Assembly (NCBI GenBank): GCA_004211905.1
Contig: SHBP01000001.1
Coordinates: forward strand, 317,589 to 381,588
Length of the DNA: 64,000 bases
Direction: 5' to 3'
From: SAR92 clade bacterium
GTDB lineage: Bacteria > Pseudomonadota > Gammaproteobacteria > Pseudomonadales > Porticoccaceae
The notes below the pieces were generated by a model. It was given only the letters and a program-made list of their open reading frames with translations. It ran no database searches and was not told the origin of the DNA. The number at the start of each line of letters is the position of its first letter. Within the stretch, counting starts at the first letter, position 1. The position numbers were made by a program, and so were the translations under genes. Positions 1 to 64,000 of the stretch are shown piece after piece.

Positions 1-654
1 TATAAAATCCCGGCACCTCAGCTAGAGACGGAAAATTGTGTTGCTCATAACGGATCTATTATTCCGGTACCTGGACGAGATATTTTTATACAAGCCTGGT
101 ACCAAGGCGGAATCTCAGTGATCGACTTTACTGACTCAACTAATCCAATAGAAATTGCCTATTTCGATCGCGGGCCAATCCATGAAAAAGAACTACTAAC
201 CGGCGGATTTTGGTCAGTTTATTATTACCAAGGAGCTATCTACGGCACCGAAATAGCACGGGGCTTAGATGTATTAAAGTTATTACCTAGCGAGTTCTTA
301 AGCGCTAATGAAATAGCAGCTGCGGCATTAGCCTATCCAACTATGGGTCCGCGTAAATTGTTCAATCCACAACAACAAATTCCAATGGCATGGCCAGATA
401 TGCCCATTGTAGCCAGTGCTTATGTGGACCAATTTGAACGTGCCGAAGCTATATCATCAGTCACTGCGGTCAATGTTCGAGAGCTACTCTCACAGCTAGC
501 TGGGCTTATAAAGGCAAATAAATCATCTGAGGTCGGAGAGGTGATTTCTAGCATTAAAAAAGAAATGAAAAGTGTTACTGCAGACCAAACCACTGTTGAT
601 CGTTTCCAACGGACACTAGAGGGTATTGCATCTCAGTCACTAGCATCGATCTGA
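1..654 (+). CDS. LVIVD-repeat protein, C-terminal part (5'-truncated by window edge)
   Basis: Frame 1 is open from base 1 (YKIPAPQLETENCVAHNGSIIPVPGRDIFIQAWYQGGISVIDFTD...EIAYFDRGP...GGFWSVYYY...EIARGLDV), motifs typical of LVIVD-repeat proteins. Confidence 0.75.
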   Translation, partial: YKIPAPQLETENCVAHNGSIIPVPGRDIFIQAWYQGGISVIDFTDSTNPIEIAYFDRGPIHEKELLTGGFWSVYYYQGAIYGTEIARGLDVLKLLPSEFLSANEIAAAALAYPTMGPRKLFNPQQQIPMAWPDMPIVASAYVDQFERAEAISSVTAVNVRELLSQLAGLIKANKSSEVGEVISSIKKEMKSVTADQTTVDRFQRTLEGIASQSLASI

Positions 655-684
655 GCTGTGACTGAGAGCAAATATTTTCCAAGG

Positions 685-1173
685 CTAGGAGGCAGGCTGT
701 GATTTTAACCATCTTATCTGCAAGGTTAATCCAATCAAATAGATAACTAAAAATGCCAAATGAAACTTCAGAATAAGGGGATCCTCAAATGAATCCACAA
801 ACGGGTCTCCAATTGGCAGGCGCCTTAAAAAATCAGTAATTGCAGGTATCATATGGAACAGTAGCGTACTGGTGTAACCCAAAGCCTGAAAATACTTGGA
901 GAAGCCACCAAATAGCGTGAACTTTTCCATAACAAGCCCACCAAAAACTGCCACTAAAGTTAGTACACCCAACCAGTGCGCAATACCAAAACCGCCTTGA
1001 TTGTATATCGCTAAAGACGACCCAGCGACAAAAATAGTAATGTACACATAAAGCCTTCCTGGCAAGTGCTGCATAGATATTACTTTATAGTGGCGCAAAG
1101 TATAAAACGCAGTTATCAGTGCAAGTACACCGAATATGGTATGAAACCAACCTAACAATGTCATCTCAGGCAT
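685..1173 (-). CDS. Integral membrane protein (DUF2306-like)
   Basis: 162 aa, about 5 hydrophobic segments, GWFHT..G..AL start and FHMIPAITD motif. Confidence 0.6.
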   Translation of the reverse strand: MPEMTLLGWFHTIFGVLALITAFYTLRHYKVISMQHLPGRLYVYITIFVAGSSLAIYNQGGFGIAHWLGVLTLVAVFGGLVMEKFTLFGGFSKYFQALGYTSTLLFHMIPAITDFLRRLPIGDPFVDSFEDPLILKFHLAFLVIYLIGLTLQIRWLKSQPAS

Positions 1174-1211
1174 AATTATTCTCTCAAGTTCGCGAATTTA
1201 AAAATTCTATT

Positions 1212-2348
1212 TTATTTGTGAGGGTTTACTAAATACTTCGCCCCAGTACCTTGCTTTGCGTAGGCCTTGATAATCTCAGGCTTTAACATCTCCTCAAAGG
1301 AAATTTCCTGAGTGTAATGGCTAGCAAAGGTCGTTGTAATTTCTTTAGCGACCCGCTCACGCATCTGACCAAAGCGTTCCATCCCGATTCGTCCAATCAT
1401 CGGAGTCAATAACCAGCCTCCTAGACCCCACTGCATACCAAACGATCGATCCAACACAGTCGGTGTTTGATCAAGACCGCCATATATGTATACCTGTTTG
1501 TAAGTATCAGACCCATAACGGCTGTACTCTTTAGCCGTCTTATTAGCTGCTATTTCCATTGCTCCGAGTATTTGCCCCGGTAGCTTACCATCATTACCGC
1601 CACCTGTAGCATCAAAGCCAAGGGTTGCGCCTGTTGCCACCAAAGCATCCACCAAATCTTTCATGAAGTCAGCATCACTAGTATCACAGACATACTCGGC
1701 ACCAAGATCTTTAAGAACCTTAACTTGCTCAGGCTTTCTGACGATATTGACCAATGGTACGCCATCATCCTTACAGATTTTTACCAACATTTGACCAAGA
1801 TTAGACGCAGCAGCCGTGTTGACCATGGCTGTATGGTTCTCCATCTTCATAGTTTCAACAAACGCTAGTGCTGTTAGGGGGTTCACGAATGAGGAAGAGG
1901 CTTCCGCAGAGGTTGTGCCATCGTCCATCACCAGGCAGCTTTGTGCTGGAACACACCGATATTGAGAGTACATGGCACCGCCAGCAACGCCAACTGTTTT
2001 ACCAATTAAATGCTTCGCATTTTCCCCTGCATCTATGATCACCCCGCCACCTTCGTTACCAACTTGCATAGATTGGTCTAATCTCGGCTTCATTGCGCCC
2101 ATTAACCCTGGATGTATCTTCATGGAAGCTACGGAGTCATCACCAGATCCGGTAATGGTAAGACTCTCAAGATCAGCGGCAAAACTAATAAGAAGACCAA
2201 GGTCTGAGGGATTAATAGGAGCAGCCTCTACTTTAATCAGCACCTCATTTTCAGTAGGGGTTGGTATTTCTGCATGAACAATCGAAAGTTCTATGTTTCC
2301 TTCACTAGTGACTATCGATCGAATTTCTTTTGACGTTTGGATTGACAC
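1212..2348 (-). CDS. Medium-chain (zinc-binding-fold) dehydrogenase / NADH oxidase-like
   Basis: EVLIKVEAAPINPSD, GNEGGG, FVNPLTA, TAAASNLGQM, YIYGGLD motifs of the MDR family. Confidence 0.85.
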   Translation of the reverse strand: MSIQTSKEIRSIVTSEGNIELSIVHAEIPTPTENEVLIKVEAAPINPSDLGLLISFAADLESLTITGSGDDSVASMKIHPGLMGAMKPRLDQSMQVGNEGGGVIIDAGENAKHLIGKTVGVAGGAMYSQYRCVPAQSCLVMDDGTTSAEASSSFVNPLTALAFVETMKMENHTAMVNTAAASNLGQMLVKICKDDGVPLVNIVRKPEQVKVLKDLGAEYVCDTSDADFMKDLVDALVATGATLGFDATGGGNDGKLPGQILGAMEIAANKTAKEYSRYGSDTYKQVYIYGGLDQTPTVLDRSFGMQWGLGGWLLTPMIGRIGMERFGQMRERVAKEITTTFASHYTQEISFEEMLKPEIIKAYAKQGTGAKYLVNPHK

Positions 2349-2499
2349 GTTGGCTCTCCTTAAAGAGTATATTTAACTACTAGGGTGAATGTTATGTTGT
2401 ACATACTTATTGTTTCTATTCCGAATCATCATTGCTATATATTTAATCGATTTTAAATATATAACAATTTCAGATAGTTCTCGCCTCTGCGGCCTGGGT

Positions 2500-3366
2500 T
2501 TAAGAGACCATTCTTTTAAAAGTATTATCATGCTTATCAATATACTGATGCTTTAAAGCCCCTAATACATGTGCACCTAAAACAATATAAAGTAAATATG
2601 GCAATAGATATTTGTGCACACCTCCCCAAACAATATAAATATCACTTTGCTCCCATAATGGCGGCAACTCCCAAATAAAAAAGAAAGTGCCGTAGCCATG
2701 ATAACTAGTCATCAAAAAGCCAGTGACTGGAACTGCAAGCATAATGAAATACAATGTAATGTGGGCACCATGGGCGAGTTTTTTCTCTTTGGATGTTAGC
2801 GAATCTGAAAGGGCTGGCCGTTTTGAAAAGCTATTCCATGCCAATCTGAAGAGCACTAAAAAGAACACGCTTACGCCTAACGTTTTATGAGTAACATAAT
2901 AAGCGCGTCGATATTCTGTATCCTCTGGAATCATCGAGGCAAAAATCCCCATTGGAATAAGAGAAAGAAAAAGAATAGCGATCATCCAATGAAGTATTCG
3001 TGAAACCCTTCCATAACGGTCATGCTCATTTCCTGATGATAAGACAAGAATACTGTTACTTTTGCTTTGGCCCCTAGCAATAAATAAAAGGAATAATCCT
3101 ACTAACAATGAAATAGTGGCTTGTACCCATAATAATGCTGGTTTTGCCGAGTCTAGTGGCGTTTGATTAGGCTTTGGATTCTCTAACAACCCAGAGCTCA
3201 CAACAAAAAAGAGAAACCAAGCAGCGACTGCAAAGCACCCTAGAGCTGCAAGGCATGTTCCAAAAACCCTGACCTTAGGGGCGCTGTAATTTAAGGCCCA
3301 GGCAGTTAATATTGAAGTGAGAACTATTGCTAGAGCCACCCAGCTACCGGGATTCTCGACGTCCAT
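2500..3366 (-). CDS. Cytochrome b561-family protein with N-terminal membrane extension
   Basis: C-terminal RYGRVSRILHW...HKTLG...AHGAH...H..GALKH heme-b His pattern, preceded by about 100 aa with three extra hydrophobic helices. Confidence 0.8.
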   Translation of the reverse strand: MDVENPGSWVALAIVLTSILTAWALNYSAPKVRVFGTCLAALGCFAVAAWFLFFVVSSGLLENPKPNQTPLDSAKPALLWVQATISLLVGLFLLFIARGQSKSNSILVLSSGNEHDRYGRVSRILHWMIAILFLSLIPMGIFASMIPEDTEYRRAYYVTHKTLGVSVFFLVLFRLAWNSFSKRPALSDSLTSKEKKLAHGAHITLYFIMLAVPVTGFLMTSYHGYGTFFFIWELPPLWEQSDIYIVWGGVHKYLLPYLLYIVLGAHVLGALKHQYIDKHDNTFKRMVS

Positions 3367-3485
3367 AGATTAGTTCCTTCGAAAGTGACAAACATTAAGA
3401 GGGTTTAATTAACGGAGATATTATATTATGTACAACGATTTTAACAAGTAGACAAATAAATCATACTAGTATATGATTTCATACC

Positions 3486-3824
3486 ATGACGAAATGTAAA
3501 AGCCCAGTAGTAAACGCATTAAAACTTATCGGTGGCAAGTGGAAGATCGCCATTATCTATAATTTGCGTGCGGAACCCATTAGGTTTGGGGAATTGAAAA
3601 GGATTCTATCGCCCATTACTCAACAAATGTTGACCAAACAACTGCGGGAGCTTGAAAGAGATTTATTAATTCGTCGCAAAGTATTCGAGGTTATTCCACC
3701 GCGGGTCGAGTATTCGTTAACAGAATTTGGGCAATCCTTTATGCCGGTAATGAATTCTCTGTGTCAATGGAGCTCAGAACACGAGGATTTAATGGAAACA
3801 CTATCTGACGCCGAGCTATCTTGA
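3486..3824 (+). CDS. HxlR-family winged-helix transcriptional regulator
   Basis: IGGKWK..I, RFGELKR, ITQQMLTKQLRELE, PPRVEYSLTEFG; divergent from the cytochrome b gene. Confidence 0.9.
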   Translation: MTKCKSPVVNALKLIGGKWKIAIIYNLRAEPIRFGELKRILSPITQQMLTKQLRELERDLLIRRKVFEVIPPRVEYSLTEFGQSFMPVMNSLCQWSSEHEDLMETLSDAELS

Positions 3825-3876
3825 ACCCCTCCCTGCCGTAAATAGACTTATCAGTCAGTGACAGCGTTACTATAAT

Positions 3877-5022
3877 TTAAAGTAACTCATGCAAATTACT
3901 TTCATCTTTTTTGCTAAATCCTTCGACAGGTCTGCCTGCAATAAAGTCACTTATTAACATCGCCAATTCAGGGCCCACCTCTTCCTGAACAAAATGACCC
4001 GCTCCTTCTAATGTAACGACCGTTGGATTGGGGATTCGATTCAAGAAATCATCTTTCATATTGATAGTAACTCTTTCTTCACCACCAAAAGCCACCAAAA
4101 AAGGCTTATCCCATTTCTCGTACACATTGACCCAATACTCTTCGTTCTCTGCTAGCTGCGTAGGTATCAAATAAGGCCAAACATGAGCCCCCGCTTTATA
4201 CTCCCCTGTAGGATAAGGCGCCTCATACGCATTTGCCTCTCTATCTGTGAGATTGATTCTCCCAAAAGTTTCGATAATACCAACGATATCCATATCTTGG
4301 GCGTGATAAGAGTGCGCTATCCATTTCGAAAACATTCTTACACCTTGAATTGGAGAAGGATTCTCTATAGCTAATGCATCCTCTGATGCGGTTTTGAGCT
4401 CTTCAAAAGTTACTTCACCATGCCACCAGACTAAAAGCTTAACAAAGCCCTCAAATAGCGTGCTACTAATCCCTGATCTTGCGATCATTCCGGTGTTAGA
4501 AACCACTACCCTTGAAAAACGATCAGGTAGTTCAGCAACAACCCGCAACCCCACCAGTCCGCCCCAATCCTGACCGAAGTGAGTCGCATCTTTTAGGTCT
4601 AACCTTGTCACAAGCTCTTTCATTACGTCGACATGATGTTGATAACTGTAATCATGCTTAGAAATGAATTTATCTGATTTTCCAAAGCCGACCATATCAG
4701 GGACGATGACCCTATGCCCTTCACTTGCGAGAACAGGAATCATTTTTCTATACAAATAACTCCAGGTGGGCTCTCCATGAAATAGAATGATTGGATCCGC
4801 ATCCCTTGGACCTTCATCAAGATAATGAATCCGCAAGCCATCAATAAAAATGTAATTTGGCTCAAAAGGGAACTCATGTAGATCCTTGAATCTTTCATCG
4901 GGTGTTCTTAGCACTCCTTTTTTAATAGTGTCATTGGATAATTCAGATTCGTTACCCAGAAGACAGGGAGAATTCAGAAGTGTCACAAAAATAAGTAATG
5001 CTGTTTTCAAATAAATATTCAT
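3877..5022 (-). CDS. Haloalkane dehalogenase (alpha/beta hydrolase) with predicted signal peptide
   Basis: LRTPDERF, FHGEPTWSYLYR, GQDWGG nucleophile, GAGHFVQEE base. Start placed at ATG 5022 (MNIYLKTALL...) downstream of GAGGAG, rather than the track start 5118. Confidence 0.85.
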   Translation of the reverse strand: MNIYLKTALLIFVTLLNSPCLLGNESELSNDTIKKGVLRTPDERFKDLHEFPFEPNYIFIDGLRIHYLDEGPRDADPIILFHGEPTWSYLYRKMIPVLASEGHRVIVPDMVGFGKSDKFISKHDYSYQHHVDVMKELVTRLDLKDATHFGQDWGGLVGLRVVAELPDRFSRVVVSNTGMIARSGISSTLFEGFVKLLVWWHGEVTFEELKTASEDALAIENPSPIQGVRMFSKWIAHSYHAQDMDIVGIIETFGRINLTDREANAYEAPYPTGEYKAGAHVWPYLIPTQLAENEEYWVNVYEKWDKPFLVAFGGEERVTINMKDDFLNRIPNPTVVTLEGAGHFVQEEVGPELAMLISDFIAGRPVEGFSKKDESNLHELL

Positions 5023-5096
5023 GGATACGTAGCTCCTCTTATCAGTAGAGAATATCTTTATCCAACGCACAAACCAATTTTTCGTTGACCCTTCAT

Positions 5097-5128
5097 CTTT
5101 GAAGCCATCAAAACTCACGGCTTCAAAG
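5097..5128. terminator. Perfect 10-bp inverted repeat, possible terminator
   Basis: CTTTGAAGCC-N12-GGCTTCAAAG, downstream of the 5166-5984 minus-strand operon; no clear U-tract. Confidence 0.35.
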
Positions 5129-5165
5129 GAGCATCTCGGTTAAGATTACTAAGTAGATAGATTAC

Positions 5166-5318
5166 TTAGCTAGGAATCTTATCCAACGCATTTTTCAAAT
5201 TCCCCAAGGCCACTGTGGCAAGTATTGGTATCAACCACCAACTATCGCTCCCACTGATTGCTGAAACCAGTATGGCTGCGGCCCAAAGTAATGCTTGGCT
5301 AATCATTAGCTTGCTCAT
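5166..5318 (-). CDS. Small membrane protein, 50 aa (not in ORF track)
   Basis: GGAG-N7-ATG; MSKLMISQALLWAAAILVSAISGSDSWWLIPILATVALGNLKNALDKIPS*; two hydrophobic stretches; directly follows the XRE gene. Confidence 0.6.
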   Translation of the reverse strand: MSKLMISQALLWAAAILVSAISGSDSWWLIPILATVALGNLKNALDKIPS

Positions 5319-5329
5319 CCTATAACTCC

Positions 5330-5536
5330 TTATTTGTATTGAAATATATTCTCTAGTGGCTCTTGAAATACGTCTGATATCTTAAACGCTACCTCTAGAG
5401 ATGGCGAGTACTTATCTTTTTCAATGGCAATAATCGTCTGACGTGTAACGCCTACTTTTTCGGCTAAAGTTTGCTGAGACATTTCACCTGCCTCAAATCG
5501 TAGTTTTCGAATATTATTACTTAAACTTTTAGACAA
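5330..5536 (-). CDS. XRE/Cro-C1 HTH transcriptional regulator
   Basis: NNIRKLR..MSQQTLAEKVGVTRQTIIAIEKDKYSPSLEVAFKIS; probable TTG start 1 nt after the upstream TAG. Confidence 0.85.
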   Translation of the reverse strand: MSKSLSNNIRKLRFEAGEMSQQTLAEKVGVTRQTIIAIEKDKYSPSLEVAFKISDVFQEPLENIFQYK

Positions 5537-5537
5537 G

Positions 5538-5984
5538 CTATACACCTTTTCGATAGTGATACAGTTGAGTGCCAAAACGAATCACTTCAGCTAAAACAAA
5601 GAATAAAAGTAAAAAATGAAACATACCATAGGGAGTCGTGAGCATAAGATGATTATCAAATCGAGCATCTAGTAAAATCTGCACCATTGAAACCCAAATG
5701 CAAACTGCCAAGAACCCATAACTGTATCTAGATGAAGTCTTTTCAATAAGCTTGTCTCTCTCATCTTCTAGTTGCGATTTATTCTTTATTGCCAAGAATG
5801 ACTGAATGATAGCTTCTAAAATAATAAACCCAACAACAAGAATAATGACCTCAATAAATCCAGGTAATTCTGGATTTAATGGCAAGCTAGAAAAAGCGCC
5901 ATATAAATACCACCCAAAAAACAATAAAGTAGCACCCAACGAGGCAAGTAAGCTTTTTTCCTTGTACGACATATCCATGATCAA
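5538..5984 (-). CDS. Four-helix membrane protein paired with XRE regulator
   Basis: Hydrophobic segments with central EDERDKLIE motif typical of XRE-associated (DUF2178-like) membrane proteins. Confidence 0.65.
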   Translation of the reverse strand: MIMDMSYKEKSLLASLGATLLFFGWYLYGAFSSLPLNPELPGFIEVIILVVGFIILEAIIQSFLAIKNKSQLEDERDKLIEKTSSRYSYGFLAVCIWVSMVQILLDARFDNHLMLTTPYGMFHFLLLFFVLAEVIRFGTQLYHYRKGV

Positions 5985-5990
5985 TCCTTT

Positions 5991-6032
5991 AAGTTAAATA
6001 ATTTTTACTTAATGTACAAAATATTTAACATT
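5991..6032. promoter_or_regulatory. Tandem imperfect palindromes, candidate XRE operators
   Basis: AAGTTAAATAATTTTTACTT followed by AATGTACAAAATATTTAACATT immediately upstream of the 5984 start. Confidence 0.4.
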
Positions 6033-6291
6033 AAGTCAACCGCAATCTATGATTTTTATCAGGCCTCTAGAATCATATTTGCGCTGACTACTAACCAACA
6101 CGCCAGTTCATCAAGCAAGCAACGAGATCGACCATACAAATCTATACTCTAGGATTACCGAGAACAAACGTCCTGTGCTATCTTCAAACCATGGTATTGA
6201 AAATTTGTTCAAAAATTGCAACGGTTTTCAAAGAACCTAGGTATATATAGTTGAAGGACACAACTTAAACTTAACTAAAAAGGACAAACAG

Positions 6292-6681
6292 ATGACAAGC
6301 TTTATGGATGCGATGGTACCCATTTTTGGAATTATTGGCGTTTTTGGCATGCCCGCCGTTATTGTGTGGACTGCACTGCACTTTAATAATAAGAAAAAGG
6401 AACAGTTTCATACCTCATTACAAAAATTAATTGCTAGCGGTCAGGAATTAACACCGGAATTAATGCAAAGTATTCCCGGTTACCAAGCGGAAGAGTCGAA
6501 AGACAGCGATGTTAAAGGTGGCGCTGTTTTGATAGGAATCGGCATCGGCATCGTACTACTGGGATACTTTGGAATGCACAACAGCATAGTTTGGGGTTCT
6601 GGGTTACTGGTAGCCTGCCTTGGCGTGGGATTATTAAGTGCCGGCATTTACTCTAAGAGAGACAGCAGTGAAGATGCTTAA
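6292..6681 (+). CDS. DUF6249-like membrane protein
   Basis: N-terminal TM, soluble G.EL.PEL linker, D.K.G..LIGIGIG and two C-terminal TMs; stop overlaps the sigma-factor start. Confidence 0.7.
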   Translation: MTSFMDAMVPIFGIIGVFGMPAVIVWTALHFNNKKKEQFHTSLQKLIASGQELTPELMQSIPGYQAEESKDSDVKGGAVLIGIGIGIVLLGYFGMHNSIVWGSGLLVACLGVGLLSAGIYSKRDSSEDA

Positions 6682-7172
6682 TGGAATCAGATGAAGAGCT
6701 GATAAGAAGAACGCTCGCCGGCGGTAACCATCATTATGGTGTTCTAATTCAACGGTATGCTGACTATTTATTTGGGTTGGGCATGCGATTGACCGCCGGT
6801 AATAGAGAACTTGCTGAGGACATCTCTCAGCAAAGTTTTCTTAAATCTTATACTTACCTAAAAAGTTTTGATGCTCGCAAAACCTACAAGCATTGGTTGA
6901 CAGGAATTGCCGTCAACTGTTTTAAAGATATACGTCTTAAAGAGCAGCGCTATGCTCCGCTAGATGACACCAATGAGGCAAGCTACTCGCCTCGTCTAGA
7001 GGAGAATTCTGACTTCTTTAATCTTATTCAACCTCTTGATGACAATGAAAAGATTATGTTCACGCTTAAATATGTATACGATTACCGAACTCAGGAAATC
7101 GCAGATGTTTTAGGCCTAAAGACTGGCACCGTAAAATCAAAAATAAGTCGCGCTTTGGAGAAATTAAAATGA
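6681..7172 (+). CDS. ECF-type RNA polymerase sigma factor
   Basis: AEDISQQSFLK, F/YKHWLTGIAVN (region 2); QEIADVLGLKTGTVKSKISRA (region 4). Confidence 0.9.
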   Translation: MESDEELIRRTLAGGNHHYGVLIQRYADYLFGLGMRLTAGNRELAEDISQQSFLKSYTYLKSFDARKTYKHWLTGIAVNCFKDIRLKEQRYAPLDDTNEASYSPRLEENSDFFNLIQPLDDNEKIMFTLKYVYDYRTQEIADVLGLKTGTVKSKISRALEKLK

Positions 7173-7489
7173 CCTCAATTGGAGCTATCATCGAACAAGA
7201 AAAGGCCGTGTCATATGACCAAAGAAATAAGCAGCTATTTAGCTTTTACACATTGACGCTTATTGCTCAAGAGCAGGCCTCAAGAAGACTAAAAAAGAGA
7301 GCGGGAATTTCACTCTTATTGATCGTTTCTTTTCTCTTGTTATTTTTGGCTCCTATTAGTTCATTGATTGAAGGCTTTGTTGCTTCTTTAAGTACCTTGG
7401 ACATCATTGATATTTTTAAACTAGGAGTACTAAATTACGGCCTGGTATTTATTTTTTATAAATTCTTAAAAAAACGTTCAATTTTCTGA
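7169..7489 (+). CDS. Small membrane protein, candidate anti-sigma factor
   Basis: ATGA overlap with the sigma factor stop; two hydrophobic C-terminal segments. Confidence 0.55.
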   Translation: MTSIGAIIEQEKAVSYDQRNKQLFSFYTLTLIAQEQASRRLKKRAGISLLLIVSFLLLFLAPISSLIEGFVASLSTLDIIDIFKLGVLNYGLVFIFYKFLKKRSIF

Positions 7490-7639
7490 ATCTAAACTGA
7501 TTAACGAACGCGTCTTACTTGAGAAATCGAAGCGCAGAAAAAACCTTTGACCGAAGGGTCGTTCGCCCTTTCCCATCCAGCTTGATGCACTGGTGGTCCA
7601 GACGCATTATTGCATTCAAGCTTAAACTAAAAGGTAAAT

Positions 7640-7783
7640 ATGATGGACGGATTAGCAGTAATCAGCTTTGTTTTTGGAGTAATCGGTTTTGTTTTTGGGT
7701 TAGTTGCATTTATAAGAGTAGAGAAATTAATAAAAACTCTTAAAGCACAAGGCAATCTGAACCAAGACTACAAAGAAGAATAA
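7640..7783 (+). CDS. Small single-TM protein, 47 aa (not in ORF track)
   Basis: AAGG upstream of ATG; MMDGLAVISFVFGVIGFVFGLVAFIRVEKLIKTLKAQGNLNQDYKEE*. Confidence 0.6.
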   Translation: MMDGLAVISFVFGVIGFVFGLVAFIRVEKLIKTLKAQGNLNQDYKEE

Positions 7784-7807
7784 TTCTACTACCTATTAAA
7801 GAATCTA

Positions 7808-10204
7808 TTATTCACGCAGTAGTAAACGGCTGACCGCATGTTTATCTATTTCACTTTCCTCAAAATGAATATCTCGCCAAGCTTTATCTCTGTAGCGCGC
7901 CGTTTGGTCACTGAAGTTTTCAGCACCTGGAGAGCCAGATTGGCTATAGGACAAAATAGCTTGAGCGCGAGGCCCTGCTTCGGTGAAACTAAGGGTCATT
8001 ATGAAGCTAGAGCCATGAGCAATATTGTAACCACTACTGCTCAATGTTTGACTGTCCACTAAGCGGTCATTTGCTCCTGAAAATATAGGAGAATCAATAT
8101 AAGGTCGGGTAACCTGAAGGTTAGCGATGCCTTCATGTCTATTTCCACCATGCACTGGAAACGTTGTGCCCGCACGATGTGCTTTTTGTAAATTACCTAA
8201 AGGTATGTCCAAGGCAATACCTTGATTATTGAGTAACTCCACAGCCTCTGCCAACTCAACTAATGAGCGCTCATTTTGAACGAGCTCTGCGGGAGTAATT
8301 GCCGGTTTGGCTGCATCAAACTTATCTGCAAATAACTCTCCTGAATACTGTGTTGCTGTGTAATCATAACGAGTAAGCCACTCTCTGAATAACACTGCAC
8401 CTCGACTATTTAGGTCATAACGATTATCCCAACGTGCCAAAATAGAGCACGCGTCGGCTAAATCAATCGAGACTCCATTGATTGTAACTTTTGGAGTATT
8501 TTCACATTGCTCAAGTAATTGAGGTTTAAGCAAATGGGCAGATAACCCTGAATTATCAAAAAGTGCTGCCTGGATCTCCTGCACGGAAAAAAGACCATCC
8601 TCCCCCCGAAAATCAAACCCATCTAGACCCTCAAGTAGGTGTACATTCATTCTAGTTCGAGCACTCCGCGGCGTATTTACAGCACCATATAGCGGAGAAT
8701 AGCCCGTAGTCGGCTGCTTTGGGTCACTCAACCAGTAACTGTCATTGGCGTTAAAAACATAAAACTCACTTTCAATCATTGGCCGCTGCTCAAATGGCGT
8801 TGTGCCAGATATGGGAACATTTGGGTGAGAGATCCATTCATCTCGACGAGTGCTCCCATCAAGAATGACCAAGCCTTTCGTTAAATACAGTTGCTTTAAC
8901 TGAGGTACCTGCTCGACTCGACCATTCCAAGCTTTAATTGCCTCGTCACTCAGGGCGCCCACGTTGCTATTATCCAAGTATACTGCTCGCCCCTCAGCAC
9001 TAGTCGATATTGTGTTTACCCAGGGCATTGCGTTGTACATCTTGTGAGCTCCAATAAACTCATCCATAGACTGGGATTTCCCCATAGCCAACCACTGAGA
9101 AATAACATCAATATTGCCAGTATTAGCATCGCGAGCTGCGTAAGCTGTTTTTTCAGTCCAACCAAGCCCAGGCATCTGAACAATAGGCCCATGGTGGCTA
9201 AACCAAATCGATATGGTCTTTTTTTGCATGCCATCATCAGTTTGAACATTGACGGTTACATCTCTAGACACGAGAGAACGCCACTCCCCTTCATAACGGT
9301 ATTGAGTTGGGTCTTCAGGGTTTAAGGTAAGCTGATAAAGAGTGATGCGCTTAGAATCTGACACCGTGTGTGTCCATCCAATCGCGTTATTAAAACCAAC
9401 AGCAACTCCCGCAGTTCCGACCAAATTTGCACCATACACGTCAAGCTCGCCTGGAATGGTTAAATGCTTTTCCCAAAATCGGTTAGTTCCGTACCAAGGA
9501 TAATGAGGATTCGCCAACAGAGAGCCCTTGCCATTTTCAGTAGATTTGGCCCCAAATGCCCATGCATTGGAACCCATACCTTCAAGTCGAATAGCATTGA
9601 GAGCAGCCACTTGCTGAGACTCAGGAACTTGTAACACAACCTCAATGGAAGGTGGCTGAGCTGCAACAACTGCTCCGGACATGCGTGTGATGGTATAAAC
9701 TGAAGCAACATACTGCGTCATGAATTCTTCTGCAGTGGCCGGGCGAACCCAAGGAGCCTGATCACACCAGGATTCAAACTTTCCATTAGCGTCTTTGAGG
9801 TAGCGGTTGTAGCCTGCCGCATATCCTGCAATCCACTCTTTAACCTTTTCAGGCTGAGCATTTAATGCCTGACGACCCTTGTCCGGCATATTCAAGGCTT
9901 TCATTACTATATCGCTGTGCACATAGTTACTTTTATGTCCTGCACCCAAATACTCCGCACTTTCGCCTTTAGTCGACATTAACGCTAGTGCCATATTACA
10001 TACATGATCTTGCGCTGACGCATAAGCTTCACCATATCCAAGACTACCGTAATCCGCCGCTTTAATATGAGGAATACCAAAGTCCGTGCGTGTTACTTCA
10101 ACCTCGTATCTCAGTGGTTCATTAACAGCTGGCTTGCATGCAACCATAGAAAAATAAATGGTGCCGAGAAAAACGAAGCGAATAATTTTTAAGATCATGA
10201 GCAA
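7808..10204 (-). CDS. Penicillin acylase family Ntn-hydrolase (AHL-acylase/PvdQ-like), possible lipoprotein
   Basis: RTDFGIPHIKA, GYGEAYASAQD, GSNAWAFG (beta-chain Ser1), LLANPHYPW, NANDSYWL; signal ending SMVAC. Confidence 0.9.
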   Translation of the reverse strand: MLMILKIIRFVFLGTIYFSMVACKPAVNEPLRYEVEVTRTDFGIPHIKAADYGSLGYGEAYASAQDHVCNMALALMSTKGESAEYLGAGHKSNYVHSDIVMKALNMPDKGRQALNAQPEKVKEWIAGYAAGYNRYLKDANGKFESWCDQAPWVRPATAEEFMTQYVASVYTITRMSGAVVAAQPPSIEVVLQVPESQQVAALNAIRLEGMGSNAWAFGAKSTENGKGSLLANPHYPWYGTNRFWEKHLTIPGELDVYGANLVGTAGVAVGFNNAIGWTHTVSDSKRITLYQLTLNPEDPTQYRYEGEWRSLVSRDVTVNVQTDDGMQKKTISIWFSHHGPIVQMPGLGWTEKTAYAARDANTGNIDVISQWLAMGKSQSMDEFIGAHKMYNAMPWVNTISTSAEGRAVYLDNSNVGALSDEAIKAWNGRVEQVPQLKQLYLTKGLVILDGSTRRDEWISHPNVPISGTTPFEQRPMIESEFYVFNANDSYWLSDPKQPTTGYSPLYGAVNTPRSARTRMNVHLLEGLDGFDFRGEDGLFSVQEIQAALFDNSGLSAHLLKPQLLEQCENTPKVTINGVSIDLADACSILARWDNRYDLNSRGAVLFREWLTRYDYTATQYSGELFADKFDAAKPAITPAELVQNERSLVELAEAVELLNNQGIALDIPLGNLQKAHRAGTTFPVHGGNRHEGIANLQVTRPYIDSPIFSGANDRLVDSQTLSSSGYNIAHGSSFIMTLSFTEAGPRAQAILSYSQSGSPGAENFSDQTARYRDKAWRDIHFEESEIDKHAVSRLLLRE

Positions 10205-10374
10205 AGCCCTTTGTATGAGTATTTACCACGCGAAGAACACGAGTTGATAGATAGTTTTATTTTGCAGATGTTACACAAGATAACTTCTATTCGATAATAT
10301 ATAAATCACTTTACCATAACTACACATCGAACGTTAAATTTACATGTGCGCACTTAGTGAGCTAAAATTCTCTC

Positions 10375-10827
10375 ATGAACCTACTGAATAATGAGAACCT
10401 CAAGTGGAGGCGGTACACCGAAGGGGACGCTTTTGACTACCCCATAGATTACTCTGACGCCGTCCTTGATGTGCGAGAAGACGGACGCTTGGAAATATTG
10501 GTTAAATGGGAACCAAATTGTTATTGTCATTTTCATAGGCATACCGCTGAGACCAGCTCTCTTGTTCTAGAAGGTGAGCTTCTTGTTACAGATATCGATA
10601 TTGAGACAGGCAAAGAGATTGGTCAGCGAGTAAGAGTTGCCGGAGATTTTGTACATAAACAGCCAGGCGATGTACATATGGAACAAGGAGGTGCCAACGG
10701 AGCTCTTGTTCTCTTTAATATTTATGCTCCTTCGGAAGAAGGTAAACTAGTGGAATCATTGAAGAAAGATGGAAGCGTGATAAGCTCCTCAACCATAGAA
10801 AAGATTCTTAGAAAACGTACCCAATAA
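10375..10827 (+). CDS. Cupin-fold protein
   Basis: HFHRHTAET..LVLEGEL and GD.H.E cupin motifs. Confidence 0.7.
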   Translation: MNLLNNENLKWRRYTEGDAFDYPIDYSDAVLDVREDGRLEILVKWEPNCYCHFHRHTAETSSLVLEGELLVTDIDIETGKEIGQRVRVAGDFVHKQPGDVHMEQGGANGALVLFNIYAPSEEGKLVESLKKDGSVISSSTIEKILRKRTQ

Positions 10828-11029
10828 TATTTTTCAATATTATATTCAACTTACTACCACTCATTTGTTGTGAACGCTTTGTTTGTAAAAAAATTCTTAT
10901 CAAAATAATAACAACGAACTTTTAGGTTTCTTAGAGCAACACTCAATCCAGGTTTTTGGCAAGGGTGCGCAGAAATTCGATGGTCTCTTTGATTGACCGC
11001 ACCGGTGTTTTGCAGGCAGACACGGCGGA

Positions 11030-13042
11030 CTATTCCGCCGCGTCCTCCTTCAGATAGCGATCGAACCAATCGATAGTACGCTGCAAGGCGTCAATCTGGT
11101 TTTCTCGCTTTTGCCAACCGTGTCCTTCCTCGACGTAGATCTTAGAGTCGACCCTCTTGCCGGCCTTTTGCAAATACTCGACCACTTGCTCGGCCTCATA
11201 GGCGGGGACGCGAAGGTCGTTCTGACCGTGCAGCACAAGCAGCGGGGCCTTCACCTGGTCAAGATAAGTCAGCGGGCTGGTTCGATCATAGACTTCGGGA
11301 TGTGTCTCAGGCGATCCCAGCAGCCCGCGCTGATATTCGCGTAGGGCCGGCGAGCCTCGTTCCCACATGCTGCGCCAGTTGACGATGCCGTATAGCTCGA
11401 CCGATGCTGCCCAGAAATCGGGCATACGTCCAACTGCGATAAGGCTCATGTAGCCGCCATAGGACCCACCGGTTATACCGACCTTCTTCAGGTCACCATA
11501 ACCCGACGCGGCAACAAATTTTGCAGCCCATGCCTCGTCTTCCAGGTCGCGTCCGCCCAGATCGTAGCGGTTGGCCTCCATGAAGGCACGGCCATATCCG
11601 GTCGATCCGCGAACATTTGGGGCGATCACGATGTAGCCACGTGACGCGAGCGCCACTGCCGTCGCATCGAATGTATCGAAGGTCTGGCCGGTCGGTCCGC
11701 CGTGAGCGATGACAACGATTGGGGTGCTAGCATCCCGCTTGAGATTATAGGGCATCCACAGGATCGCGCTGATAACGGTACCGTCGGCGCTCTTGTAGCT
11801 GACGGTCTGGCTCGTCGGCAGATTGACCTCGTTCACGCTAGCAAGGCCAAGCCGGGTTATCCGACGGTTCACTCCGGTTGCGAGTTCGTGTGTCCAGTAA
11901 TCGAATGGGACGCTGGCCGAGGAATGCGGGAAAAGGATGTATTTCCCGTCAGGTGAGAACTGCGGTAAGTCGAACCAGGACGAAGCGGTCGTGCCTTTGG
12001 GAAGTTTTAGCGCGCGCGCCTTTCCCGCTTCGATGTCGTAGGCCAGCATTTCAATACTGCCATCGACATTGTTGATCACCAGCGCGGTCTTGCCGTCAGG
12101 CGAAATCCGACCGGCCTCTTGCGGCCATTGGCTTGGCACCATGAGACGGCGCTCGCCGGTCTTCAGATCGACAAGCACTGCCTGATTCACGCCATCAGGC
12201 GCCTCACTTGTCACCGACAAGAATCGATTGTCACTCGAAAATCCGACTGCCACGTCCAACTTGCCCTCGCCAGTCGCAATCATGCTTTTCTCGCCGGTCG
12301 CCACGTCGATCATCCAGATCGCGCCCGTCAGGATATCACCGCGATTAGCAATCAGCTTTGTACCGTCAGCGTTAAAACCGACCGGTGACCAGTAGATACC
12401 GGGGTCTTTGTCGCGGGTAAGTTGCCGGACCTCGCGGGTTGCAAGATCCAGCAGCGCGAGGTCGAAAGTGGGTGAAGCGGCTTCGCGGCGCACGAATGCG
12501 AGCACTTTGCTGTCAGGTGAAAAAACATACCTACCGGTTTCGGAAACGTCATCGGTCGATGTCAGATTGACCGCCTCACCACCACTGCCCGGCATCGCAA
12601 AGATGTCAAAAAGCTCGTTGCCACCGACATCGGATGCGTAAAGGATTGTCTTCCCGTCAGGCGATACCGTCGGAAAAAACGCTCTGTTTTCCGACTGATG
12701 CAGCTGCTGCGGAAACCCGCCTGCATGCGGGAACCGCCACAAATTCATCCGCCCCGTCAGATCGGACGAAAACACAACGTCATTCCCGTCCGGCGTCCAG
12801 GTAGCAAACCAGCTGGTTCGCAAAGAGAGCACATCCTCGACCGAAATCGGTTTGGTATCTGGGTTGGGGACCGAGTCAAGGCTGCCAGGATCGGTCAGTT
12901 CCCGCTCGGGGACTCCCGTCAATACCGCAACGCCCGGCCGGTTCGGATCAAGCGGGGCCTCCTGTGCGAGAAGCGGAGAGCAGAGAAAGCCCAGGGCCGC
13001 GATGGTCGCGACGAGATGCCGAAAAAAAGCTACGTTAAACAT
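11030..13042 (-). CDS. S9-family peptidase (beta-propeller plus alpha/beta hydrolase), secreted
   Basis: Signal peptide, PD40-like repeats, HGGP, PNVRGSTGYG, GGSYGG, HGQND, EGHG; GC-rich. Confidence 0.9.
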   Translation of the reverse strand: MFNVAFFRHLVATIAALGFLCSPLLAQEAPLDPNRPGVAVLTGVPERELTDPGSLDSVPNPDTKPISVEDVLSLRTSWFATWTPDGNDVVFSSDLTGRMNLWRFPHAGGFPQQLHQSENRAFFPTVSPDGKTILYASDVGGNELFDIFAMPGSGGEAVNLTSTDDVSETGRYVFSPDSKVLAFVRREAASPTFDLALLDLATREVRQLTRDKDPGIYWSPVGFNADGTKLIANRGDILTGAIWMIDVATGEKSMIATGEGKLDVAVGFSSDNRFLSVTSEAPDGVNQAVLVDLKTGERRLMVPSQWPQEAGRISPDGKTALVINNVDGSIEMLAYDIEAGKARALKLPKGTTASSWFDLPQFSPDGKYILFPHSSASVPFDYWTHELATGVNRRITRLGLASVNEVNLPTSQTVSYKSADGTVISAILWMPYNLKRDASTPIVVIAHGGPTGQTFDTFDATAVALASRGYIVIAPNVRGSTGYGRAFMEANRYDLGGRDLEDEAWAAKFVAASGYGDLKKVGITGGSYGGYMSLIAVGRMPDFWAASVELYGIVNWRSMWERGSPALREYQRGLLGSPETHPEVYDRTSPLTYLDQVKAPLLVLHGQNDLRVPAYEAEQVVEYLQKAGKRVDSKIYVEEGHGWQKRENQIDALQRTIDWFDRYLKEDAAE

Positions 13043-13094
13043 TTTCTAACCTTTCTTTATTACCTCGAAATCTGCCTACCAGATCGCCCACCAG

Positions 13095-15293
13095 CTAATT
13101 CGCAGGTGTGCGGGGATCGAACCCGTCCATCAGCTTCTGGAGGAGGTAGACGGTCTGGAGCGCCGAATTGAAGGCTCGGCCCTCGTCATTTACCGCCATG
13201 CCGTGCCCCCCTTCGCGCGCCTCGTAGAACAGCGCCGGGTGCCCTTGGGCCATAAGCCGTGCGGCCATCTTGCGCGCATGACCAGGATGGACGCGGTCAT
13301 CGCGCGTGGACGTCATCAGCAGCATTTCCGGATAGTCACCGTCGGGCTCGATATTCTGGTACGGCGAATAGCGCAGCAGCGGCTCGGCCTCGGTGGGTAT
13401 CTCGGGATTACCGTACTCCGGCATCCAGCTCGCGCCGGCCAGCAGCTTGTGGAACCGCGCCATGTCTAGCAGCGGGACAAGCGAGATCGAAGCGCCGAAG
13501 AGATCCGGTCGCTGGGTCGCGAGTACGCCCGCGGTCAACCCTCCGTTCGAGCCACCGACGAATCCGATCCGTCCCGCCCGCGACAGGCCGCGCGCAATCA
13601 GATCCTCGGCCACCGCAGCGAAGTCGTCATAGGCGATCTGGCGCGTGGCACCACGCGCGGCGTTGTGCCAGGCCGGGCCGTATTCGCCTCCGCCGCGGAC
13701 GTTTGGAAGGACGAAGCGCCCGCCGCGTTCGAGCCAGATCTGATGCATAGGCCCGATGTATGGGACTTCGAAGCTGGGTAGCATGGGAATGCCGAACGCG
13801 CCATACCCGTACATCAGCGTTGGAGCGGCAGCATCCCACCCGCCTTTTTTGCCGACAACGAAATAGGGAACACGGGCCCCATCCTGAGTTTCGACGAAGA
13901 ACTGCTTGGTTTCGAAACCCTCAAGGTCAACCGCAGCCTCGGCCTCCTGCACCTTGGCGAGTTTACCCGCCTGAGAGAGCGCGAACATCGTCGGTACCGT
14001 GGTGAAATTCTCGAATTTGAGGAGCGCGCTGTCTTCCGAGGGATCCATGCTTGTCAGCAGCGTCAGCGTGCCGCCCTGCCGACCAGCGGGAACATTCACG
14101 TTATCGACCTGCCATTGACCATCCGCACCGCGCCGTGCGCGTTTCAGCGTCGAAACGACATTGTCCAACACGACGAGGTATGCACTGGTATCGAGGATCG
14201 CCGGTGGGCTAGCAAGCGGAAGCGCTTCGCTCGCATCGGGCGTGAAAACCGTGCGATAGGTGTCCCCATCCACATCACCCGCGAGGATCCTGGGAAGGTT
14301 TGCCGCGATGATGGAGCCTGCACTGAACACTTTGCCGCCAACATCGAAATCCGTGTCCAGCCGTAACAGCAGTTCATTGCCGATTCCGGTCAGACCCATA
14401 AAGGACGCCATGAGTTCCACCGGAAGGGGTAGGGTCTCGGGCGGCTGGCCGGACGCGACGCGCAGAACGGTCAGATCCGTAAAGCTTCGGGCTGCCAATA
14501 CCAGAAGCTCGCGTTGCGTATTGGTCTGAGCCAGGAAGGGCGCGAGTAGGAGATGATCGGAGGGAATGCTGTGCAGCACTTCCGCCTCGGAGACCCCGGT
14601 GCCGCGATGCCATTGTCGCAGAATGCGCGGATAGCCCGAAGTCGTTGCCTCGTCGGGTTCGAGCACGATGGAGATGGCCAGCGTATTCTCATCAACCCAG
14701 GCGATCATCTGTCGGGCAAGCGGTGTCCGGAACCCGTCCGGAACAAATTTCTTGGCCGCAAGATCGAATTCGCGCACGCTCACGGCATCGCTTCCGCCAT
14801 CGGACAACGGAATGAGCGCTTTCGCGCCGTCAGGCGAAAACCGGATCATCGGCGCATTTACATACCAGTTATGGCCTTCGGCTTCCGCCAATGCGTCGAT
14901 GTCGACAAGTGTCTCCCAGGCGGCCTCCCCAGCACCGAACGACGCCGTTCGGTTGCGCTGGAGGAGGCCTCTTGGATGGTCGGGCTCCTGAGCGATCCGA
15001 TAGACGAAGCCACTTGCCTGCGTAAGCATGTGCATCTTGGGAAGGCGGCCTTCGCTCTGATAGCTCGCCAAATATTCGGCCTTGAGCTGGTCGAAACGCG
15101 GGTCCGCCGCCAGTCGGGCAGCCGTGCGTTCGGACTGTTCTTCGGTCCAGCCAAGCGCACGATCCCCTTCGATCTCTTCCAGCCACAGATACGGATCTGC
15201 GGCATCAGATGCTAGGACAGAAAACGAATAGGTAATGCCTATTATCACACTTGCTCGGATTTTATTTCGAATAGTCAGAATATTTGGCATCAC
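13095..15293 (-). CDS. Prolyl oligopeptidase (S9A), secreted
   Basis: DPYLWLEE, NVRGGGEYGPAWH, GGSNGGL, EYGNP, DDRVHPGHARK, GGHG; GC-rich except the first ~30 codons. Confidence 0.9.
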   Translation of the reverse strand: MMPNILTIRNKIRASVIIGITYSFSVLASDAADPYLWLEEIEGDRALGWTEEQSERTAARLAADPRFDQLKAEYLASYQSEGRLPKMHMLTQASGFVYRIAQEPDHPRGLLQRNRTASFGAGEAAWETLVDIDALAEAEGHNWYVNAPMIRFSPDGAKALIPLSDGGSDAVSVREFDLAAKKFVPDGFRTPLARQMIAWVDENTLAISIVLEPDEATTSGYPRILRQWHRGTGVSEAEVLHSIPSDHLLLAPFLAQTNTQRELLVLAARSFTDLTVLRVASGQPPETLPLPVELMASFMGLTGIGNELLLRLDTDFDVGGKVFSAGSIIAANLPRILAGDVDGDTYRTVFTPDASEALPLASPPAILDTSAYLVVLDNVVSTLKRARRGADGQWQVDNVNVPAGRQGGTLTLLTSMDPSEDSALLKFENFTTVPTMFALSQAGKLAKVQEAEAAVDLEGFETKQFFVETQDGARVPYFVVGKKGGWDAAAPTLMYGYGAFGIPMLPSFEVPYIGPMHQIWLERGGRFVLPNVRGGGEYGPAWHNAARGATRQIAYDDFAAVAEDLIARGLSRAGRIGFVGGSNGGLTAGVLATQRPDLFGASISLVPLLDMARFHKLLAGASWMPEYGNPEIPTEAEPLLRYSPYQNIEPDGDYPEMLLMTSTRDDRVHPGHARKMAARLMAQGHPALFYEAREGGHGMAVNDEGRAFNSALQTVYLLQKLMDGFDPRTPAN

Positions 15294-15337
15294 AGTTTCC
15301 CTCGATCTGAAAACTTGAAAATCTTTAAGAGCTATAA

Positions 15338-15373
15338 AGATGCTCCATCACAGCAAATCGCAATGGAGCATCT
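15338..15373 (-). terminator. Probable intrinsic terminator of the TonB receptor gene
   Basis: Perfect 11-bp stem AGATGCTCCAT/ATGGAGCATCT, 18 nt after the receptor stop, followed by a short T-rich tail on the minus strand. Confidence 0.55.
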
Positions 15374-15391
15374 GTTTAGGTTTTGGGTGGA

Positions 15392-17842
15392 TTAGTACGT
15401 CAGTTTCAGATTCAGGCCTATTGTGCGAGGCCGCAGAAAGGTTTGCTCACCTGGATTGCCTGAAGTAATAGCACCGTCATCATTCAGCAGGTTATCTCCA
15501 AATAGGAAAAGGCCCCAATGCTCACCTTCAACACCAATGCGAGCATCAACCTGAGTGAGGTTATCAGCAGGGAGGAATGTGGGAAATGCCGGGTTACTCT
15601 GAGCGGTACGATATTGCGCGCCTAAACGGGCAAAACCGTTCCAACCGTTGTTCAAGCCCCAACGATACTGGGCAGAGGCACTGAAGCTGCGATCAGATGT
15701 ACCTTCCACCTCATCACCGCCCATTATCGGGGTACCAGGGATATCGTCGGTTACGGTTGCATCCAGGAAGTTACCACCGGCTTGCAAAGTAAGTCCGTCA
15801 AACGGCGCATAACGAACATGGAATTCAATACCCCATGTTTCGGTGCCTTCTGAATTAGCGAGGCCATTAAACGGGGTACCTGGAAGCGTCGCTCGAACTA
15901 CACGGTCTTTCCAGTCAAGGAAGTAAACAGCACCTTCAACTTCCATTTGCCCACCCAGCAGAGTACCTTTGGCACCAATTTCATAGCTCAACAGTGAGTC
16001 CTCACTCAAACTTGAAGGTAATTCAATACCTAAGGAGCCTGCTATAGCAATCGATGCCGCTGGCTGCAATTGACCACTGCGAAACCCTTTCGCGACAGTC
16101 GCGAAGATCATCCAGTCATCATTAGGACTGTAGCTTAAATTAACACGCGGATTAACGCTGCTGTATTCCTCATCTAGCTCAGTATTTGGAACACCCGCCA
16201 CGCCACTGGCAGAAACAGCCTGCAATTCATTTTCAAAGTAGCGAACACCCATTGATAAATCTAACTGATCAGTAAACGACCAGGTACCATCCGCAAAAGC
16301 TGCATGTGCTTCTGACTCCGTTCTATCATCGGCATTGATGCCAAACAGAGGAAAACTTACAAGGTCTTGGCGTTCGGAAGTGCGGCGGTAAAGACCAGCG
16401 GTCCATTGTAAGGAGCCTTCGTTATCACTGCTAAAGCGCAATTCATGGGTATCAATTTGAATATCAATTGTTCCATCAAACTGTCCTCCGAATAGCAAGC
16501 CCGTCTGACTCAGCAGAAAATCATTGGTACCGTACGCATAAAGTAATGTACCAACTCCATCAATACCGTAACTTCCTGTAAACGAATATTGATCGTAGGC
16601 AGCTCCAGGAATCAACCCGTCAGTTGTCGTAACCGCATCAAGGCCCGCGGATGGAGCATTATTATCGAGATCATAACTCCAACCGGAGATAATCAGATCT
16701 AAATTATCGCTGGGGGTAATACGCAATTTTCCACGGTAACTGCTAATTTCAGAGTCATTAACGTCTTTTTCTCCAGTGTTCACATTATCAAGCCAGCCAC
16801 CCAAATCCTCATCAACAGCAGTTAAGCGCAGAGCAATCACGTCCTCAACAATAGGGGCATTAATCATGGCCTTGATGCCTTTGTCGTCATCACCGTCCTG
16901 AACGGACGAGGCGGTGAAGTCGGAGGCGGCCTGAAATTCGCTCATGTCCGGGTCTCTGGTCAGCACGCGAATGGTGCCGCCCATTGAGCCTTCGCCATAG
17001 AGCGTGCCTTGCGGTCCACGCAGTACTTCCACACGCTCAATATCCCAGGCACGCACATCTGGGTTCAGGGGCACCGTGACACCTGTAAAGGGTAATTCAT
17101 CCAAATAGAAACCGTTGGCGTTACCGCCCAAGTCAGTAGAAACACCCCGAATTGATATTTGTGAAACACCAGCGCGAAAATCATTCATATTGACACCGGG
17201 AGCAGTTTCAAGAAAATCACTTAAACTTGCTGCACCAATATCGTCCAAATAATCACCCTGAAAAGCAGAGATGGCAACTGGCACATCCAGGATATTCTGC
17301 GCACGCTTCTGTGCGGTAACGACCACTTCTTCAAGGTAGGTTCCTGACTTACCTTTCTCTTCAACTTGACTATTGTTTGCAGATACCGAGCCAACTGCTC
17401 CAGTTGCACTAAAAATGCTGATTAAGGTCGCCAAAAAACCTTTCTTGAATTTTTTCATATCTTTTCCCCCCTGGTTATTTGAAGAGCGGATCGCCAACGC
17501 ACCATCGGTTTGCAGCTCTGGCTGGAGGCCGGTATTTACTAGCAGAATGCTTAAAGCCTCTCTGCGAATGTACCTTCCTTCCAGCTTGCCGGCCGTTAAC
17601 CCTTGAGCTTCATCAAATGAAAAGATGAAGGTCATATCAGCTTGCTCGGCAAACTCGATCAGCGCTTGATCCGCTCGTTGTTGAGGGATGTTGAAGAGAA
17701 TTTTCTCGGATGAATCTAGACTACTGGCAGCAACCGGCCGTGGTATTAACAAAATTGTCACTACCAGAACGGCAAGCAGCAGACAGTAAAAGACTCTCGA
17801 ACCCCATCCCTCAGTAACCGGCTTGAAAAATAATGATTTCAT
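15392..17842 (-). CDS. TonB-dependent receptor with N-terminal STN signalling domain
   Basis: STN (FNIPQQRADQALIEFAEQAD...), LEEVVVTAQKR TonB box, VEVLRGPQGTLYG plug, C-terminal RPRTIGLNLKLTY. Start is uncertain (17842 or 17926); second in-frame start at 17458. Confidence 0.9.
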   Translation of the reverse strand: MKSLFFKPVTEGWGSRVFYCLLLAVLVVTILLIPRPVAASSLDSSEKILFNIPQQRADQALIEFAEQADMTFIFSFDEAQGLTAGKLEGRYIRREALSILLVNTGLQPELQTDGALAIRSSNNQGGKDMKKFKKGFLATLISIFSATGAVGSVSANNSQVEEKGKSGTYLEEVVVTAQKRAQNILDVPVAISAFQGDYLDDIGAASLSDFLETAPGVNMNDFRAGVSQISIRGVSTDLGGNANGFYLDELPFTGVTVPLNPDVRAWDIERVEVLRGPQGTLYGEGSMGGTIRVLTRDPDMSEFQAASDFTASSVQDGDDDKGIKAMINAPIVEDVIALRLTAVDEDLGGWLDNVNTGEKDVNDSEISSYRGKLRITPSDNLDLIISGWSYDLDNNAPSAGLDAVTTTDGLIPGAAYDQYSFTGSYGIDGVGTLLYAYGTNDFLLSQTGLLFGGQFDGTIDIQIDTHELRFSSDNEGSLQWTAGLYRRTSERQDLVSFPLFGINADDRTESEAHAAFADGTWSFTDQLDLSMGVRYFENELQAVSASGVAGVPNTELDEEYSSVNPRVNLSYSPNDDWMIFATVAKGFRSGQLQPAASIAIAGSLGIELPSSLSEDSLLSYEIGAKGTLLGGQMEVEGAVYFLDWKDRVVRATLPGTPFNGLANSEGTETWGIEFHVRYAPFDGLTLQAGGNFLDATVTDDIPGTPIMGGDEVEGTSDRSFSASAQYRWGLNNGWNGFARLGAQYRTAQSNPAFPTFLPADNLTQVDARIGVEGEHWGLFLFGDNLLNDDGAITSGNPGEQTFLRPRTIGLNLKLTY

Positions 17843-17982
17843 TCCGGTTACCAATGAAGACGACTCAAGAGTTTTTTTCCGCCAACTAATTTGCATTTTA
17901 TTTTTAATAGGGCGGCTTGTGATCAAACAGTCTCCTATTCACTTTGTATCCCAGAGTTTGGAATACACCTATTATCTTACAA

Positions 17983-18010
17983 TGTCATTCCCACCTACGC
18001 GGGAATGACA
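17983..18010. repeat. Palindromic ATTCCC-N8-GGGAAT (REP/dRS3-like) element
   Basis: TGTCATTCCC-ACCTACGC-GGGAATGACA, a perfect 10-bp stem between fecR-like gene and receptor. Confidence 0.6.
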
Positions 18011-18030
18011 GGCATGAAAGTCTGACACTA

Positions 18031-19095
18031 CTAATTTTGCTCCTCAGCAAGTGCGCTACTTAACAATATTCGGTCTTCGCTCAACCGTTGATAACGAACA
18101 TTAAAATTCCGCTGTAACGTTGCCAGCAAGCCTTCCACATCCCCAGCTTTAAAGAGACCTGCTACGCGCACTTTTTTAAGCTGCTCATCCTCAATCTCAA
18201 ACTGCACAGGGGTATAACGCTCTATCTCATTAATTGCCTGATCCAGCGACTCCCCACGAAATACCAGATTTCCGCCACGCCAGGATAGCTTGACTTTAAT
18301 CTCTTCCGGCTTAATTGACTCAATTGACTGTTCAGTGCTACCAATCACTACCTGCTCTCCAACCTCCAGCGCCATGTCAGCGGTTTCGACAGCCAGTACA
18401 GGCACTACAGGGTTGGCCAGCTGCTCCGCGTCTATCACCGCGACAATGACTTTGCCCTCGGTAACAAGCAGCTCTATCTTTTTATCTTCAGTAATTTCCA
18501 GATTAAAGGCGGTCCCAACAGCCTGAACCATCTTGTCGCCAATATAGACATTAAACGGGCGCTCTTTATCGTGCTCCACCTGAAAATGCACTTCACCGCG
18601 CTCCAAAAACAGGGCACGTTGTTGTTCGGTAAAGTGGGTACGAATAGCACTGTTGGTATTGAGGGTAATAGTTGAGCCGTCAGTCAATACCACAGTGGAT
18701 TGCTCGCCAGTATTGGTTTCAAAGTACTGCTCTCGTTGCTGGGCAACAGCAGGCGACTCTTCAGCCATAAAGTTAAAGTCACCAACACTCATTACGCCCA
18801 CCAATAAAGCGATCAGAAATGAGGCAGCAACGGCAACCGGAGCACGCATGCTTCTCTCTTTATTCTGAATCGGCCGGGGAAACAAGTCGGTCAGTCGCGA
18901 TAGAGACTCCATTTTGTCCCACAGCTTAGCCATCTGAATAAAGGTCTCCCGATGGGCAGCACTTTCTCCCAGCCAGGCTTTCAGTTCGCGCTCTTCCACA
19001 ACGGTCAGGTCGCGATCCAATTTAGCCAGCCATTCACTGGCTTGATCCAGAAGATCGTCCCGCTTGGAAAAATTCAGTAAATTACTCATAATCAC
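18031..19095 (-). CDS. FecR-family anti-sigma/sensor
   Basis: QASEWLAKL, L..WL.ES.AH, TM segment, T..GEQ.T..L.DGS.I.LNT, GE.HF.V.HD..RPF.V, VGTAF, WRGG.L.F. Confidence 0.9.
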   Translation of the reverse strand: MIMSNLLNFSKRDDLLDQASEWLAKLDRDLTVVEERELKAWLGESAAHRETFIQMAKLWDKMESLSRLTDLFPRPIQNKERSMRAPVAVAASFLIALLVGVMSVGDFNFMAEESPAVAQQREQYFETNTGEQSTVVLTDGSTITLNTNSAIRTHFTEQQRALFLERGEVHFQVEHDKERPFNVYIGDKMVQAVGTAFNLEITEDKKIELLVTEGKVIVAVIDAEQLANPVVPVLAVETADMALEVGEQVVIGSTEQSIESIKPEEIKVKLSWRGGNLVFRGESLDQAINEIERYTPVQFEIEDEQLKKVRVAGLFKAGDVEGLLATLQRNFNVRYQRLSEDRILLSSALAEEQN

Positions 19096-19633
19096 CTACT
19101 TGGCCGAAGCCAGATGCCTTTTTAACTGGCGCCCTCTTTTGCAATAACAGCTCTGCACACAACCGCATTCCGCGCGCCACATGCTTCTGAACGGTACTTT
19201 CACTTAAATCCAATTCTTTGGCTATCTCGCGCTGGGAGTAGCCATACACCTTTTTCAACACAAACACCTTTCTACACTGCATCGGTAACTGGCGTACCAC
19301 CTCACAAAATTGTCCGAACTCCTGATCGGACACTGCCCGCTTTAATGGACCGTCCGCCAGACTGGCCTCCAGGCCAATCTCTTCGTCGTCAGCCAGGGAA
19401 TCCGCAAGGCGTACTTCTGCCCGCTTAACATGATCCAGCGCCAGATTGCGCGCAATCTTCACCATCAGGGCTCTTGGCTCGCGGATCTCAGCTTGGGTCT
19501 TGTATTGGCAGACCCGAACATAGGTCTCCTGGACGATATCTTCAATCTCATGAGGTGGCACAATGCGGGACACAACCCACGCGAGCTGTGTCCTGCAGAG
19601 CATATAAATATCGTTAATTACTTCTTTAGTCAC
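19082..19633 (-). CDS. FecI-like ECF sigma factor
   Basis: EDIVQETYVR, IARNLALD, VFVLKKVYGYSQREIAKELDLSESTVQKH; overlaps the fecR-like start. Confidence 0.9.
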   Translation of the reverse strand: MTKEVINDIYMLCRTQLAWVVSRIVPPHEIEDIVQETYVRVCQYKTQAEIREPRALMVKIARNLALDHVKRAEVRLADSLADDEEIGLEASLADGPLKRAVSDQEFGQFCEVVRQLPMQCRKVFVLKKVYGYSQREIAKELDLSESTVQKHVARGMRLCAELLLQKRAPVKKASGFGQVGDYE

Positions 19634-19700
19634 TACTTAATCGTCTTTTTTTTGGCTTCAACAGTATAATGACGCTTCAGCCTAATTTTTCCGCCACCTG

Positions 19701-19907
19701 TCATCCAATAATTTTTTTCAGCTCCTCTAAATGACGCTTGAAAGATTTTCTTCCCTCAGAGGTTAAGGATACCCAGGTCCGCTGGCGGGTAAATTCTGTC
19801 TTTTTAATCAGTTGCACATAGCTTGCATCTTCCAATACCTTTAAATGCTTTGAAAGCACTGAATCACTTACTTCAAGTTGTTCTTTAATAATCTGAAACT
19901 CCAGTTC
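19701..19907 (-). pseudogene. Winged-helix regulator remnant (5'-truncated, frameshifted)
   Basis: ELEFQIIKEQLEVSDSVLSKHLKVLEDASYVQLIKK...RTWVSLTSEGRK, then a frameshift near 19745 into FKRHLEELKKIIG*; no N-terminus. Confidence 0.7.
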
Positions 19908-19962
19908 CTATTAAGCATAAACCTGAAATTTTGAGAATATTAATTTTATTTTTATCAATCAT
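19885..19962 (-). pseudogene. 25-codon N-terminal stub starting 11 nt after att copy 1
   Basis: MIDKNKINILKISGLCLIGTGVSDY*; runs out of frame into the winged-helix remnant. Confidence 0.35.
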
Positions 19963-19973
19963 TTTCTTTCTAT

Positions 19974-20063
19974 TTATTCCCACTCAATAGTTGCAGATTT
20001 ACAGAGCCCTATAAACGAAGGGCTACAAGCACGAAAATAAAAGCGTGTAACTTTCGTGTAACT
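19974..20063 (-). repeat. guaA-3'-end-like attachment site, copy 1
   Basis: Minus strand TCT GCA ACT ATT GAG TGG GAA TAA (SATIEWE*); AGCCCT-ATAAACGA-AGGGCT palindrome; CGTGTAACT twice (20044, 20055). Confidence 0.8.
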
Positions 20064-20196
20064 CTTACCTTCTATTTTTGTTCTGCCCATTAAACCAATT
20101 CCTTTGTTTTATCAGTTATTTAACGCATTATAACTTACAAACATTGTAACATTCCTTAAAGAACTAATTAAATGCTTAATAATAATTAATTTATGT

Positions 20197-20230
20197 TAAA
20201 CATAAATATTTAGTTGCTAAACATAAATAT
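20197..20230 (+). promoter_or_regulatory. 13-bp direct repeat, candidate autoregulatory operator
   Basis: TAAACATAAATAT at 20197 and 20218 (21-bp period) just upstream of the HTH gene. Confidence 0.5.
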
Positions 20231-20242
20231 ATCGATTAGGAT

Positions 20243-20470
20243 ATGCTCATGGAAATTTGTATCACTTTAGATGTAGAAATGGCGAAAAAGAAGATATCTC
20301 TGAAAGAGCTGTCTGAAAAAATTGGAATTTCTATAACCAACTTGTCGCTACTAAAGACAGGCAAGGTTAAGGCTATTCGCTTTAGCACTCTGATGGCTAT
20401 ATGCCGTGAGCTTGATTGTCAGCCTGGCGATATTCTTGTTTACGTAAGTGATAATTCAGAAATAAGTTAA
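20243..20470 (+). CDS. XRE/Cro-like (YozG-type) HTH regulator
   Basis: LDVEMAKKKISLKELSEKIGISITNLSLLKTGKVKAIRFSTL.AIC..LDCQPGDIL. Confidence 0.9.
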   Translation: MLMEICITLDVEMAKKKISLKELSEKIGISITNLSLLKTGKVKAIRFSTLMAICRELDCQPGDILVYVSDNSEIS

Positions 20471-20522
20471 TGACATTTCATGATGAAGTGTAATTTAGAC
20501 AATTAAACTAGGAGGTTTAATT

Positions 20523-21131
20523 ATGCAGAATAAAGATTATTTATTACCCGGTGTTGCCGCAATATTCGTGGCGGTGATATCTCCTATCTACTGGCTTGGG
20601 ATGGCTGCATCTGTGGGCGATTCCGATGTGTTATGGCAAGACATGATGTCTTTGGGGTTTTCCGATATTCTGTTTGCTTCTATTCTTCTATTAACCATAT
20701 ATATCTATCTCAATCTAAAAAATATTCTCAATGAACAATTGAACTTTAATCATATTGATTTGTTGGTTTGGATTTATGCTGCTATCAATATCCTTTGGGT
20801 GAGCACCCTACTCCTTGATGTAGCTAGCGCTGTACTACCAGAAAATATCGTATCGCAGAACGAGGGCACCTTTTTAAATATCGGATTATCAATAGGCGTC
20901 GGTGCAATTGTCATATTAGGTATCATAGATTTGTTAATAGGTATTTTACTTCTAGCGAAATCAACTGAACTTCCTACCCTACTAAAGATTTTTGCCATTA
21001 TGTCAGTGATACAGGGCGTACTAGGTATAACAGTAGTTTTTGCGGCAACGTTAATCTTCATCTTCCCGATAACTATGATTATTTTGGCTATGTTTTTTCT
21101 ACGTAAACCAGAGTCTTTAGAACTCGTTTAA
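20523..21131 (+). CDS. Multi-pass membrane protein of unknown function
   Basis: 202 aa, about 6 hydrophobic segments, AGGAGG RBS, AT-rich. Confidence 0.7.
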   Translation: MQNKDYLLPGVAAIFVAVISPIYWLGMAASVGDSDVLWQDMMSLGFSDILFASILLLTIYIYLNLKNILNEQLNFNHIDLLVWIYAAINILWVSTLLLDVASAVLPENIVSQNEGTFLNIGLSIGVGAIVILGIIDLLIGILLLAKSTELPTLLKIFAIMSVIQGVLGITVVFAATLIFIFPITMIILAMFFLRKPESLELV

Positions 21132-21140
21132 ATTGTATTG

Positions 21141-21158
21141 CCAGCAACTATTGAGCGG
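21141..21158 (+). repeat. Inverted partial att-like core
   Basis: CCAGCAACTATTGAGCGG (CCA GCA ACT ATT GAG = PATIE); 12 bp identical to copy 1 but opposite orientation; TGTAAC repeats follow at ~21240-21295. Confidence 0.45.
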
Positions 21159-21353
21159 CATATGTTTCTATATTGGAAAGTAACAGATTCACTTTTGTGG
21201 ATTATACGCTAGTTATGAATCGTAATAGTCGAGTTTGTTTGTAACAAAGCTTGTAACCGCAAAGAAGGAATGGCCTCTAAAGAGGTGATTGTAACTGACA
21301 TGGCCTTTTACTAAACTTCACCCCTCTCTTTTCAATAGCCATGTCAACACATT

Positions 21354-21388
21354 AAAAAAACCCCACAAATTGCTTTATGGGGGTTTTT
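21354..21388. terminator. Bidirectional intrinsic terminator
   Basis: AAAAAAACCCCA...TGGGGGTTTTT between convergent genes. Confidence 0.65.
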
Positions 21389-21428
21389 ATGGGCCTGGCA
21401 CGGCCGTTTGTTGACTGCGAGGGCGCGA

Positions 21429-22616
21429 CTAGAGGCCTAAAAGAGCTTCAAAATTCTTTGAATAGAAACTGTCCAACTCCTCTGATGTCGCCTGCACGGC
21501 ATCAAGACTGCGTTCGAAGGCGCCGAACGGATCTTTGCCGCCCTCTGGATGTGGGTAATCTGTATTAAACATCAACATGTCCTTGCCAACATTACGCATA
21601 ACCCAGCCGGCATCCTCAAAATGCAGTGGCGTGGCTTTCACCTGGCGTTGCATATATTCAGAGGGCTTGAGTGATAGTTTTCTTAAGCCCAGATCAAATC
21701 TGCCTAATTCAGCTGCACCGATATCTAGATTTGACATACAAGCTGGCAACCAATTTGAGCCTAATTCAACTAAACCGATTTTAAGTTTAGGAAAGCGCTC
21801 AAGCACACCATCATAGATCATGCAGGCCAACCAACGCTCAATCGAATGGTGTAAAACCGGCAGATCTTTGGGCGAAGTGGTTTCAATATTCATTGACTCG
21901 GGAGCCAATTCTCGCTTTACACCAGTGTTGCGATAGTCATCGATCAATTTCGCGCCACTGCCAATATGCAAGGTAATTGGCACACCTGCTTCTTGTAACA
22001 CGGCCCAAATCGGGTCATATGCAATATGTGATGGTGCGCGACCATCCACTGCATCTGATGTCATCCAGAAGGCTTTAATACCTATCTTGATAGCTTTTTT
22101 AGCCTCCTGTAGAGCCTTGACTGGATCTCTTAACGACAGATATCCCACCGCTTGTAGTCGATCGCTATCGCTGGAGCAAAAATCGACCATAGCTCTATTC
22201 ATGGCATCACAACCACCCCATACGACCTTTTCGTCGTTAGATCGGGCAAAACGGGAAACAAACACCAAACCTGGGAATACCAGCTGCTTGTTAATTCCGG
22301 CGATATCCAATGCATCAGTGCGTTCGATATTATTCACCGCACCATAGGCGCCGATAATATTGCGCTTGCCTTCACTACCAAAAATATCTGATTTCAGATG
22401 CTCTGTCATGGCAGGGTCATTACCAGCGAGGCGGTTATGGGCCTGATCCACCAGCGGCTTGAGCTGTGGAACCTTTTCAACTCTGAAAAACGGCTCGTCT
22501 AAATTAGCCCTGACGTACTCCGACGCATAGCCTTCGATCCAACCGTCATACTCGGAAATATGGCTATCTGCGTCGTGAATTGTACGATTTACTTGATGTG
22601 CGCTTTGTTGATTCAT
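21429..22616 (-). CDS. Amidohydrolase_2-family metallohydrolase
   Basis: IHDADSH, LHIGSG, GVLERFPKLKIG..ELG, FNTDYPHPEG. Confidence 0.9.
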   Translation of the reverse strand: MNQQSAHQVNRTIHDADSHISEYDGWIEGYASEYVRANLDEPFFRVEKVPQLKPLVDQAHNRLAGNDPAMTEHLKSDIFGSEGKRNIIGAYGAVNNIERTDALDIAGINKQLVFPGLVFVSRFARSNDEKVVWGGCDAMNRAMVDFCSSDSDRLQAVGYLSLRDPVKALQEAKKAIKIGIKAFWMTSDAVDGRAPSHIAYDPIWAVLQEAGVPITLHIGSGAKLIDDYRNTGVKRELAPESMNIETTSPKDLPVLHHSIERWLACMIYDGVLERFPKLKIGLVELGSNWLPACMSNLDIGAAELGRFDLGLRKLSLKPSEYMQRQVKATPLHFEDAGWVMRNVGKDMLMFNTDYPHPEGGKDPFGAFERSLDAVQATSEELDSFYSKNFEALLGL

Positions 22617-22741
22617 TGGTGACTCCTCTTATATATATTTTTACAGGCTTTGGTGCACTGCTTACATCATAGTTACAGTAACACTATAATATATTACACC
22701 TTTATTACATAGTTTATATAATAAAATTTTAAACCTAGAAA

Positions 22742-24088
22742 TTAGTCCGTCAATGTGTCATAAACAAACTGTTGAGAAGTTTTTCTAAAGTCCGGATTTA
22801 CCGCTGGTGGTGGCTTTGGAAACTGCTGCACCATGCCAATAAAAAACAGATCATTCTTTGGGTCAATCCAAAACCAGGTGGACGCTGCCCCACCCCAAAA
22901 ATAAGAACCATCGCCATAACCTGATATCTCAGATGCCTCGCCCATGATGATGCCAAAGTTCAATCCAAAGCCAACTCTCTGACTGGTTGTGCCATTTAAA
23001 TTTCCAGTGGAATCGATTGTTTGCGAATCTGTCAGCACATTTTTAGCCATTAGATCTATACTTTTTTTGCTTAGAATTCGCACACCATCAAGTTGCCCGC
23101 CATTGAGCATCATTTGGCAAAAGCGAGCATAATCAGCCATGGTCGACACTAGGCCTCCGCCCCCTGACTCCATGCCCCGAGTCTCTTTGCGATAGGAGAT
23201 ATCCCCCAAAATATTAAACGCCGGATCTGCAAATGGCAGTGCTTGAAAGTTTTTTGTAACTGGATGGTAGCCAAACACATCCGCAAGTCGCTCGGCTTTC
23301 TCTGCTGGGACATAGAATGCCGTATCGACCATACCCAATGGCTTAAATATTTTTGACTGAAAAAAATCACCCAAGCTCATCCCGGAAATACGCTCAACGA
23401 TTGCGCCCTGCAAGTCTACTGACACCGAGTAAGCCCAGGCCGTTCCTGGTTGATGCATGAGCGGAATCGTGGCCACTGTATCGACCAGCGATTGTAAATC
23501 TGGTGAGGCTAAGACCGCTTTTTTTCTGAACTGCATATTGCTTGGATCAGCACCGCTAATGCCATAGCCAAACCCAGCAGTATGACTCATAAGTTCGCGG
23601 ATGGTTGGCTGACGTTGCAGGGGCTCTAACTCTACATTGCCTTCGAGGTCATAGCTCTTGACCACCTTTAGGTTCTCGAACTCAGGAATAAATTTAGACA
23701 CCGGATCATCCAAAGAAAATGCACCCTGTTCATGCAATATCATCATTGCGACACCGGTTATCGGCTTGCTCATAGAGTAAATACGATACATGCTATCCTG
23801 AGTAATAGGCTCTCCATTAAGCAGGTCACGAACACCGGCCTGTGTATAACTGGCAACTTTGCCATCACGCACTAAAAGTGTGGCAATACCCATGCTGTCA
23901 CCTTCGACCACAAATTGGCGCATGCGCGACTCAAGAGCGGCTATTTTTTCAACATCTACACCTGTCACTGCGGGGTTAGAGGTTAAATCTGGGAAGGCGG
24001 AACCGGTAATTTTTGTGCAGGCACTAAGGTTTACCACCAGCAATCCAGTTAATGTGGCAGTCTTGAGTCGGGTTAATCTATCTCTCAT
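22742..24088 (-). CDS. Serine hydrolase (beta-lactamase class C fold), predicted lipoprotein
   Basis: LSAC lipobox, YSMSK (SxxK), LMSHTAGF, PG..W.YS, GGGL.ST..DY.RF. Confidence 0.9.
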   Translation of the reverse strand: MRDRLTRLKTATLTGLLVVNLSACTKITGSAFPDLTSNPAVTGVDVEKIAALESRMRQFVVEGDSMGIATLLVRDGKVASYTQAGVRDLLNGEPITQDSMYRIYSMSKPITGVAMMILHEQGAFSLDDPVSKFIPEFENLKVVKSYDLEGNVELEPLQRQPTIRELMSHTAGFGYGISGADPSNMQFRKKAVLASPDLQSLVDTVATIPLMHQPGTAWAYSVSVDLQGAIVERISGMSLGDFFQSKIFKPLGMVDTAFYVPAEKAERLADVFGYHPVTKNFQALPFADPAFNILGDISYRKETRGMESGGGGLVSTMADYARFCQMMLNGGQLDGVRILSKKSIDLMAKNVLTDSQTIDSTGNLNGTTSQRVGFGLNFGIIMGEASEISGYGDGSYFWGGAASTWFWIDPKNDLFFIGMVQQFPKPPPAVNPDFRKTSQQFVYDTLTD

Positions 24089-24156
24089 TATTGTTCTCTC
24101 TATCGTTATCGTTAATTTCTAGTTTGTACTCTAGTGGCGTTGACTACACAGTCATC

Positions 24157-26010
24157 TTATGGGGCGTACCAAATCGGTGAGGAATATGCGCGCTCCTGGA
24201 TTACCGCAGGACCTCGGTCAGGCTTAACCATGCCCAGTGCCAGCGCGTCAGCCAATGCGTGTCTTGGAGTTGGGATTTCAATAACTCGAACATAATAAAA
24301 TGCTGAAAGTTCGGGCTTAAAATCAGGATCTCGCCAAACCGTCGAAAGAAGTGGAGCACCTATAGAATTTGTATAGGTAGCCGTTTCCAAATTAACCGTG
24401 TTGCCTATGGCCGCTAGTTTTTTACCCGCACCCAAACGATCTTCTCCAGCCCAGACTACGTCATAGACCCTCTCAAACGACTGGCCTTGCGAATCAACCC
24501 AGCCTTTGATCACCTGTACCCGGTCAAGGTTAGCGCCTTTCGAATCACTGCCTGCGTGAATCAAAAAGCTAGGCGATTTGGCCCCTTTACGCTCAGGTAG
24601 ATCGCCCCCCATTGGCACACCCTTAGCATAGCCATTTCTCGGGTAGCGTTTATGACTGAGGTCTCGCTTGTTGAAATCCCAGCCGCCAAACACCCGCAAA
24701 AAGATACGCGGTCCACTGGTGGCATAAACCTCACGGCGCTTAAATGCCTGCATGATTGAGGTGCGATCATTGTAATCTGCCCAGACTGCCGCCAACCCCT
24801 GAGCTGCCATCGCCCAGCCACTTGTCGCATCAGGGCGATCAGGATTTATTAACTTTCTCTCTGGTGTACCATCCCTTGCCATCTTACCGTGAAAATTTTG
24901 CTCCTCTGCTGAAGCCATGCCTGTGTGTGCGTCTGTAGAACCAATCATGCCAAGCTTGTAGGGGTTGGTACCTAGCGCTTGCTCCAACTTGAGACCGCGT
25001 CGCAACCCACTGCGCAAGTAATCCCCTTGAAGCGCGTTATAGCCCTCGTTTTTAGCCTGAATGTGATAGGCGTAGGTTTCAAAATCGGCAAACTCATCAT
25101 TCGGTGACAAGCTAGAAATAGTCTCGCTATCGCCTTTGATTTGGGTGACTTCAGCTACTGGCTCCCATTTGGCTCGAAGTCTGGCATATTCCGCATCAAC
25201 CGGTACGTCCTTGATAGTAGTCTCGGGAAACATATAGCCTTTTGAAATATTGGAATTGTGCGGTATAGCAATGAACTCAGCATTGGTGGTTTTACTAACA
25301 TCTTCTAACCAATTCCACAGATCCTGTGGATAAGCGCTATCGCCCGTATCGAAGGGACGAAAGGTTTTAGCAGTTTGGGCATCAGCATCGGTAAAAACCA
25401 CGCGATGCAAATTTGCACCACCGGGGATCGGACTCCATTCCCACCCAATCATGGCGGTAAACTTTCCGGGCACGTTGTGCTTGTCGGCAAGATCCGCGGC
25501 CTCTTCCCATGCGGTACGTGCCATAAGTCGCGAATTGGGGATCGCCTCCTGATAGAGTTCCGTGGTTTTAGCTGAATTAACTGGGTCGCCATCGTATAGT
25601 TTGGCGATTCTCATCATCACCCTGTAAAAGGTATTGCTGTCGATAGATTCACGAATCAGCTTTTCCATGCTGTCTTTTTGCTTCAATTCTTCGCTATTAA
25701 GACCGTCTTCAGGAATACCCGAGTTATAAACAGTACGCATTACCCCTAAAAATTCTGCATGATCAGCAATGACTAAAAAGTCCAGCTTCTCTTGAATGCG
25801 GATTCTTGCTCTATGATAAGGGTGCACCACTGGCAGGCCCTTTGCGTAGCGATAAGCTGTGTCAACATCAGCCGATTGGTTGCCGCGAGGAAAGGCATCA
25901 AACGAATTTGATGTATGCACATGAGTATCACCCCATAAAAGCTCTCTAGCATGACTCATGACTGGTGCGCACAATAATCCGATCATCACCATTTGTAAGA
26001 GCGTCTTCAT
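24157..26010 (-). CDS. DUF3604 family protein (secreted, PHP-like)
   Basis: WGDTHVHTSNSFDA, LDFLVIADHAE, EWS..PGGANLHRVV, AIPHNSN.SKG.MF, E..QIKGDSE, IQERAYSSPIWY. Confidence 0.85.
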   Translation of the reverse strand: MKTLLQMVMIGLLCAPVMSHARELLWGDTHVHTSNSFDAFPRGNQSADVDTAYRYAKGLPVVHPYHRARIRIQEKLDFLVIADHAEFLGVMRTVYNSGIPEDGLNSEELKQKDSMEKLIRESIDSNTFYRVMMRIAKLYDGDPVNSAKTTELYQEAIPNSRLMARTAWEEAADLADKHNVPGKFTAMIGWEWSPIPGGANLHRVVFTDADAQTAKTFRPFDTGDSAYPQDLWNWLEDVSKTTNAEFIAIPHNSNISKGYMFPETTIKDVPVDAEYARLRAKWEPVAEVTQIKGDSETISSLSPNDEFADFETYAYHIQAKNEGYNALQGDYLRSGLRRGLKLEQALGTNPYKLGMIGSTDAHTGMASAEEQNFHGKMARDGTPERKLINPDRPDATSGWAMAAQGLAAVWADYNDRTSIMQAFKRREVYATSGPRIFLRVFGGWDFNKRDLSHKRYPRNGYAKGVPMGGDLPERKGAKSPSFLIHAGSDSKGANLDRVQVIKGWVDSQGQSFERVYDVVWAGEDRLGAGKKLAAIGNTVNLETATYTNSIGAPLLSTVWRDPDFKPELSAFYYVRVIEIPTPRHALADALALGMVKPDRGPAVIQERAYSSPIWYAP

Positions 26011-27039
26011 TTATAGACCCCCTCTTTTATCGTAGGCTTTGACTGAAAACGGGCCATCTAAATCCACAGGCTGACGCAAGGAAAAAATATTGCCATCAAC
26101 ATCGCGAGCATAGGCCTGAATAAAGCGGCCTAACTTGACCGGCGGACTAAAAAACTCAACTCCGAGCGCTTGGACTCGTTGATATTCCGCTTCGATATCA
26201 CTTACCTCCAGAGAAAATGAATAGCCTAGAGATGTTGGTTCTCGCTCTATCGTACTCTGCGGCGTGGGCGGATCTATAAACTGTAAAATTTCCATGACTT
26301 TGGACTGACGATTAAGTCTGAACCAGCCAATTTGTACCTTGGCATTATCAATATCAAACAGGTTGTCACCAAACTCACCTACCGGCACCTCGACTATTCT
26401 GTGGGGGTTGGTCTGAAAAACCTTTTGATAAAACTGCATCAGTCGATCCCTGTCAGGGGTGAACAGCGATACCTGAGACATCCAAATTGGCTTGTTATCC
26501 TTATCCCAATTGTCCAGATACCCCGCATGTTTCAACAATTGTTCGCCATCTAGCTCCTCCATTTCTAGAAGATTGCCCTCTGGATCATAGGCATAGACAT
26601 AGCTCACTCCATAGGTAGGGGAATACACAGGTTTGTCATGCCGATTCAAGAATCTGGCACCTTGGGCAGCAAACTTATCAAATAATGGCTGATCTTTAGG
26701 CGATTGATAACAGGTGTGTGACATGCCTGGCCCAATAACGGGCATATCAGTCAGAGTGACTGAGTCATTATGGGCAAATTCACTGAGCTCCAGAACCCAA
26801 TTCGGTGCTCGCAAAATCGCTGTCCGTACCTTTACATTGTCGCGAGCAAAGAGAATGTCGGCCGATGTATCATTTTCAAAGGATTCCTTATGGATCACCT
26901 CAAAACCAGTCGCTGCACTATAAAACTCCAATACCCTGTCAAGGTTTTGTACAGACAGACCAATGTGGTTCACTCCCTCAATATCTGTGGTGGAATCAAC
27001 CAGTACAGCATTGGGATCAAAGTCAAAATCTATAGTCAT
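26011..27039 (-). CDS. Double VOC/glyoxalase-domain protein
   Basis: NHIGLSVQNLDR..EFY, G.SHTC, YAYDPEGNLLE, YARDVDGNIFSLRQ. Confidence 0.8.
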   Translation of the reverse strand: MTIDFDFDPNAVLVDSTTDIEGVNHIGLSVQNLDRVLEFYSAATGFEVIHKESFENDTSADILFARDNVKVRTAILRAPNWVLELSEFAHNDSVTLTDMPVIGPGMSHTCYQSPKDQPLFDKFAAQGARFLNRHDKPVYSPTYGVSYVYAYDPEGNLLEMEELDGEQLLKHAGYLDNWDKDNKPIWMSQVSLFTPDRDRLMQFYQKVFQTNPHRIVEVPVGEFGDNLFDIDNAKVQIGWFRLNRQSKVMEILQFIDPPTPQSTIEREPTSLGYSFSLEVSDIEAEYQRVQALGVEFFSPPVKLGRFIQAYARDVDGNIFSLRQPVDLDGPFSVKAYDKRGGL

Positions 27040-27130
27040 TTCATAAGCCTCTTCTTTTTTGTAATTGTTAAAACGTCAATGACTGGATTTTTGCTGATTG
27101 CCGCCTGCGTCTGCTCATGGCAGTAGTCAA

Positions 27131-28348
27131 TCAGCCAAAATGTAATCGTCGATACTTGCCGCTAAAATATAAAAGTGGGTCACGGTGCGGTTCAAACTTT
27201 GCTCTCACCACTTCACCAATAAATATGGTGTGGTCACCCTGAATAATCATGTCTTTTTTTATGCATTCAAAACTCGCTAGCGATCCTTCAATAATCGGTA
27301 CATTTTGCTCCCAGGTACTCCAATCAATGTCTGCAAAACGATCAACCCCCTTAGAGGCAAATACATTTGAAGTAGACTGCTGCCCAGTATGTAACACATT
27401 AATACCAAATGATTTTTCAGCTCTAAAAGCATCTAGGCTGCCTACATGATTACCTAGACAAATTGATACTAACGGCGGGTCGAGAGAGACCGAACTAAAG
27501 GAATTGACTGTCAAGCCAATAGGTTTTTTCGTATCATCAAGCGTGGTTACCACAGTGATTCCAGTGACAAAACAACCCATTGCATCTCGCAGAGTTCGAG
27601 CGTCTGAGCCACTCACATATTGTAGTGGTTGATGGGGCACATGATTTTCTAAAAACTCTAATACCAGAGCACTGAATTCATCCCCCTTATCGAAAGCAAC
27701 ATAGTTGCCAGCCCCTTCAATTTCCGAGACTTCGGCTTGGGGAATTAATTTAGCGAAACGTTGCGTTGCGTCGGATGAACTTATTTGACTGTCGATACCG
27801 CGTACTAAAAGCGTGGGTAGTTTCAAGTTCTTGGCCGCGGGCTCAAGTTTGTTTTGCAATTTAATAAAATCGAAGCCACCTGCAAACAAACCTTGATCAA
27901 AATCCTCACTGGATGCTCGCTCGCTGACTGTTTTGGCAATACTTTTGTTGTTGAGGCTTTGGAACTCAGGCGGTGGATTGGTCAAAACCAGCCCAGTGGC
28001 AATGGGTGCGGAAGTATTACCCAATGCTGCTAAGCCGATCCAACCGCCAAAATTTGAGCCCACAACTACGGGACGAGACTCCAACTGAGCCAAAACTGCT
28101 ACCAAATCACCCATAAACGCATCTAGACTGTAATTGCAGTCCTTGGGACTATCACTGCCACCATGTCCTCGCAGATCTAAACTAATTACATAACGACCAG
28201 CCTGCGCTAGCGCCTTTGCCGCGCTCTCCCATACCTTGCGGGTCTGTGTTAGGCCAGGCAGCAAAACTACGCAGGGATGCTCTTCGCTACCGTACTCATC
28301 CGCAGTTAGCGCCACACCACCAACACCAATAAACTCTCTCATATTCAT
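27131..28348 (-). CDS. Alpha/beta-hydrolase-fold plus flavin-reductase fusion protein
   Basis: N-terminal DLRGHGGSD fold; C-terminal LRDAMGCFVTGITVVTT...GLTVNSFSSVSLDPPLV...GDHTIFIGEV. Start moved to 28348, right after the GST stop. Confidence 0.85.
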   Translation of the reverse strand: MNMREFIGVGGVALTADEYGSEEHPCVVLLPGLTQTRKVWESAAKALAQAGRYVISLDLRGHGGSDSPKDCNYSLDAFMGDLVAVLAQLESRPVVVGSNFGGWIGLAALGNTSAPIATGLVLTNPPPEFQSLNNKSIAKTVSERASSEDFDQGLFAGGFDFIKLQNKLEPAAKNLKLPTLLVRGIDSQISSSDATQRFAKLIPQAEVSEIEGAGNYVAFDKGDEFSALVLEFLENHVPHQPLQYVSGSDARTLRDAMGCFVTGITVVTTLDDTKKPIGLTVNSFSSVSLDPPLVSICLGNHVGSLDAFRAEKSFGINVLHTGQQSTSNVFASKGVDRFADIDWSTWEQNVPIIEGSLASFECIKKDMIIQGDHTIFIGEVVRAKFEPHRDPLLYFSGKYRRLHFG

Positions 28349-28349
28349 C

Positions 28350-28976
28350 CTACTGTTGGGTAAGTGCAGTAACGCTCGGTCGTGCCCCAACTGACTGGTA
28401 CCAGGCATTTAGATTGTCTAAACTCGACTCAGGTTTTAGGTCTACCATGGTACTAGCGAACTCAATCGCTGTATAAAGGGTAATATCGGCAATAGTAAAC
28501 CTATCACCTGCAACATAAGCATTCTGCCCAAACTCACGATCCAAGCGCTCAAAGTAATTGCGTGCCGCCACATCGCTGGCTGCCTTAGCTTCAGGTATCT
28601 GTTTGACCAACCCTAGTTGAGCAACGATTGGTCCATTTACCCAGGAGATACCGATTTCACGCCACATCTCGAACTCAATATGTCGATTTCTAGACTCAAT
28701 ATGGCCCAGCTCGAAAGGGCTGGCCCCAAGCAAATTTGGCTCTGGGAAGATGGCCTCTAAGTAGCGACAAATTGCCACAGACTCTGGAATACATCGGCCA
28801 TCTTCTAATTCGAGAACTGGAATTTTGCCACTGGGATTCTTCTTCAAAAACTCGGATGATTTGTGTTCTCCCCTACGCATATCACAGGCAACTAGTTCGA
28901 GCTCAATGCCCTTCTCGTTGGCAAATATTTTTACTCGCTTAGGATTTGGTGCATTCGGAAAATCATATAGTTTCAT
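28350..28976 (-). CDS. Glutathione S-transferase family protein
   Basis: APNPKRVKIF, NPSGKIPVLEL, ESVAICRYLE, GDRFTIADI. Confidence 0.9.
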   Translation of the reverse strand: MKLYDFPNAPNPKRVKIFANEKGIELELVACDMRRGEHKSSEFLKKNPSGKIPVLELEDGRCIPESVAICRYLEAIFPEPNLLGASPFELGHIESRNRHIEFEMWREIGISWVNGPIVAQLGLVKQIPEAKAASDVAARNYFERLDREFGQNAYVAGDRFTIADITLYTAIEFASTMVDLKPESSLDNLNAWYQSVGARPSVTALTQQ

Positions 28977-29033
28977 CAGTCGCTCCTGTTTGGAAAAGGG
29001 TTGTTAATAATCTTTCCAGTAGTCGATAAAGAT

Positions 29034-30062
29034 TCAATAGTCAGCCACTTTTACTAATTGTTTGCCCAGATTGGCTCCGCCCAACAGGCCGATAAACGCC
29101 GCCTCAGCACTATCTAACCCCTGCGCTATAGTCTCGGTATATTTAATCTCACCGTTAAGTACTTTTTCTGTTAGCAAGCCGGTAATCTGGTGATATTGAT
29201 CGTGCCACTCTCGGACCTGAAAATAGCGGAATTCAGGTGGCTCCGACAGTGCGCCAAAAATATCCATTGGTGTCTCCGCAGTGTTCAAATCCTGTGAATT
29301 ATAGGCCGACACATATCCACAAATTGGCACCCGTGCGCCCTTGTTTAGCAAGGGTGCAACAGCTTTGGCCACATCGCCACCGACATTCTCGAAATAAATA
29401 TCTATGCCATCAGGGCATACACTTTTAAGCCGGCCGGTCAGATCACCAGCTCTATAATCAACCGCGGCATCAAAGCCCATTTCATCCAATAAGAATTGGC
29501 ACTTTTGTGCGCCGCCAGCGATACCAACGGTACGACAACCTTGCGCCTTAGCAAGCTGTCCAACCACAGTACCCACTGAGCCGGCAGCTGCGGAAACTAC
29601 CAAGGTTTCTCCGCGCTTAGGTTTACCGATAAAAGTGAGACCGCTATAGGCAGTTCTACCAGTCATGCCGGCCGAGCCAAGAAAAACTGATAGTGGTAAA
29701 CCCTGATCATCAATATGGTAGATATTGTCCATGGACTCATGAGCTAGAAAATATTCCTGCCAGCCTGAAAAACAGGTTACAAAGTCTCCCTGCTTATATT
29801 TTTCGGACTTAGATTCGATAACCACCGATACAGTCTCGCCAACAATGACTTTACCAATACCGATAGGTTGTAGATAATTTTTGATGTCACTCATACGTGG
29901 CCGCATATAAGGGTCAAGCGACAACCAGATAGTTTTAAGTAAGAACTCTCCCTGACTTAATTCTCGGACGGGTTCGCTGAGCATGGAGAGATCTCCATCC
30001 CGCAAGTCACCCTGCGGCCGCCTATTTAGAACTATTTTCCGGTTGGTATATTCGCGCGTCAT
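29034..30062 (-). CDS. NADP-dependent alkenal/enone reductase (MDR family)
   Basis: LSLDPYMR, GMTGRTAY, VVSAAAGSVG.VVGQLAK, GIDIYFENVGG, GANLGKQLV. Confidence 0.9.
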   Translation of the reverse strand: MTREYTNRKIVLNRRPQGDLRDGDLSMLSEPVRELSQGEFLLKTIWLSLDPYMRPRMSDIKNYLQPIGIGKVIVGETVSVVIESKSEKYKQGDFVTCFSGWQEYFLAHESMDNIYHIDDQGLPLSVFLGSAGMTGRTAYSGLTFIGKPKRGETLVVSAAAGSVGTVVGQLAKAQGCRTVGIAGGAQKCQFLLDEMGFDAAVDYRAGDLTGRLKSVCPDGIDIYFENVGGDVAKAVAPLLNKGARVPICGYVSAYNSQDLNTAETPMDIFGALSEPPEFRYFQVREWHDQYHQITGLLTEKVLNGEIKYTETIAQGLDSAEAAFIGLLGGANLGKQLVKVADY

Positions 30063-30317
30063 TGTTAACCCTCAGATAGATTTAAAATTTTATTCCAGTG
30101 CCATGTTCATCGAATAATAGAGCCAAGCTATATTATACATATACTATAATATAGAGGTAGGCAAGTATAGTCCGCAAAGGACACGTTTTAGTATAAAAGT
30201 GTCTTTTTGTTATTGAATAGCACTCAGAGGATTGAACTCAATAATAGACTTTTAAGATGGGTACACGCAGGCGTGCTCAACTGTAAGCACGCGAGTTAGA
30301 CGAGTAGACAATAAACT

Positions 30318-30923
30318 TTAGCTGTCGGTAACTACATAGGGAGCCGCGAACCCTCCCAGAATAAAACTGACGGTATTGTCAATCAAGCGCTGTCTGCTGC
30401 GTCCCGATCGATTCACTTTTTCAGCAGCGGCAATAGAAGCCGCGGAGCCCATGTAGAGGAGATGCTCTGCCTGCTCTAACGTCATCGTACGATTCTCTTC
30501 AATGACTCTCTCGATTAAAGTTCGACCAATCTCTTTGTGGTTCCTCTTTATCGTTTTAGCAACTGCCTCTCTTAGATCAGCCTGACTGAGCAGCACATCT
30601 CGTACATTTCCAGATTCAGATTGCTCAAAGTTAACCTCAACAAAGACTCTTACAAGTTCCTCAAAACTTTGAGTACTGGCTACTTTAGCCCTAATCTTCA
30701 AACGAAAATCTTCTAGTTCCCGCAACAAAAGCTCTTTAAAGATCTCTTGCCGGGAGTCGAAATATTTATAGACCAATGGGTTGCTCACACCGGCTGCCTT
30801 AGCCAGAGTCTCCATCGTAAATCCTGCAAATCCCATATCTTCGATAATTGCCGCTGCCGTGTCCAGAAGCTGTGATCGTCTTCCTTCCTTCGACAAACGG
30901 GTTCGAGGTTTTTGTGCCATCAA
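30318..30923 (-). CDS. TetR/AcrR-family regulator
   Basis: RTRLSKEGRRSQLLDTA...FTMETLAKAAGVSNPLVYKYF. Confidence 0.9.
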   Translation of the reverse strand: MMAQKPRTRLSKEGRRSQLLDTAAAIIEDMGFAGFTMETLAKAAGVSNPLVYKYFDSRQEIFKELLLRELEDFRLKIRAKVASTQSFEELVRVFVEVNFEQSESGNVRDVLLSQADLREAVAKTIKRNHKEIGRTLIERVIEENRTMTLEQAEHLLYMGSAASIAAAEKVNRSGRSRQRLIDNTVSFILGGFAAPYVVTDS

Positions 30924-30991
30924 TGTACTACCTTGCCTATGTGCACCCCGAAGAGGCGCACTGAAGCGTTCATTCTAACCGCTATTTTGGC

Positions 30992-32524
30992 TTATGTCGC
31001 CTTGGCTTTAGGCTGTTGTTGATTTCGCTTATGCTCTTCGATGCCAGCAATGATTTTGATATGCATGGAATGGGTCAAATGATATTTCCCATAAAAGAAT
31101 ACGGCGACAAACGACGCTATACCCATAATGGGCCCAGCCAGTATACCCATTCGAAATAACACGTCTGCGTCAACAGCTCCCGGAACCGCTAGCGATGGGA
31201 AACGAACAAATTTGTCCAGCCCTACGCCACCCACCAAGTGACCAAAGGAAAACGAAGCTTTAGCAAAAAAGGCTCTTGCAGAATAGAATAACCCTTCCTG
31301 GCGCAAACCTGTCTCCAACTCGTTTTCATCTACCACATCACCAATCATAGACATCATAGCGACAGCACCAAGGCCAATCACAAACGCGAATACGCCTGCG
31401 TTGCAGAGCAGCAGTGGTAGCAATGTAGCGCTATGATTGTCAGGCATTAAATCGAGCAATCTCAAATCCACAACCAGTTGAGCAGTAATCGCCATACAAA
31501 TCAGAGAGAAGATTACCACAGGCTTGCGATCGAACTTGCGCATTAACACAGGTGAAATTAAAGCACCAAATAAGGCACAGGGTGCCGACACTAGTCCAAA
31601 CCAGCGAATTTGTCCCGGCACGAGCTCCCAAAAGTAAGTGTTCATAAAAACACCTAAAGTATCGTAGATTCCGCTAGCAATCATAAAGAAAAAGTAACCG
31701 GCAAGTAGTACGACATAATTGCGGCACTTTAATGTGAGCAATATCTCTTTAAAGAAACCTTTAAAAGAGAGCGGTTGTTGCTTTGGTGGCTCGGATAGTG
31801 ATGGCACATGCTTATACGTGCCTGCAGCGGTAGTCCAAATCGCCACTAGAACCAAACTACAAGCTAACAATATCAAAGGAGCATAGGAGGCTGCATTTAA
31901 GTGCCCCGGAACTACCACGCCATCAACAGCTCTTATATGGTCGCCATCAAAGAATACGCCCCAAGCCAAAAATCCAAACAAGGCACCAGTTACATAGGAA
32001 AATGCAGAATTGGCACTAAACAATCTGGAACGTTGATTTTGGTTCTTTGACATTTCACCCCCCAGGGCGAGATGCGGAATTGAATAGAGTGTTAAGAATA
32101 CCCGACTAAAAATAGTGCAGGAGGCTAACCATGCGAACAGGACATAATTAGTGAAATTATCTACTTCATTCAGAATGGCTTCAGGCGGATTGAAAATTGC
32201 GTAGATTGCCAGCGCCAAGGGTATGGGCGCAGCAAATAGAAATGGATGTCGTCGTCCGTGCTTGGATTTCCATTTGTCTGAAATTATCCCAATCAATGGG
32301 TCGGTGATCGCATCAACCAGCAGGGCCACGAAGATCGCAATACCGATGAGGGTATTCGATAGTCCAATTACCTGGTTATAAAAAATAGTAATAAAGGTAT
32401 TGAACAGCCCCAAGTAAACTGCCTCACCTGCGGCCCCAATACCAAATGCGGCGACTGACCAACGAGATAGTTTTTCGTCGATCTTTGTTCTTAGACCAGT
32501 ATCCTGCGTCTTAATAGGAGTCAT
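30992..32524 (-). CDS. MFS transporter (GPH/MelB-like)
   Basis: DAITDPLIG.ISD....GRRHPF, IPHLALG.E, D..DENEL.TG.RQEG.F. Confidence 0.9.
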   Translation of the reverse strand: MTPIKTQDTGLRTKIDEKLSRWSVAAFGIGAAGEAVYLGLFNTFITIFYNQVIGLSNTLIGIAIFVALLVDAITDPLIGIISDKWKSKHGRRHPFLFAAPIPLALAIYAIFNPPEAILNEVDNFTNYVLFAWLASCTIFSRVFLTLYSIPHLALGGEMSKNQNQRSRLFSANSAFSYVTGALFGFLAWGVFFDGDHIRAVDGVVVPGHLNAASYAPLILLACSLVLVAIWTTAAGTYKHVPSLSEPPKQQPLSFKGFFKEILLTLKCRNYVVLLAGYFFFMIASGIYDTLGVFMNTYFWELVPGQIRWFGLVSAPCALFGALISPVLMRKFDRKPVVIFSLICMAITAQLVVDLRLLDLMPDNHSATLLPLLLCNAGVFAFVIGLGAVAMMSMIGDVVDENELETGLRQEGLFYSARAFFAKASFSFGHLVGGVGLDKFVRFPSLAVPGAVDADVLFRMGILAGPIMGIASFVAVFFYGKYHLTHSMHIKIIAGIEEHKRNQQQPKAKAT

Positions 32525-32607
32525 GAATCGTAATCAGCCCTTTTTTTGAATGGCAAGTACCGCCACATTCAAGTATCGAAATTAGCCTAGCATTTTTCAA
32601 ACCGAAA

Positions 32608-33768
32608 CTATGCCAAAGACATCAAGGCCTGCATGTTGCCATGATAAAACTTACTCATGGTGGCTTCATCACAGCCTTCCATTGTAGCTTCGAACTTGCT
32701 GATAGGATCTGACCCACCCTCTGGATGCGGATAGTCCGATGCGTAGCAAATCATATCCGGACTGGTATTTTCAATGATCCATCCAACGGGTTCACCGGCA
32801 AAGGGCGAAAACTTAAGACATCGTCTCGCTGTATCTGAGGGTTTTTCCACAAACTCTCGACGCGGCACATAAGCTCCGTAGGTAAAGTCTAGCGACTTTA
32901 GCCAGGATGGAACCCAAAATGCACCATGCTCCATACACATGCCTCGTAGACTGGGGTGACGATCAAAGACGCCGTCAAAAATTAGCGCCGACAGAAATAG
33001 TTCAGCCGAATTTTTTATCGTTATCAGACCGAGCTCGCCTGCAGGCGCATCGCCACCCAGCGCAATAGTATTCTTGCCATTGCGCTTAAAGCTTTTTGGC
33101 ACAGCTTCATAATGACCATTGGCGGCCACATGTATTCCAAAGGGTACCCTCTGCTCTACAAAACCTGCCCAGACAGGGTCAAAGTCTGGATGAGCAAAAC
33201 TAATCTTGTCATCGTTGGGCTCATTGGTGTCAATCATAAAGGTATAACAACCGTCATCGAAGCCCTGTTTCATTAGCTCCAGCGCCCTCTCTGGCCCTAG
33301 GGTATAGGGTAAATACCCAATGGCAAGCAAGCGATCATCATGGGCACAAAAGTCAGCCATAGCCTTATTTAGGGTACGAGCGCCTGCATAGAGTGCGTCC
33401 ATATCACCCACATGGGCCACCTGATGAAATGAGAAAGTGGGTAGCACCCATTGCTTCTCATAACCAAACAGATCCAGTGCATGGGAGCGCTCTTGAGGGT
33501 CAAATGCGCCAATTCGGGACCAACCACCCAGGTTGTTGCTGACAATAATATCCTCGCATTCTTGCTTAACGGTGGCATCATGCTTGCGCCGCTCGAACAG
33601 CTCTACGCCGTCATCATATTTTTGCCTATCAATTGGTAGCTCTGTTTGATCATCCATTTTTTGCAGCAGTTCTATATCAGCTTCTCTGGCCGCCTTTATT
33701 AGAAAGTCATCTAGCTCTATAACATGACTGTCGGCATCAATGATCTTGCGGTGTTGTGCGTAACTCAT
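32608..33768 (-). CDS. Amidohydrolase_2-family metallohydrolase
   Basis: IDADSH, GVFDRHP.L, YASDYPHPEG. Confidence 0.9.
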   Translation of the reverse strand: MSYAQHRKIIDADSHVIELDDFLIKAAREADIELLQKMDDQTELPIDRQKYDDGVELFERRKHDATVKQECEDIIVSNNLGGWSRIGAFDPQERSHALDLFGYEKQWVLPTFSFHQVAHVGDMDALYAGARTLNKAMADFCAHDDRLLAIGYLPYTLGPERALELMKQGFDDGCYTFMIDTNEPNDDKISFAHPDFDPVWAGFVEQRVPFGIHVAANGHYEAVPKSFKRNGKNTIALGGDAPAGELGLITIKNSAELFLSALIFDGVFDRHPSLRGMCMEHGAFWVPSWLKSLDFTYGAYVPRREFVEKPSDTARRCLKFSPFAGEPVGWIIENTSPDMICYASDYPHPEGGSDPISKFEATMEGCDEATMSKFYHGNMQALMSLA

Positions 33769-33836
33769 AAGCTACTCCTTTTTTACTAATTCTGGTTTTT
33801 GAGAAGAGTTCGCCTGTATATGCTTTTCAATAAAGG

Positions 33837-34991
33837 CTACAAATCTAAACTTTCTGTCAGATGCTGGTGGAAATTAACAATCGCTTTTTCAAAGTAGCCA
33901 AAGGTCAAATGGCTATTGGCTTGGGCTGTTACCGTCTGCTGAATTAAGCAGGCCGCTTCTCGGTCTTCATCCTGGCCTGATTCATTAACAAACTGGGCAT
34001 CTTTTTTAACATCCTCAAGAGAAATTGGGTTCTCAGAAGTTTGTTCAGGGGTTACCAAATAAATCACCATCTGAGTGCTACTGGGGCTCAGTGGCTCCAT
34101 AATAGTCAAGTTTGAATGTTTGGATAGTACTGAGACACTAGCATTGGGAAAAAGATGGTAGACAGAGGTCAGCATCCCTGCAGCTCTGCGCTTTTCTGCA
34201 GGCACATCTCGTAACTTTTCAATGCGTCGGAAAGGAAAAGTTACTCGAGCATTAGCACCGTATGTCTCGACCAAATTGACATTATCTAAGCCATAGGGGA
34301 AGAACGACTTCCTATGCAGTGATTTAATATGGTAGCCCTCTAGGAGAGTTTCGGTTAACAACTTCCAATTGGCTGGGTCTGTATTTTCTGACTGTTTAAA
34401 CAGCTCCTGCTCGGGAGTAAAATAGTCACGGCTATTTTCTAGCATCTGTGGACTGATGGTTCCCTCCTGCATCACATAGACAAGACCGCCCTTTTCCATA
34501 GCGCTTACCTCCACCAGACTGTGATCTTCAATGTCAAGACCAGGAAATCCCTCTTCACCAGGGATAAATTTGAGTGAACCATCAAGGCCGTAAAACCAAG
34601 CATGATAGGGGCAGACAAAGCCATTAGCGCGTCCAGTACCACTAGCTATTTGCATACCACGATGCCGACAAGCATTAATAAAAGCTCTAACCTTGCCATC
34701 TTTCCCACGTGCTACTACCAGTGGGGTACCCGCCGATTTGCGAGCAATATAGCTCCCTTGTTCGGGTAGCGCCGCGGAGGGGCAAAAGGGTATTGGCAGA
34801 CTGCGCAATAGCGCTATTTCAGCATCAAATCGCTCTTGGGAATGATAGTTTTCAACAGGTTCTTGCCAAACAGTATCACCAAGGTCAGTTGTGCCATTAT
34901 CGATATGGGTAAAGACTCTCTCTATCGCCTCCTGGTCATTTAAAAGTGACACGGTCGGAATAATATTGGACTCTGGTTCTGAAGATGACAT
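33837..34991 (-). CDS. Rieske non-heme iron oxygenase, alpha subunit
   Basis: NACRHRG...CPYHAW Rieske ligands; NWK...E..LEGYH...LH mononuclear Fe site. Confidence 0.9.
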   Translation of the reverse strand: MSSSEPESNIIPTVSLLNDQEAIERVFTHIDNGTTDLGDTVWQEPVENYHSQERFDAEIALLRSLPIPFCPSAALPEQGSYIARKSAGTPLVVARGKDGKVRAFINACRHRGMQIASGTGRANGFVCPYHAWFYGLDGSLKFIPGEEGFPGLDIEDHSLVEVSAMEKGGLVYVMQEGTISPQMLENSRDYFTPEQELFKQSENTDPANWKLLTETLLEGYHIKSLHRKSFFPYGLDNVNLVETYGANARVTFPFRRIEKLRDVPAEKRRAAGMLTSVYHLFPNASVSVLSKHSNLTIMEPLSPSSTQMVIYLVTPEQTSENPISLEDVKKDAQFVNESGQDEDREAACLIQQTVTAQANSHLTFGYFEKAIVNFHQHLTESLDL

Positions 34992-35742
34992 TGGAAAAAC
35001 CTACTTTTAAATTTTAAAAATTTTTAGACAATTAAATTGAGTAATGCTGCTAAAAAATTTAGCGTCATCGCTGACACTTTTTTGTACCTCTAAGGTACCT
35101 TTAACGGGCGATTAGGTCAACCTTAATATAGAAACTATATATTAATATATTAGCCAATTTTAATTTAAATTGATGAAGTCAGTTCACTCGAACGCGAACT
35201 CAAGATTATCGATTATTAGAGACGGCACCGCGGACTATAGTTTGGATGCGATCACCACCGATAACACTAAAGTTTTCTACTGCAGCATTAGATGCACCCG
35301 AAGCAAACTTCGCTATTACTCTTGCTTCTTTGCGCCCCTTAATAAGTCGCTAAAGTTACGTTCCCTATCGATATAGTTTTGTTATACCAATCCTATAATA
35401 AATCTTGATATCTCCAGACTTTAAGCCTATCGTATTGGTGAGTTTTTAAAATCAATTGTTGACCGCTGCGTGTCAGAATTTCAAGCACGATATTATATTC
35501 GAGCACTGAAAATTCCAACCACAAAGCATGCATTTGGGGCATGCAGTTGTAATGGGTATGGTCAGACATTTTGGTGGATCTAACACTAATCTTTTCCAAT
35601 TACATCCCAATTACCGAAGGCTGAAACTACGTGGTAGCAATGTACCGACCAAGAGCTGAGTTACTCAATGGCACTTCGACATTCCCCAAGGTTACCGAGA
35701 TAAAATAATACTATGAACATAATCAGAGGCAGCGGCAGTATC

Positions 35743-36912
35743 ATGACTAAACCCATAGCAAAATCCTGTGTTGTGAGCCTGGCGTTTTTAATCGCCGGAT
35801 GCGGCGACTCATCCATCACAAAAGTGGCGCCAGGAGGTATCTTCATTACCGAATTAATGTCTGTATCGGCAGCCAGCGAGCCCCAGTGGTTTGAGCTCTA
35901 TAACAGCACCGACGCCTCGATCAACCTTCAGGATTGTGAAATCACTAATTCTCAGGACCAGGCATTTACCATTACTGATAGCCTGGTTATGGAAGCTCAG
36001 CAATATGCAGTGATTGCCAATCAAAACCCTAGAGCAGACTTCACCTATCAGTCTGATCTATTTGAGTTACCTCCAGCCGGCGGCATAAGTCTGACCTGCA
36101 ATGGTAGCCTTATTGATAAAATGACTTATCAAATTGGCCCGCCGACCATTGCTGCAACAGCCAGATCTTGGCAGTTAATACCGGATACCGATAGCAACCA
36201 AGCCCAGAGTGCTGAGGCAAATGATAAGGTAGAAAATTGGTGCTATACCATTTTGATCGAAGATTACATGATTGGAGATCGGCGATTTGCGACGCCAGGA
36301 AGAGCCAACTCCGTCTGCGAATCGGTTATGCCCTATGTGAGTTATAACGATCAAGAATCAGTGTTGATTGAGGGCATTGATTTGGCTGCAACGCTAAAGG
36401 TTGCAGAGGCAGAATTTGCCCGCGAGTTATCTACATCAGAATTACCAATATGGGCGATTAGAGACCAAGTGGTTACACCTGAAATCGCCGCTAAAATAGC
36501 CCAGCTGTACTTCGACAATATCGAGATGCTCTATACTACAGAGCCATTTACTATCATTGACTGGAACCATGCCGTATGGCATTTTTCGTGGGCAATCTCT
36601 AACCTATATCGCAATGGTGACACCGCAGTCAAAGCCGCATTACAGCTGGCTTATGAAGATGCAATTACCCGGCCAGAAACCCTTGAGCGCTACAACCATA
36701 TTGCGATTCACCATATCCGAAATGATACTGTGGTGATGGGCGATATTCATACGCCGGCTCACAATCGTATGCGGCAGCTTGTTGTGGCGCCAGGCAATCC
36801 AGCATACCTGCAAAGCTTTGCAGAGTACGAAGAAAATAAAAGAAGTGCCTTTGCGCTAACAACGATCGATATTGTGTACCGGGCAAAGATTTTTTTTGAA
36901 GGTTTGTTGTGA
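35743..36912 (+). CDS. Lipoprotein with lamin-tail-like domain and unknown C-terminal domain
   Basis: LIAGC lipobox, IFITELM...QWFELYN.T...INL, ATPGRAN. Start at 35743 or 35713. Confidence 0.75.
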   Translation: MTKPIAKSCVVSLAFLIAGCGDSSITKVAPGGIFITELMSVSAASEPQWFELYNSTDASINLQDCEITNSQDQAFTITDSLVMEAQQYAVIANQNPRADFTYQSDLFELPPAGGISLTCNGSLIDKMTYQIGPPTIAATARSWQLIPDTDSNQAQSAEANDKVENWCYTILIEDYMIGDRRFATPGRANSVCESVMPYVSYNDQESVLIEGIDLAATLKVAEAEFARELSTSELPIWAIRDQVVTPEIAAKIAQLYFDNIEMLYTTEPFTIIDWNHAVWHFSWAISNLYRNGDTAVKAALQLAYEDAITRPETLERYNHIAIHHIRNDTVVMGDIHTPAHNRMRQLVVAPGNPAYLQSFAEYEENKRSAFALTTIDIVYRAKIFFEGLL

Positions 36913-37218
36913 GGACATTTTTTTAAAAGCTTGATCAATCGACACCGTCTCACCGCGCTGGAGGCTATAAGTTAGGGTGCTATTTTTTGGTTTACCGCTA
37001 CATCAGTGCCTAACGTCTCATCTCATTTCACAGCAGCATTTTTAAGAATATACCAAAGTTGACTCACATGGCTTTAAAAGTTAGCCTTAACTTTATTGTT
37101 ATAATCGTCAATAATAGTTAATTGTCCTTTATGCGCTGTATTTTATGGTTAAAAGGCGATTAATATTATAACTACAACTAGCATTATGCTTATTTAACAA
37201 CAAATATAAGGGATTTAA

Positions 37219-39036
37219 TTGATGAAGTACCTAATAAGGTTTATTAGCGGTCTTATTTTGGTTCTGGTCGTTGTCGCAGGAGCGGCCTATGCCTATCTGG
37301 CACCAGAGAGTAAACCAGCCCCAGTAGCATCCGATAATACGCTAATTAATCTAGATACTGGTGACATTATCGGCTATCAAAATAGTCTTGGGGCGTCAGT
37401 ATGGCGAGGTATACCCTTTGCTCAACCACCAGTTGGCGATTTGCGCTGGCGTGCTCCGCGACCTCCGGCGCCTTGGCAACATCCAAGGCAGATGTTAGAG
37501 GCTGGGCCAGATTGTGCCCATCAGGCCAACAACACATCACCGGAAAAGAACCTTATCAATGGCAGCGAAGACTGCCTGTATCTCAACGTCTTTGCTCCCG
37601 AAAACGCCAAAGATCGACCGGTGATGTTTTGGATTCATGGAGGGGCTAATAACGGAGGCACAAGTAATCATCCAATGTTAGATGGTTCTCAACTGGCATC
37701 TCAATTTGATGTGGTAGTGGTAAGTATTAACTATCGCTTATCGGCTTTTGGCTGGCTGTCTCACCCTGCGCTTCGCACCAATGCCAAATTGCCCGAGGAT
37801 AAGTCTAGTAACTTTGGCACATTGGACCAGATTGCGGGGTTAAAATGGGTACAGCGAAACATTGCCCAATTTGGCGGCGATGCCAGCAGAGTCACTATTT
37901 TTGGTGAATCTGCCGGTGGATGGAATGTCATGGCACTCATGGCCTCCCCCCTGGCTACGGACTTATTTCATGGTGCTATTGTTCAGAGTGGCGGCTTGGA
38001 CATCGAGCCCACCACCAGGGCTGAAAACTTTATAGAGGATGAGGGCCACGAACACAGCTCGCGGGAATTCATCAATCAATTACTCGTAGCTGAGGGCAGA
38101 GCTACAAACAGAGAAGCTGCAAAGAAATTACAAAGCAGCATGACTGTCCATGATCTTGCTGATTATTTACGCAGCAAAACTACGACTGAGGTATTTAAAG
38201 CCTTCCGAAGTGAGACCGGTGGCAAGGTGTTTGGAAATTTGGACCTAATTGGTGACGGTATCGTTTTACCTCAGGCCGTTGCTTCAGAGCAACTCTTTGC
38301 GGATCCTGCCAATTACAACGCAGTACCGGTGATACTTGGTACCAACCGTGATGAGATGAAGTTGTTTTTAAGCTTCAGTCCCGATCAAGTAGACAAGTTT
38401 ATGGGTATACCCATCGCAATCAAAAACAGTGGGCGCTATGAGGCATTTAGCAGCTATGCCAGTGATCAGTGGAAAATTAAAGCGGTCGACCAACTGGCTA
38501 CGGTGATGCGTCAGGGGCAAGGAGATAACGTTTTTGCCTATCGTTTCGATGCGGATGATCTACGTGACTTTGGTTTTCTCAGCCTGCAAGAGCTGATGGG
38601 TGCAGCTCATGCCTTTGAGATACCCTATGTATTTGGAAACTTTGTTTCGTTCATGAGTAATCTTATCCATCCGGAGTCTGCTCGATCGGCGAGAAATGCT
38701 CTATCACAGAGCATGATGTCCTACTGGGCGTCATTTGCTCATTACGGTAAGCCCGCCAAGGGATATCATGGCAAACAGGTTGAATGGAGCACTTGGAGCA
38801 ATAATGATGAGCAAAATCGAGTAATGATCTTTGATACATCCATAGATCGCGGCATTCGAATGTCTCCAATGAAGTTGAAGATGCAAGATCTAAAGCAACG
38901 GTTTTTTAGCGAAACTCGCTTCAACGATCAGGAAGAATATTGCCAAGCTTATAAGCTTTTGTTTGCCAACGAGAACTTTGTACAATCCGAGTACGATAAC
39001 CTAGGTGATAAAGGCTGTTCTGGAGTGGGCTTATAG
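37219..39036 (+). CDS. Type-B carboxylesterase with N-terminal anchor
   Basis: GIPFAQPPVGDLRWRAP, SEDCLYLNV, WIHGG, FGESAGG, GTNRDE, GAAHAFE. Confidence 0.92.
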   Translation: MMKYLIRFISGLILVLVVVAGAAYAYLAPESKPAPVASDNTLINLDTGDIIGYQNSLGASVWRGIPFAQPPVGDLRWRAPRPPAPWQHPRQMLEAGPDCAHQANNTSPEKNLINGSEDCLYLNVFAPENAKDRPVMFWIHGGANNGGTSNHPMLDGSQLASQFDVVVVSINYRLSAFGWLSHPALRTNAKLPEDKSSNFGTLDQIAGLKWVQRNIAQFGGDASRVTIFGESAGGWNVMALMASPLATDLFHGAIVQSGGLDIEPTTRAENFIEDEGHEHSSREFINQLLVAEGRATNREAAKKLQSSMTVHDLADYLRSKTTTEVFKAFRSETGGKVFGNLDLIGDGIVLPQAVASEQLFADPANYNAVPVILGTNRDEMKLFLSFSPDQVDKFMGIPIAIKNSGRYEAFSSYASDQWKIKAVDQLATVMRQGQGDNVFAYRFDADDLRDFGFLSLQELMGAAHAFEIPYVFGNFVSFMSNLIHPESARSARNALSQSMMSYWASFAHYGKPAKGYHGKQVEWSTWSNNDEQNRVMIFDTSIDRGIRMSPMKLKMQDLKQRFFSETRFNDQEEYCQAYKLLFANENFVQSEYDNLGDKGCSGVGL

Positions 39037-39087
39037 TGTGCAGATGGAATCTGTAATCCTCAAGCCATTTAACTGCCCTAAACAAAG

Positions 39088-39119
39088 AAGCCCCGGAGCT
39101 GTATGCTCAGGGGCTTTTT
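39088..39119 (+). terminator. Intrinsic terminator of carboxylesterase gene
   Basis: AAGCCCC-G-GAGC-loop-GCTC-A-GGGGCTT followed by T-run. Confidence 0.65.
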
Positions 39120-39204
39120 AAATGGTCTTAAGAATCAATCTTTCAACGCTATGCTTCGCACTGAATTTGGCAACTCGCTCAAAAGGAAAACGAGTTAAGG
39201 CGTC

Positions 39205-39378
39205 TTAGCAAATAAAGGGCGCCATGCCTGGGGCCTTAGCAATGAGTGCACCGGTAATCAGCACCTCTTTAATGAATTTATCCTATGCCATACCAGCGAC
39301 CGGTATCACCGCTAAGAGGGCAGCCCCTGTTGCCACAAAACCCGTACCTAAATGATGGAACTTTTTATTTAAGAACAT
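39205..39378 (-). pseudogene. Remnant of a TonB-dependent receptor 5' end
   Basis: MFLNKKFHHLGTGFVATGAALLAVIPVAGMA*DKFIKEVLITGALIA...*: signal peptide, in-frame TAG at 39283-39285, then a TonB-box-like EVLITG. Confidence 0.55.
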
Positions 39379-39708
39379 CTTGATTATTGCGCACTAATTA
39401 GTGATGAAAGTAAAGGTACAACCAAATTTTTGATAATAAGACCTATTATTTTTAAACCCACCTAGTAAGTCGCTTCTATACCAGTGTTTAAAATCGATAT
39501 ATCTAATGACGTGCTATGGCAGGCTGCAGTCAAAGGCATCCCTTGCATTTAGAATGCGTGCGGTGTGAAAATCTACTTGCTCGGCGGTGAAGCAAAAGAC
39601 GCGCTAAAACAGCATAATAATTATTTAGCGTCAGTTTCTGGATGTATAAATCTCGGGATAGATCAATAAATCTAATGCCAGGACCATAATCGAAAGCAGA
39701 CACTGGAC

Positions 39709-39742
39709 AAAAAAAAGGAGGCCAAGAATAATCTTGACCTCC
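39709..39742 (-). terminator. Intrinsic terminator of TonB receptor gene
   Basis: Minus strand GGAGGTCAAGA-TTAT-TCTTGGCCTCC-T8. Confidence 0.8.
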
Positions 39743-39764
39743 CTACAAGGAACTTAGTTTATAA

Positions 39765-42131
39765 TTAGAACTGTAATCTCACTGTCACACCGTAGCTACG
39801 AGGGTCACCAGGGTAGGCATTAAAACTACCTGCCTGTATCACAGAATTGAAGAGACCGTCGGTATATTCTTCATCCGTTATGTTTTTTCCCCATAAGTTA
39901 ACGGTCCAGAAGCCGCCAGCATCACGTATCCCCACTGTGGCATTGGCAGTGACATAGCTACCTTGGTCAGCAATTGGGTTTTGCTCGCTAGTCACATTGC
40001 GTGAGCCGCGATATCTAGCTCCAAGATTGGCAAAACCTTCAACGGAGCCAAAGCTTTTCACGTAATTGATGGATGAGCTTAATGTCCAATCAGGTACACC
40101 GGATAACGGCTTTCCGCTTAGGTCTTGGACGGGCGGGAGTGGTGGAGTGGAGCCAGCGGGTCGAACGATCTGAGGTCCGCCAACATAACTCGTATATTCG
40201 TGATCTAGATACGAGCCTGCAAATGAGAGAAACAGGTTTGATGTGGGTGCATAAAGCGTGTCAAATTCGATGCCGTCAATCTGAATCTCACCGGCGTTGC
40301 CCAAAACAAAGGTGACGCCGTTGAACGCGTTGGATTGAAAGTCACGTAAGCGCTGCGAGAAGGCGGCGACGTTAACCTGTAAGTTATTGTCTAATGCACG
40401 AATTTTAGCGCCCACTTCCCATGCATCAGCAAGTTCTTTATCAAAATCTGCGCCGTTAGACCCGGACCCAACATTAAATCCACCTGCTTTATAGCCCCTT
40501 TTACCGCTGGCATATAGACTCACATCATCACTGTACTCATAAGAAATAATGAGTTCGCCAGTAGGCTCCTGTTCGCTGCGTTTTTCGGAAAAGTCCGACA
40601 CCGGCCTAAATAGCTGTACGAATCCAGCGTATGTAGGAAAGAGCGGATTTATCGCTGCTAGCATTGCCACAGCGGGATCGCTAGCGGGATCACTAAAATC
40701 AATAGCAGAATAGGGCGCATCAGTAGTCATTCGCGCGTCAATTGATTTGTCTTCTGTGGTCCAGCGCGTCCCGAGTGAGGCTGTTAACTTGTCATTAATG
40801 TGCCAGTCAAGCTTACCAAACACAGAGTGGCTAGTTGTCAGTAGACTGAATTCGCTTACTCTACCAGTACCGGAACTAATATAGGATCCAGTAGGGGCGC
40901 CCTTCAGCTGTTCAACAAGCGATACCAAGCCGAAGACCCGAGAATCAAAGAACGGGCGGGCGAATGAACCTAAGCGATTAGTCCCGCCGCTGTCTTGGTC
41001 AGCGTCGTAATAGTAGTAGCCCAATAGCCAGTCGACTTTATTTTCACCGGTAGACTGTAGCCTAAATTCTTGAGTGAACACCTGTCGGTCAAAGGTGTTT
41101 TGTAATACGCCACTCAGTTCGATGTCGATAAAATCGGCGTCAATATCATTGCTTTCCTCAAAATCTCGGAACGCTGTCAGAGAGGTAAAGGAATAGGACT
41201 CACGCTCCCAATCTAATTGTGCTGAGTATCCGCTCTGCTCCTGATCGGTTTCCATGGCTCGGTCAAACTTAATCTTGCGCGCGTAAATATCGTCTGGCAA
41301 GATTGTTGCGCCAAGGGCCGTAGTTGCGGCGGCATTGCCAGGATCATTGTAGTAAAACGGCGCACCGCAACAATCTTCTTCAATGGATGAAGTATCGGCA
41401 ATAAGGCGTATGGTCAGCTCGTCGCTGGGCTCTATCAGCAGTTGCCCGCGCAGGGCGTGGCGATTCCTATTATTTACAGCATCTCTACCTTCCTGAATAT
41501 TATCAATAAAACCGTCGCGGGTATTGCGGTTGCCGGAGACTCGGTAAGAGACGGTGTCACTAATGGGGCCAGTAATGGTGCCACGGGTTATTTTACTATT
41601 GTAACTACCAAAGGATTGCTCAAAATCAGCTCCAAACTCTCGCTGGGGTTTTTTGGTAATAATGGAGATAACACCGGCAGGGGTATTTTTACCATAAACC
41701 GAGCTCTGCGGTCCGCGCAGCACTTCTACCCGCTCAACAGCGATAAAATCATCAATAGCTGAGGCTGCCCGACTGCGGTATACACCATCGATAAACACCC
41801 CTACAGAAGGTTCTAAACCTGCGTTATTGCCTGAGGTACCTAGTCCGCGAATACTAAATGTTTGCTGTGAAGAGCTCTGGTTTTGGGTAACACTAAGAGA
41901 CGGCACTGCAAGCTCCATTTCTTGAATGTCATCAAGACTTCTTTGTTTCAGAAGCTCTCCTGAAACTACAGATACAGCTACTGGAGTATCTTGCAAAGTC
42001 GCTGTTCGCTTTTGAGCGGTTACCAACACTTCTTCCAGCCCGCGATACGTTTCCTCCTGGGCTAGGCCAGTATTAGCTGCTACTACTGCTACGGAGAGCG
42101 CGCTAATACGCACTATTTTATGCAATTTCAT
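39765..42131 (-). CDS. TonB-dependent receptor
   Basis: Signal peptide, LEEVLVTAQKR, IRGLG, ERVEVLRGPQ..YGKN..AG.I, C-terminal PRSYGVTVRLQF. Confidence 0.93.
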   Translation of the reverse strand: MKLHKIVRISALSVAVVAANTGLAQEETYRGLEEVLVTAQKRTATLQDTPVAVSVVSGELLKQRSLDDIQEMELAVPSLSVTQNQSSSQQTFSIRGLGTSGNNAGLEPSVGVFIDGVYRSRAASAIDDFIAVERVEVLRGPQSSVYGKNTPAGVISIITKKPQREFGADFEQSFGSYNSKITRGTITGPISDTVSYRVSGNRNTRDGFIDNIQEGRDAVNNRNRHALRGQLLIEPSDELTIRLIADTSSIEEDCCGAPFYYNDPGNAAATTALGATILPDDIYARKIKFDRAMETDQEQSGYSAQLDWERESYSFTSLTAFRDFEESNDIDADFIDIELSGVLQNTFDRQVFTQEFRLQSTGENKVDWLLGYYYYDADQDSGGTNRLGSFARPFFDSRVFGLVSLVEQLKGAPTGSYISSGTGRVSEFSLLTTSHSVFGKLDWHINDKLTASLGTRWTTEDKSIDARMTTDAPYSAIDFSDPASDPAVAMLAAINPLFPTYAGFVQLFRPVSDFSEKRSEQEPTGELIISYEYSDDVSLYASGKRGYKAGGFNVGSGSNGADFDKELADAWEVGAKIRALDNNLQVNVAAFSQRLRDFQSNAFNGVTFVLGNAGEIQIDGIEFDTLYAPTSNLFLSFAGSYLDHEYTSYVGGPQIVRPAGSTPPLPPVQDLSGKPLSGVPDWTLSSSINYVKSFGSVEGFANLGARYRGSRNVTSEQNPIADQGSYVTANATVGIRDAGGFWTVNLWGKNITDEEYTDGLFNSVIQAGSFNAYPGDPRSYGVTVRLQF

Positions 42132-42267
42132 AATCTTATATCCCCAATTTAGTTTTGTTAGTTGTTTATATTTAAGATATAACGAACGTTTTTGAAACGA
42201 TCATTATTGTCAACGAGCTATTGTTATCGTTGTCGTATCCGAACCCGCTTTAAGTTATAGTAATTCT

Positions 42268-42296
42268 ATAGTAATTCTTATTACAGTAATCGTCAA
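42268..42296 (-). promoter_or_regulatory. Candidate sigma70 promoter of the TonB receptor
   Basis: Minus strand TTGACG-N17-TACTAT, overlapping an 11-bp tandem repeat ATAGTAATTCT x2 (42257-42278). Confidence 0.45.
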
Positions 42297-42716
42297 TAGT
42301 ACTCCAACAGAATTAAAGTTCGATTCGAAAAATTGTAGAAAAACCTTAAACCCCTACATTTAATGGCTTAATTAGGTCACTTTAATGGCAATATTTGTAG
42401 CAATAGCCTGCCAAGAGCTAAGCACATATCGGAGTAAAGAGATTAGATCCGGTGAATTTGATAGTTTTACGATAGATTTATAAAATTCTACTAAGCATAG
42501 GGTCAATAGCTAAACGATATTGTGCGGAAAAATGACACAGAAGCAAAATCCATGACCTGCGCCTACAGAAATTTGAGTTCAGCGGCCACTCTTTACGGTG
42601 TAACCCCTGTGAAGACAGCATTGCACTAGCTTACGAGTATAGATAAACCATAAGATGGGCTGGCATAGCCCCGCAACAGCTGATAAGGTTGCTTCTCGCT
42701 ATCTAATGTTAGAGTT

Positions 42717-43373
42717 ATGAGTAAAACCGACGCGACCAAGAAAACCCGAACCCGGCTATCGCCAAAAGCCAGAAAAAATATGATTCTGGACTGTGCGGCC
42801 AAGCTTGTGGCAGGGGAAGGTGTGTCAGCAGTAACTATGGAGCGTTTAGGTTCTGAAGCAGAAATCAGTAAGGCGTTGGTGTACAACTACTTCCCCAGCG
42901 TTAAATTGCTTTTACAAACATTATTAACGCGCGAATATCGTCATCTACGTAGAGTCCAGCTGGAAGCAGCTGAAAGCGCAGAGACACTGGAGCAAATGGT
43001 CCGCCGGGTCACTAAGGTATATCTCTCCTACATCAGCGATCGCGGACTTATCATTGAACGTCTATCCCTGGAGCCCTCTGTGGCCAATAGTGGCGACCCC
43101 AACAAATATGGTCGAGGTCCAGCGGTAAACTATCTCGCCGAAATACTCTGTGACAACTTCAATATAGACATGGAAGTGGCTAGAGCTACAGTAGACATCT
43201 CCTATGGCATGCCAACCGCTGCAGGTCAATATCTTATCCATAACGACATCAACCTGCAGACGATAGAAGATATTACTGTGGCCATGATTTTGGGTAGCTA
43301 TCAGGCTATTCAGAAAAGATACGAGACCTCTCTAAAAACCCTACTCAAACGCCCTCGTAATAAAGCCGTCTAA
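42717..43373 (+). CDS. TetR/AcrR-family regulator
   Basis: RTRLSPKARKNMILDCA...VTMERLG.EA.ISKALVYNYF. Confidence 0.9.
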   Translation: MSKTDATKKTRTRLSPKARKNMILDCAAKLVAGEGVSAVTMERLGSEAEISKALVYNYFPSVKLLLQTLLTREYRHLRRVQLEAAESAETLEQMVRRVTKVYLSYISDRGLIIERLSLEPSVANSGDPNKYGRGPAVNYLAEILCDNFNIDMEVARATVDISYGMPTAAGQYLIHNDINLQTIEDITVAMILGSYQAIQKRYETSLKTLLKRPRNKAV

Positions 43374-43604
43374 ACAGGTTAGTGGCAGCTTGATACGATC
43401 TCCGATACCGTCTTAATAATCACGCAGGCAGCAGCACAATGCTATTGACCAGAAGCTGAATAAAAGCCGAGGGTTGAGGTCTTTGGAGCTATTGCAACGA
43501 TAAAAGCGGCCTTGGCAAAGACAAGAAAGCGAGCTGGGAGCATTAAAAATTCGCCTATTATTTTTGCACTGCCACTTTCGACAATCTCACTTGGCAGTGG
43601 TCAG

Positions 43605-44699
43605 CTACCTAGCGCCCCAGGCATCCAGCTTGCGCACCGAGAGACGTGACTGAGGATCAACCGCCTGACGCAGGGAAAAGATATTACCATCCAGATCTCG
43701 GCTGTAGACTTGCCAGAAATCATCCAGCTCAACAGGCTCGCTTACAAAATCTAATCCCAGACTAGTCAGACGCCGGTACTCTGCCTGAATATCTGCAACC
43801 TCGATAGAGAACGAATAGCCCAGCGCAGTCACAGCGCGCTGACCAGTAAATTCTGGCGTCTCCGGGCTGATATATTGCCAAATCTCAATCACCTTGGATG
43901 CCTGATTTAATTTAAACCAGCCACCAATTAAGTCGACATTATCTATATTTACTATATCGTCCAGTCTGGGATTATCAGCAACATGGGCGTATCTGTAGGG
44001 CTTAAACCCTAATACCATTTGATAGAACTCAATCAGCCCTTCAATATCATGGGTCGCCAAACCCACCTGAGACATCCATAGATTTCCATCCAAATCCTGC
44101 CCGCTACCGCCGTAGCCTGCGCGCTCTAATAATTTACCATCCAGCTGTTCGAGTTCAATCATGTTGCCGTCCGGATCATAGGCATAGCCATAGGTGATGC
44201 CATAGCCACCAAGATCAATTGGCTGGTCACCGCGAGATAGCGGATCTATATCCATTGCCACAAACTTGTCCCAGCCAGAGTCATAGCTAGGAGATTGAAA
44301 ACAGGTGTGAGTCATACCTGGCCCCTCGGGTGGCATATTACTCACTGGGACGTCCTGGTTACCCTCGAACTGGGTTAACTCCAACAGCATATTAGGCCCC
44401 CTAAGAACAGCTATCTCATAGGCAATATTGTCTTGGCCAAATAGCTTGCTGGTCTGCTCATTGGCGCTAACCGACTCTCGTCGCAACAATTCAAACTGAG
44501 TGGCTCCCTGATAGAACGCTAGCGCAACATCCAGATCTCTTACCGACAGCCCAATATGATTTAATCCAATGACAGTAGTGCTGGCATCGGCGACAGTTGC
44601 GGTTTTATCCACATCTACTGGGCTCGTTGGCTGCACAATCATATACAGAGCAATACCTAGAGCGGCGATTAACAGTACAGACTTGCTGACAAGGTTCAT
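43605..44699 (-). CDS. Double VOC/glyoxalase-domain protein with N-terminal TM
   Basis: NHIGLSVRDLD.AL.FY, GPGMTHTC, YAYDPDGN.IE, YSRDLDGNIFSLRQ; paralog of 26011-27039. Confidence 0.8.
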   Translation of the reverse strand: MNLVSKSVLLIAALGIALYMIVQPTSPVDVDKTATVADASTTVIGLNHIGLSVRDLDVALAFYQGATQFELLRRESVSANEQTSKLFGQDNIAYEIAVLRGPNMLLELTQFEGNQDVPVSNMPPEGPGMTHTCFQSPSYDSGWDKFVAMDIDPLSRGDQPIDLGGYGITYGYAYDPDGNMIELEQLDGKLLERAGYGGSGQDLDGNLWMSQVGLATHDIEGLIEFYQMVLGFKPYRYAHVADNPRLDDIVNIDNVDLIGGWFKLNQASKVIEIWQYISPETPEFTGQRAVTALGYSFSIEVADIQAEYRRLTSLGLDFVSEPVELDDFWQVYSRDLDGNIFSLRQAVDPQSRLSVRKLDAWGAR

Positions 44700-44723
44700 A
44701 AGGATTTCCGTAACAGTTAAGGT

Positions 44724-46640
44724 TTAATTGGGGAGAGAAAATACCAACAGCATGTTGCCTGGCATTTCAGCCCACTTGTCATAACCAGAGGTCACAAACA
44801 GCTGACCATTAGCAATGACCGGGCCGTCAGCCTCAATTGAGCCGCCTTGACCCTTCAGCCCATTGACCGCTGTGAATTCTCTATAGGTATTGTAAGTCCA
44901 GAGAGTATCGCCACTGCTGGCATCAAAGGCGCGCAGCCGCCCATCCATGCCACCGGCAAATACCAGACCAGGACTACTGCTCACTGCGGCAGAAATACCC
45001 TGAAAACAGTCAAATTTGATGTCTTCAGGACACAGAGATGGAAGGACATTACGCCACAAAAACTCCCCCGTATCTGGATCCAGCGCATGCACTCCAGGGT
45101 AGGGATCGCCTTGGTTATAGCGATTCCTAGTAGGAAGGTCAGACACCCCCACATAAAGGCGCTCACCATCGCTGCTCATACCCCAGTGCACGCCACCCAT
45201 AGTACCACCGCTACCTACTCTTTGACGCCAGAGTATTTTGCCCTGCTGATCTGGATCCATAGCATAGGTGAGCCCAGATTTTTGCCCCACTAACAAGAGA
45301 TCTCGGTTAGATTTTGAGGTCACCAAAATTGCTGAGGCGCCAATATCATAATCTGGTCCATCTTCCTCGGGACAGTTGATCATTGTGAAGCCGCAGGCAC
45401 CATTCCAGGCATCGTTGGCGGTCACCTGAGATACCCATTGCACCTCACCTGTTGTGATGTCCATGGCAATTACCGAATCACTGGTTCCTGTGGCTGGCGA
45501 CGAGTAGTTTTGTCCGGTGGTAGCATAGATAAGATTGCGCTTGGTGTCCAACGTAGGGCCAGACCAGATAGGCGCTCCCGAGGGACCAAAGCGATCTACA
45601 CCAACGGCATTTTTACCCCGGCGCTCAGGTTTATCTGTAGTGTAAGTACGCCAGGCAATACTGCCGTCCTCCAAGTTGAGTGCGACCAAGGCACCGCGGA
45701 AGGTACAGCAGGCATAGTTCGACTGAGCCGCAGGCACAACCTCCGATGATGACAAGGGCACATAGACTCTTTTACTATCAGCAGTCACCGAGCCAGTAAC
45801 GCTCGCTAGAGGATGGCTGTGAACCTTGGTTTTCCAAAGGAACGCTCCGGTCTTTGCGTTTAGTGCATAGGCATTGGCCTTGTAGTCACCAAACAATAGC
45901 CTGGCTTCCCCAGCAGCCTGATTACTCGCATCGCCCTGTAGTTTAATAGCGCCGCGAACCTCATTCTCAGCCTGAAAGGTCCAACGAATGCAGCCAGTCT
46001 GTGTATCCAAAGCGTACACAGTCCCATCCTGACTCCCTATGTAAGTCATACTTTCTGTCACGGTAGGCTGGGATCTCACCCTAGTGGAATCGGGGAAGGC
46101 GAAGGCCCATTTCAGTTCAAGGTCTTTAACGGTCTGTTTATTTAATTTGGTTTCATTTGCTTGAAAGCGCTGGCTATTGAGCTCGCCACCCCAACCTGTC
46201 CATTGGGCACTTGCTGAGGATTTGGTTTTAGCCAGAGAGCCTGCATCGCAGAAGGCATCAGACAAATCAGCTGTTTTTCGTGATGCCATTTTCCCGGTTA
46301 CATAATAAGCCACCTGCTGCATCTCGCTAGCCGAAAGAGACAGTCCGGTGGTGCTCATAACTCCACTGGTGAGCGATTTGATAATACGCTCGGGCTGATA
46401 TAGCTTTAGAGCCGCCATTTGCGGTGCCTTAGGCATAGCACCGGCATGGCAGCTGACACATCTAGCCTGATATAACTGCTTACCAAGGACATAGTCTGCA
46501 TCAATAGCCTCAATTGCAGAGTTCTCCTCGGCCACAGAGGTCGCACAGAGGATCGCAACTGAGACTCCGATCAGAAATTTAACCAAATTGGTATTTGGAA
46601 GAATATTTGAAGTAGCGTAACTGTGTTTGGGTGTGATCAT
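44724..46640 (-). CDS. PQQ-binding beta-propeller dehydrogenase with N-terminal cytochrome c (PVA-dehydrogenase-like)
   Basis: CVSCH heme motif, W.GWGG...N.RF, LKWAFAFP, CC.FRG, GA.IWS.PT.D, DGPD.D.G, GG.HWG. Confidence 0.85.
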   Translation of the reverse strand: MITPKHSYATSNILPNTNLVKFLIGVSVAILCATSVAEENSAIEAIDADYVLGKQLYQARCVSCHAGAMPKAPQMAALKLYQPERIIKSLTSGVMSTTGLSLSASEMQQVAYYVTGKMASRKTADLSDAFCDAGSLAKTKSSASAQWTGWGGELNSQRFQANETKLNKQTVKDLELKWAFAFPDSTRVRSQPTVTESMTYIGSQDGTVYALDTQTGCIRWTFQAENEVRGAIKLQGDASNQAAGEARLLFGDYKANAYALNAKTGAFLWKTKVHSHPLASVTGSVTADSKRVYVPLSSSEVVPAAQSNYACCTFRGALVALNLEDGSIAWRTYTTDKPERRGKNAVGVDRFGPSGAPIWSGPTLDTKRNLIYATTGQNYSSPATGTSDSVIAMDITTGEVQWVSQVTANDAWNGACGFTMINCPEEDGPDYDIGASAILVTSKSNRDLLLVGQKSGLTYAMDPDQQGKILWRQRVGSGGTMGGVHWGMSSDGERLYVGVSDLPTRNRYNQGDPYPGVHALDPDTGEFLWRNVLPSLCPEDIKFDCFQGISAAVSSSPGLVFAGGMDGRLRAFDASSGDTLWTYNTYREFTAVNGLKGQGGSIEADGPVIANGQLFVTSGYDKWAEMPGNMLLVFSLPN

Positions 46641-46908
46641 CTTTATACTCGTTTATCAGATGTTAACCTAACCTGATGCATTTTTCGGAGTTACTCTTAA
46701 ATCGCCTAAAAACCACCCTTGAGGGAACATAGGCGAGCGCTAGATCAAGCATAAAAAGTTCATATTAGCCAAGTTACAGGCCAATCCTTTTTACCTTAGG
46801 ACTCACAACTGTCAATACTTCTGTTTATCCTAGGGTAGCAAAACGCCTATCCTTTAGCATTTATTACGTATTTAGTCAGTAAAGCAGTTTCAACGGCTGC
46901 ATCTATTA

Positions 46909-46934
46909 TTACAATATACTTAATTTACAATATA
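46909..46934. promoter_or_regulatory. 10-bp direct repeat in divergent promoter region
   Basis: TTACAATATA at 46909 and 46925. Confidence 0.3.
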
Positions 46935-47160
46935 ATTCAATTTTACCCGCATAATTTACTTAAATATGTAAAATTTTTCCAGAAAATGGCCTAAAATCTT
47001 TGCATCTGCTGTATTCGCAGTTATTATTCAAATAGTTAATAAGAAGCTGTTTGTAGCCGCCGGGCATATTTTAAAGCAGGTCAATTACTAGCTGTCGATA
47101 GAAACTACCTAATCGGCCATAGTTAAAGGGCCTATAACCAGGATCCAAAGGAGTTGTTTA

Positions 47161-47919
47161 ATGTTTAATTTAGAAGGTCATGTAGCACTGGTCACAGGTG
47201 GAAATGGGGGAATTGGCCTGGCCTATGCCCGGGGACTTGTGAAGTCAGGCGCTGCCGTTGCTATCTGGGGTCGCAATACAGAAAAAAACCAGACCGCGGT
47301 TGATGAGCTTAGGAGCCTGGGCGGCAATGTGAAGGCTTTTGTCTGCGACGTGACCGATGAGGCTATGGTCAAGCAAATTTTTGCTGACACTCTCGATCAT
47401 TTTGGCAAAGTAGACTCCTGCTTTGCCAACGCCGGTGGTGGAGGCGAACCGGGCAGGCTACATGAAACAGATAGTGCAAACTGGAATCGAGTCATGGATA
47501 TGAACGTCACCAGCGTAGTGCACACTTTTCGTCCAGTTATCGCCCACTTAATAGAGCGCGAAGCGACAGGTAAGTTACTGGTAACTTCCTCAATCGCCGC
47601 GCTGATGGGTATGGGCTTCCAAGCGTCCTACTCAACCACCAAGGCTGCGGTGCTGGGGTTGACTCGCGCTCTGGCTGTGGAATTGGGCGCTAACGGCATT
47701 ACCGCCAATGCAATTCTACCCGGCTATGTTGAATCAGATCTTACGGCAGCCGCACCCAAAGCTTTTAAAGAGGGGTCTAAAAGGCGAGTGGCTGGTGGCC
47801 GACTGGGGACTTCTGAGGATATGGAAGGTGTTGCAGTCTTTTTGGCATCGCGTCACAGTGACTATATGACAGGCCAAACAATCGCTATAGACGGCGGACA
47901 CAGCATCTTTCCCCTGTGA
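47161..47919 (+). CDS. Short-chain dehydrogenase/reductase
   Basis: TGGNGGIG, NAG, YSTTK, N.ILPG. Confidence 0.92.
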   Translation: MFNLEGHVALVTGGNGGIGLAYARGLVKSGAAVAIWGRNTEKNQTAVDELRSLGGNVKAFVCDVTDEAMVKQIFADTLDHFGKVDSCFANAGGGGEPGRLHETDSANWNRVMDMNVTSVVHTFRPVIAHLIEREATGKLLVTSSIAALMGMGFQASYSTTKAAVLGLTRALAVELGANGITANAILPGYVESDLTAAAPKAFKEGSKRRVAGGRLGTSEDMEGVAVFLASRHSDYMTGQTIAIDGGHSIFPL

Positions 47920-48917
47920 AAGGTTCTCGCGTTATTGGCGCCATGCTACTCTTACTCTGGTCAGTGTCGCTGACGGCCGAGATGATTCCAACCCAAAGCC
48001 CATCAGTGCAATTTATCAATCAGCATATCAGCGATCCGGCGCTGCAGTTTTCTGACCACAGCATTGATGTTGATGGTCAGCGACTACACTATGTCAGCGC
48101 CGGCACCGGTAAATTAATTCTGTTCTACCACGGCTTTCCCTCTTACTGGTACATGTGGAAAAATCAACTATTGGACTTAGCCGCGGACTATCGAGTAGTG
48201 GCAGTGGATGGTCTGGGCGCTAATCTATCGGCTAAACCCAACAAGCTAGAGCCCTACCATATCAGTGCCTTGTCACGACAGCTCAAGGCGTTGGTCGAGG
48301 CACTGGTGGGCGATGAAGGCTTTGTGCTTGTAGGTCATGACTGGGGCGGCGCATTGGCCTGGTCCTATGCCCAACAGTATCCTCAGGGTCTAGATAAGTT
48401 AGTGGTACTAAATGCACCACCTACCAATTTGTTTCTTGAATTACTCCGCTCCAATCCAGATCAACGCAAGGCATCCACTTATATTGCTAGTTTAAAGAAC
48501 GCTGCTCAGAACCAAACTGTAGACCAGAAATATGCCAACCGAATGGCAAGTTTTGCCTATCGCAGTATGATCAATCGCGGCCTAATCTCAGCGTCAGAGG
48601 GTGAACTATACAAAACCGCACTGACTCGGCCCGGGGCTGTAGTCGGCGGCATCAAATGGTATCAGGCTAATATCCCTGAGCTAGACAAGATTACAGATGA
48701 TGATTTCTGGCCTTCAATCAAGGCCAGCACAGAGGTAGAGAGTATGCTGATTTGGGGCGAGGACGATACTACCTTTGTCTCCGCCTTTATAGACCAACTA
48801 CCCAACTATGCAAAAGATCTACGGATCGAAGTCCTACCGGGCGTGAGGCATTGGCCCCCGCTGGAGGCTCCGGATAAGGTAAATCACCTGATAAGAGAAT
48901 TTATTGAGGCGCCTTGA
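47916..48917 (+). CDS. Alpha/beta hydrolase (epoxide-hydrolase-like), predicted secreted
   Basis: HGFP..WY.W, GHDWGG, IWGEDD, HW.P.EAP..V; GTG start overlaps the SDR stop. Confidence 0.88.
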   Translation: MKGSRVIGAMLLLLWSVSLTAEMIPTQSPSVQFINQHISDPALQFSDHSIDVDGQRLHYVSAGTGKLILFYHGFPSYWYMWKNQLLDLAADYRVVAVDGLGANLSAKPNKLEPYHISALSRQLKALVEALVGDEGFVLVGHDWGGALAWSYAQQYPQGLDKLVVLNAPPTNLFLELLRSNPDQRKASTYIASLKNAAQNQTVDQKYANRMASFAYRSMINRGLISASEGELYKTALTRPGAVVGGIKWYQANIPELDKITDDDFWPSIKASTEVESMLIWGEDDTTFVSAFIDQLPNYAKDLRIEVLPGVRHWPPLEAPDKVNHLIREFIEAP

Positions 48918-49024
48918 GGAGCTCATGGGCATTAATATAGGACTGTGATTGATGGATAACCATCAGGATAAACCGGAAACGAGCAACTTAATCTTGTCGC
49001 ATAAGCGGCGAATGGGGTGGAAGA

Positions 49025-50986
49025 ATGGCCAATACCAGTAAGGGATCGCAGCCTTCCGTTGACAGCAAAGTTACAAGCGGTATGACCGTCGCCGACGATC
49101 TTGACTTTGCTCGCGTTGTACAGATTTTTTTACGTACCTGGCCTTTCATCAAGCCGCTGACCCGTCACCTAATCATCTTTGTTCTGTGCTCAGCGCTGGT
49201 CTTTATTGTGACTACCTTTCTTGGCTTCGTCATCACCGGGCTGGTGAATAGTGGCATCATCGGTGGTCAGCCACTTGGGGTTCTGCATGCCCGTATTTAT
49301 GGTCTCGATCCGGCGGTGTTTGTCGAGGTGGAGGAACTATCCGCGAACGCTCGGCGGCAGCTACCCCAACTCGCAATATGGTCCATGATTCCCATGGTCG
49401 GATTGGTACTTATCGGTGGCATGCTCCTCTACCAGTATAGCGTCTGGATTTTTCAGAGCATAAATCAGTTGATGCGTGTGCGTCTCATCGATCAGCTGCA
49501 GATGCAATCCCTAGCATTCCACAGCCAGACGCAAACGGGCGACGCGATCTACCGGATCTATCAAGACAGCGCCATGGTGACATCGATCATCCGATCGATT
49601 TTCTTGGATCCATTGATGTTCCTGGGGCGCTACCTATTCGGCCTTGCGGTGGTGTCCGCTTTCAACCCCTGGCTATCACTAATACTCGGTGTCACATTAG
49701 TCCCCGTGCTGCTCCTAGGACGCTATTTCTCATCACCGCTAAGGGTTGCCTTCCGACGTGCCCGAGAAAGCAACAGCCAACTGACATCCTGGATACAGGA
49801 GACCATGGTCGGCATCCGCGTCATTAAGGCCACTGGAAACGAAAGCCAGCGTGAATCTACATTCAAACGGATCTCCGAAGATGCCTTTGCCGCGGCGTTT
49901 GAAGCCAGGGTCTTGCTCACGGTATTGGGTATCCTAGCATTCGTAGTCGCGGGTCTAGCGGTTATTACGACCCAATCCATCACCGCTCTCTACGCCAATG
50001 CGGAAGCATCCACCTACGCACGGGATCTACTCCTCGGTTTCGGATTTGCCGTATGGAACCTTGGTTCGTTCACTGCGGCGTCGACCCGCATCAACGACAG
50101 CGTGGGCTCGCTGGAATCGCTTATCACGATCTGGGGACGCGCCCAAGACATGGCTGTTGGACTCAACCGCGTATTCGAGATCCTTGATCTCGAACCGGAA
50201 ATAATGGATGCCCCAAATGCCAGCGACCTCGACAATATCGGGGACGGCGTGACCTTTCAAAACGTAACGTTCGGCTACGACCGAATGCGCCCCGTCCTAT
50301 CCAACGTCAACTTTACATCGCCTACGGGTCAGATCACAGCAATTGTTGGTCCCACGGGCACAGGTAAGTCGACCTTAATGTCCCTGTTGCTTCGGCTTGC
50401 TGATCCCCAAACCGGCGCCATTACAGTGGGTGGCAAGGCCGTCAATAACGTCACGGTTGCATCACTGCGCCGTCAGGTTTCAATTGCCACGCAAGAGAAC
50501 ATCTTATTTACCGCTTCTGTGCTAGAAAATATTCGCTACGCAGTACCGGAAGCCGATCGGGACGCCGTGATCGCCGCCGCTCGAATCGCATGTGCTGATG
50601 AATTCATCGACCAGTTGTCACAGGGCTATGACACCCCACTCGGTGAACGCGCTACCAAGCTGTCGACCGGTCAGCGTCAGCGCATTGTTATCGCTCGAGC
50701 ATTGGTCAAGGACTCGCCCATACTAATACTGGACGAGCCCACGGCTGCCCTCGATGCAGAGACCGAATTGCGGGTGATGGACAATCTGCGCCAATGGGGT
50801 GCATCTCGCTGCGTGTTTTTGATCACTCATCGGTTGTCGACCATCCGCCAGGCACACAACGTGCTGTACCTGAACGACGGCCATGTTGCAGCCTTTGGAC
50901 CGCACGATCAGTTACTCCAAGACAACAACACCTATCGGTCATTTGTCGAAGCCGAAGCCGGGATACCAATGGAGAAAAAGCCTTGA
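49025..50986 (+). CDS. ABC exporter, TMD-NBD half transporter
   Basis: GPTGTGKS, LSTGQRQR, ILDEPT, ITHRL. Confidence 0.92.
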   Translation: MANTSKGSQPSVDSKVTSGMTVADDLDFARVVQIFLRTWPFIKPLTRHLIIFVLCSALVFIVTTFLGFVITGLVNSGIIGGQPLGVLHARIYGLDPAVFVEVEELSANARRQLPQLAIWSMIPMVGLVLIGGMLLYQYSVWIFQSINQLMRVRLIDQLQMQSLAFHSQTQTGDAIYRIYQDSAMVTSIIRSIFLDPLMFLGRYLFGLAVVSAFNPWLSLILGVTLVPVLLLGRYFSSPLRVAFRRARESNSQLTSWIQETMVGIRVIKATGNESQRESTFKRISEDAFAAAFEARVLLTVLGILAFVVAGLAVITTQSITALYANAEASTYARDLLLGFGFAVWNLGSFTAASTRINDSVGSLESLITIWGRAQDMAVGLNRVFEILDLEPEIMDAPNASDLDNIGDGVTFQNVTFGYDRMRPVLSNVNFTSPTGQITAIVGPTGTGKSTLMSLLLRLADPQTGAITVGGKAVNNVTVASLRRQVSIATQENILFTASVLENIRYAVPEADRDAVIAAARIACADEFIDQLSQGYDTPLGERATKLSTGQRQRIVIARALVKDSPILILDEPTAALDAETELRVMDNLRQWGASRCVFLITHRLSTIRQAHNVLYLNDGHVAAFGPHDQLLQDNNTYRSFVEAEAGIPMEKKP

Positions 50987-52947
50987 GTGATAAAGAAAAT
51001 ATGAGCGCAGAACCAATCAGCACCCGCGAGACGCTGAACCTTGTCGCCCGCTCGCTACGTTTTGTCTGGCCTTACTGGCCACGGATCTTGATTCAACTGA
51101 TCCTCAGCTTCATCGGCATTGCGATGATCCTATTCCTGCCCTGGCCACTAAAAATCCTCATAGATTACGTGATTATGGGGCTGCCGGTCGGTTACTCACC
51201 CACCCCCTTTCCGCCCTATATTCAACCCTTTGTCGACCTACTGCACGGTATGACCCCGTTGGAAATTGTCTGGGTGGTCATCGCCGTAAGCTGCCTTGGT
51301 ATCGTCCTGATAGGCTCATTTGGGAACGGTAGCTCTCGTGATACCGCTGATGGCAACCTGGCGCAGGGACTTGATACTGCCACTCAGAGTGAAAATCGGG
51401 CGAACGAGGCTAGCAGCCGGGTGAGTGGCCTGCTCGGTCTGTTTGAATACCGTTTCCAACTGAAGACTACCCATCGCTTTAATCACCGGTTACGCAGTTT
51501 GGTATTCCAGCGCTTGTTGGCCTTACCTATGAACCGATTCAGTGACGAAAGTGTGGGGGATGCCGTGTATCGCGTGATGTATGATACGCCAGCCATCTCC
51601 AAAGTTTGTTACGACATATTGGTTGTGCCGCTGAGCAATATCTTCCTCATCGCAGTTGTTATCTGGACCATGCAATACAGCTATGCATCTGTACCATCGC
51701 TGGTACTGTTGGCTTGGCTCGCCGTACCCATGCTACTGATATCCTCACTTTTGATGACCGGTGCTACCCGCCGCAGGTCGCTGGCGAGTCGCAAAGCCGG
51801 TGCCAATACGACCGCAACCGCCGAAGAGGGGTTGGGTAATATACGCGCCGTGCAGAGCCTCGGAGCGAACGACCGGCAGCGCGATGAGTTCAAGCGCGAT
51901 AGCAATGAGTCGTTCAGCCGATACCGGTCGTTTGTGTGGATGAACGTAATCTTAGTCGGCCTGCAAGCCGCGATCGCCTGCGGCCTAATTTTGTACGTGT
52001 TCTTCGACATCGCCGAGGCCATCATTGGCGGTCGCATGTCACCGGGGGACGCAGGTCCTCTGTATGTCTTCTTTGGGCAGTTGTTACTCAGTACTCTGGC
52101 TCTTGGCGCACTGTGGTTCAAACTGCAAGACAATCTCGTCGGCATGCGCCGGGTGTTTCAGATCATTGATCAGCAAGCGGACCATGAACGCCACGGTAAA
52201 GAGACACTGGAAACTGTGCGTGAAGGACTGAAGATTGACCAGGTCAGTTACACCTATCCAGATGGAACGCCTGTACTTGATAGTGTCTCTCTAGATGCTC
52301 GAGTGGGCGAGATGATAGCTCTGGTTGGCACGACCGGTTCAGGCAAGACGACGTTGTCTTATCTCATCCCCGCATTTATACAGCCCACCGCGGGGCGTGT
52401 ATTACTCGATGGCATCGACACTCGCCAGCTGTCAGTCGGCAATCTACGGGGCCTCGTCAGCTTCGTTTTTCAAGAACCGGCGATATTTAACGATACAGTG
52501 GCGAACAACATCCGCCTAGGTAACTCAGACGCCAGCGATGCAGACCTTACCTCTGCCGCAGCAAGCGCAGGTGCCCTGTCGTTCATCCGCGATCTTCCAG
52601 AGGGTTTCGACACGCTTCTAGGTCGTAACGGCGACACCCTATCTGTCGGGCAAAAACAGCGTCTGGCAATTGCCCGAGGGTTGGTTAGCCAGTCGCCGGT
52701 GCTGGTGCTTGATGAACCCACCGCAGCACTGGACCCGGAAACCGAAAACGCCTTAGTGCAAGCCTTACAGGTGGAGCGCGAAAAGCGCATCCTGATTGTG
52801 ATCGCCCATCGCCTTAGCACCATCCGCATGGCCGATCGGATCTGTGTGGTCGATGACGGTCGAATTGTCGAATCCGGGCGTCATGAAGAACTAATGCAGA
52901 ACCCGAGCGGCGCCTACCGACGATTTGTCGAACTTCAGTTGGGTTAG
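50983..52947 (+). CDS. ABC exporter, TMD-NBD half transporter (partner)
   Basis: GTTGSGKT, LSVGQKQR, LDEPT, IAHRL; start at TTG 50983 (TTGA overlap) or ATG 51001 rather than 50794. Confidence 0.92.
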   Translation: MSDKENMSAEPISTRETLNLVARSLRFVWPYWPRILIQLILSFIGIAMILFLPWPLKILIDYVIMGLPVGYSPTPFPPYIQPFVDLLHGMTPLEIVWVVIAVSCLGIVLIGSFGNGSSRDTADGNLAQGLDTATQSENRANEASSRVSGLLGLFEYRFQLKTTHRFNHRLRSLVFQRLLALPMNRFSDESVGDAVYRVMYDTPAISKVCYDILVVPLSNIFLIAVVIWTMQYSYASVPSLVLLAWLAVPMLLISSLLMTGATRRRSLASRKAGANTTATAEEGLGNIRAVQSLGANDRQRDEFKRDSNESFSRYRSFVWMNVILVGLQAAIACGLILYVFFDIAEAIIGGRMSPGDAGPLYVFFGQLLLSTLALGALWFKLQDNLVGMRRVFQIIDQQADHERHGKETLETVREGLKIDQVSYTYPDGTPVLDSVSLDARVGEMIALVGTTGSGKTTLSYLIPAFIQPTAGRVLLDGIDTRQLSVGNLRGLVSFVFQEPAIFNDTVANNIRLGNSDASDADLTSAAASAGALSFIRDLPEGFDTLLGRNGDTLSVGQKQRLAIARGLVSQSPVLVLDEPTAALDPETENALVQALQVEREKRILIVIAHRLSTIRMADRICVVDDGRIVESGRHEELMQNPSGAYRRFVELQLG

Positions 52948-52965
52948 ATCACCTTTAATACGTCG

Positions 52966-54192
52966 CTAAGAACCACTCAACTTTTCTTGAAACCGATCGC
53001 CGCGTTCCGCTGCCAATTTAAAAGCAGCCTCTGTTTCGGCCACCTCTTCCTGCTGCTGCGCAGTTCTCAATGCTGCAAACTCTTTTTCCCACCAACGGCC
53101 TGTTAATTTGGGATAGGTTCTCATGAGATTAGCAGCCGCATTAGCCCCACGATTACGACCCGCATTGTAACCCACGTCGTCATTAGTTGAAGCGCCAGAC
53201 TTACCAAACGGTATCAGGTCCCCCTGCATCGTTGGCAGTAGGAAGTAAGGCATCGATATACGTGTATCTCCATCAGGAATCATGGTGGTATTCACTCGGT
53301 GGACAGTGGCCGAGTAACGTCCTTCGCTCAGATGCATCAGGGATCCTCCAGTATTAACTACCACAGAGCCCGGCACTACCGGCACATTGTATTCTCCCTC
53401 TGCCGTGCGACAGGTCACAGGAGCGTTCATCCACTGCCCTTCACCGGCGACCACCTGGAGCCCAGGTCGGTCATTGATTAACAAGGCCACAAAGGGAGGT
53501 CCGTCAATATGCGCACCTGTAACCGCGCTGGAAAATTTAGCATACTCATCACGAATCAGATCTCGCTTATCCGCTAGGATGGCGTCCATGCTGAAGTTGT
53601 GGTTCAAGCTCGCAAAAAGGTAGGGTTCATCGAGATTAAAATATTGTCGGAATTCGGCTGGATCCTCGCCGAGCGACTCAACGATCAGCTCGCCCAGTTG
53701 CAACGTCAAACGATGATAGGCCGAGTTGAGTTCGTTCAGCGTTGGCTTGAAGCCGGGCAATCTCTCTGAGTCTGGCCACGTATTAGGCCCTCGAAAAAAT
53801 CGTTCGTGGATAGGCTGAGACTCGTCGTCGTGGGCACAGAGTGGCGCCTCATCAAATCCGTACTGAAAGCTTTCAATCACTTGAGCACGGCCAGAATCTG
53901 GAGGCCTCGGTGAAGAATAACCTCGAACATAAGGACTATTTTCAATGGATGATGCTTGCTTAAAGTCCATGGGTGAATCAAAAAACTTCCTTACTTCGGT
54001 AAACACTCGCTGCTGGAACTCGTCCTTAAAGCCAGGCGCATTGGTTAGGATTAGAAACCCACATTCTTCAAGCGCATAACGAAGATCTTTAAAAAACTTA
54101 TCCCGGTTGCGTTCAAGATCAAGCCAATCAACTGATGGTATCTCGCTCAGCGAATCAGGACCGTGGTTGGTATTGTTAGGTTTATCGGACAT
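52966..54192 (-). CDS. 2-oxoglutarate/Fe(II) oxygenase (isopenicillin-N-synthase-like fold)
   Basis: ECGFL.L, PN.WP, AHID (HxD), PGLQV, VVNTG..L..LS.G.Y.AT.HRV, R.S.PYF. Confidence 0.85.
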   Translation of the reverse strand: MSDKPNNTNHGPDSLSEIPSVDWLDLERNRDKFFKDLRYALEECGFLILTNAPGFKDEFQQRVFTEVRKFFDSPMDFKQASSIENSPYVRGYSSPRPPDSGRAQVIESFQYGFDEAPLCAHDDESQPIHERFFRGPNTWPDSERLPGFKPTLNELNSAYHRLTLQLGELIVESLGEDPAEFRQYFNLDEPYLFASLNHNFSMDAILADKRDLIRDEYAKFSSAVTGAHIDGPPFVALLINDRPGLQVVAGEGQWMNAPVTCRTAEGEYNVPVVPGSVVVNTGGSLMHLSEGRYSATVHRVNTTMIPDGDTRISMPYFLLPTMQGDLIPFGKSGASTNDDVGYNAGRNRGANAAANLMRTYPKLTGRWWEKEFAALRTAQQQEEVAETEAAFKLAAERGDRFQEKLSGS

Positions 54193-54434
54193 AATGATCT
54201 TGGTCTCAACTATTTGTGATTGTTAAAAAGAGTAATGGGGTCAGCTTTCTCTGTTCCTGTTCTATTTCTTGTCTTTACCAGGGAACTTTTAAACTTTTCT
54301 ACCTGCGCCAGGTAAACAGATATCTTCTATCGAGAAGCGTCAAGAAATTGTTCAATCGATCAAAGGGGTAATACAATCGGGAGACGTGATAACTTTTTAG
54401 CCTAGCCTTTACCCTTTACCTCTACTTGATACCT

Positions 54435-54640
54435 TCAACCTTTTTGCTTTAACTCAGATATCACCTGCTCATCGGTCAGCAGATATGGCAGACATTCAAA
54501 AACACCAAGACTGACGAGCTCATTCTGCGCTACAGAGACCAATCCACCTTGATTATCAACCGATTACACTGGCACAAAATCATGACTGTCGTTATCAAGG
54601 CCAGGTAACCCACGTTCATGACTTACATACTCTAACCGGC
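54435..54640 (-). pseudogene. Possible decayed gene 3' end
   Basis: Protein-like frame LEYVSHERGLPGLDNDSHDFVPV*SVDNQGGLVSVAQNELVSLGVFECLPYLLTDEQVISELKQKG* with one internal TAA; family not recognised. Confidence 0.25.
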
Positions 54641-54765
54641 CACCGAATCGGAGCGTGCAAACCAGAGTATACAAGCTACTCTTTATTATAGATACCCTAC
54701 AATAGCGCTCTTCATCTAAACGCTCCGCTACAGTATTTCCCCTAGCATCTCGATGGGTCCACCCA

Positions 54766-57360
54766 CTAAGGTTTACTGTTAAAAACGCTAATTGCCTCTA
54801 TATTCAAACCAAGCTCAGTACCTTTAAGACCATCGGCACTGACATTAATGGTCGCATCACCAACACTGGCTTTAGTTTGCACAATTAACAGAGCTCGACC
54901 ATTACGGGTGGTGATTTCATTGGTCTTGTGAGGCTGAACGTTATCTTCCGCGCCATTGTCTACCCCCAATGACTGAAGCTTTGGATCGATATCAAAGCTC
55001 AACTTCCGCTCCTGAGTCGTTACCGCAACACCGTTTTTATCAACTACCTGTGCGGTGATATGTGCGACATCGTAGCTATCGGCATCCAAGCGTTTTCGAT
55101 CCACACTCAGAACAATAGCCGCAGGCTCCAGACTAGAACGAAGGCTTGTACCGACATCCACACCGGTCACCACCGATATCGCCTTCAACTCACCCGGCTC
55201 GAAGGCCACCGCCCACTTTAAAATGTGATCATCGTTGTCGATCAATCGCTGTACGCCCTGCGACTTGCCGTTGAGGAACAACTCTACCTCTGCCTGGTTG
55301 GTATACACCTCAACCACAATGTCTTGACCGGGGTTGTAGTTCCAATGCGCATTAACATCGTGCCAACCCCAGTTCCTCCACTTCCACTGGCCCTCCGTTT
55401 CTTCGACTACTTGATTGTCTTCTACGCGGTAGATCGAATCATCAAGATCGGCTGTAGTCATATAAACATGGGGTTCCTCGCTCCAGATCGATTTCATCAT
55501 ATGGTAACTGGGCTTCTTGAAACCCGCGAAATCCAACATGCCACTGGGTGCACCCTTGGACGGCCAGCGGCCTTCCACCTCACCTAGATAATCTATGCCT
55601 GTCCACACAAAAATACCCGCCACAAAAGGCCTATTCAGCACAGCTTCCCATTCAGCCCACTGAACAAAGTTTTCAGTACCCATCACCATCTTTTCGGGAT
55701 AGTGCCGGCGAGCATAATCGTAAATTGCTCGGCGATAGCTGAAGCCAGCGATATCCACAGCGTCGGCATAACCTGAATGTAAGCTAACCGATGGCAGTAC
55801 CATATTAGTGGTGACAGGCCGACTGGTATCAAGTGTTCGTAGCCACTTTGACAAACGCTGGGCAGTCCCTGCGAGGGTCGGTTCTTCAGCTTTAAAGCTA
55901 TTGAACACCGCTTTACTCTGCTCCGGAGTTATCGGGGGTTCCTTATGTGTTGCCCCCTTAGACTTGCCATTTTTGCCAAAATAACCGGTAGCGGGAATGT
56001 ATCTTGGGTAGCTCCATTCAATCTCATTACCAATACTCCATTGAAAAATAGATGGATTATTAATATCTCGCCTAATGATGGCGGTGAGATCTTTTTCAGC
56101 CCACTCAGTGAAAAATTCACTGTAGCCTTGCTCGATATAATCAATCTCTCCCTGATGACGACCGTTTCTACGCTTGTTTTTGGGTCTTTCCCACTCGTCA
56201 AAAGTTTCTTGCTGAACCAAGAAACCCATCTCATCACACAGTTCAATAAATTCTTTGGAGGCAGGTTTGTGACCGGTCCGAATAGCATTCACCCCCGCTT
56301 CTTTCAAAGCTTCCAAACGGCGCTTCCAAACCCCTAGAGGTACCGCAGCTCCCACTAGCCCAGCATCATGATGAAGGTTAACCCCTTTGATTTTTACGTT
56401 TCTATCGTTTAGAAAAAAACCGGTTTTGGCGTCGTTTCTTAAGGAACGAATACCGAAACGGGTACTCTTAGAATCAAGTAACTGTCCCTCAACTAGAACC
56501 TCTGTCTCAGCGAAATATAAATTAGGATTATCTATATCCCAAAGCCGCGGCTGAGTCACAATAACCTCTTGGCGAAGTAATTCGGTGGCGCGTGCGGCAA
56601 TTTCCAGACGCTTCACATCTCTACCAATGTTACGGCCCGAGTCATCGAGTAGCGTAGTTGAAACATTCAACACCCTGGCTTGCGCACTATCGTTTCGTAG
56701 TTCCGTGCTTATAAGCACCTTAGCACGCTCCGAAGTCACTTCCGGGGTTAAAATAGTACTTCCCCAAATTGGCACATGCACTTGACCTGTGATGACAAGC
56801 TTTACATTTCGGTAGATGCCAGAGCCCGTGTACCAGCGAGAATCCACATAGCGGCTGCGATCAACATACACAGCAATCACATTGTCACTGCCATCTGTAT
56901 TAAGAAACGGCGTGAGGTCATAATAAAAAGCCACATAGCCAAAGGGACGATAGCCGAGTGAATGTCCGTTAATCCACACCTCTGAGTGATTGTAGATTCC
57001 GTCGAACAAAATTTGGGTCTTGGCTATTTCGCCATTTGCCAGCTCCGGCGTAGCAAAATGCTTTCTATACCACCCCAGGCCACCTGGTAGATAGCCTGTA
57101 GCACCCGCGGTATTCTCCTGTGAATACTCCGCCTCGATGCTCCAATCATGGGGTAAGCGAAGCTCGCGCCAGCTGCTGTCGTCAAATGCTGGTGCTTGCG
57201 CTCCACTGTGTTCACCCAGACTGAATTTCCAATCGAAATTAAAATCCAGTTCTTGGCGGGTGCTGGCATCGTCATTCGCGGCAAGTGCAGCGCTGAATGC
57301 TAGCAATAGAACTTGGGTGCAAAATACGAATGCGGAAAAGAATGAACGATAAGTGGGCAT
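54766..57360 (-). CDS. Glycoside hydrolase family 2, secreted
   Basis: FNFDWKF, LPHDWSIE, SRWYTGSGIYR.V, KGVNLHHD.G..GAA, NAIRT.H, WSIGNE, GTE, VWTGIDYLGE. Confidence 0.92.
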   Translation of the reverse strand: MPTYRSFFSAFVFCTQVLLLAFSAALAANDDASTRQELDFNFDWKFSLGEHSGAQAPAFDDSSWRELRLPHDWSIEAEYSQENTAGATGYLPGGLGWYRKHFATPELANGEIAKTQILFDGIYNHSEVWINGHSLGYRPFGYVAFYYDLTPFLNTDGSDNVIAVYVDRSRYVDSRWYTGSGIYRNVKLVITGQVHVPIWGSTILTPEVTSERAKVLISTELRNDSAQARVLNVSTTLLDDSGRNIGRDVKRLEIAARATELLRQEVIVTQPRLWDIDNPNLYFAETEVLVEGQLLDSKSTRFGIRSLRNDAKTGFFLNDRNVKIKGVNLHHDAGLVGAAVPLGVWKRRLEALKEAGVNAIRTGHKPASKEFIELCDEMGFLVQQETFDEWERPKNKRRNGRHQGEIDYIEQGYSEFFTEWAEKDLTAIIRRDINNPSIFQWSIGNEIEWSYPRYIPATGYFGKNGKSKGATHKEPPITPEQSKAVFNSFKAEEPTLAGTAQRLSKWLRTLDTSRPVTTNMVLPSVSLHSGYADAVDIAGFSYRRAIYDYARRHYPEKMVMGTENFVQWAEWEAVLNRPFVAGIFVWTGIDYLGEVEGRWPSKGAPSGMLDFAGFKKPSYHMMKSIWSEEPHVYMTTADLDDSIYRVEDNQVVEETEGQWKWRNWGWHDVNAHWNYNPGQDIVVEVYTNQAEVELFLNGKSQGVQRLIDNDDHILKWAVAFEPGELKAISVVTGVDVGTSLRSSLEPAAIVLSVDRKRLDADSYDVAHITAQVVDKNGVAVTTQERKLSFDIDPKLQSLGVDNGAEDNVQPHKTNEITTRNGRALLIVQTKASVGDATINVSADGLKGTELGLNIEAISVFNSKP

Positions 57361-57560
57361 AAGAATTACCTTGAAACCAGTAAATTGAAGGAGTTATATA
57401 GAGTCTTTTTAAGCATAATTGCATTACTATTATATAATACTTATAATAATAATACATCCACTATTCAATCGCTGTGATCCAAGCTCGCCGTATTTTCATC
57501 AAGGTCGAGTCTGGGTTTAGCCATAGCACTAGCGAAGCAACAAAAAGGTCTTTCAGACAA

Positions 57561-58031
57561 ATGGTCATATTCTTCTCTATTTTTGGAACCATCCATACTG
57601 TACTTACTATTTTGGCGATACTAGCGGGAGGCTATGTTCTTTTTCAAACAAGATCTAAGCAGATTTCAAAGGTCGCTACGCTTTTATACATCCCACTAAT
57701 GTTGCTCATCAATGTAATGGCTCTACTCTTGGTCAAGCTCTTTCATTTTGGCCCGTTTCACGTTCTGGCCTACAGTCTTTTAGCCCTCACCTTGGGCGCG
57801 TTGCTTTGCCTCACCCTATGGAAAAGCCAGCTCAACTGGCGCTACTGGCATTTTTTGGCACTGGTATGGTCTTACATGGGCTTGCTGACCGTTTTTGTAT
57901 CCGGGTATTTGGTTGAACTTCCATTCATTAGTTATGGAATACCTTTTGTGGCCTCGGTGGTTTGTGTCAGCTTGCCGATGCTGATGGGCGGGCACCAGAT
58001 CATTCTAAGAAAAAAAGCTTTTTTTCTATAA
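57561..58031 (+). CDS. Membrane protein (DUF2306-like)
   Basis: G.IHT...ILAI.AG, FG.FH.LA, WSY.GLL; start at ATG 57561 preferred. Confidence 0.6.
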   Translation: MVIFFSIFGTIHTVLTILAILAGGYVLFQTRSKQISKVATLLYIPLMLLINVMALLLVKLFHFGPFHVLAYSLLALTLGALLCLTLWKSQLNWRYWHFLALVWSYMGLLTVFVSGYLVELPFISYGIPFVASVVCVSLPMLMGGHQIILRKKAFFL

Positions 58032-58282
58032 GGGCTTATTGAGCGAAAAGCATTGGGCTACATAGCAACTTAAACCTCGCTCCAGTCCAAAAAAACTGCG
58101 ATTAACGAGCCAAGACGTTTTGGTAGGAATTTAAAAGCATCCATGCACATGGCTATCCTCCTTTCACCGGCCTCCCTCGGCGCCGTAGGACACCTTTAGG
58201 GATCCAGCATCAGACTAATTCCTATAAGCGCGTGTTCCAAACTGAACTAATACCGTTGCAAGCTTGAATCATAGATACTTTG

Positions 58283-59758
58283 TCAACGCTGGGAGGTTTT
58301 TTCTAACTCCTTCAAAATATCAAGGTGTTTGGCTCGAGTAAGCCGATACCGCGCATAAAATGGCAGCGCACAAAAGCCTGCGATGCACATGATTGGTCCT
58401 GCGAATAAACCCAAACGCCAGATGACATCAGCGTCGACTTCACCAGGCACCGCATCAAAGGGAAAAACAATATACACATCTAGAATTATGCCACCAAAAA
58501 AGTGACCCGCTGAGTTGGATGCTTTTGCGAAGAAAGCGCGCGCTGAATAGATCAAGCCTTCCTGACGCAGACCGAAAAGCAACTCGTTTTCATCCGCTAT
58601 GTCACCCAAGATCGACATCATCGCAACGGCTCCCGCGGCGGCGCACATCACCGAAACCATTCCGTTAAACATTATTATTGGGAGCAAATATTCAGATCCA
58701 TTGGCGGGCATCAAATCGAATAAGCGCAGAACTAAGGGTATTGGACCAATTATCAATAAACCAAGAAGCCCACCGATCAGCACCGGCTTACGGTCAAATT
58801 TTCTCATCAATCTAGGAGACGCAGTCGCACCGATGATAATGGCGGGGACTCCCACCAGGCCGAACCATTTGATTTGCTCAGGTTTAAATTCCCAAAAATA
58901 GGTTGCAATAAAGACCGACAAGGTATCACTAAGCCCAACTGAAATCATGAGCAAGAAAAATCCAATCATCAAAAAAGTGTAGTTGGGATTAGCGAAAACG
59001 CCGACCATCTCTCGATAGAAACTCAAGAGCGATCTTCGCGCGTCACTCTTAGCTACCGAACTTAAATAGGGCACGCGATCCAGCGTACCAAGAGCACTAA
59101 GGTTGATCATCACTAAGATAATCCCGCAGGCGGTTAGAACCACAGGTGGATACGCCGATGCATCTAGGTGTTTAGGCACGACGGACCCGTCTGCCAATAG
59201 GCTTTCGCCACTCAGAAAAAAGCCCCAGACTGAGAAAGAAAATAGCGCGCCTGATACATATCCAATGATCGCGTTTGAACTGAACAGCCTTGAGCGCTCA
59301 TTGGGGTCCTTGGCCAACTCAGCGCCTAATGCATGATGCGGGATGGTATACAGCGTGACAAACACGCGCCCGCATATAGTCCAAACAGCTAACCAGGCAA
59401 ACAGCCATATCTGATTGGGTTCACCTGCAACGCCCCCCGTTAGAAAATCCGGTGGACTGAAAATTGCGTACAGAGAGACAGCGAGGGGAATAGGCGCGGT
59501 AAAAAGAAAGGGGTGGCGTCTGCCTAACCGCGAACGCCAGCGATCAGAAATCATCCCAACCATAGGGTCGGAGATAGCGTCGCCGATCGTAGCAAGCATG
59601 ATCGCAGTGCCTATCAGCGAATTGGAAAGACCTATTGCCTGGTTGTAGTAAATGACGATAAAGGTGTTAAACATGCCGAGGAAAACAACCTCTCCCACCT
59701 CCCCGATTCCATAAGCTAGCGTAGTCCTGAATGGCAAAGGTGCTCGTGTAGTTTCCAT
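58283..59758 (-). CDS. MFS transporter (GPH/MelB-like)
   Basis: DAISDPMVG.ISD....GRRHPF, IPHHALG.E, DIADENEL..G.RQEG; paralog of 30992-32524. Confidence 0.9.
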   Translation of the reverse strand: METTRAPLPFRTTLAYGIGEVGEVVFLGMFNTFIVIYYNQAIGLSNSLIGTAIMLATIGDAISDPMVGMISDRWRSRLGRRHPFLFTAPIPLAVSLYAIFSPPDFLTGGVAGEPNQIWLFAWLAVWTICGRVFVTLYTIPHHALGAELAKDPNERSRLFSSNAIIGYVSGALFSFSVWGFFLSGESLLADGSVVPKHLDASAYPPVVLTACGIILVMINLSALGTLDRVPYLSSVAKSDARRSLLSFYREMVGVFANPNYTFLMIGFFLLMISVGLSDTLSVFIATYFWEFKPEQIKWFGLVGVPAIIIGATASPRLMRKFDRKPVLIGGLLGLLIIGPIPLVLRLFDLMPANGSEYLLPIIMFNGMVSVMCAAAGAVAMMSILGDIADENELLFGLRQEGLIYSARAFFAKASNSAGHFFGGIILDVYIVFPFDAVPGEVDADVIWRLGLFAGPIMCIAGFCALPFYARYRLTRAKHLDILKELEKTSQR

Positions 59759-60324
59759 TTGGCCTCTCTGCTACTGGTTGCTAAATCGGTTAACGCTAGT
59801 ATTTTTCACTGCGCTTCGTCGGAAAGGTGAATTGCTAATTACGTCACTATTAGTAACCACATCAAACATTAACAGCCCCTTATTACGCCATTTATGGCGT
59901 CAGTTTTTCTTCTCTTCAATGAGAGTTACACCCTCACTGACACGATCGCAGCGCGCGCGAAGCATCTATAAATGGCCGTGCACTAATCTTCACTATTTTA
60001 CTGAAGTTATAATAGAGAAGAAAAAATTGCAAGAGGTATTAGGCACTTCGTTCTTGAGGTGCCTCGCCATACTGTTGTGCAAATATGCCATCGCTTTTTC
60101 GCAATGCCTAAAACTCAGCAGCAGACTATCCCCAGTAAAAATAGCGTGCTAAATGCTAAAAAGTCCCTACTCAGTTCCTCTGTTGCTCAAATAAAGTACT
60201 GAGTATTTAAAGGAGCCCAAAAGAGATCGGTAGTGGCAACGGCTGCAAAAAATACATACGCACCCTTTACTTTTAGTTTAGTGTTTATATAATAGTGTAA
60301 ATTCAGAAGACAAGGAACACGAGG

Positions 60325-61503
60325 ATGAGTACACAGCAATCACACCGCGAAGGTAGAATCATTCATGACGCAGACAGTCACATAATCGAATATCCTGGGT
60401 GGCTGGAGAGTTATTCCAGCGAATACGTTAAAGCCAACCTTAAGCCCAGCCGATTAACGACAGACAATCCATTATTTAAGCGAATTATAGATCAGGCCGA
60501 TAAGCGTCTGGCAGGCAATGATCCGGAGCTGACAGAAACGTTGAAATCGAACATCTTCGGCGCGCGGGAAAAGCTCAATATGTGGGCAGCCTTCGGAGCG
60601 ACCAAGAAGGCAGAAAGAAGTGAATCACTGGATATAATGGGTGTTAGCTCGCAGCTGATCTTTCCCAGCATCGCGATGGCGCGTTTTTCTCGCACCCCTG
60701 ATATGGACTTGATGTACGGCGGCGCGGACGCCTTGAATCGTGGCATGGCAGACTTTTGTGCTGACGATCCTCGCATGCTGGCAGTGGGCCATGTACCCCT
60801 TAATGATCCATTGCGCGCACAGGATTGTCTTAAAAAAGCGCTGAAGCTTGGCATTCGCTCAATCTGGGTCATTGCAGATTCAGTCGAAGGCCGCGCCCCT
60901 TCTCATCTGGACTACGACCCTCTCTGGGCGATGATGGAGGAAGCCGGAGTGGCTGTCACCCTGCACATCGGTAGTGGGGTAAATATGCCTCCGGAGTATA
61001 TGAACACCGGTGAAGAGCGTGAGCTGAAAGGGAACCCATTCAATATAGAAAGCACCAAAGCTCATGACATACCTGTATTGCACCACGCCATAGAGCGCTG
61101 GCTAACCTGCATGATCTACCATGGTGTTCTGGAGCGCTTTCCGCGCCTCAAAGTCGGCATTATCGAATTGGGCGCCAATTGGCTTCCCACCACACTCGCC
61201 AATTTAGACATTGGCCGTTTTCATTTGGGGAAGTTTGACACGAGCTTAGACAAGCTTTCACTAAAACCATCAGAGTATATTCACAGACAGGTTCGCGTCG
61301 CGCCCTTGCATATGGAAGACGCCGGTTGGATTTTACGCAATGTTGGCAAAGACATTCTAATGTTCAACACAGACTATCCTCACCCCGAGGGTGGCAGCGA
61401 CCCCTTCGGTGACTTTGAACGTAGCCTCAACGCCGTAGACGCTACCCCAGAGGAATTGGACAACTTCTACAGTAAGAACTTCGAATTTTATATGGGCCTG
61501 TAG
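60325..61503 (+). CDS. Amidohydrolase_2-family metallohydrolase
   Basis: IHDADSH, LHIGSG, FNTDYPHPEG; close paralog of 21429-22616. Confidence 0.9.
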   Translation: MSTQQSHREGRIIHDADSHIIEYPGWLESYSSEYVKANLKPSRLTTDNPLFKRIIDQADKRLAGNDPELTETLKSNIFGAREKLNMWAAFGATKKAERSESLDIMGVSSQLIFPSIAMARFSRTPDMDLMYGGADALNRGMADFCADDPRMLAVGHVPLNDPLRAQDCLKKALKLGIRSIWVIADSVEGRAPSHLDYDPLWAMMEEAGVAVTLHIGSGVNMPPEYMNTGEERELKGNPFNIESTKAHDIPVLHHAIERWLTCMIYHGVLERFPRLKVGIIELGANWLPTTLANLDIGRFHLGKFDTSLDKLSLKPSEYIHRQVRVAPLHMEDAGWILRNVGKDILMFNTDYPHPEGGSDPFGDFERSLNAVDATPEELDNFYSKNFEFYMGL

Positions 61504-61514
61504 TACTTCCCTAA

Positions 61515-61549
61515 TCGCGCGCGGCCAGCAGAGACTGGTCGCCGCGCGA
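61515..61549. terminator. GC-rich hairpin between convergent genes
   Basis: TCGCGCGCGGCCAG-CAGAGA-CTGGTCGCCGCGCGA. Confidence 0.5.
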
Positions 61550-61557
61550 ATTCACTG

Positions 61558-62151
61558 TCAGGTTTTAAAGGCCTCTACACCGTTCAGAATAAAACTGACG
61601 GTATCCTCCACCATTTTTTTCCGGCTACCACCATATCTGGCATAGTGCCTAGCAGCTTCGATAGAAGCACCGGATGCTAGGGCGATGACATGACCAGCTT
61701 GGGAGGGTGTAAGATGGTACATCTCTTTCACAGTAGCCACCAGAAACTGCCCAGTTTTGCGTAAATCATCTTTCTGTCTCTCTTTGTTTACTTCTTGTAG
61801 TTCCGGCTGCGCGCCTAAAATATGAGCAATTCCGCCCAGAGTAAACTGTTTGAAATTGAGGTTAACAAAAACTCTCACCACATCCTCAAAATTTTCTGCT
61901 ACAGATAACTCCTCTCTGACACTAAGGGCATAACTCTCATACTCTCTCGCCCAAAGATCCTGTAAAAGCTCCAGCCGAGTATCAAAGTACTTGTATATCA
62001 ATGGATTGCTAACACCAGCTTCGAAAGCTAGGGTGTCCATAGTGAAACCAGAAAAGCCCTTCTTCAAAAGCAGTTCTCTGGCAGTATCCAGCAATTGATT
62101 TCGACGGCCCTCAGGAGAAAGGCGAGTGCGCTTATTGCCACTCATAATCAT
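61558..62151 (-). CDS. TetR/AcrR-family regulator
   Basis: RTRLSPEGRRNQLLDTA...FTMDTLA.EAGVSNPLIYKYF. Confidence 0.9.
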   Translation of the reverse strand: MIMSGNKRTRLSPEGRRNQLLDTARELLLKKGFSGFTMDTLAFEAGVSNPLIYKYFDTRLELLQDLWAREYESYALSVREELSVAENFEDVVRVFVNLNFKQFTLGGIAHILGAQPELQEVNKERQKDDLRKTGQFLVATVKEMYHLTPSQAGHVIALASGASIEAARHYARYGGSRKKMVEDTVSFILNGVEAFKT

Positions 62152-62159
62152 GTTTCCTT

Positions 62160-62258
62160 TTAATTTAATAAGCTTTGGTTATTAGCAACGAATGCTATAA
62201 AAGAATATCCTATTGCGCCTAATGTTAGAAAAATTAGATACTTTTTTTGTCTTTTCAT
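62160..62258 (-). pseudogene. 32-codon signal-peptide-like stub starting 1 nt after att copy 2
   Basis: ...GAA TAA A ATG; MKRQKKYLIFLTLGAIGYSFIAFVANNQSLLN*. Confidence 0.5.
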
Positions 62259-62259
62259 T

Positions 62260-62344
62260 TTATTCCCACTCAATAGTAGACGCTTCTGAAACCCTTATAA
62301 AAAGACGGTTACAGCCAGATAGAAAGTAGTTTGTCACGACTGTT
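62260..62344 (-). repeat. guaA-3'-end-like attachment site, copy 2
   Basis: Minus strand TCT ACT ATT GAG TGG GAA TAA (STIEWE*); degenerate ATAAA-centred palindrome; AAAGTAGTTTGTCACGACTGTT at 62323. Confidence 0.85.
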
Positions 62345-62391
62345 TTATTATTTTGTCTACCATAACCCCAATTGCTCCAGTTTCACTGGTT

Positions 62392-63822
62392 TTAGTTGCT
62401 TGATTCAATAGATATTATAGAATAAAGAGATGCATCAATTCCTGCCTTGTAATCAGCAAAGGTAAAAGGCACCGGTATGTCAGGTTCAAGAGATCCTACA
62501 GAGGTAGGATATTTAAAATCTGTCCAATAACATTGGATCCAATCTTCGCAACCATATAGTTGATCATGCAATCCTCTTGCAGCTGTCATTCCAATACCTG
62601 AATTAGGAAGAATAAAAGCATTGGTCTCCCCCCAACTCAAAGGACTATCTCCAATTCTACGACCCACAATAATTAGTTCATTATGTAGAGCTTCTTTAAG
62701 AAACCCTAGTGAGCTAATACCTGCTGAGAAAGTTTCATGACCAGTTATGGCGTAAACCCTTGAGCTCTCTGGTATTAGCTCTGGGATCTCAAACATTAGA
62801 TCAACTGTTTTTGTGTAGTCACCCCCACCATTAAAACGTTGATCAAAAATTAATACTTCTGGTTTGAATGAAGAAATTTCTTGTCTGATCTTTTTATTAA
62901 ATTCTGAAATACTCATTTGCTGGCCATCGTTATTTTGGCGGTATTGAATATAAAGCATTCCAAGATCACTGAGTCGACTTAATTGAAACTCATCATTCGT
63001 TTTTAAATAAAGTGGATCATAGTTTGTATCATTAGAAAAACTGATAAATTGCTTGTTATGATCATGATCGAATTGAGGCATTAACCACACCCAAGGAGAT
63101 TGTATGTGCCTATCCTTTTGAGGAGGTATTGCTTTAATTTGAAACGCTTCAACACTGCCTTCATTATTAATGGTCGTCACATCCAAGTTAAGCTTATTGT
63201 CTATAAATCCCAGCTCAAAAAGGAATGCTGTGTTTTGAATTAAGAATGGTAAGGCGTATGCAACAAAACCACTATCCTCGCCACCATAATATCCTCTGAA
63301 AGCATCTTTAATTACCTCAATATCGGCATTACCAATATGAGTAACTCTAGCCCCTAGCAAGCTTGCATATTCGTTAGTTGTAGCAACTATATGATAGCCG
63401 TCATCAAACCAATATCCCTGATAAGGCATAGATGGGTAGCGCTTGGCCCTTGAACCATTCCAAACATTGGAATGACCGTTTTCTCCTAGTGCAACTATTT
63501 CGCTTATTGCCAGCTCAAATCTCGCTTGAGAGAGTTTATCTACCTCCTTCCTCAATTTATTAATTTTACTTAAAGCTATACCTCTTGCTCTAAAATGAAA
63601 GCTTCGATCATAACCTCTTACATAATTTTCAAAATACTCTAAATCCTGCAAGCGGGCTTCTTTCTCATTATTTGGAGTAGGAAAATTTGCATTAGGTGCA
63701 TCAGGATAAAACAGCAGGTTTCTTGTTAACTCGGGAATTCCAATGAAACCAATCAACAAAAATATCGCTAAAGTAAAAATTAAAGCAATATTCTTTTTAC
63801 TTATTTTTGAATTCTTATTCAA
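62392..63822 (-). CDS. S41-family peptidase-like exported protein
   Basis: N-terminal TM/signal, D.H-like NGHS motif, IFDQRFNGGGD, TFSAG, IIVG...G; TTG start 1 nt after the att-core TAA. Confidence 0.75.
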   Translation of the reverse strand: MNKNSKISKKNIALIFTLAIFLLIGFIGIPELTRNLLFYPDAPNANFPTPNNEKEARLQDLEYFENYVRGYDRSFHFRARGIALSKINKLRKEVDKLSQARFELAISEIVALGENGHSNVWNGSRAKRYPSMPYQGYWFDDGYHIVATTNEYASLLGARVTHIGNADIEVIKDAFRGYYGGEDSGFVAYALPFLIQNTAFLFELGFIDNKLNLDVTTINNEGSVEAFQIKAIPPQKDRHIQSPWVWLMPQFDHDHNKQFISFSNDTNYDPLYLKTNDEFQLSRLSDLGMLYIQYRQNNDGQQMSISEFNKKIRQEISSFKPEVLIFDQRFNGGGDYTKTVDLMFEIPELIPESSRVYAITGHETFSAGISSLGFLKEALHNELIIVGRRIGDSPLSWGETNAFILPNSGIGMTAARGLHDQLYGCEDWIQCYWTDFKYPTSVGSLEPDIPVPFTFADYKAGIDASLYSIISIESSN

Positions 63823-63823
63823 T

Positions 63824-63908
63824 TTATTCCCACTCCATAGCTTGAAAACCTGTAACCCCTATAAACGAGGGGTTACAGAGAGATAAAAAGTAGTTTGTCA
63901 CGACTGTT
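63824..63908 (-). repeat. guaA-3'-end-like attachment site, copy 3
   Basis: Minus strand GCT ATG GAG TGG GAA TAA; perfect palindrome CTGTAACCCCT-ATAAACG-AGGGGTTACAG (63850-63878); AAAGTAGTTTGTCACGACTGTT at 63887. Confidence 0.85.
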
Positions 63909-63946
63909 CTGTGCTTCCTGAATCGCAGAGTTGTTTTCAGTCATGC

Positions 63947-64000
63947 TCATACCCATTGGGAATCAGCCACAGTGGCAATTATCGCATCCGCTGCTCGCTC
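63947..64000 (-). CDS. 3' end of an ORF entering from outside the window (possibly a tyrosine integrase)
   Basis: ERAADAIIATVADSQWV*; only 17 residues visible. Confidence 0.25.
   Translation of the reverse strand, partial: ERAADAIIATVADSQWV

Follow-up and report, generated by a model that had tools for sequence, protein, structure and literature searches.

A promoterless S41-like gene in a SAR92 clade genome is probably one cassette of a guaA-anchored array

We propose that the S41-like gene near the right end of a 64,000-nt stretch of contig SHBP01000001.1 from a SAR92 clade bacterium (the whole stretch is referred to as the window) is one cassette of an array anchored at the 3′ end of guaA. 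According to this reading, which we consider probable, the array was built by integrases, the unit can be moved in trans and its gene is expressed by read-through. The proposal rests on observations of the anatomy of the locus, the S41 cassette in several array contexts, the spread of the boundary module, integrases located beside cores and RNA contigs crossing the unit boundaries.

Results

The S41-Like Unit Contains a Single Promoterless Gene

All features were read on the minus strand of the window, which is the direction of guaA. In this direction, the locus consists of guaA and a core, followed by units that each end in an arm and a core: one with an amine-oxidase gene, one with the S41-like gene and a 42-kb catabolic unit (Table 1). 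While guaA is absent from the window, related contigs place it about 1.5 kb beyond the right window end, with one amine-oxidase single-gene cassette in between. The cassette upstream of S41 carries the amine-oxidase gene as its cargo, and the order guaA, amine-oxidase gene, arm, core, S41 was found in two related contigs (L008 and L003). The 42-kb inter-core unit opens after core 2 and is closed by core 1 and arm 1; its first segment, encoding a 33-aa leader, has a 95% identical copy directly behind guaA in Porticoccaceae nBUS_09. An arm-profile search revealed no extra degenerate modules inside the 42-kb unit or in the left 20 kb.

Table 1. Positions of array features in the window, listed in guaA direction
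Feature	Position	Strand	Remarks
Amine-oxidase gene, 3′ end	63947..64000	-	Final 54 nt of the window, reads ...ADSQWV*; full gene 460 aa, PF01593 in related contigs
Arm 3 (distal arm of the upstream cassette)	63842..63908	-	Arm-profile match 63824-63918, E 4.4e-19
20-mer AACAGTCGTGACAAACTACT in arm 3	63889-63908	-	
Inverted repeat CTGTAACCCC-N9-GGGGTTACAG in arm 3	63850-63878	-	
Core 3 GCTATGGAGTGGGAATAA	63824..63841	-	Copy of the last guaA codons and stop; includes GAGTGGGA, the crossover motif of the GIsul2 type
Cargo ORF, 476 aa, distant S41-family serine peptidase homolog	62392..63822	-	
Spacer from S41 ORF stop to arm 2, 47 nt	62345..62391	-	
Arm 2 (distal arm of the S41 cassette itself)	62278..62344	-	Arm-profile match 62261-62352, E 7.5e-21
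20-mer in arm 2	62325-62344	-	
Imperfect inverted repeat in arm 2	about 62286-62315	-	
Core 2 ACTATTGAGTGGGAATAA	62260..62277	-	Exact core match; exact starting point of contigs L005 and L006
33-aa ORF ("leader")	62158..62259	-	ATG 1 nt past core 2; opens the next unit
Core 1 and arm 1 (repeats GAGTTACACG and AAGTTACACG, inverted repeat)	19974..20070	-	Arm-profile E 2.3e-9

An initial annotation of this DNA had described a lone, AT-rich and promoterless gene between module copies 2 and 3, starting 1 nt past one core and ending 47 bp before the next arm. All of this was borne out. The cargo ORF is the only one of at least 50 aa in the unit (62260-63823), and both spacings were confirmed, from the TAA of core 3 to the TTG start codon and from the stop to the 20-mer of arm 2; the TTG start is backed by N-terminal alignment with homologs. 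The GC content of the ORF is 36.2%, compared to 47.9% for the TetR-MFS neighbours and 46.8% for the 42-kb unit. Neither a sigma-70-like nor a terminator-like site was found on the minus strand between the stop of the upstream gene and the S41 start. The annotation had also invoked a neighbouring integrase, and this did not hold: no integrase was detected in the 64-kb window (including by tblastn) or in the S41 unit, and the candidate family is found in related loci only.

The Boundary Module Combines a Conserved Arm with a Copy of the guaA 3′ End

Each unit terminates in the same module, an arm of about 70-100 nt followed by a core of 17-18 bp. The core sequence ACTATTGAGTGGGAATAA encodes the last residues of guaA, (A)TIEWE*, and the genuine guaA 3′ end has the same sequence as the core in three loci (L008, L013 and L015). 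Exact copies of the core TTATTCCCACTC start at 19974, 62260 and 63824 of the window, and four matches were found when up to one mismatch was allowed (0.23 expected by chance). All three cores (19974-19991, 62260-62277 and 63824-63841) contain GAGTGGGAATAA. The 20-mer AGTAGTTTGTCACGACTGTT occurs at 62325 and 63889, and a profile built on 93 arms from metagenomes matched the window at exactly three places (Table 1). Scans of the window for tRNA/tmRNA genes and Rfam families yielded zero matches, and the module is therefore neither an RNA-gene target nor a known structured RNA.

The arms carry repeats of a GTTACA(A/G)/GTGACAAAC motif and then an inverted pair. Most arms of related loci have two direct copies of this motif, and window arms 2 and 3 have one. 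We infer that these repeats are arm-type integrase binding sites. Across arm families of differing sequence the architecture is constant, with the repeats fixed 54 nt from the core and the inverted pair in between, which points to a site recognized by a protein.

The inverted repeat CTGTAACCCC...GGGGTTACAG lies 16 nt from the core. Reading it as an attC-like or terminator hairpin was rejected as the main interpretation: arm 3 has a fold energy of -18.6 kcal/mol (z = -4.6), but the mean across arms (z = -1.3) indicates weak folding, both halves of the stem consist of the GTTACA-type motif that also makes up the direct repeats, and a T-run follows the stem in type II arms only.

The Module Forms Arrays in Marine Gammaproteobacteria

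A scan of marine metagenomes detected the module in at least 120 contigs or loci. Among the matches listed, 79 loci had two or more cores, a set that includes window-related contigs and genome-derived loci. The initial annotation had suggested searching for other single genes flanked by the same module, and these are indeed common: the matches listed comprise 122 inter-core units with a median length of 1023 bp, and a single ORF was found in 58 of the 97 units sized 300-3500 bp. ORFs in the matches listed were oriented with guaA in 105 cases and against it in 26. Arrays contain up to 5-6 units, mostly of 0.2-3 kb and often with one ORF, separated by about 100 bp of arm and core that are 80-97% identical between cassettes; one Cellvibrionales MAG, for example, has units of 550 and 528 bp following guaA. 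Of 217 distinct flanks that follow a core, 27 have an ORF whose start is no more than about 5 nt away from it, most commonly as TAA-N-ATG. The carriers are marine Cellvibrionales, Porticoccaceae/SAR92-like bacteria, Luminiphilus and relatives.

In related loci, we identified a family of guaA-adjacent tyrosine integrases (411-445 aa, PF00589; 374 homologs at E <= 1e-10). The integrase gene starts about 160-290 bp past cores in L086, L065, L052 and L130, and follows guaA itself in L140 and L141. With the sequence available per locus, an integrase was detected in just 4 of about 130 array loci. These proteins are not integron integrases, as the NCBIfam integron-integrase cutoffs are not met: the large integrases had no match to TIGR02249, and the small recombinase reached 49.7 bits (cutoff 265). 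A tblastn search of the marine integrase against 72,556 plasmids gave a single match (Azospirillum, 22.6%), without a direct comparison to the integrase of the guaA-inserting island GIsul2. Because there was no plasmid similarity beyond this match, kinship of the marine integrase with the GIsul2 integrase remains unproven.

The Cargo Protein Is a Distant S41 Homolog

The label S41-like, given by the initial annotation, proved right, though weakly supported by the Pfam score of the protein itself (PF03572, E 0.0023, 18 bits, below the gathering cutoff of 24). It is backed by a homology chain and motifs. Homologs at 22-32% identity carry PF03572, and the motifs D-x-R-x-N-G-G-G and T-F-S-A (T/S-x-S-A nucleophile) are conserved in the cargo protein and its homologs. 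Residues H117, D327, R329, N331, G333, G334, T364 and S366 are invariant across 11 sequences, with G332, D335, F365 and A367 nearly so. At its N terminus, the protein has an anchor that is basic and hydrophobic. No match was found in NCBIfam or, at E <= 1, among PDB sequences, and catalysis as a peptidase is inferred from sequence. An exact-protein look-up matched neither the S41 ORF nor a 197-aa TetR ORF of the window; a 195-aa version of the TetR protein was matched, and differing start calls are the probable cause of the failure.

It had been stated beforehand that finding the gene in relatives without flanking cores would refute a cassette. Distant homologs with 53-66% identity do lie in ordinary chromosomal contexts without cores (L016, 57%, beside a tRNA; L017, 66%; L139, 53%), and a homolog with 76% identity (L138) has only a doubtful core-like GAGTGACAAAAAATTG. 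We do not judge this as refuting: the coreless distant homologs are compatible with a chromosomal origin of the cargo gene.

The Same Cassette Occurs behind Different Neighbours

Copies of the S41 cassette that are 91-97% identical were found behind at least five different upstream neighbours. In the five settings these are guaA, the amine-oxidase cassette, a cassette for a 183-aa membrane protein and two other arms (L001 and L002). The initial annotation had proposed to check related genomes for clean presence or absence at the core, and clean alternative junctions at the core were found in four of the five. The guaA|S41 junction comes from a contig of a metatranscriptome-labelled run, in which the loose end beyond 63835 reverse-translates to SKPPATIEWE*; this guaA differs in sequence from that of the close relatives of the window. 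The amine oxidase|S41 junction is present in the window, L003 and L008, and related contigs show the order guaA, amine oxidase, S41, TetR. In nBUS_09 (CP179212.1), the array consists of guaA, units of 2.9 kb, 822 bp and 668 bp and the S41 unit, in which S41 directly follows the 183-aa gene. Identity is 97% across the S41 cassette; here the homology to the window stops at 63912, just outside the 20-mer of the arm and not at the core.

Alternative junctions in metagenome and metatranscriptome contigs, the guaA|S41 fusion among them, fall within core 3 (63831, 63835 and 63840) and core 2 (62260, 62264, 62273 and 62277), and other breakpoints or loose ends (62388, 63912 and 63946) mark outer arm or gene edges. 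Copies of the sister amine-oxidase cassette that share 99% identity occupy array position 1 in L078 and position 5 in L082, with junctions exactly at the core and guaA sequences from different hosts; in both cases something other than S41 follows downstream. Downstream of the S41 cassette, every assembled contig that reaches far enough contains the same TetR island, and alternative downstream neighbours are hinted at by loose ends only. Neither a circular form nor a precise empty site of the S41 unit was seen in the contigs examined. One joint that skips 1570 (run X27) was rejected as a precise deletion of S41; it belongs to the amine-oxidase cassette with a different arm (the L078 type), which has matches to parts of both arm 2 and arm 3. 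Core-to-core excision and integration are supported by comparative evidence only, in the form of alternative core junctions, and recombination activity is inferred.

Two other histories could leave similar arrays. Cassettes might be shuffled by RecA-dependent homologous exchange after DNA uptake, with arms, cores and guaA serving as portable homology and the nearby integrases belonging to unrelated islands that share the site. Breakpoints at outer arm edges, as in nBUS_09 and at the loose ends, are also expected from homologous recombination between shared arms, and most arrays show no visible integrase. However, many junctions lie inside the 17-18-bp core with unrelated flanks on both sides (guaA|S41; guaA|amine oxidase versus arm|amine oxidase; type II arm|33-aa leader), and 18 bp is a poor substrate for RecA. 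Together with the conserved arm architecture, which indicates a protein-recognized site, and the integrases immediately beside cores, this makes homologous exchange an unlikely explanation.

Alternatively, the unit could be an inert relic, resembling a cis-mobilisable element or what remains of a degenerate island, left when a tandemly integrated, integrase-bearing guaA island decayed to one cargo gene that is now immobile, its 1-nt spacing being accidental. There is good documentation of tandem integration with decay at a single att site, e.g., for Prochlorococcus islands (bioRxiv 10.1101/2020.12.28.424599). Moreover, the downstream neighbour does not vary among assembled contigs, and the S41 cassette has no copy of the inverted arm-type motif found just past the core in intact elements, an absence that could impair excision. 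We nevertheless assign a relic only a small chance, since it accounts neither for the S41 cassette behind several upstream neighbours, including a guaA unlike that of close relatives, nor for the shift in array position of the amine-oxidase cassette. The stop-N-start layout also recurs in unrelated cassettes, and strong co-orientation of ORFs with guaA is not expected under random decay.

A Proposed Route of Movement and Expression

For the reading that we prefer, the arrays would have been built by the guaA-3′-end-specific tyrosine integrases of 411-445 aa, which would recombine core with core. Since the S41 unit has two cores and no integrase, it would then need an integrase provided in trans for any excision, reinsertion or transfer. 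Both the catalysis and the mobilisation in trans are inferred.

The S41 gene sequence is present in marine metatranscriptomes, and a 707-nt RNA-seq contig spans the upstream cassette gene, the arm and the core and extends into S41; metatranscriptome contigs may contain DNA. We infer that transcripts from guaA or upstream cassettes read through into S41. As the S41 start lies 1 nt past the core stop, translation may make use of the core or of a restart. The purine-rich core may act as a weak ribosome-binding site; restart after termination is another possibility where the cassette directly follows guaA. The translation mechanism is likewise inferred.

Discussion

The closest known system is GIsul2, which integrates at the 3′ end of guaA with the core 5′-GAGTGGGA-3′ (PMC9376610). 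Its integrase excises and integrates a CR2-sul2 unit that lacks an integrase and is bounded by att sites (PMC9376610). The marine loci share with GIsul2 the insertion at the guaA 3′ end, a short duplicated core containing GAGTGGGA and several att copies per locus. GIsul2 is a single 15-kb island with its own int in enterobacteria or Acinetobacter, whereas the marine loci, in Cellvibrionales and Porticoccaceae, are arrays of mostly 0.2-3 kb units with a conserved arm of about 100 bp and ORFs that mostly run with guaA, many starting right past the core.

Integron gene cassettes are a further relative, above all those in chromosomal arrays with uniform attC sites such as the Vibrio VCRs. The initial annotation had compared the S41 unit to an integron cassette, and the functional part of this comparison stands: the S41 unit and its array consist of small, promoterless, co-oriented and mostly single-ORF units that are inferred to be expressed from upstream, end in a conserved recombination site with an inverted repeat and occur in variable order beside a fixed anchor. 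The structural part does not, as the unit boundaries are ACTATTGAGTGGGAATAA and the inverted repeat is unlike GTTRRRY/RYYYAAC. The marine site is an arm of the double-stranded type with a 17-bp identity core instead of a folded attC with GTTRRRY, the anchor is the stop region of a housekeeping gene instead of attI and Pc, and some units are large (e.g., 42 kb). That the unit is a true integron cassette, with an attC recombined by IntI, is suggested by its promoterless single ORF and imperfect inverted repeat within an array of such units, but can practically be set aside given boundaries at GAGTGGGAATAA, a window without IntI, associated integrases far below the integron-integrase cutoffs and guaA in place of an adjacent attI and Pc.

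The tycheposon islands of Prochlorococcus and the tandem accretion of ICEs with cis-mobilisable elements also resemble the marine arrays, in that repeated integration at one 3′-end att site pushes older units outward and leaves behind partial repeats of the target gene and integrase-less cargo segments. Those systems target tRNA genes, or fda in streptococci, and leave irregular remnants, in contrast to the uniform marine mini-cassettes, whose arms are conserved and whose ORFs begin right next to the core.

Literature searches on cassette arrays linked to guaA in marine bacteria turned up only GIsul2-type islands, ICEs/IMEs and a guaA-integrating phage. In the broadest form of our proposal, which we regard as evenly balanced between right and wrong, marine Gammaproteobacteria possess an integron-like capture system in which the guaA stop region is both insertion point and source of transcription. 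A tyrosine integrase dedicated to guaA, in many cases paired with another, small tyrosine recombinase, would stack miniature cassettes made of a promoterless ORF, an arm of about 100 bp and a 17-bp core, and would reshuffle them. Many ORFs would start 1-5 nt past the core and borrow its translation signals, and the S41-like unit would be one such cassette, found in at least five array contexts.

If the arrays are driven by integrases, they would represent a second, independently evolved route to ordered arrays of promoterless single-gene cassettes, one based on an att site of the classical arm-plus-core kind, located where an essential and well-expressed gene ends, and not on a folded attC. 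This would account for a hypervariable hotspot at which metagenome assemblies of abundant Gammaproteobacteria from coastal and pelagic waters break, and would offer a handle on the circulation of small flexible genes such as those for peptidases, amine oxidases and membrane proteins. The arm of about 100 bp, the core and the integrase are a candidate for a compact site-specific insertion system. What was observed for GIsul2, the mobilisation of an integrase-less unit bounded by guaA-type cores, would then no longer be confined to one resistance island but extend to a natural system that is widespread.

The S41 unit in the window

Re-reading of the window confirmed that a single gene lies between cores 2 and 3. 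On the positions, the two spacings (1 nt and 47 nt) and the high AT content, the initial annotation was correct throughout, because the re-read layout and the GC figures agree with it (36.2% GC in the S41 ORF in comparison to 46.8-47.9% for the units on either side). When the whole window was searched with a profile of 93 independent arms, exactly three matches were obtained, which are the three module copies (E = 7.5e-21, 4.4e-19 and 2.3e-9), and none outside these sites.

Features of the S41 unit and the module copies in the window
Feature	Position	Strand	Remark
3' end of upstream gene, last 54 nt	63947-64000	minus	
20-mer AACAGTCGTGACAAACTACT (arm 3)	63908-63889	minus	
10-bp inverted repeat CTGTAACCCC-N9-GGGGTTACAG (arm 3)	63878-63850	minus	
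Core 3, GCTATGGAGTGGGAATAA	63841-63824	minus	then one nucleotide before the S41 ORF
S41-like ORF, 476 aa	63822-62392	minus	TTG start
Spacer, 47 nt		minus	between S41 ORF and second 20-mer copy
Arm 2, repeated 20-mer AACAGTCGTGACAAACTACT and imperfect version of the inverted repeat		minus	after the 47-nt spacer
Core 2, ACTATTGAGTGGGAATAA	62277-62260	minus	one nucleotide, 33-aa ORF and TetR gene follow
Core 1 and arm 1	19974-20070		third and more diverged module copy

Translated, the core reads (A)TIEWE*, which is the conserved C-terminal end of GMP synthase; guaA itself is absent from the window. No integrase was found there: Pfam scans, which covered almost every ORF of at least 120 aa, gave none, and tblastn with the core-adjacent integrase family (see below) gave no match. 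Exact-sequence look-up of the neighboring TetR protein yielded 13 metagenome contigs. The related locus L008 starts within guaA (...VSSKPPATIEWE*). Next come a 460-aa amine-oxidase gene and the 476-aa gene, each followed by an arm and a core, and then TetR. This gene order places the true guaA about 1.5 kb past the right end of the window. By the same comparison, we assign the final nucleotides of the window to the 3' end of the amine-oxidase gene, and guaA is trailed by two single-gene units, amine oxidase and then S41, rather than one.

Cassettes next to other neighbors

Window 61342-63912 has a counterpart at 97% identity in the complete genome of Porticoccaceae bacterium nBUS_09 (CP179212.1); past 63912 the two sequences diverge. 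The array of this genome reads guaA, a 2.9-kb unit, an 822-bp unit (245-aa membrane protein), a 668-bp unit (183-aa membrane protein), the S41 unit and TetR. Two further related loci (L001 and L002) carry the S41 gene (91-94% protein identity) after a core, with a different upstream arm in each. In a contig from a run labeled metatranscriptomic, the window match stops at 63835 and the continuation reverse-translates to SKPPATIEWE*, so that in this population the S41 cassette is fused straight to guaA, with the core as junction. More loose contig ends fall within core 3 (63831 and 63840) and core 2 (62260, 62264, 62273 and 62277), and four related contigs (L003, L005, L006 and L010) start exactly at a core. 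Assemblers make contigs that begin at a branch point of the assembly graph, and contigs starting at cores are what would result from branching there.

The cleanest case of one cassette in alternative contexts is the amine-oxidase sister cassette, which is 99% identical over 1.6 kb between the related loci L078 and L082. It is unit 1 directly after guaA in L078 and unit 5 after the arm of another cassette in L082, with both junctions exactly at GAGTGGGAGTAA|GCGTCAC and without S41 after it. L078 and L008 differ in guaA sequence and so come from different hosts. Clean alternative junctions at the core are thereby found for both genes.

Part of the shuffling could be homologous recombination between shared arms, as the positions of three breakpoints (62388, 63912 and 63946) would allow; its share is unproven. 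The single-gene cassette reading put forward initially is supported by the comparative evidence, with integrase catalysis and present mobility of the S41 cassette unproven.

A 33-aa "leader" ORF (window 62158-62259; L013, the nBUS_09 array, 6804-6920; 95% identical) lies after core 2 in the window and directly after guaA in nBUS_09. There it leads to SnoaL-like and beta-lactamase-like genes, not TetR, so there is a second, non-core breakpoint at about window 62160.

Other features of the window

Between cores 1 and 2 (20071-62259) lies a single 42-kb inter-core unit without internal module or integrase. It is rich in catabolic and transport genes (three Amidohydro_2, two MFS_2, three TetR, a Rieske oxygenase, glyoxalase-type dioxygenases, GH2, ABC exporters, a TonB receptor and DUF3604) and resembles either an outsized "cassette" or an island whose integrase has been lost. 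A winged-helix regulator gene just past core 1 (19703-19903) is truncated and contains an in-frame stop; unit A of the nBUS_09 array holds an intact 94-aa gene (L013 4173-4457) with which it shares 85% identity. This hints that the array was once longer and reached beyond core 1.

Two parts of an nBUS_09 intergenic segment of about 160 nt (L013 5008-5164), with GTTACAAAC-like motifs inside, match window 10908-10988 (96% over 81 nt) and 21165-21247 (93% over 83 nt). Window 11000-15300, with two S9-family peptidase genes and 58-62% GC within surroundings of 37-47%, was probably acquired horizontally in a separate event. In a Gammaproteobacteria MAG contig, the 148-aa DUF2178-like membrane protein gene at 5330-6031 has two homologs (77-80% nucleotide identity; L014 1-408 and 3626-4333), one directly upstream of an arm-plus-core module.

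Distribution of the module

The arm motif joined to the core (ACAAACTAC-N50-58-GAGTGGGARTR) was detected in at least >120 metagenome contigs, marine nearly throughout among the matches listed. At least four arm families differ in sequence and have one architecture in common, namely two direct repeats (GTTACAAAG/GTTACAAAC or GTGACAAAC/ATGACAAAC), a fixed distance of 54 nt from repeat to GAGTGGGA, and an inverted repeat between. At least two cores were present in 79 of the loci analyzed, which included window-related contigs and genome-derived loci. Inter-core units (n = 122) had a median length of 1023 bp (10th-90th percentile 221-2726 bp), with 105 ORFs in the direction of guaA and 26 opposite. 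Other single genes flanked by the same module do occur, as 58 of 97 units of 300-3500 bp held one ORF of at least 70 aa. Among 217 distinct post-core flanks, 27 had an ORF of at least 50 aa whose start was no more than about 5 nt from the core, most commonly in the form TAA-N-ATG, an arrangement shared by the S41 gene and the 33-aa ORF.

Recombinases next to cores

The related locus L086 contains a 7278-bp element in tandem duplication (two copies of the whole element). Its first gene, about 165 bp past the core, encodes a 426-aa tyrosine recombinase (PF00589), followed on the other strand by one of 189 aa. Homologs of the 426-aa integrase begin 160-290 bp past cores in three further loci (L065, L052 and L130), and a profile of the four retrieved 374 proteins (E <= 1e-10), including Luminiphilus, Pseudomonadales and Methylophaga. 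Both integrase contexts examined read guaB-guaA-integrase-small recombinase. The core-adjacent integrases reached no curated NCBIfam cutoff; these recombinases are not integron integrases. Intact elements carry an inverted arm-motif copy a few bp past the core, unlike the S41 cassette, which lacks it. After the large guaA-specific integrase there is regularly a small (159-218 aa) XerC/XerD-like tyrosine recombinase on the opposite strand (L086, L065, L140 and L141).

Expression and cargo

In line with the description of the gene as promoterless, the minus-strand stretch from the stop of the upstream gene to the S41 start contained neither a sigma-70-like nor a terminator-like site. The gene is covered by marine metatranscriptome contigs, and in one RNA-seq contig of 707 nt the upstream gene (of the nBUS_09 type), arm, core and S41 are contiguous. 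This is compatible with read-through transcription, although such libraries can contain DNA. Because the spacing recurs, we infer that the core could act as a signal for ribosome binding or re-initiation.

On its own, the protein matches the Pfam S41 family only below threshold, and it has no match in NCBIfam or among PDB sequences. Its homolog chain extends to PF03572 proteins, with D-x-R-x-N-G-G-G and T-F-S-A motifs and one histidine invariant or nearly so among homologs. The N-terminus has a basic and hydrophobic segment, so the protein is probably membrane-anchored or exported. Remoter homologs, at 53-66% identity, lack cores and are ordinary genes of the chromosome. Upstream of the TTG start of a 76%-identical homolog (L138) lies GAGTGACAAAAAATTG, matching GAGTGGGAATAAATTG of the window at 13 of 16 positions, which may reflect either the decay of a core or mere chance.

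Relation to known systems

No description of guaA-anchored cassette arrays was found in the searchable literature (subscription journals were outside coverage). The resemblance to integron cassettes noted initially holds in part: the units are miniature, promoterless and co-oriented with uniform arms and work similarly, but they do not qualify as integron cassettes when tested for membership. In tycheposon islands, units are known to accrete in tandem and to leave remnants of the target gene (bioRxiv 10.1101/2020.12.28.424599). The closest mechanism is that of GIsul2, which inserts at the guaA 3' end, at GAGTGGGA, and whose integrase excises and integrates CR2-sul2, a unit that is flanked by att sites and has no integrase of its own (PMC9376610). 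By this analogy, it is plausible that the S41 cassette may be mobilized in trans.
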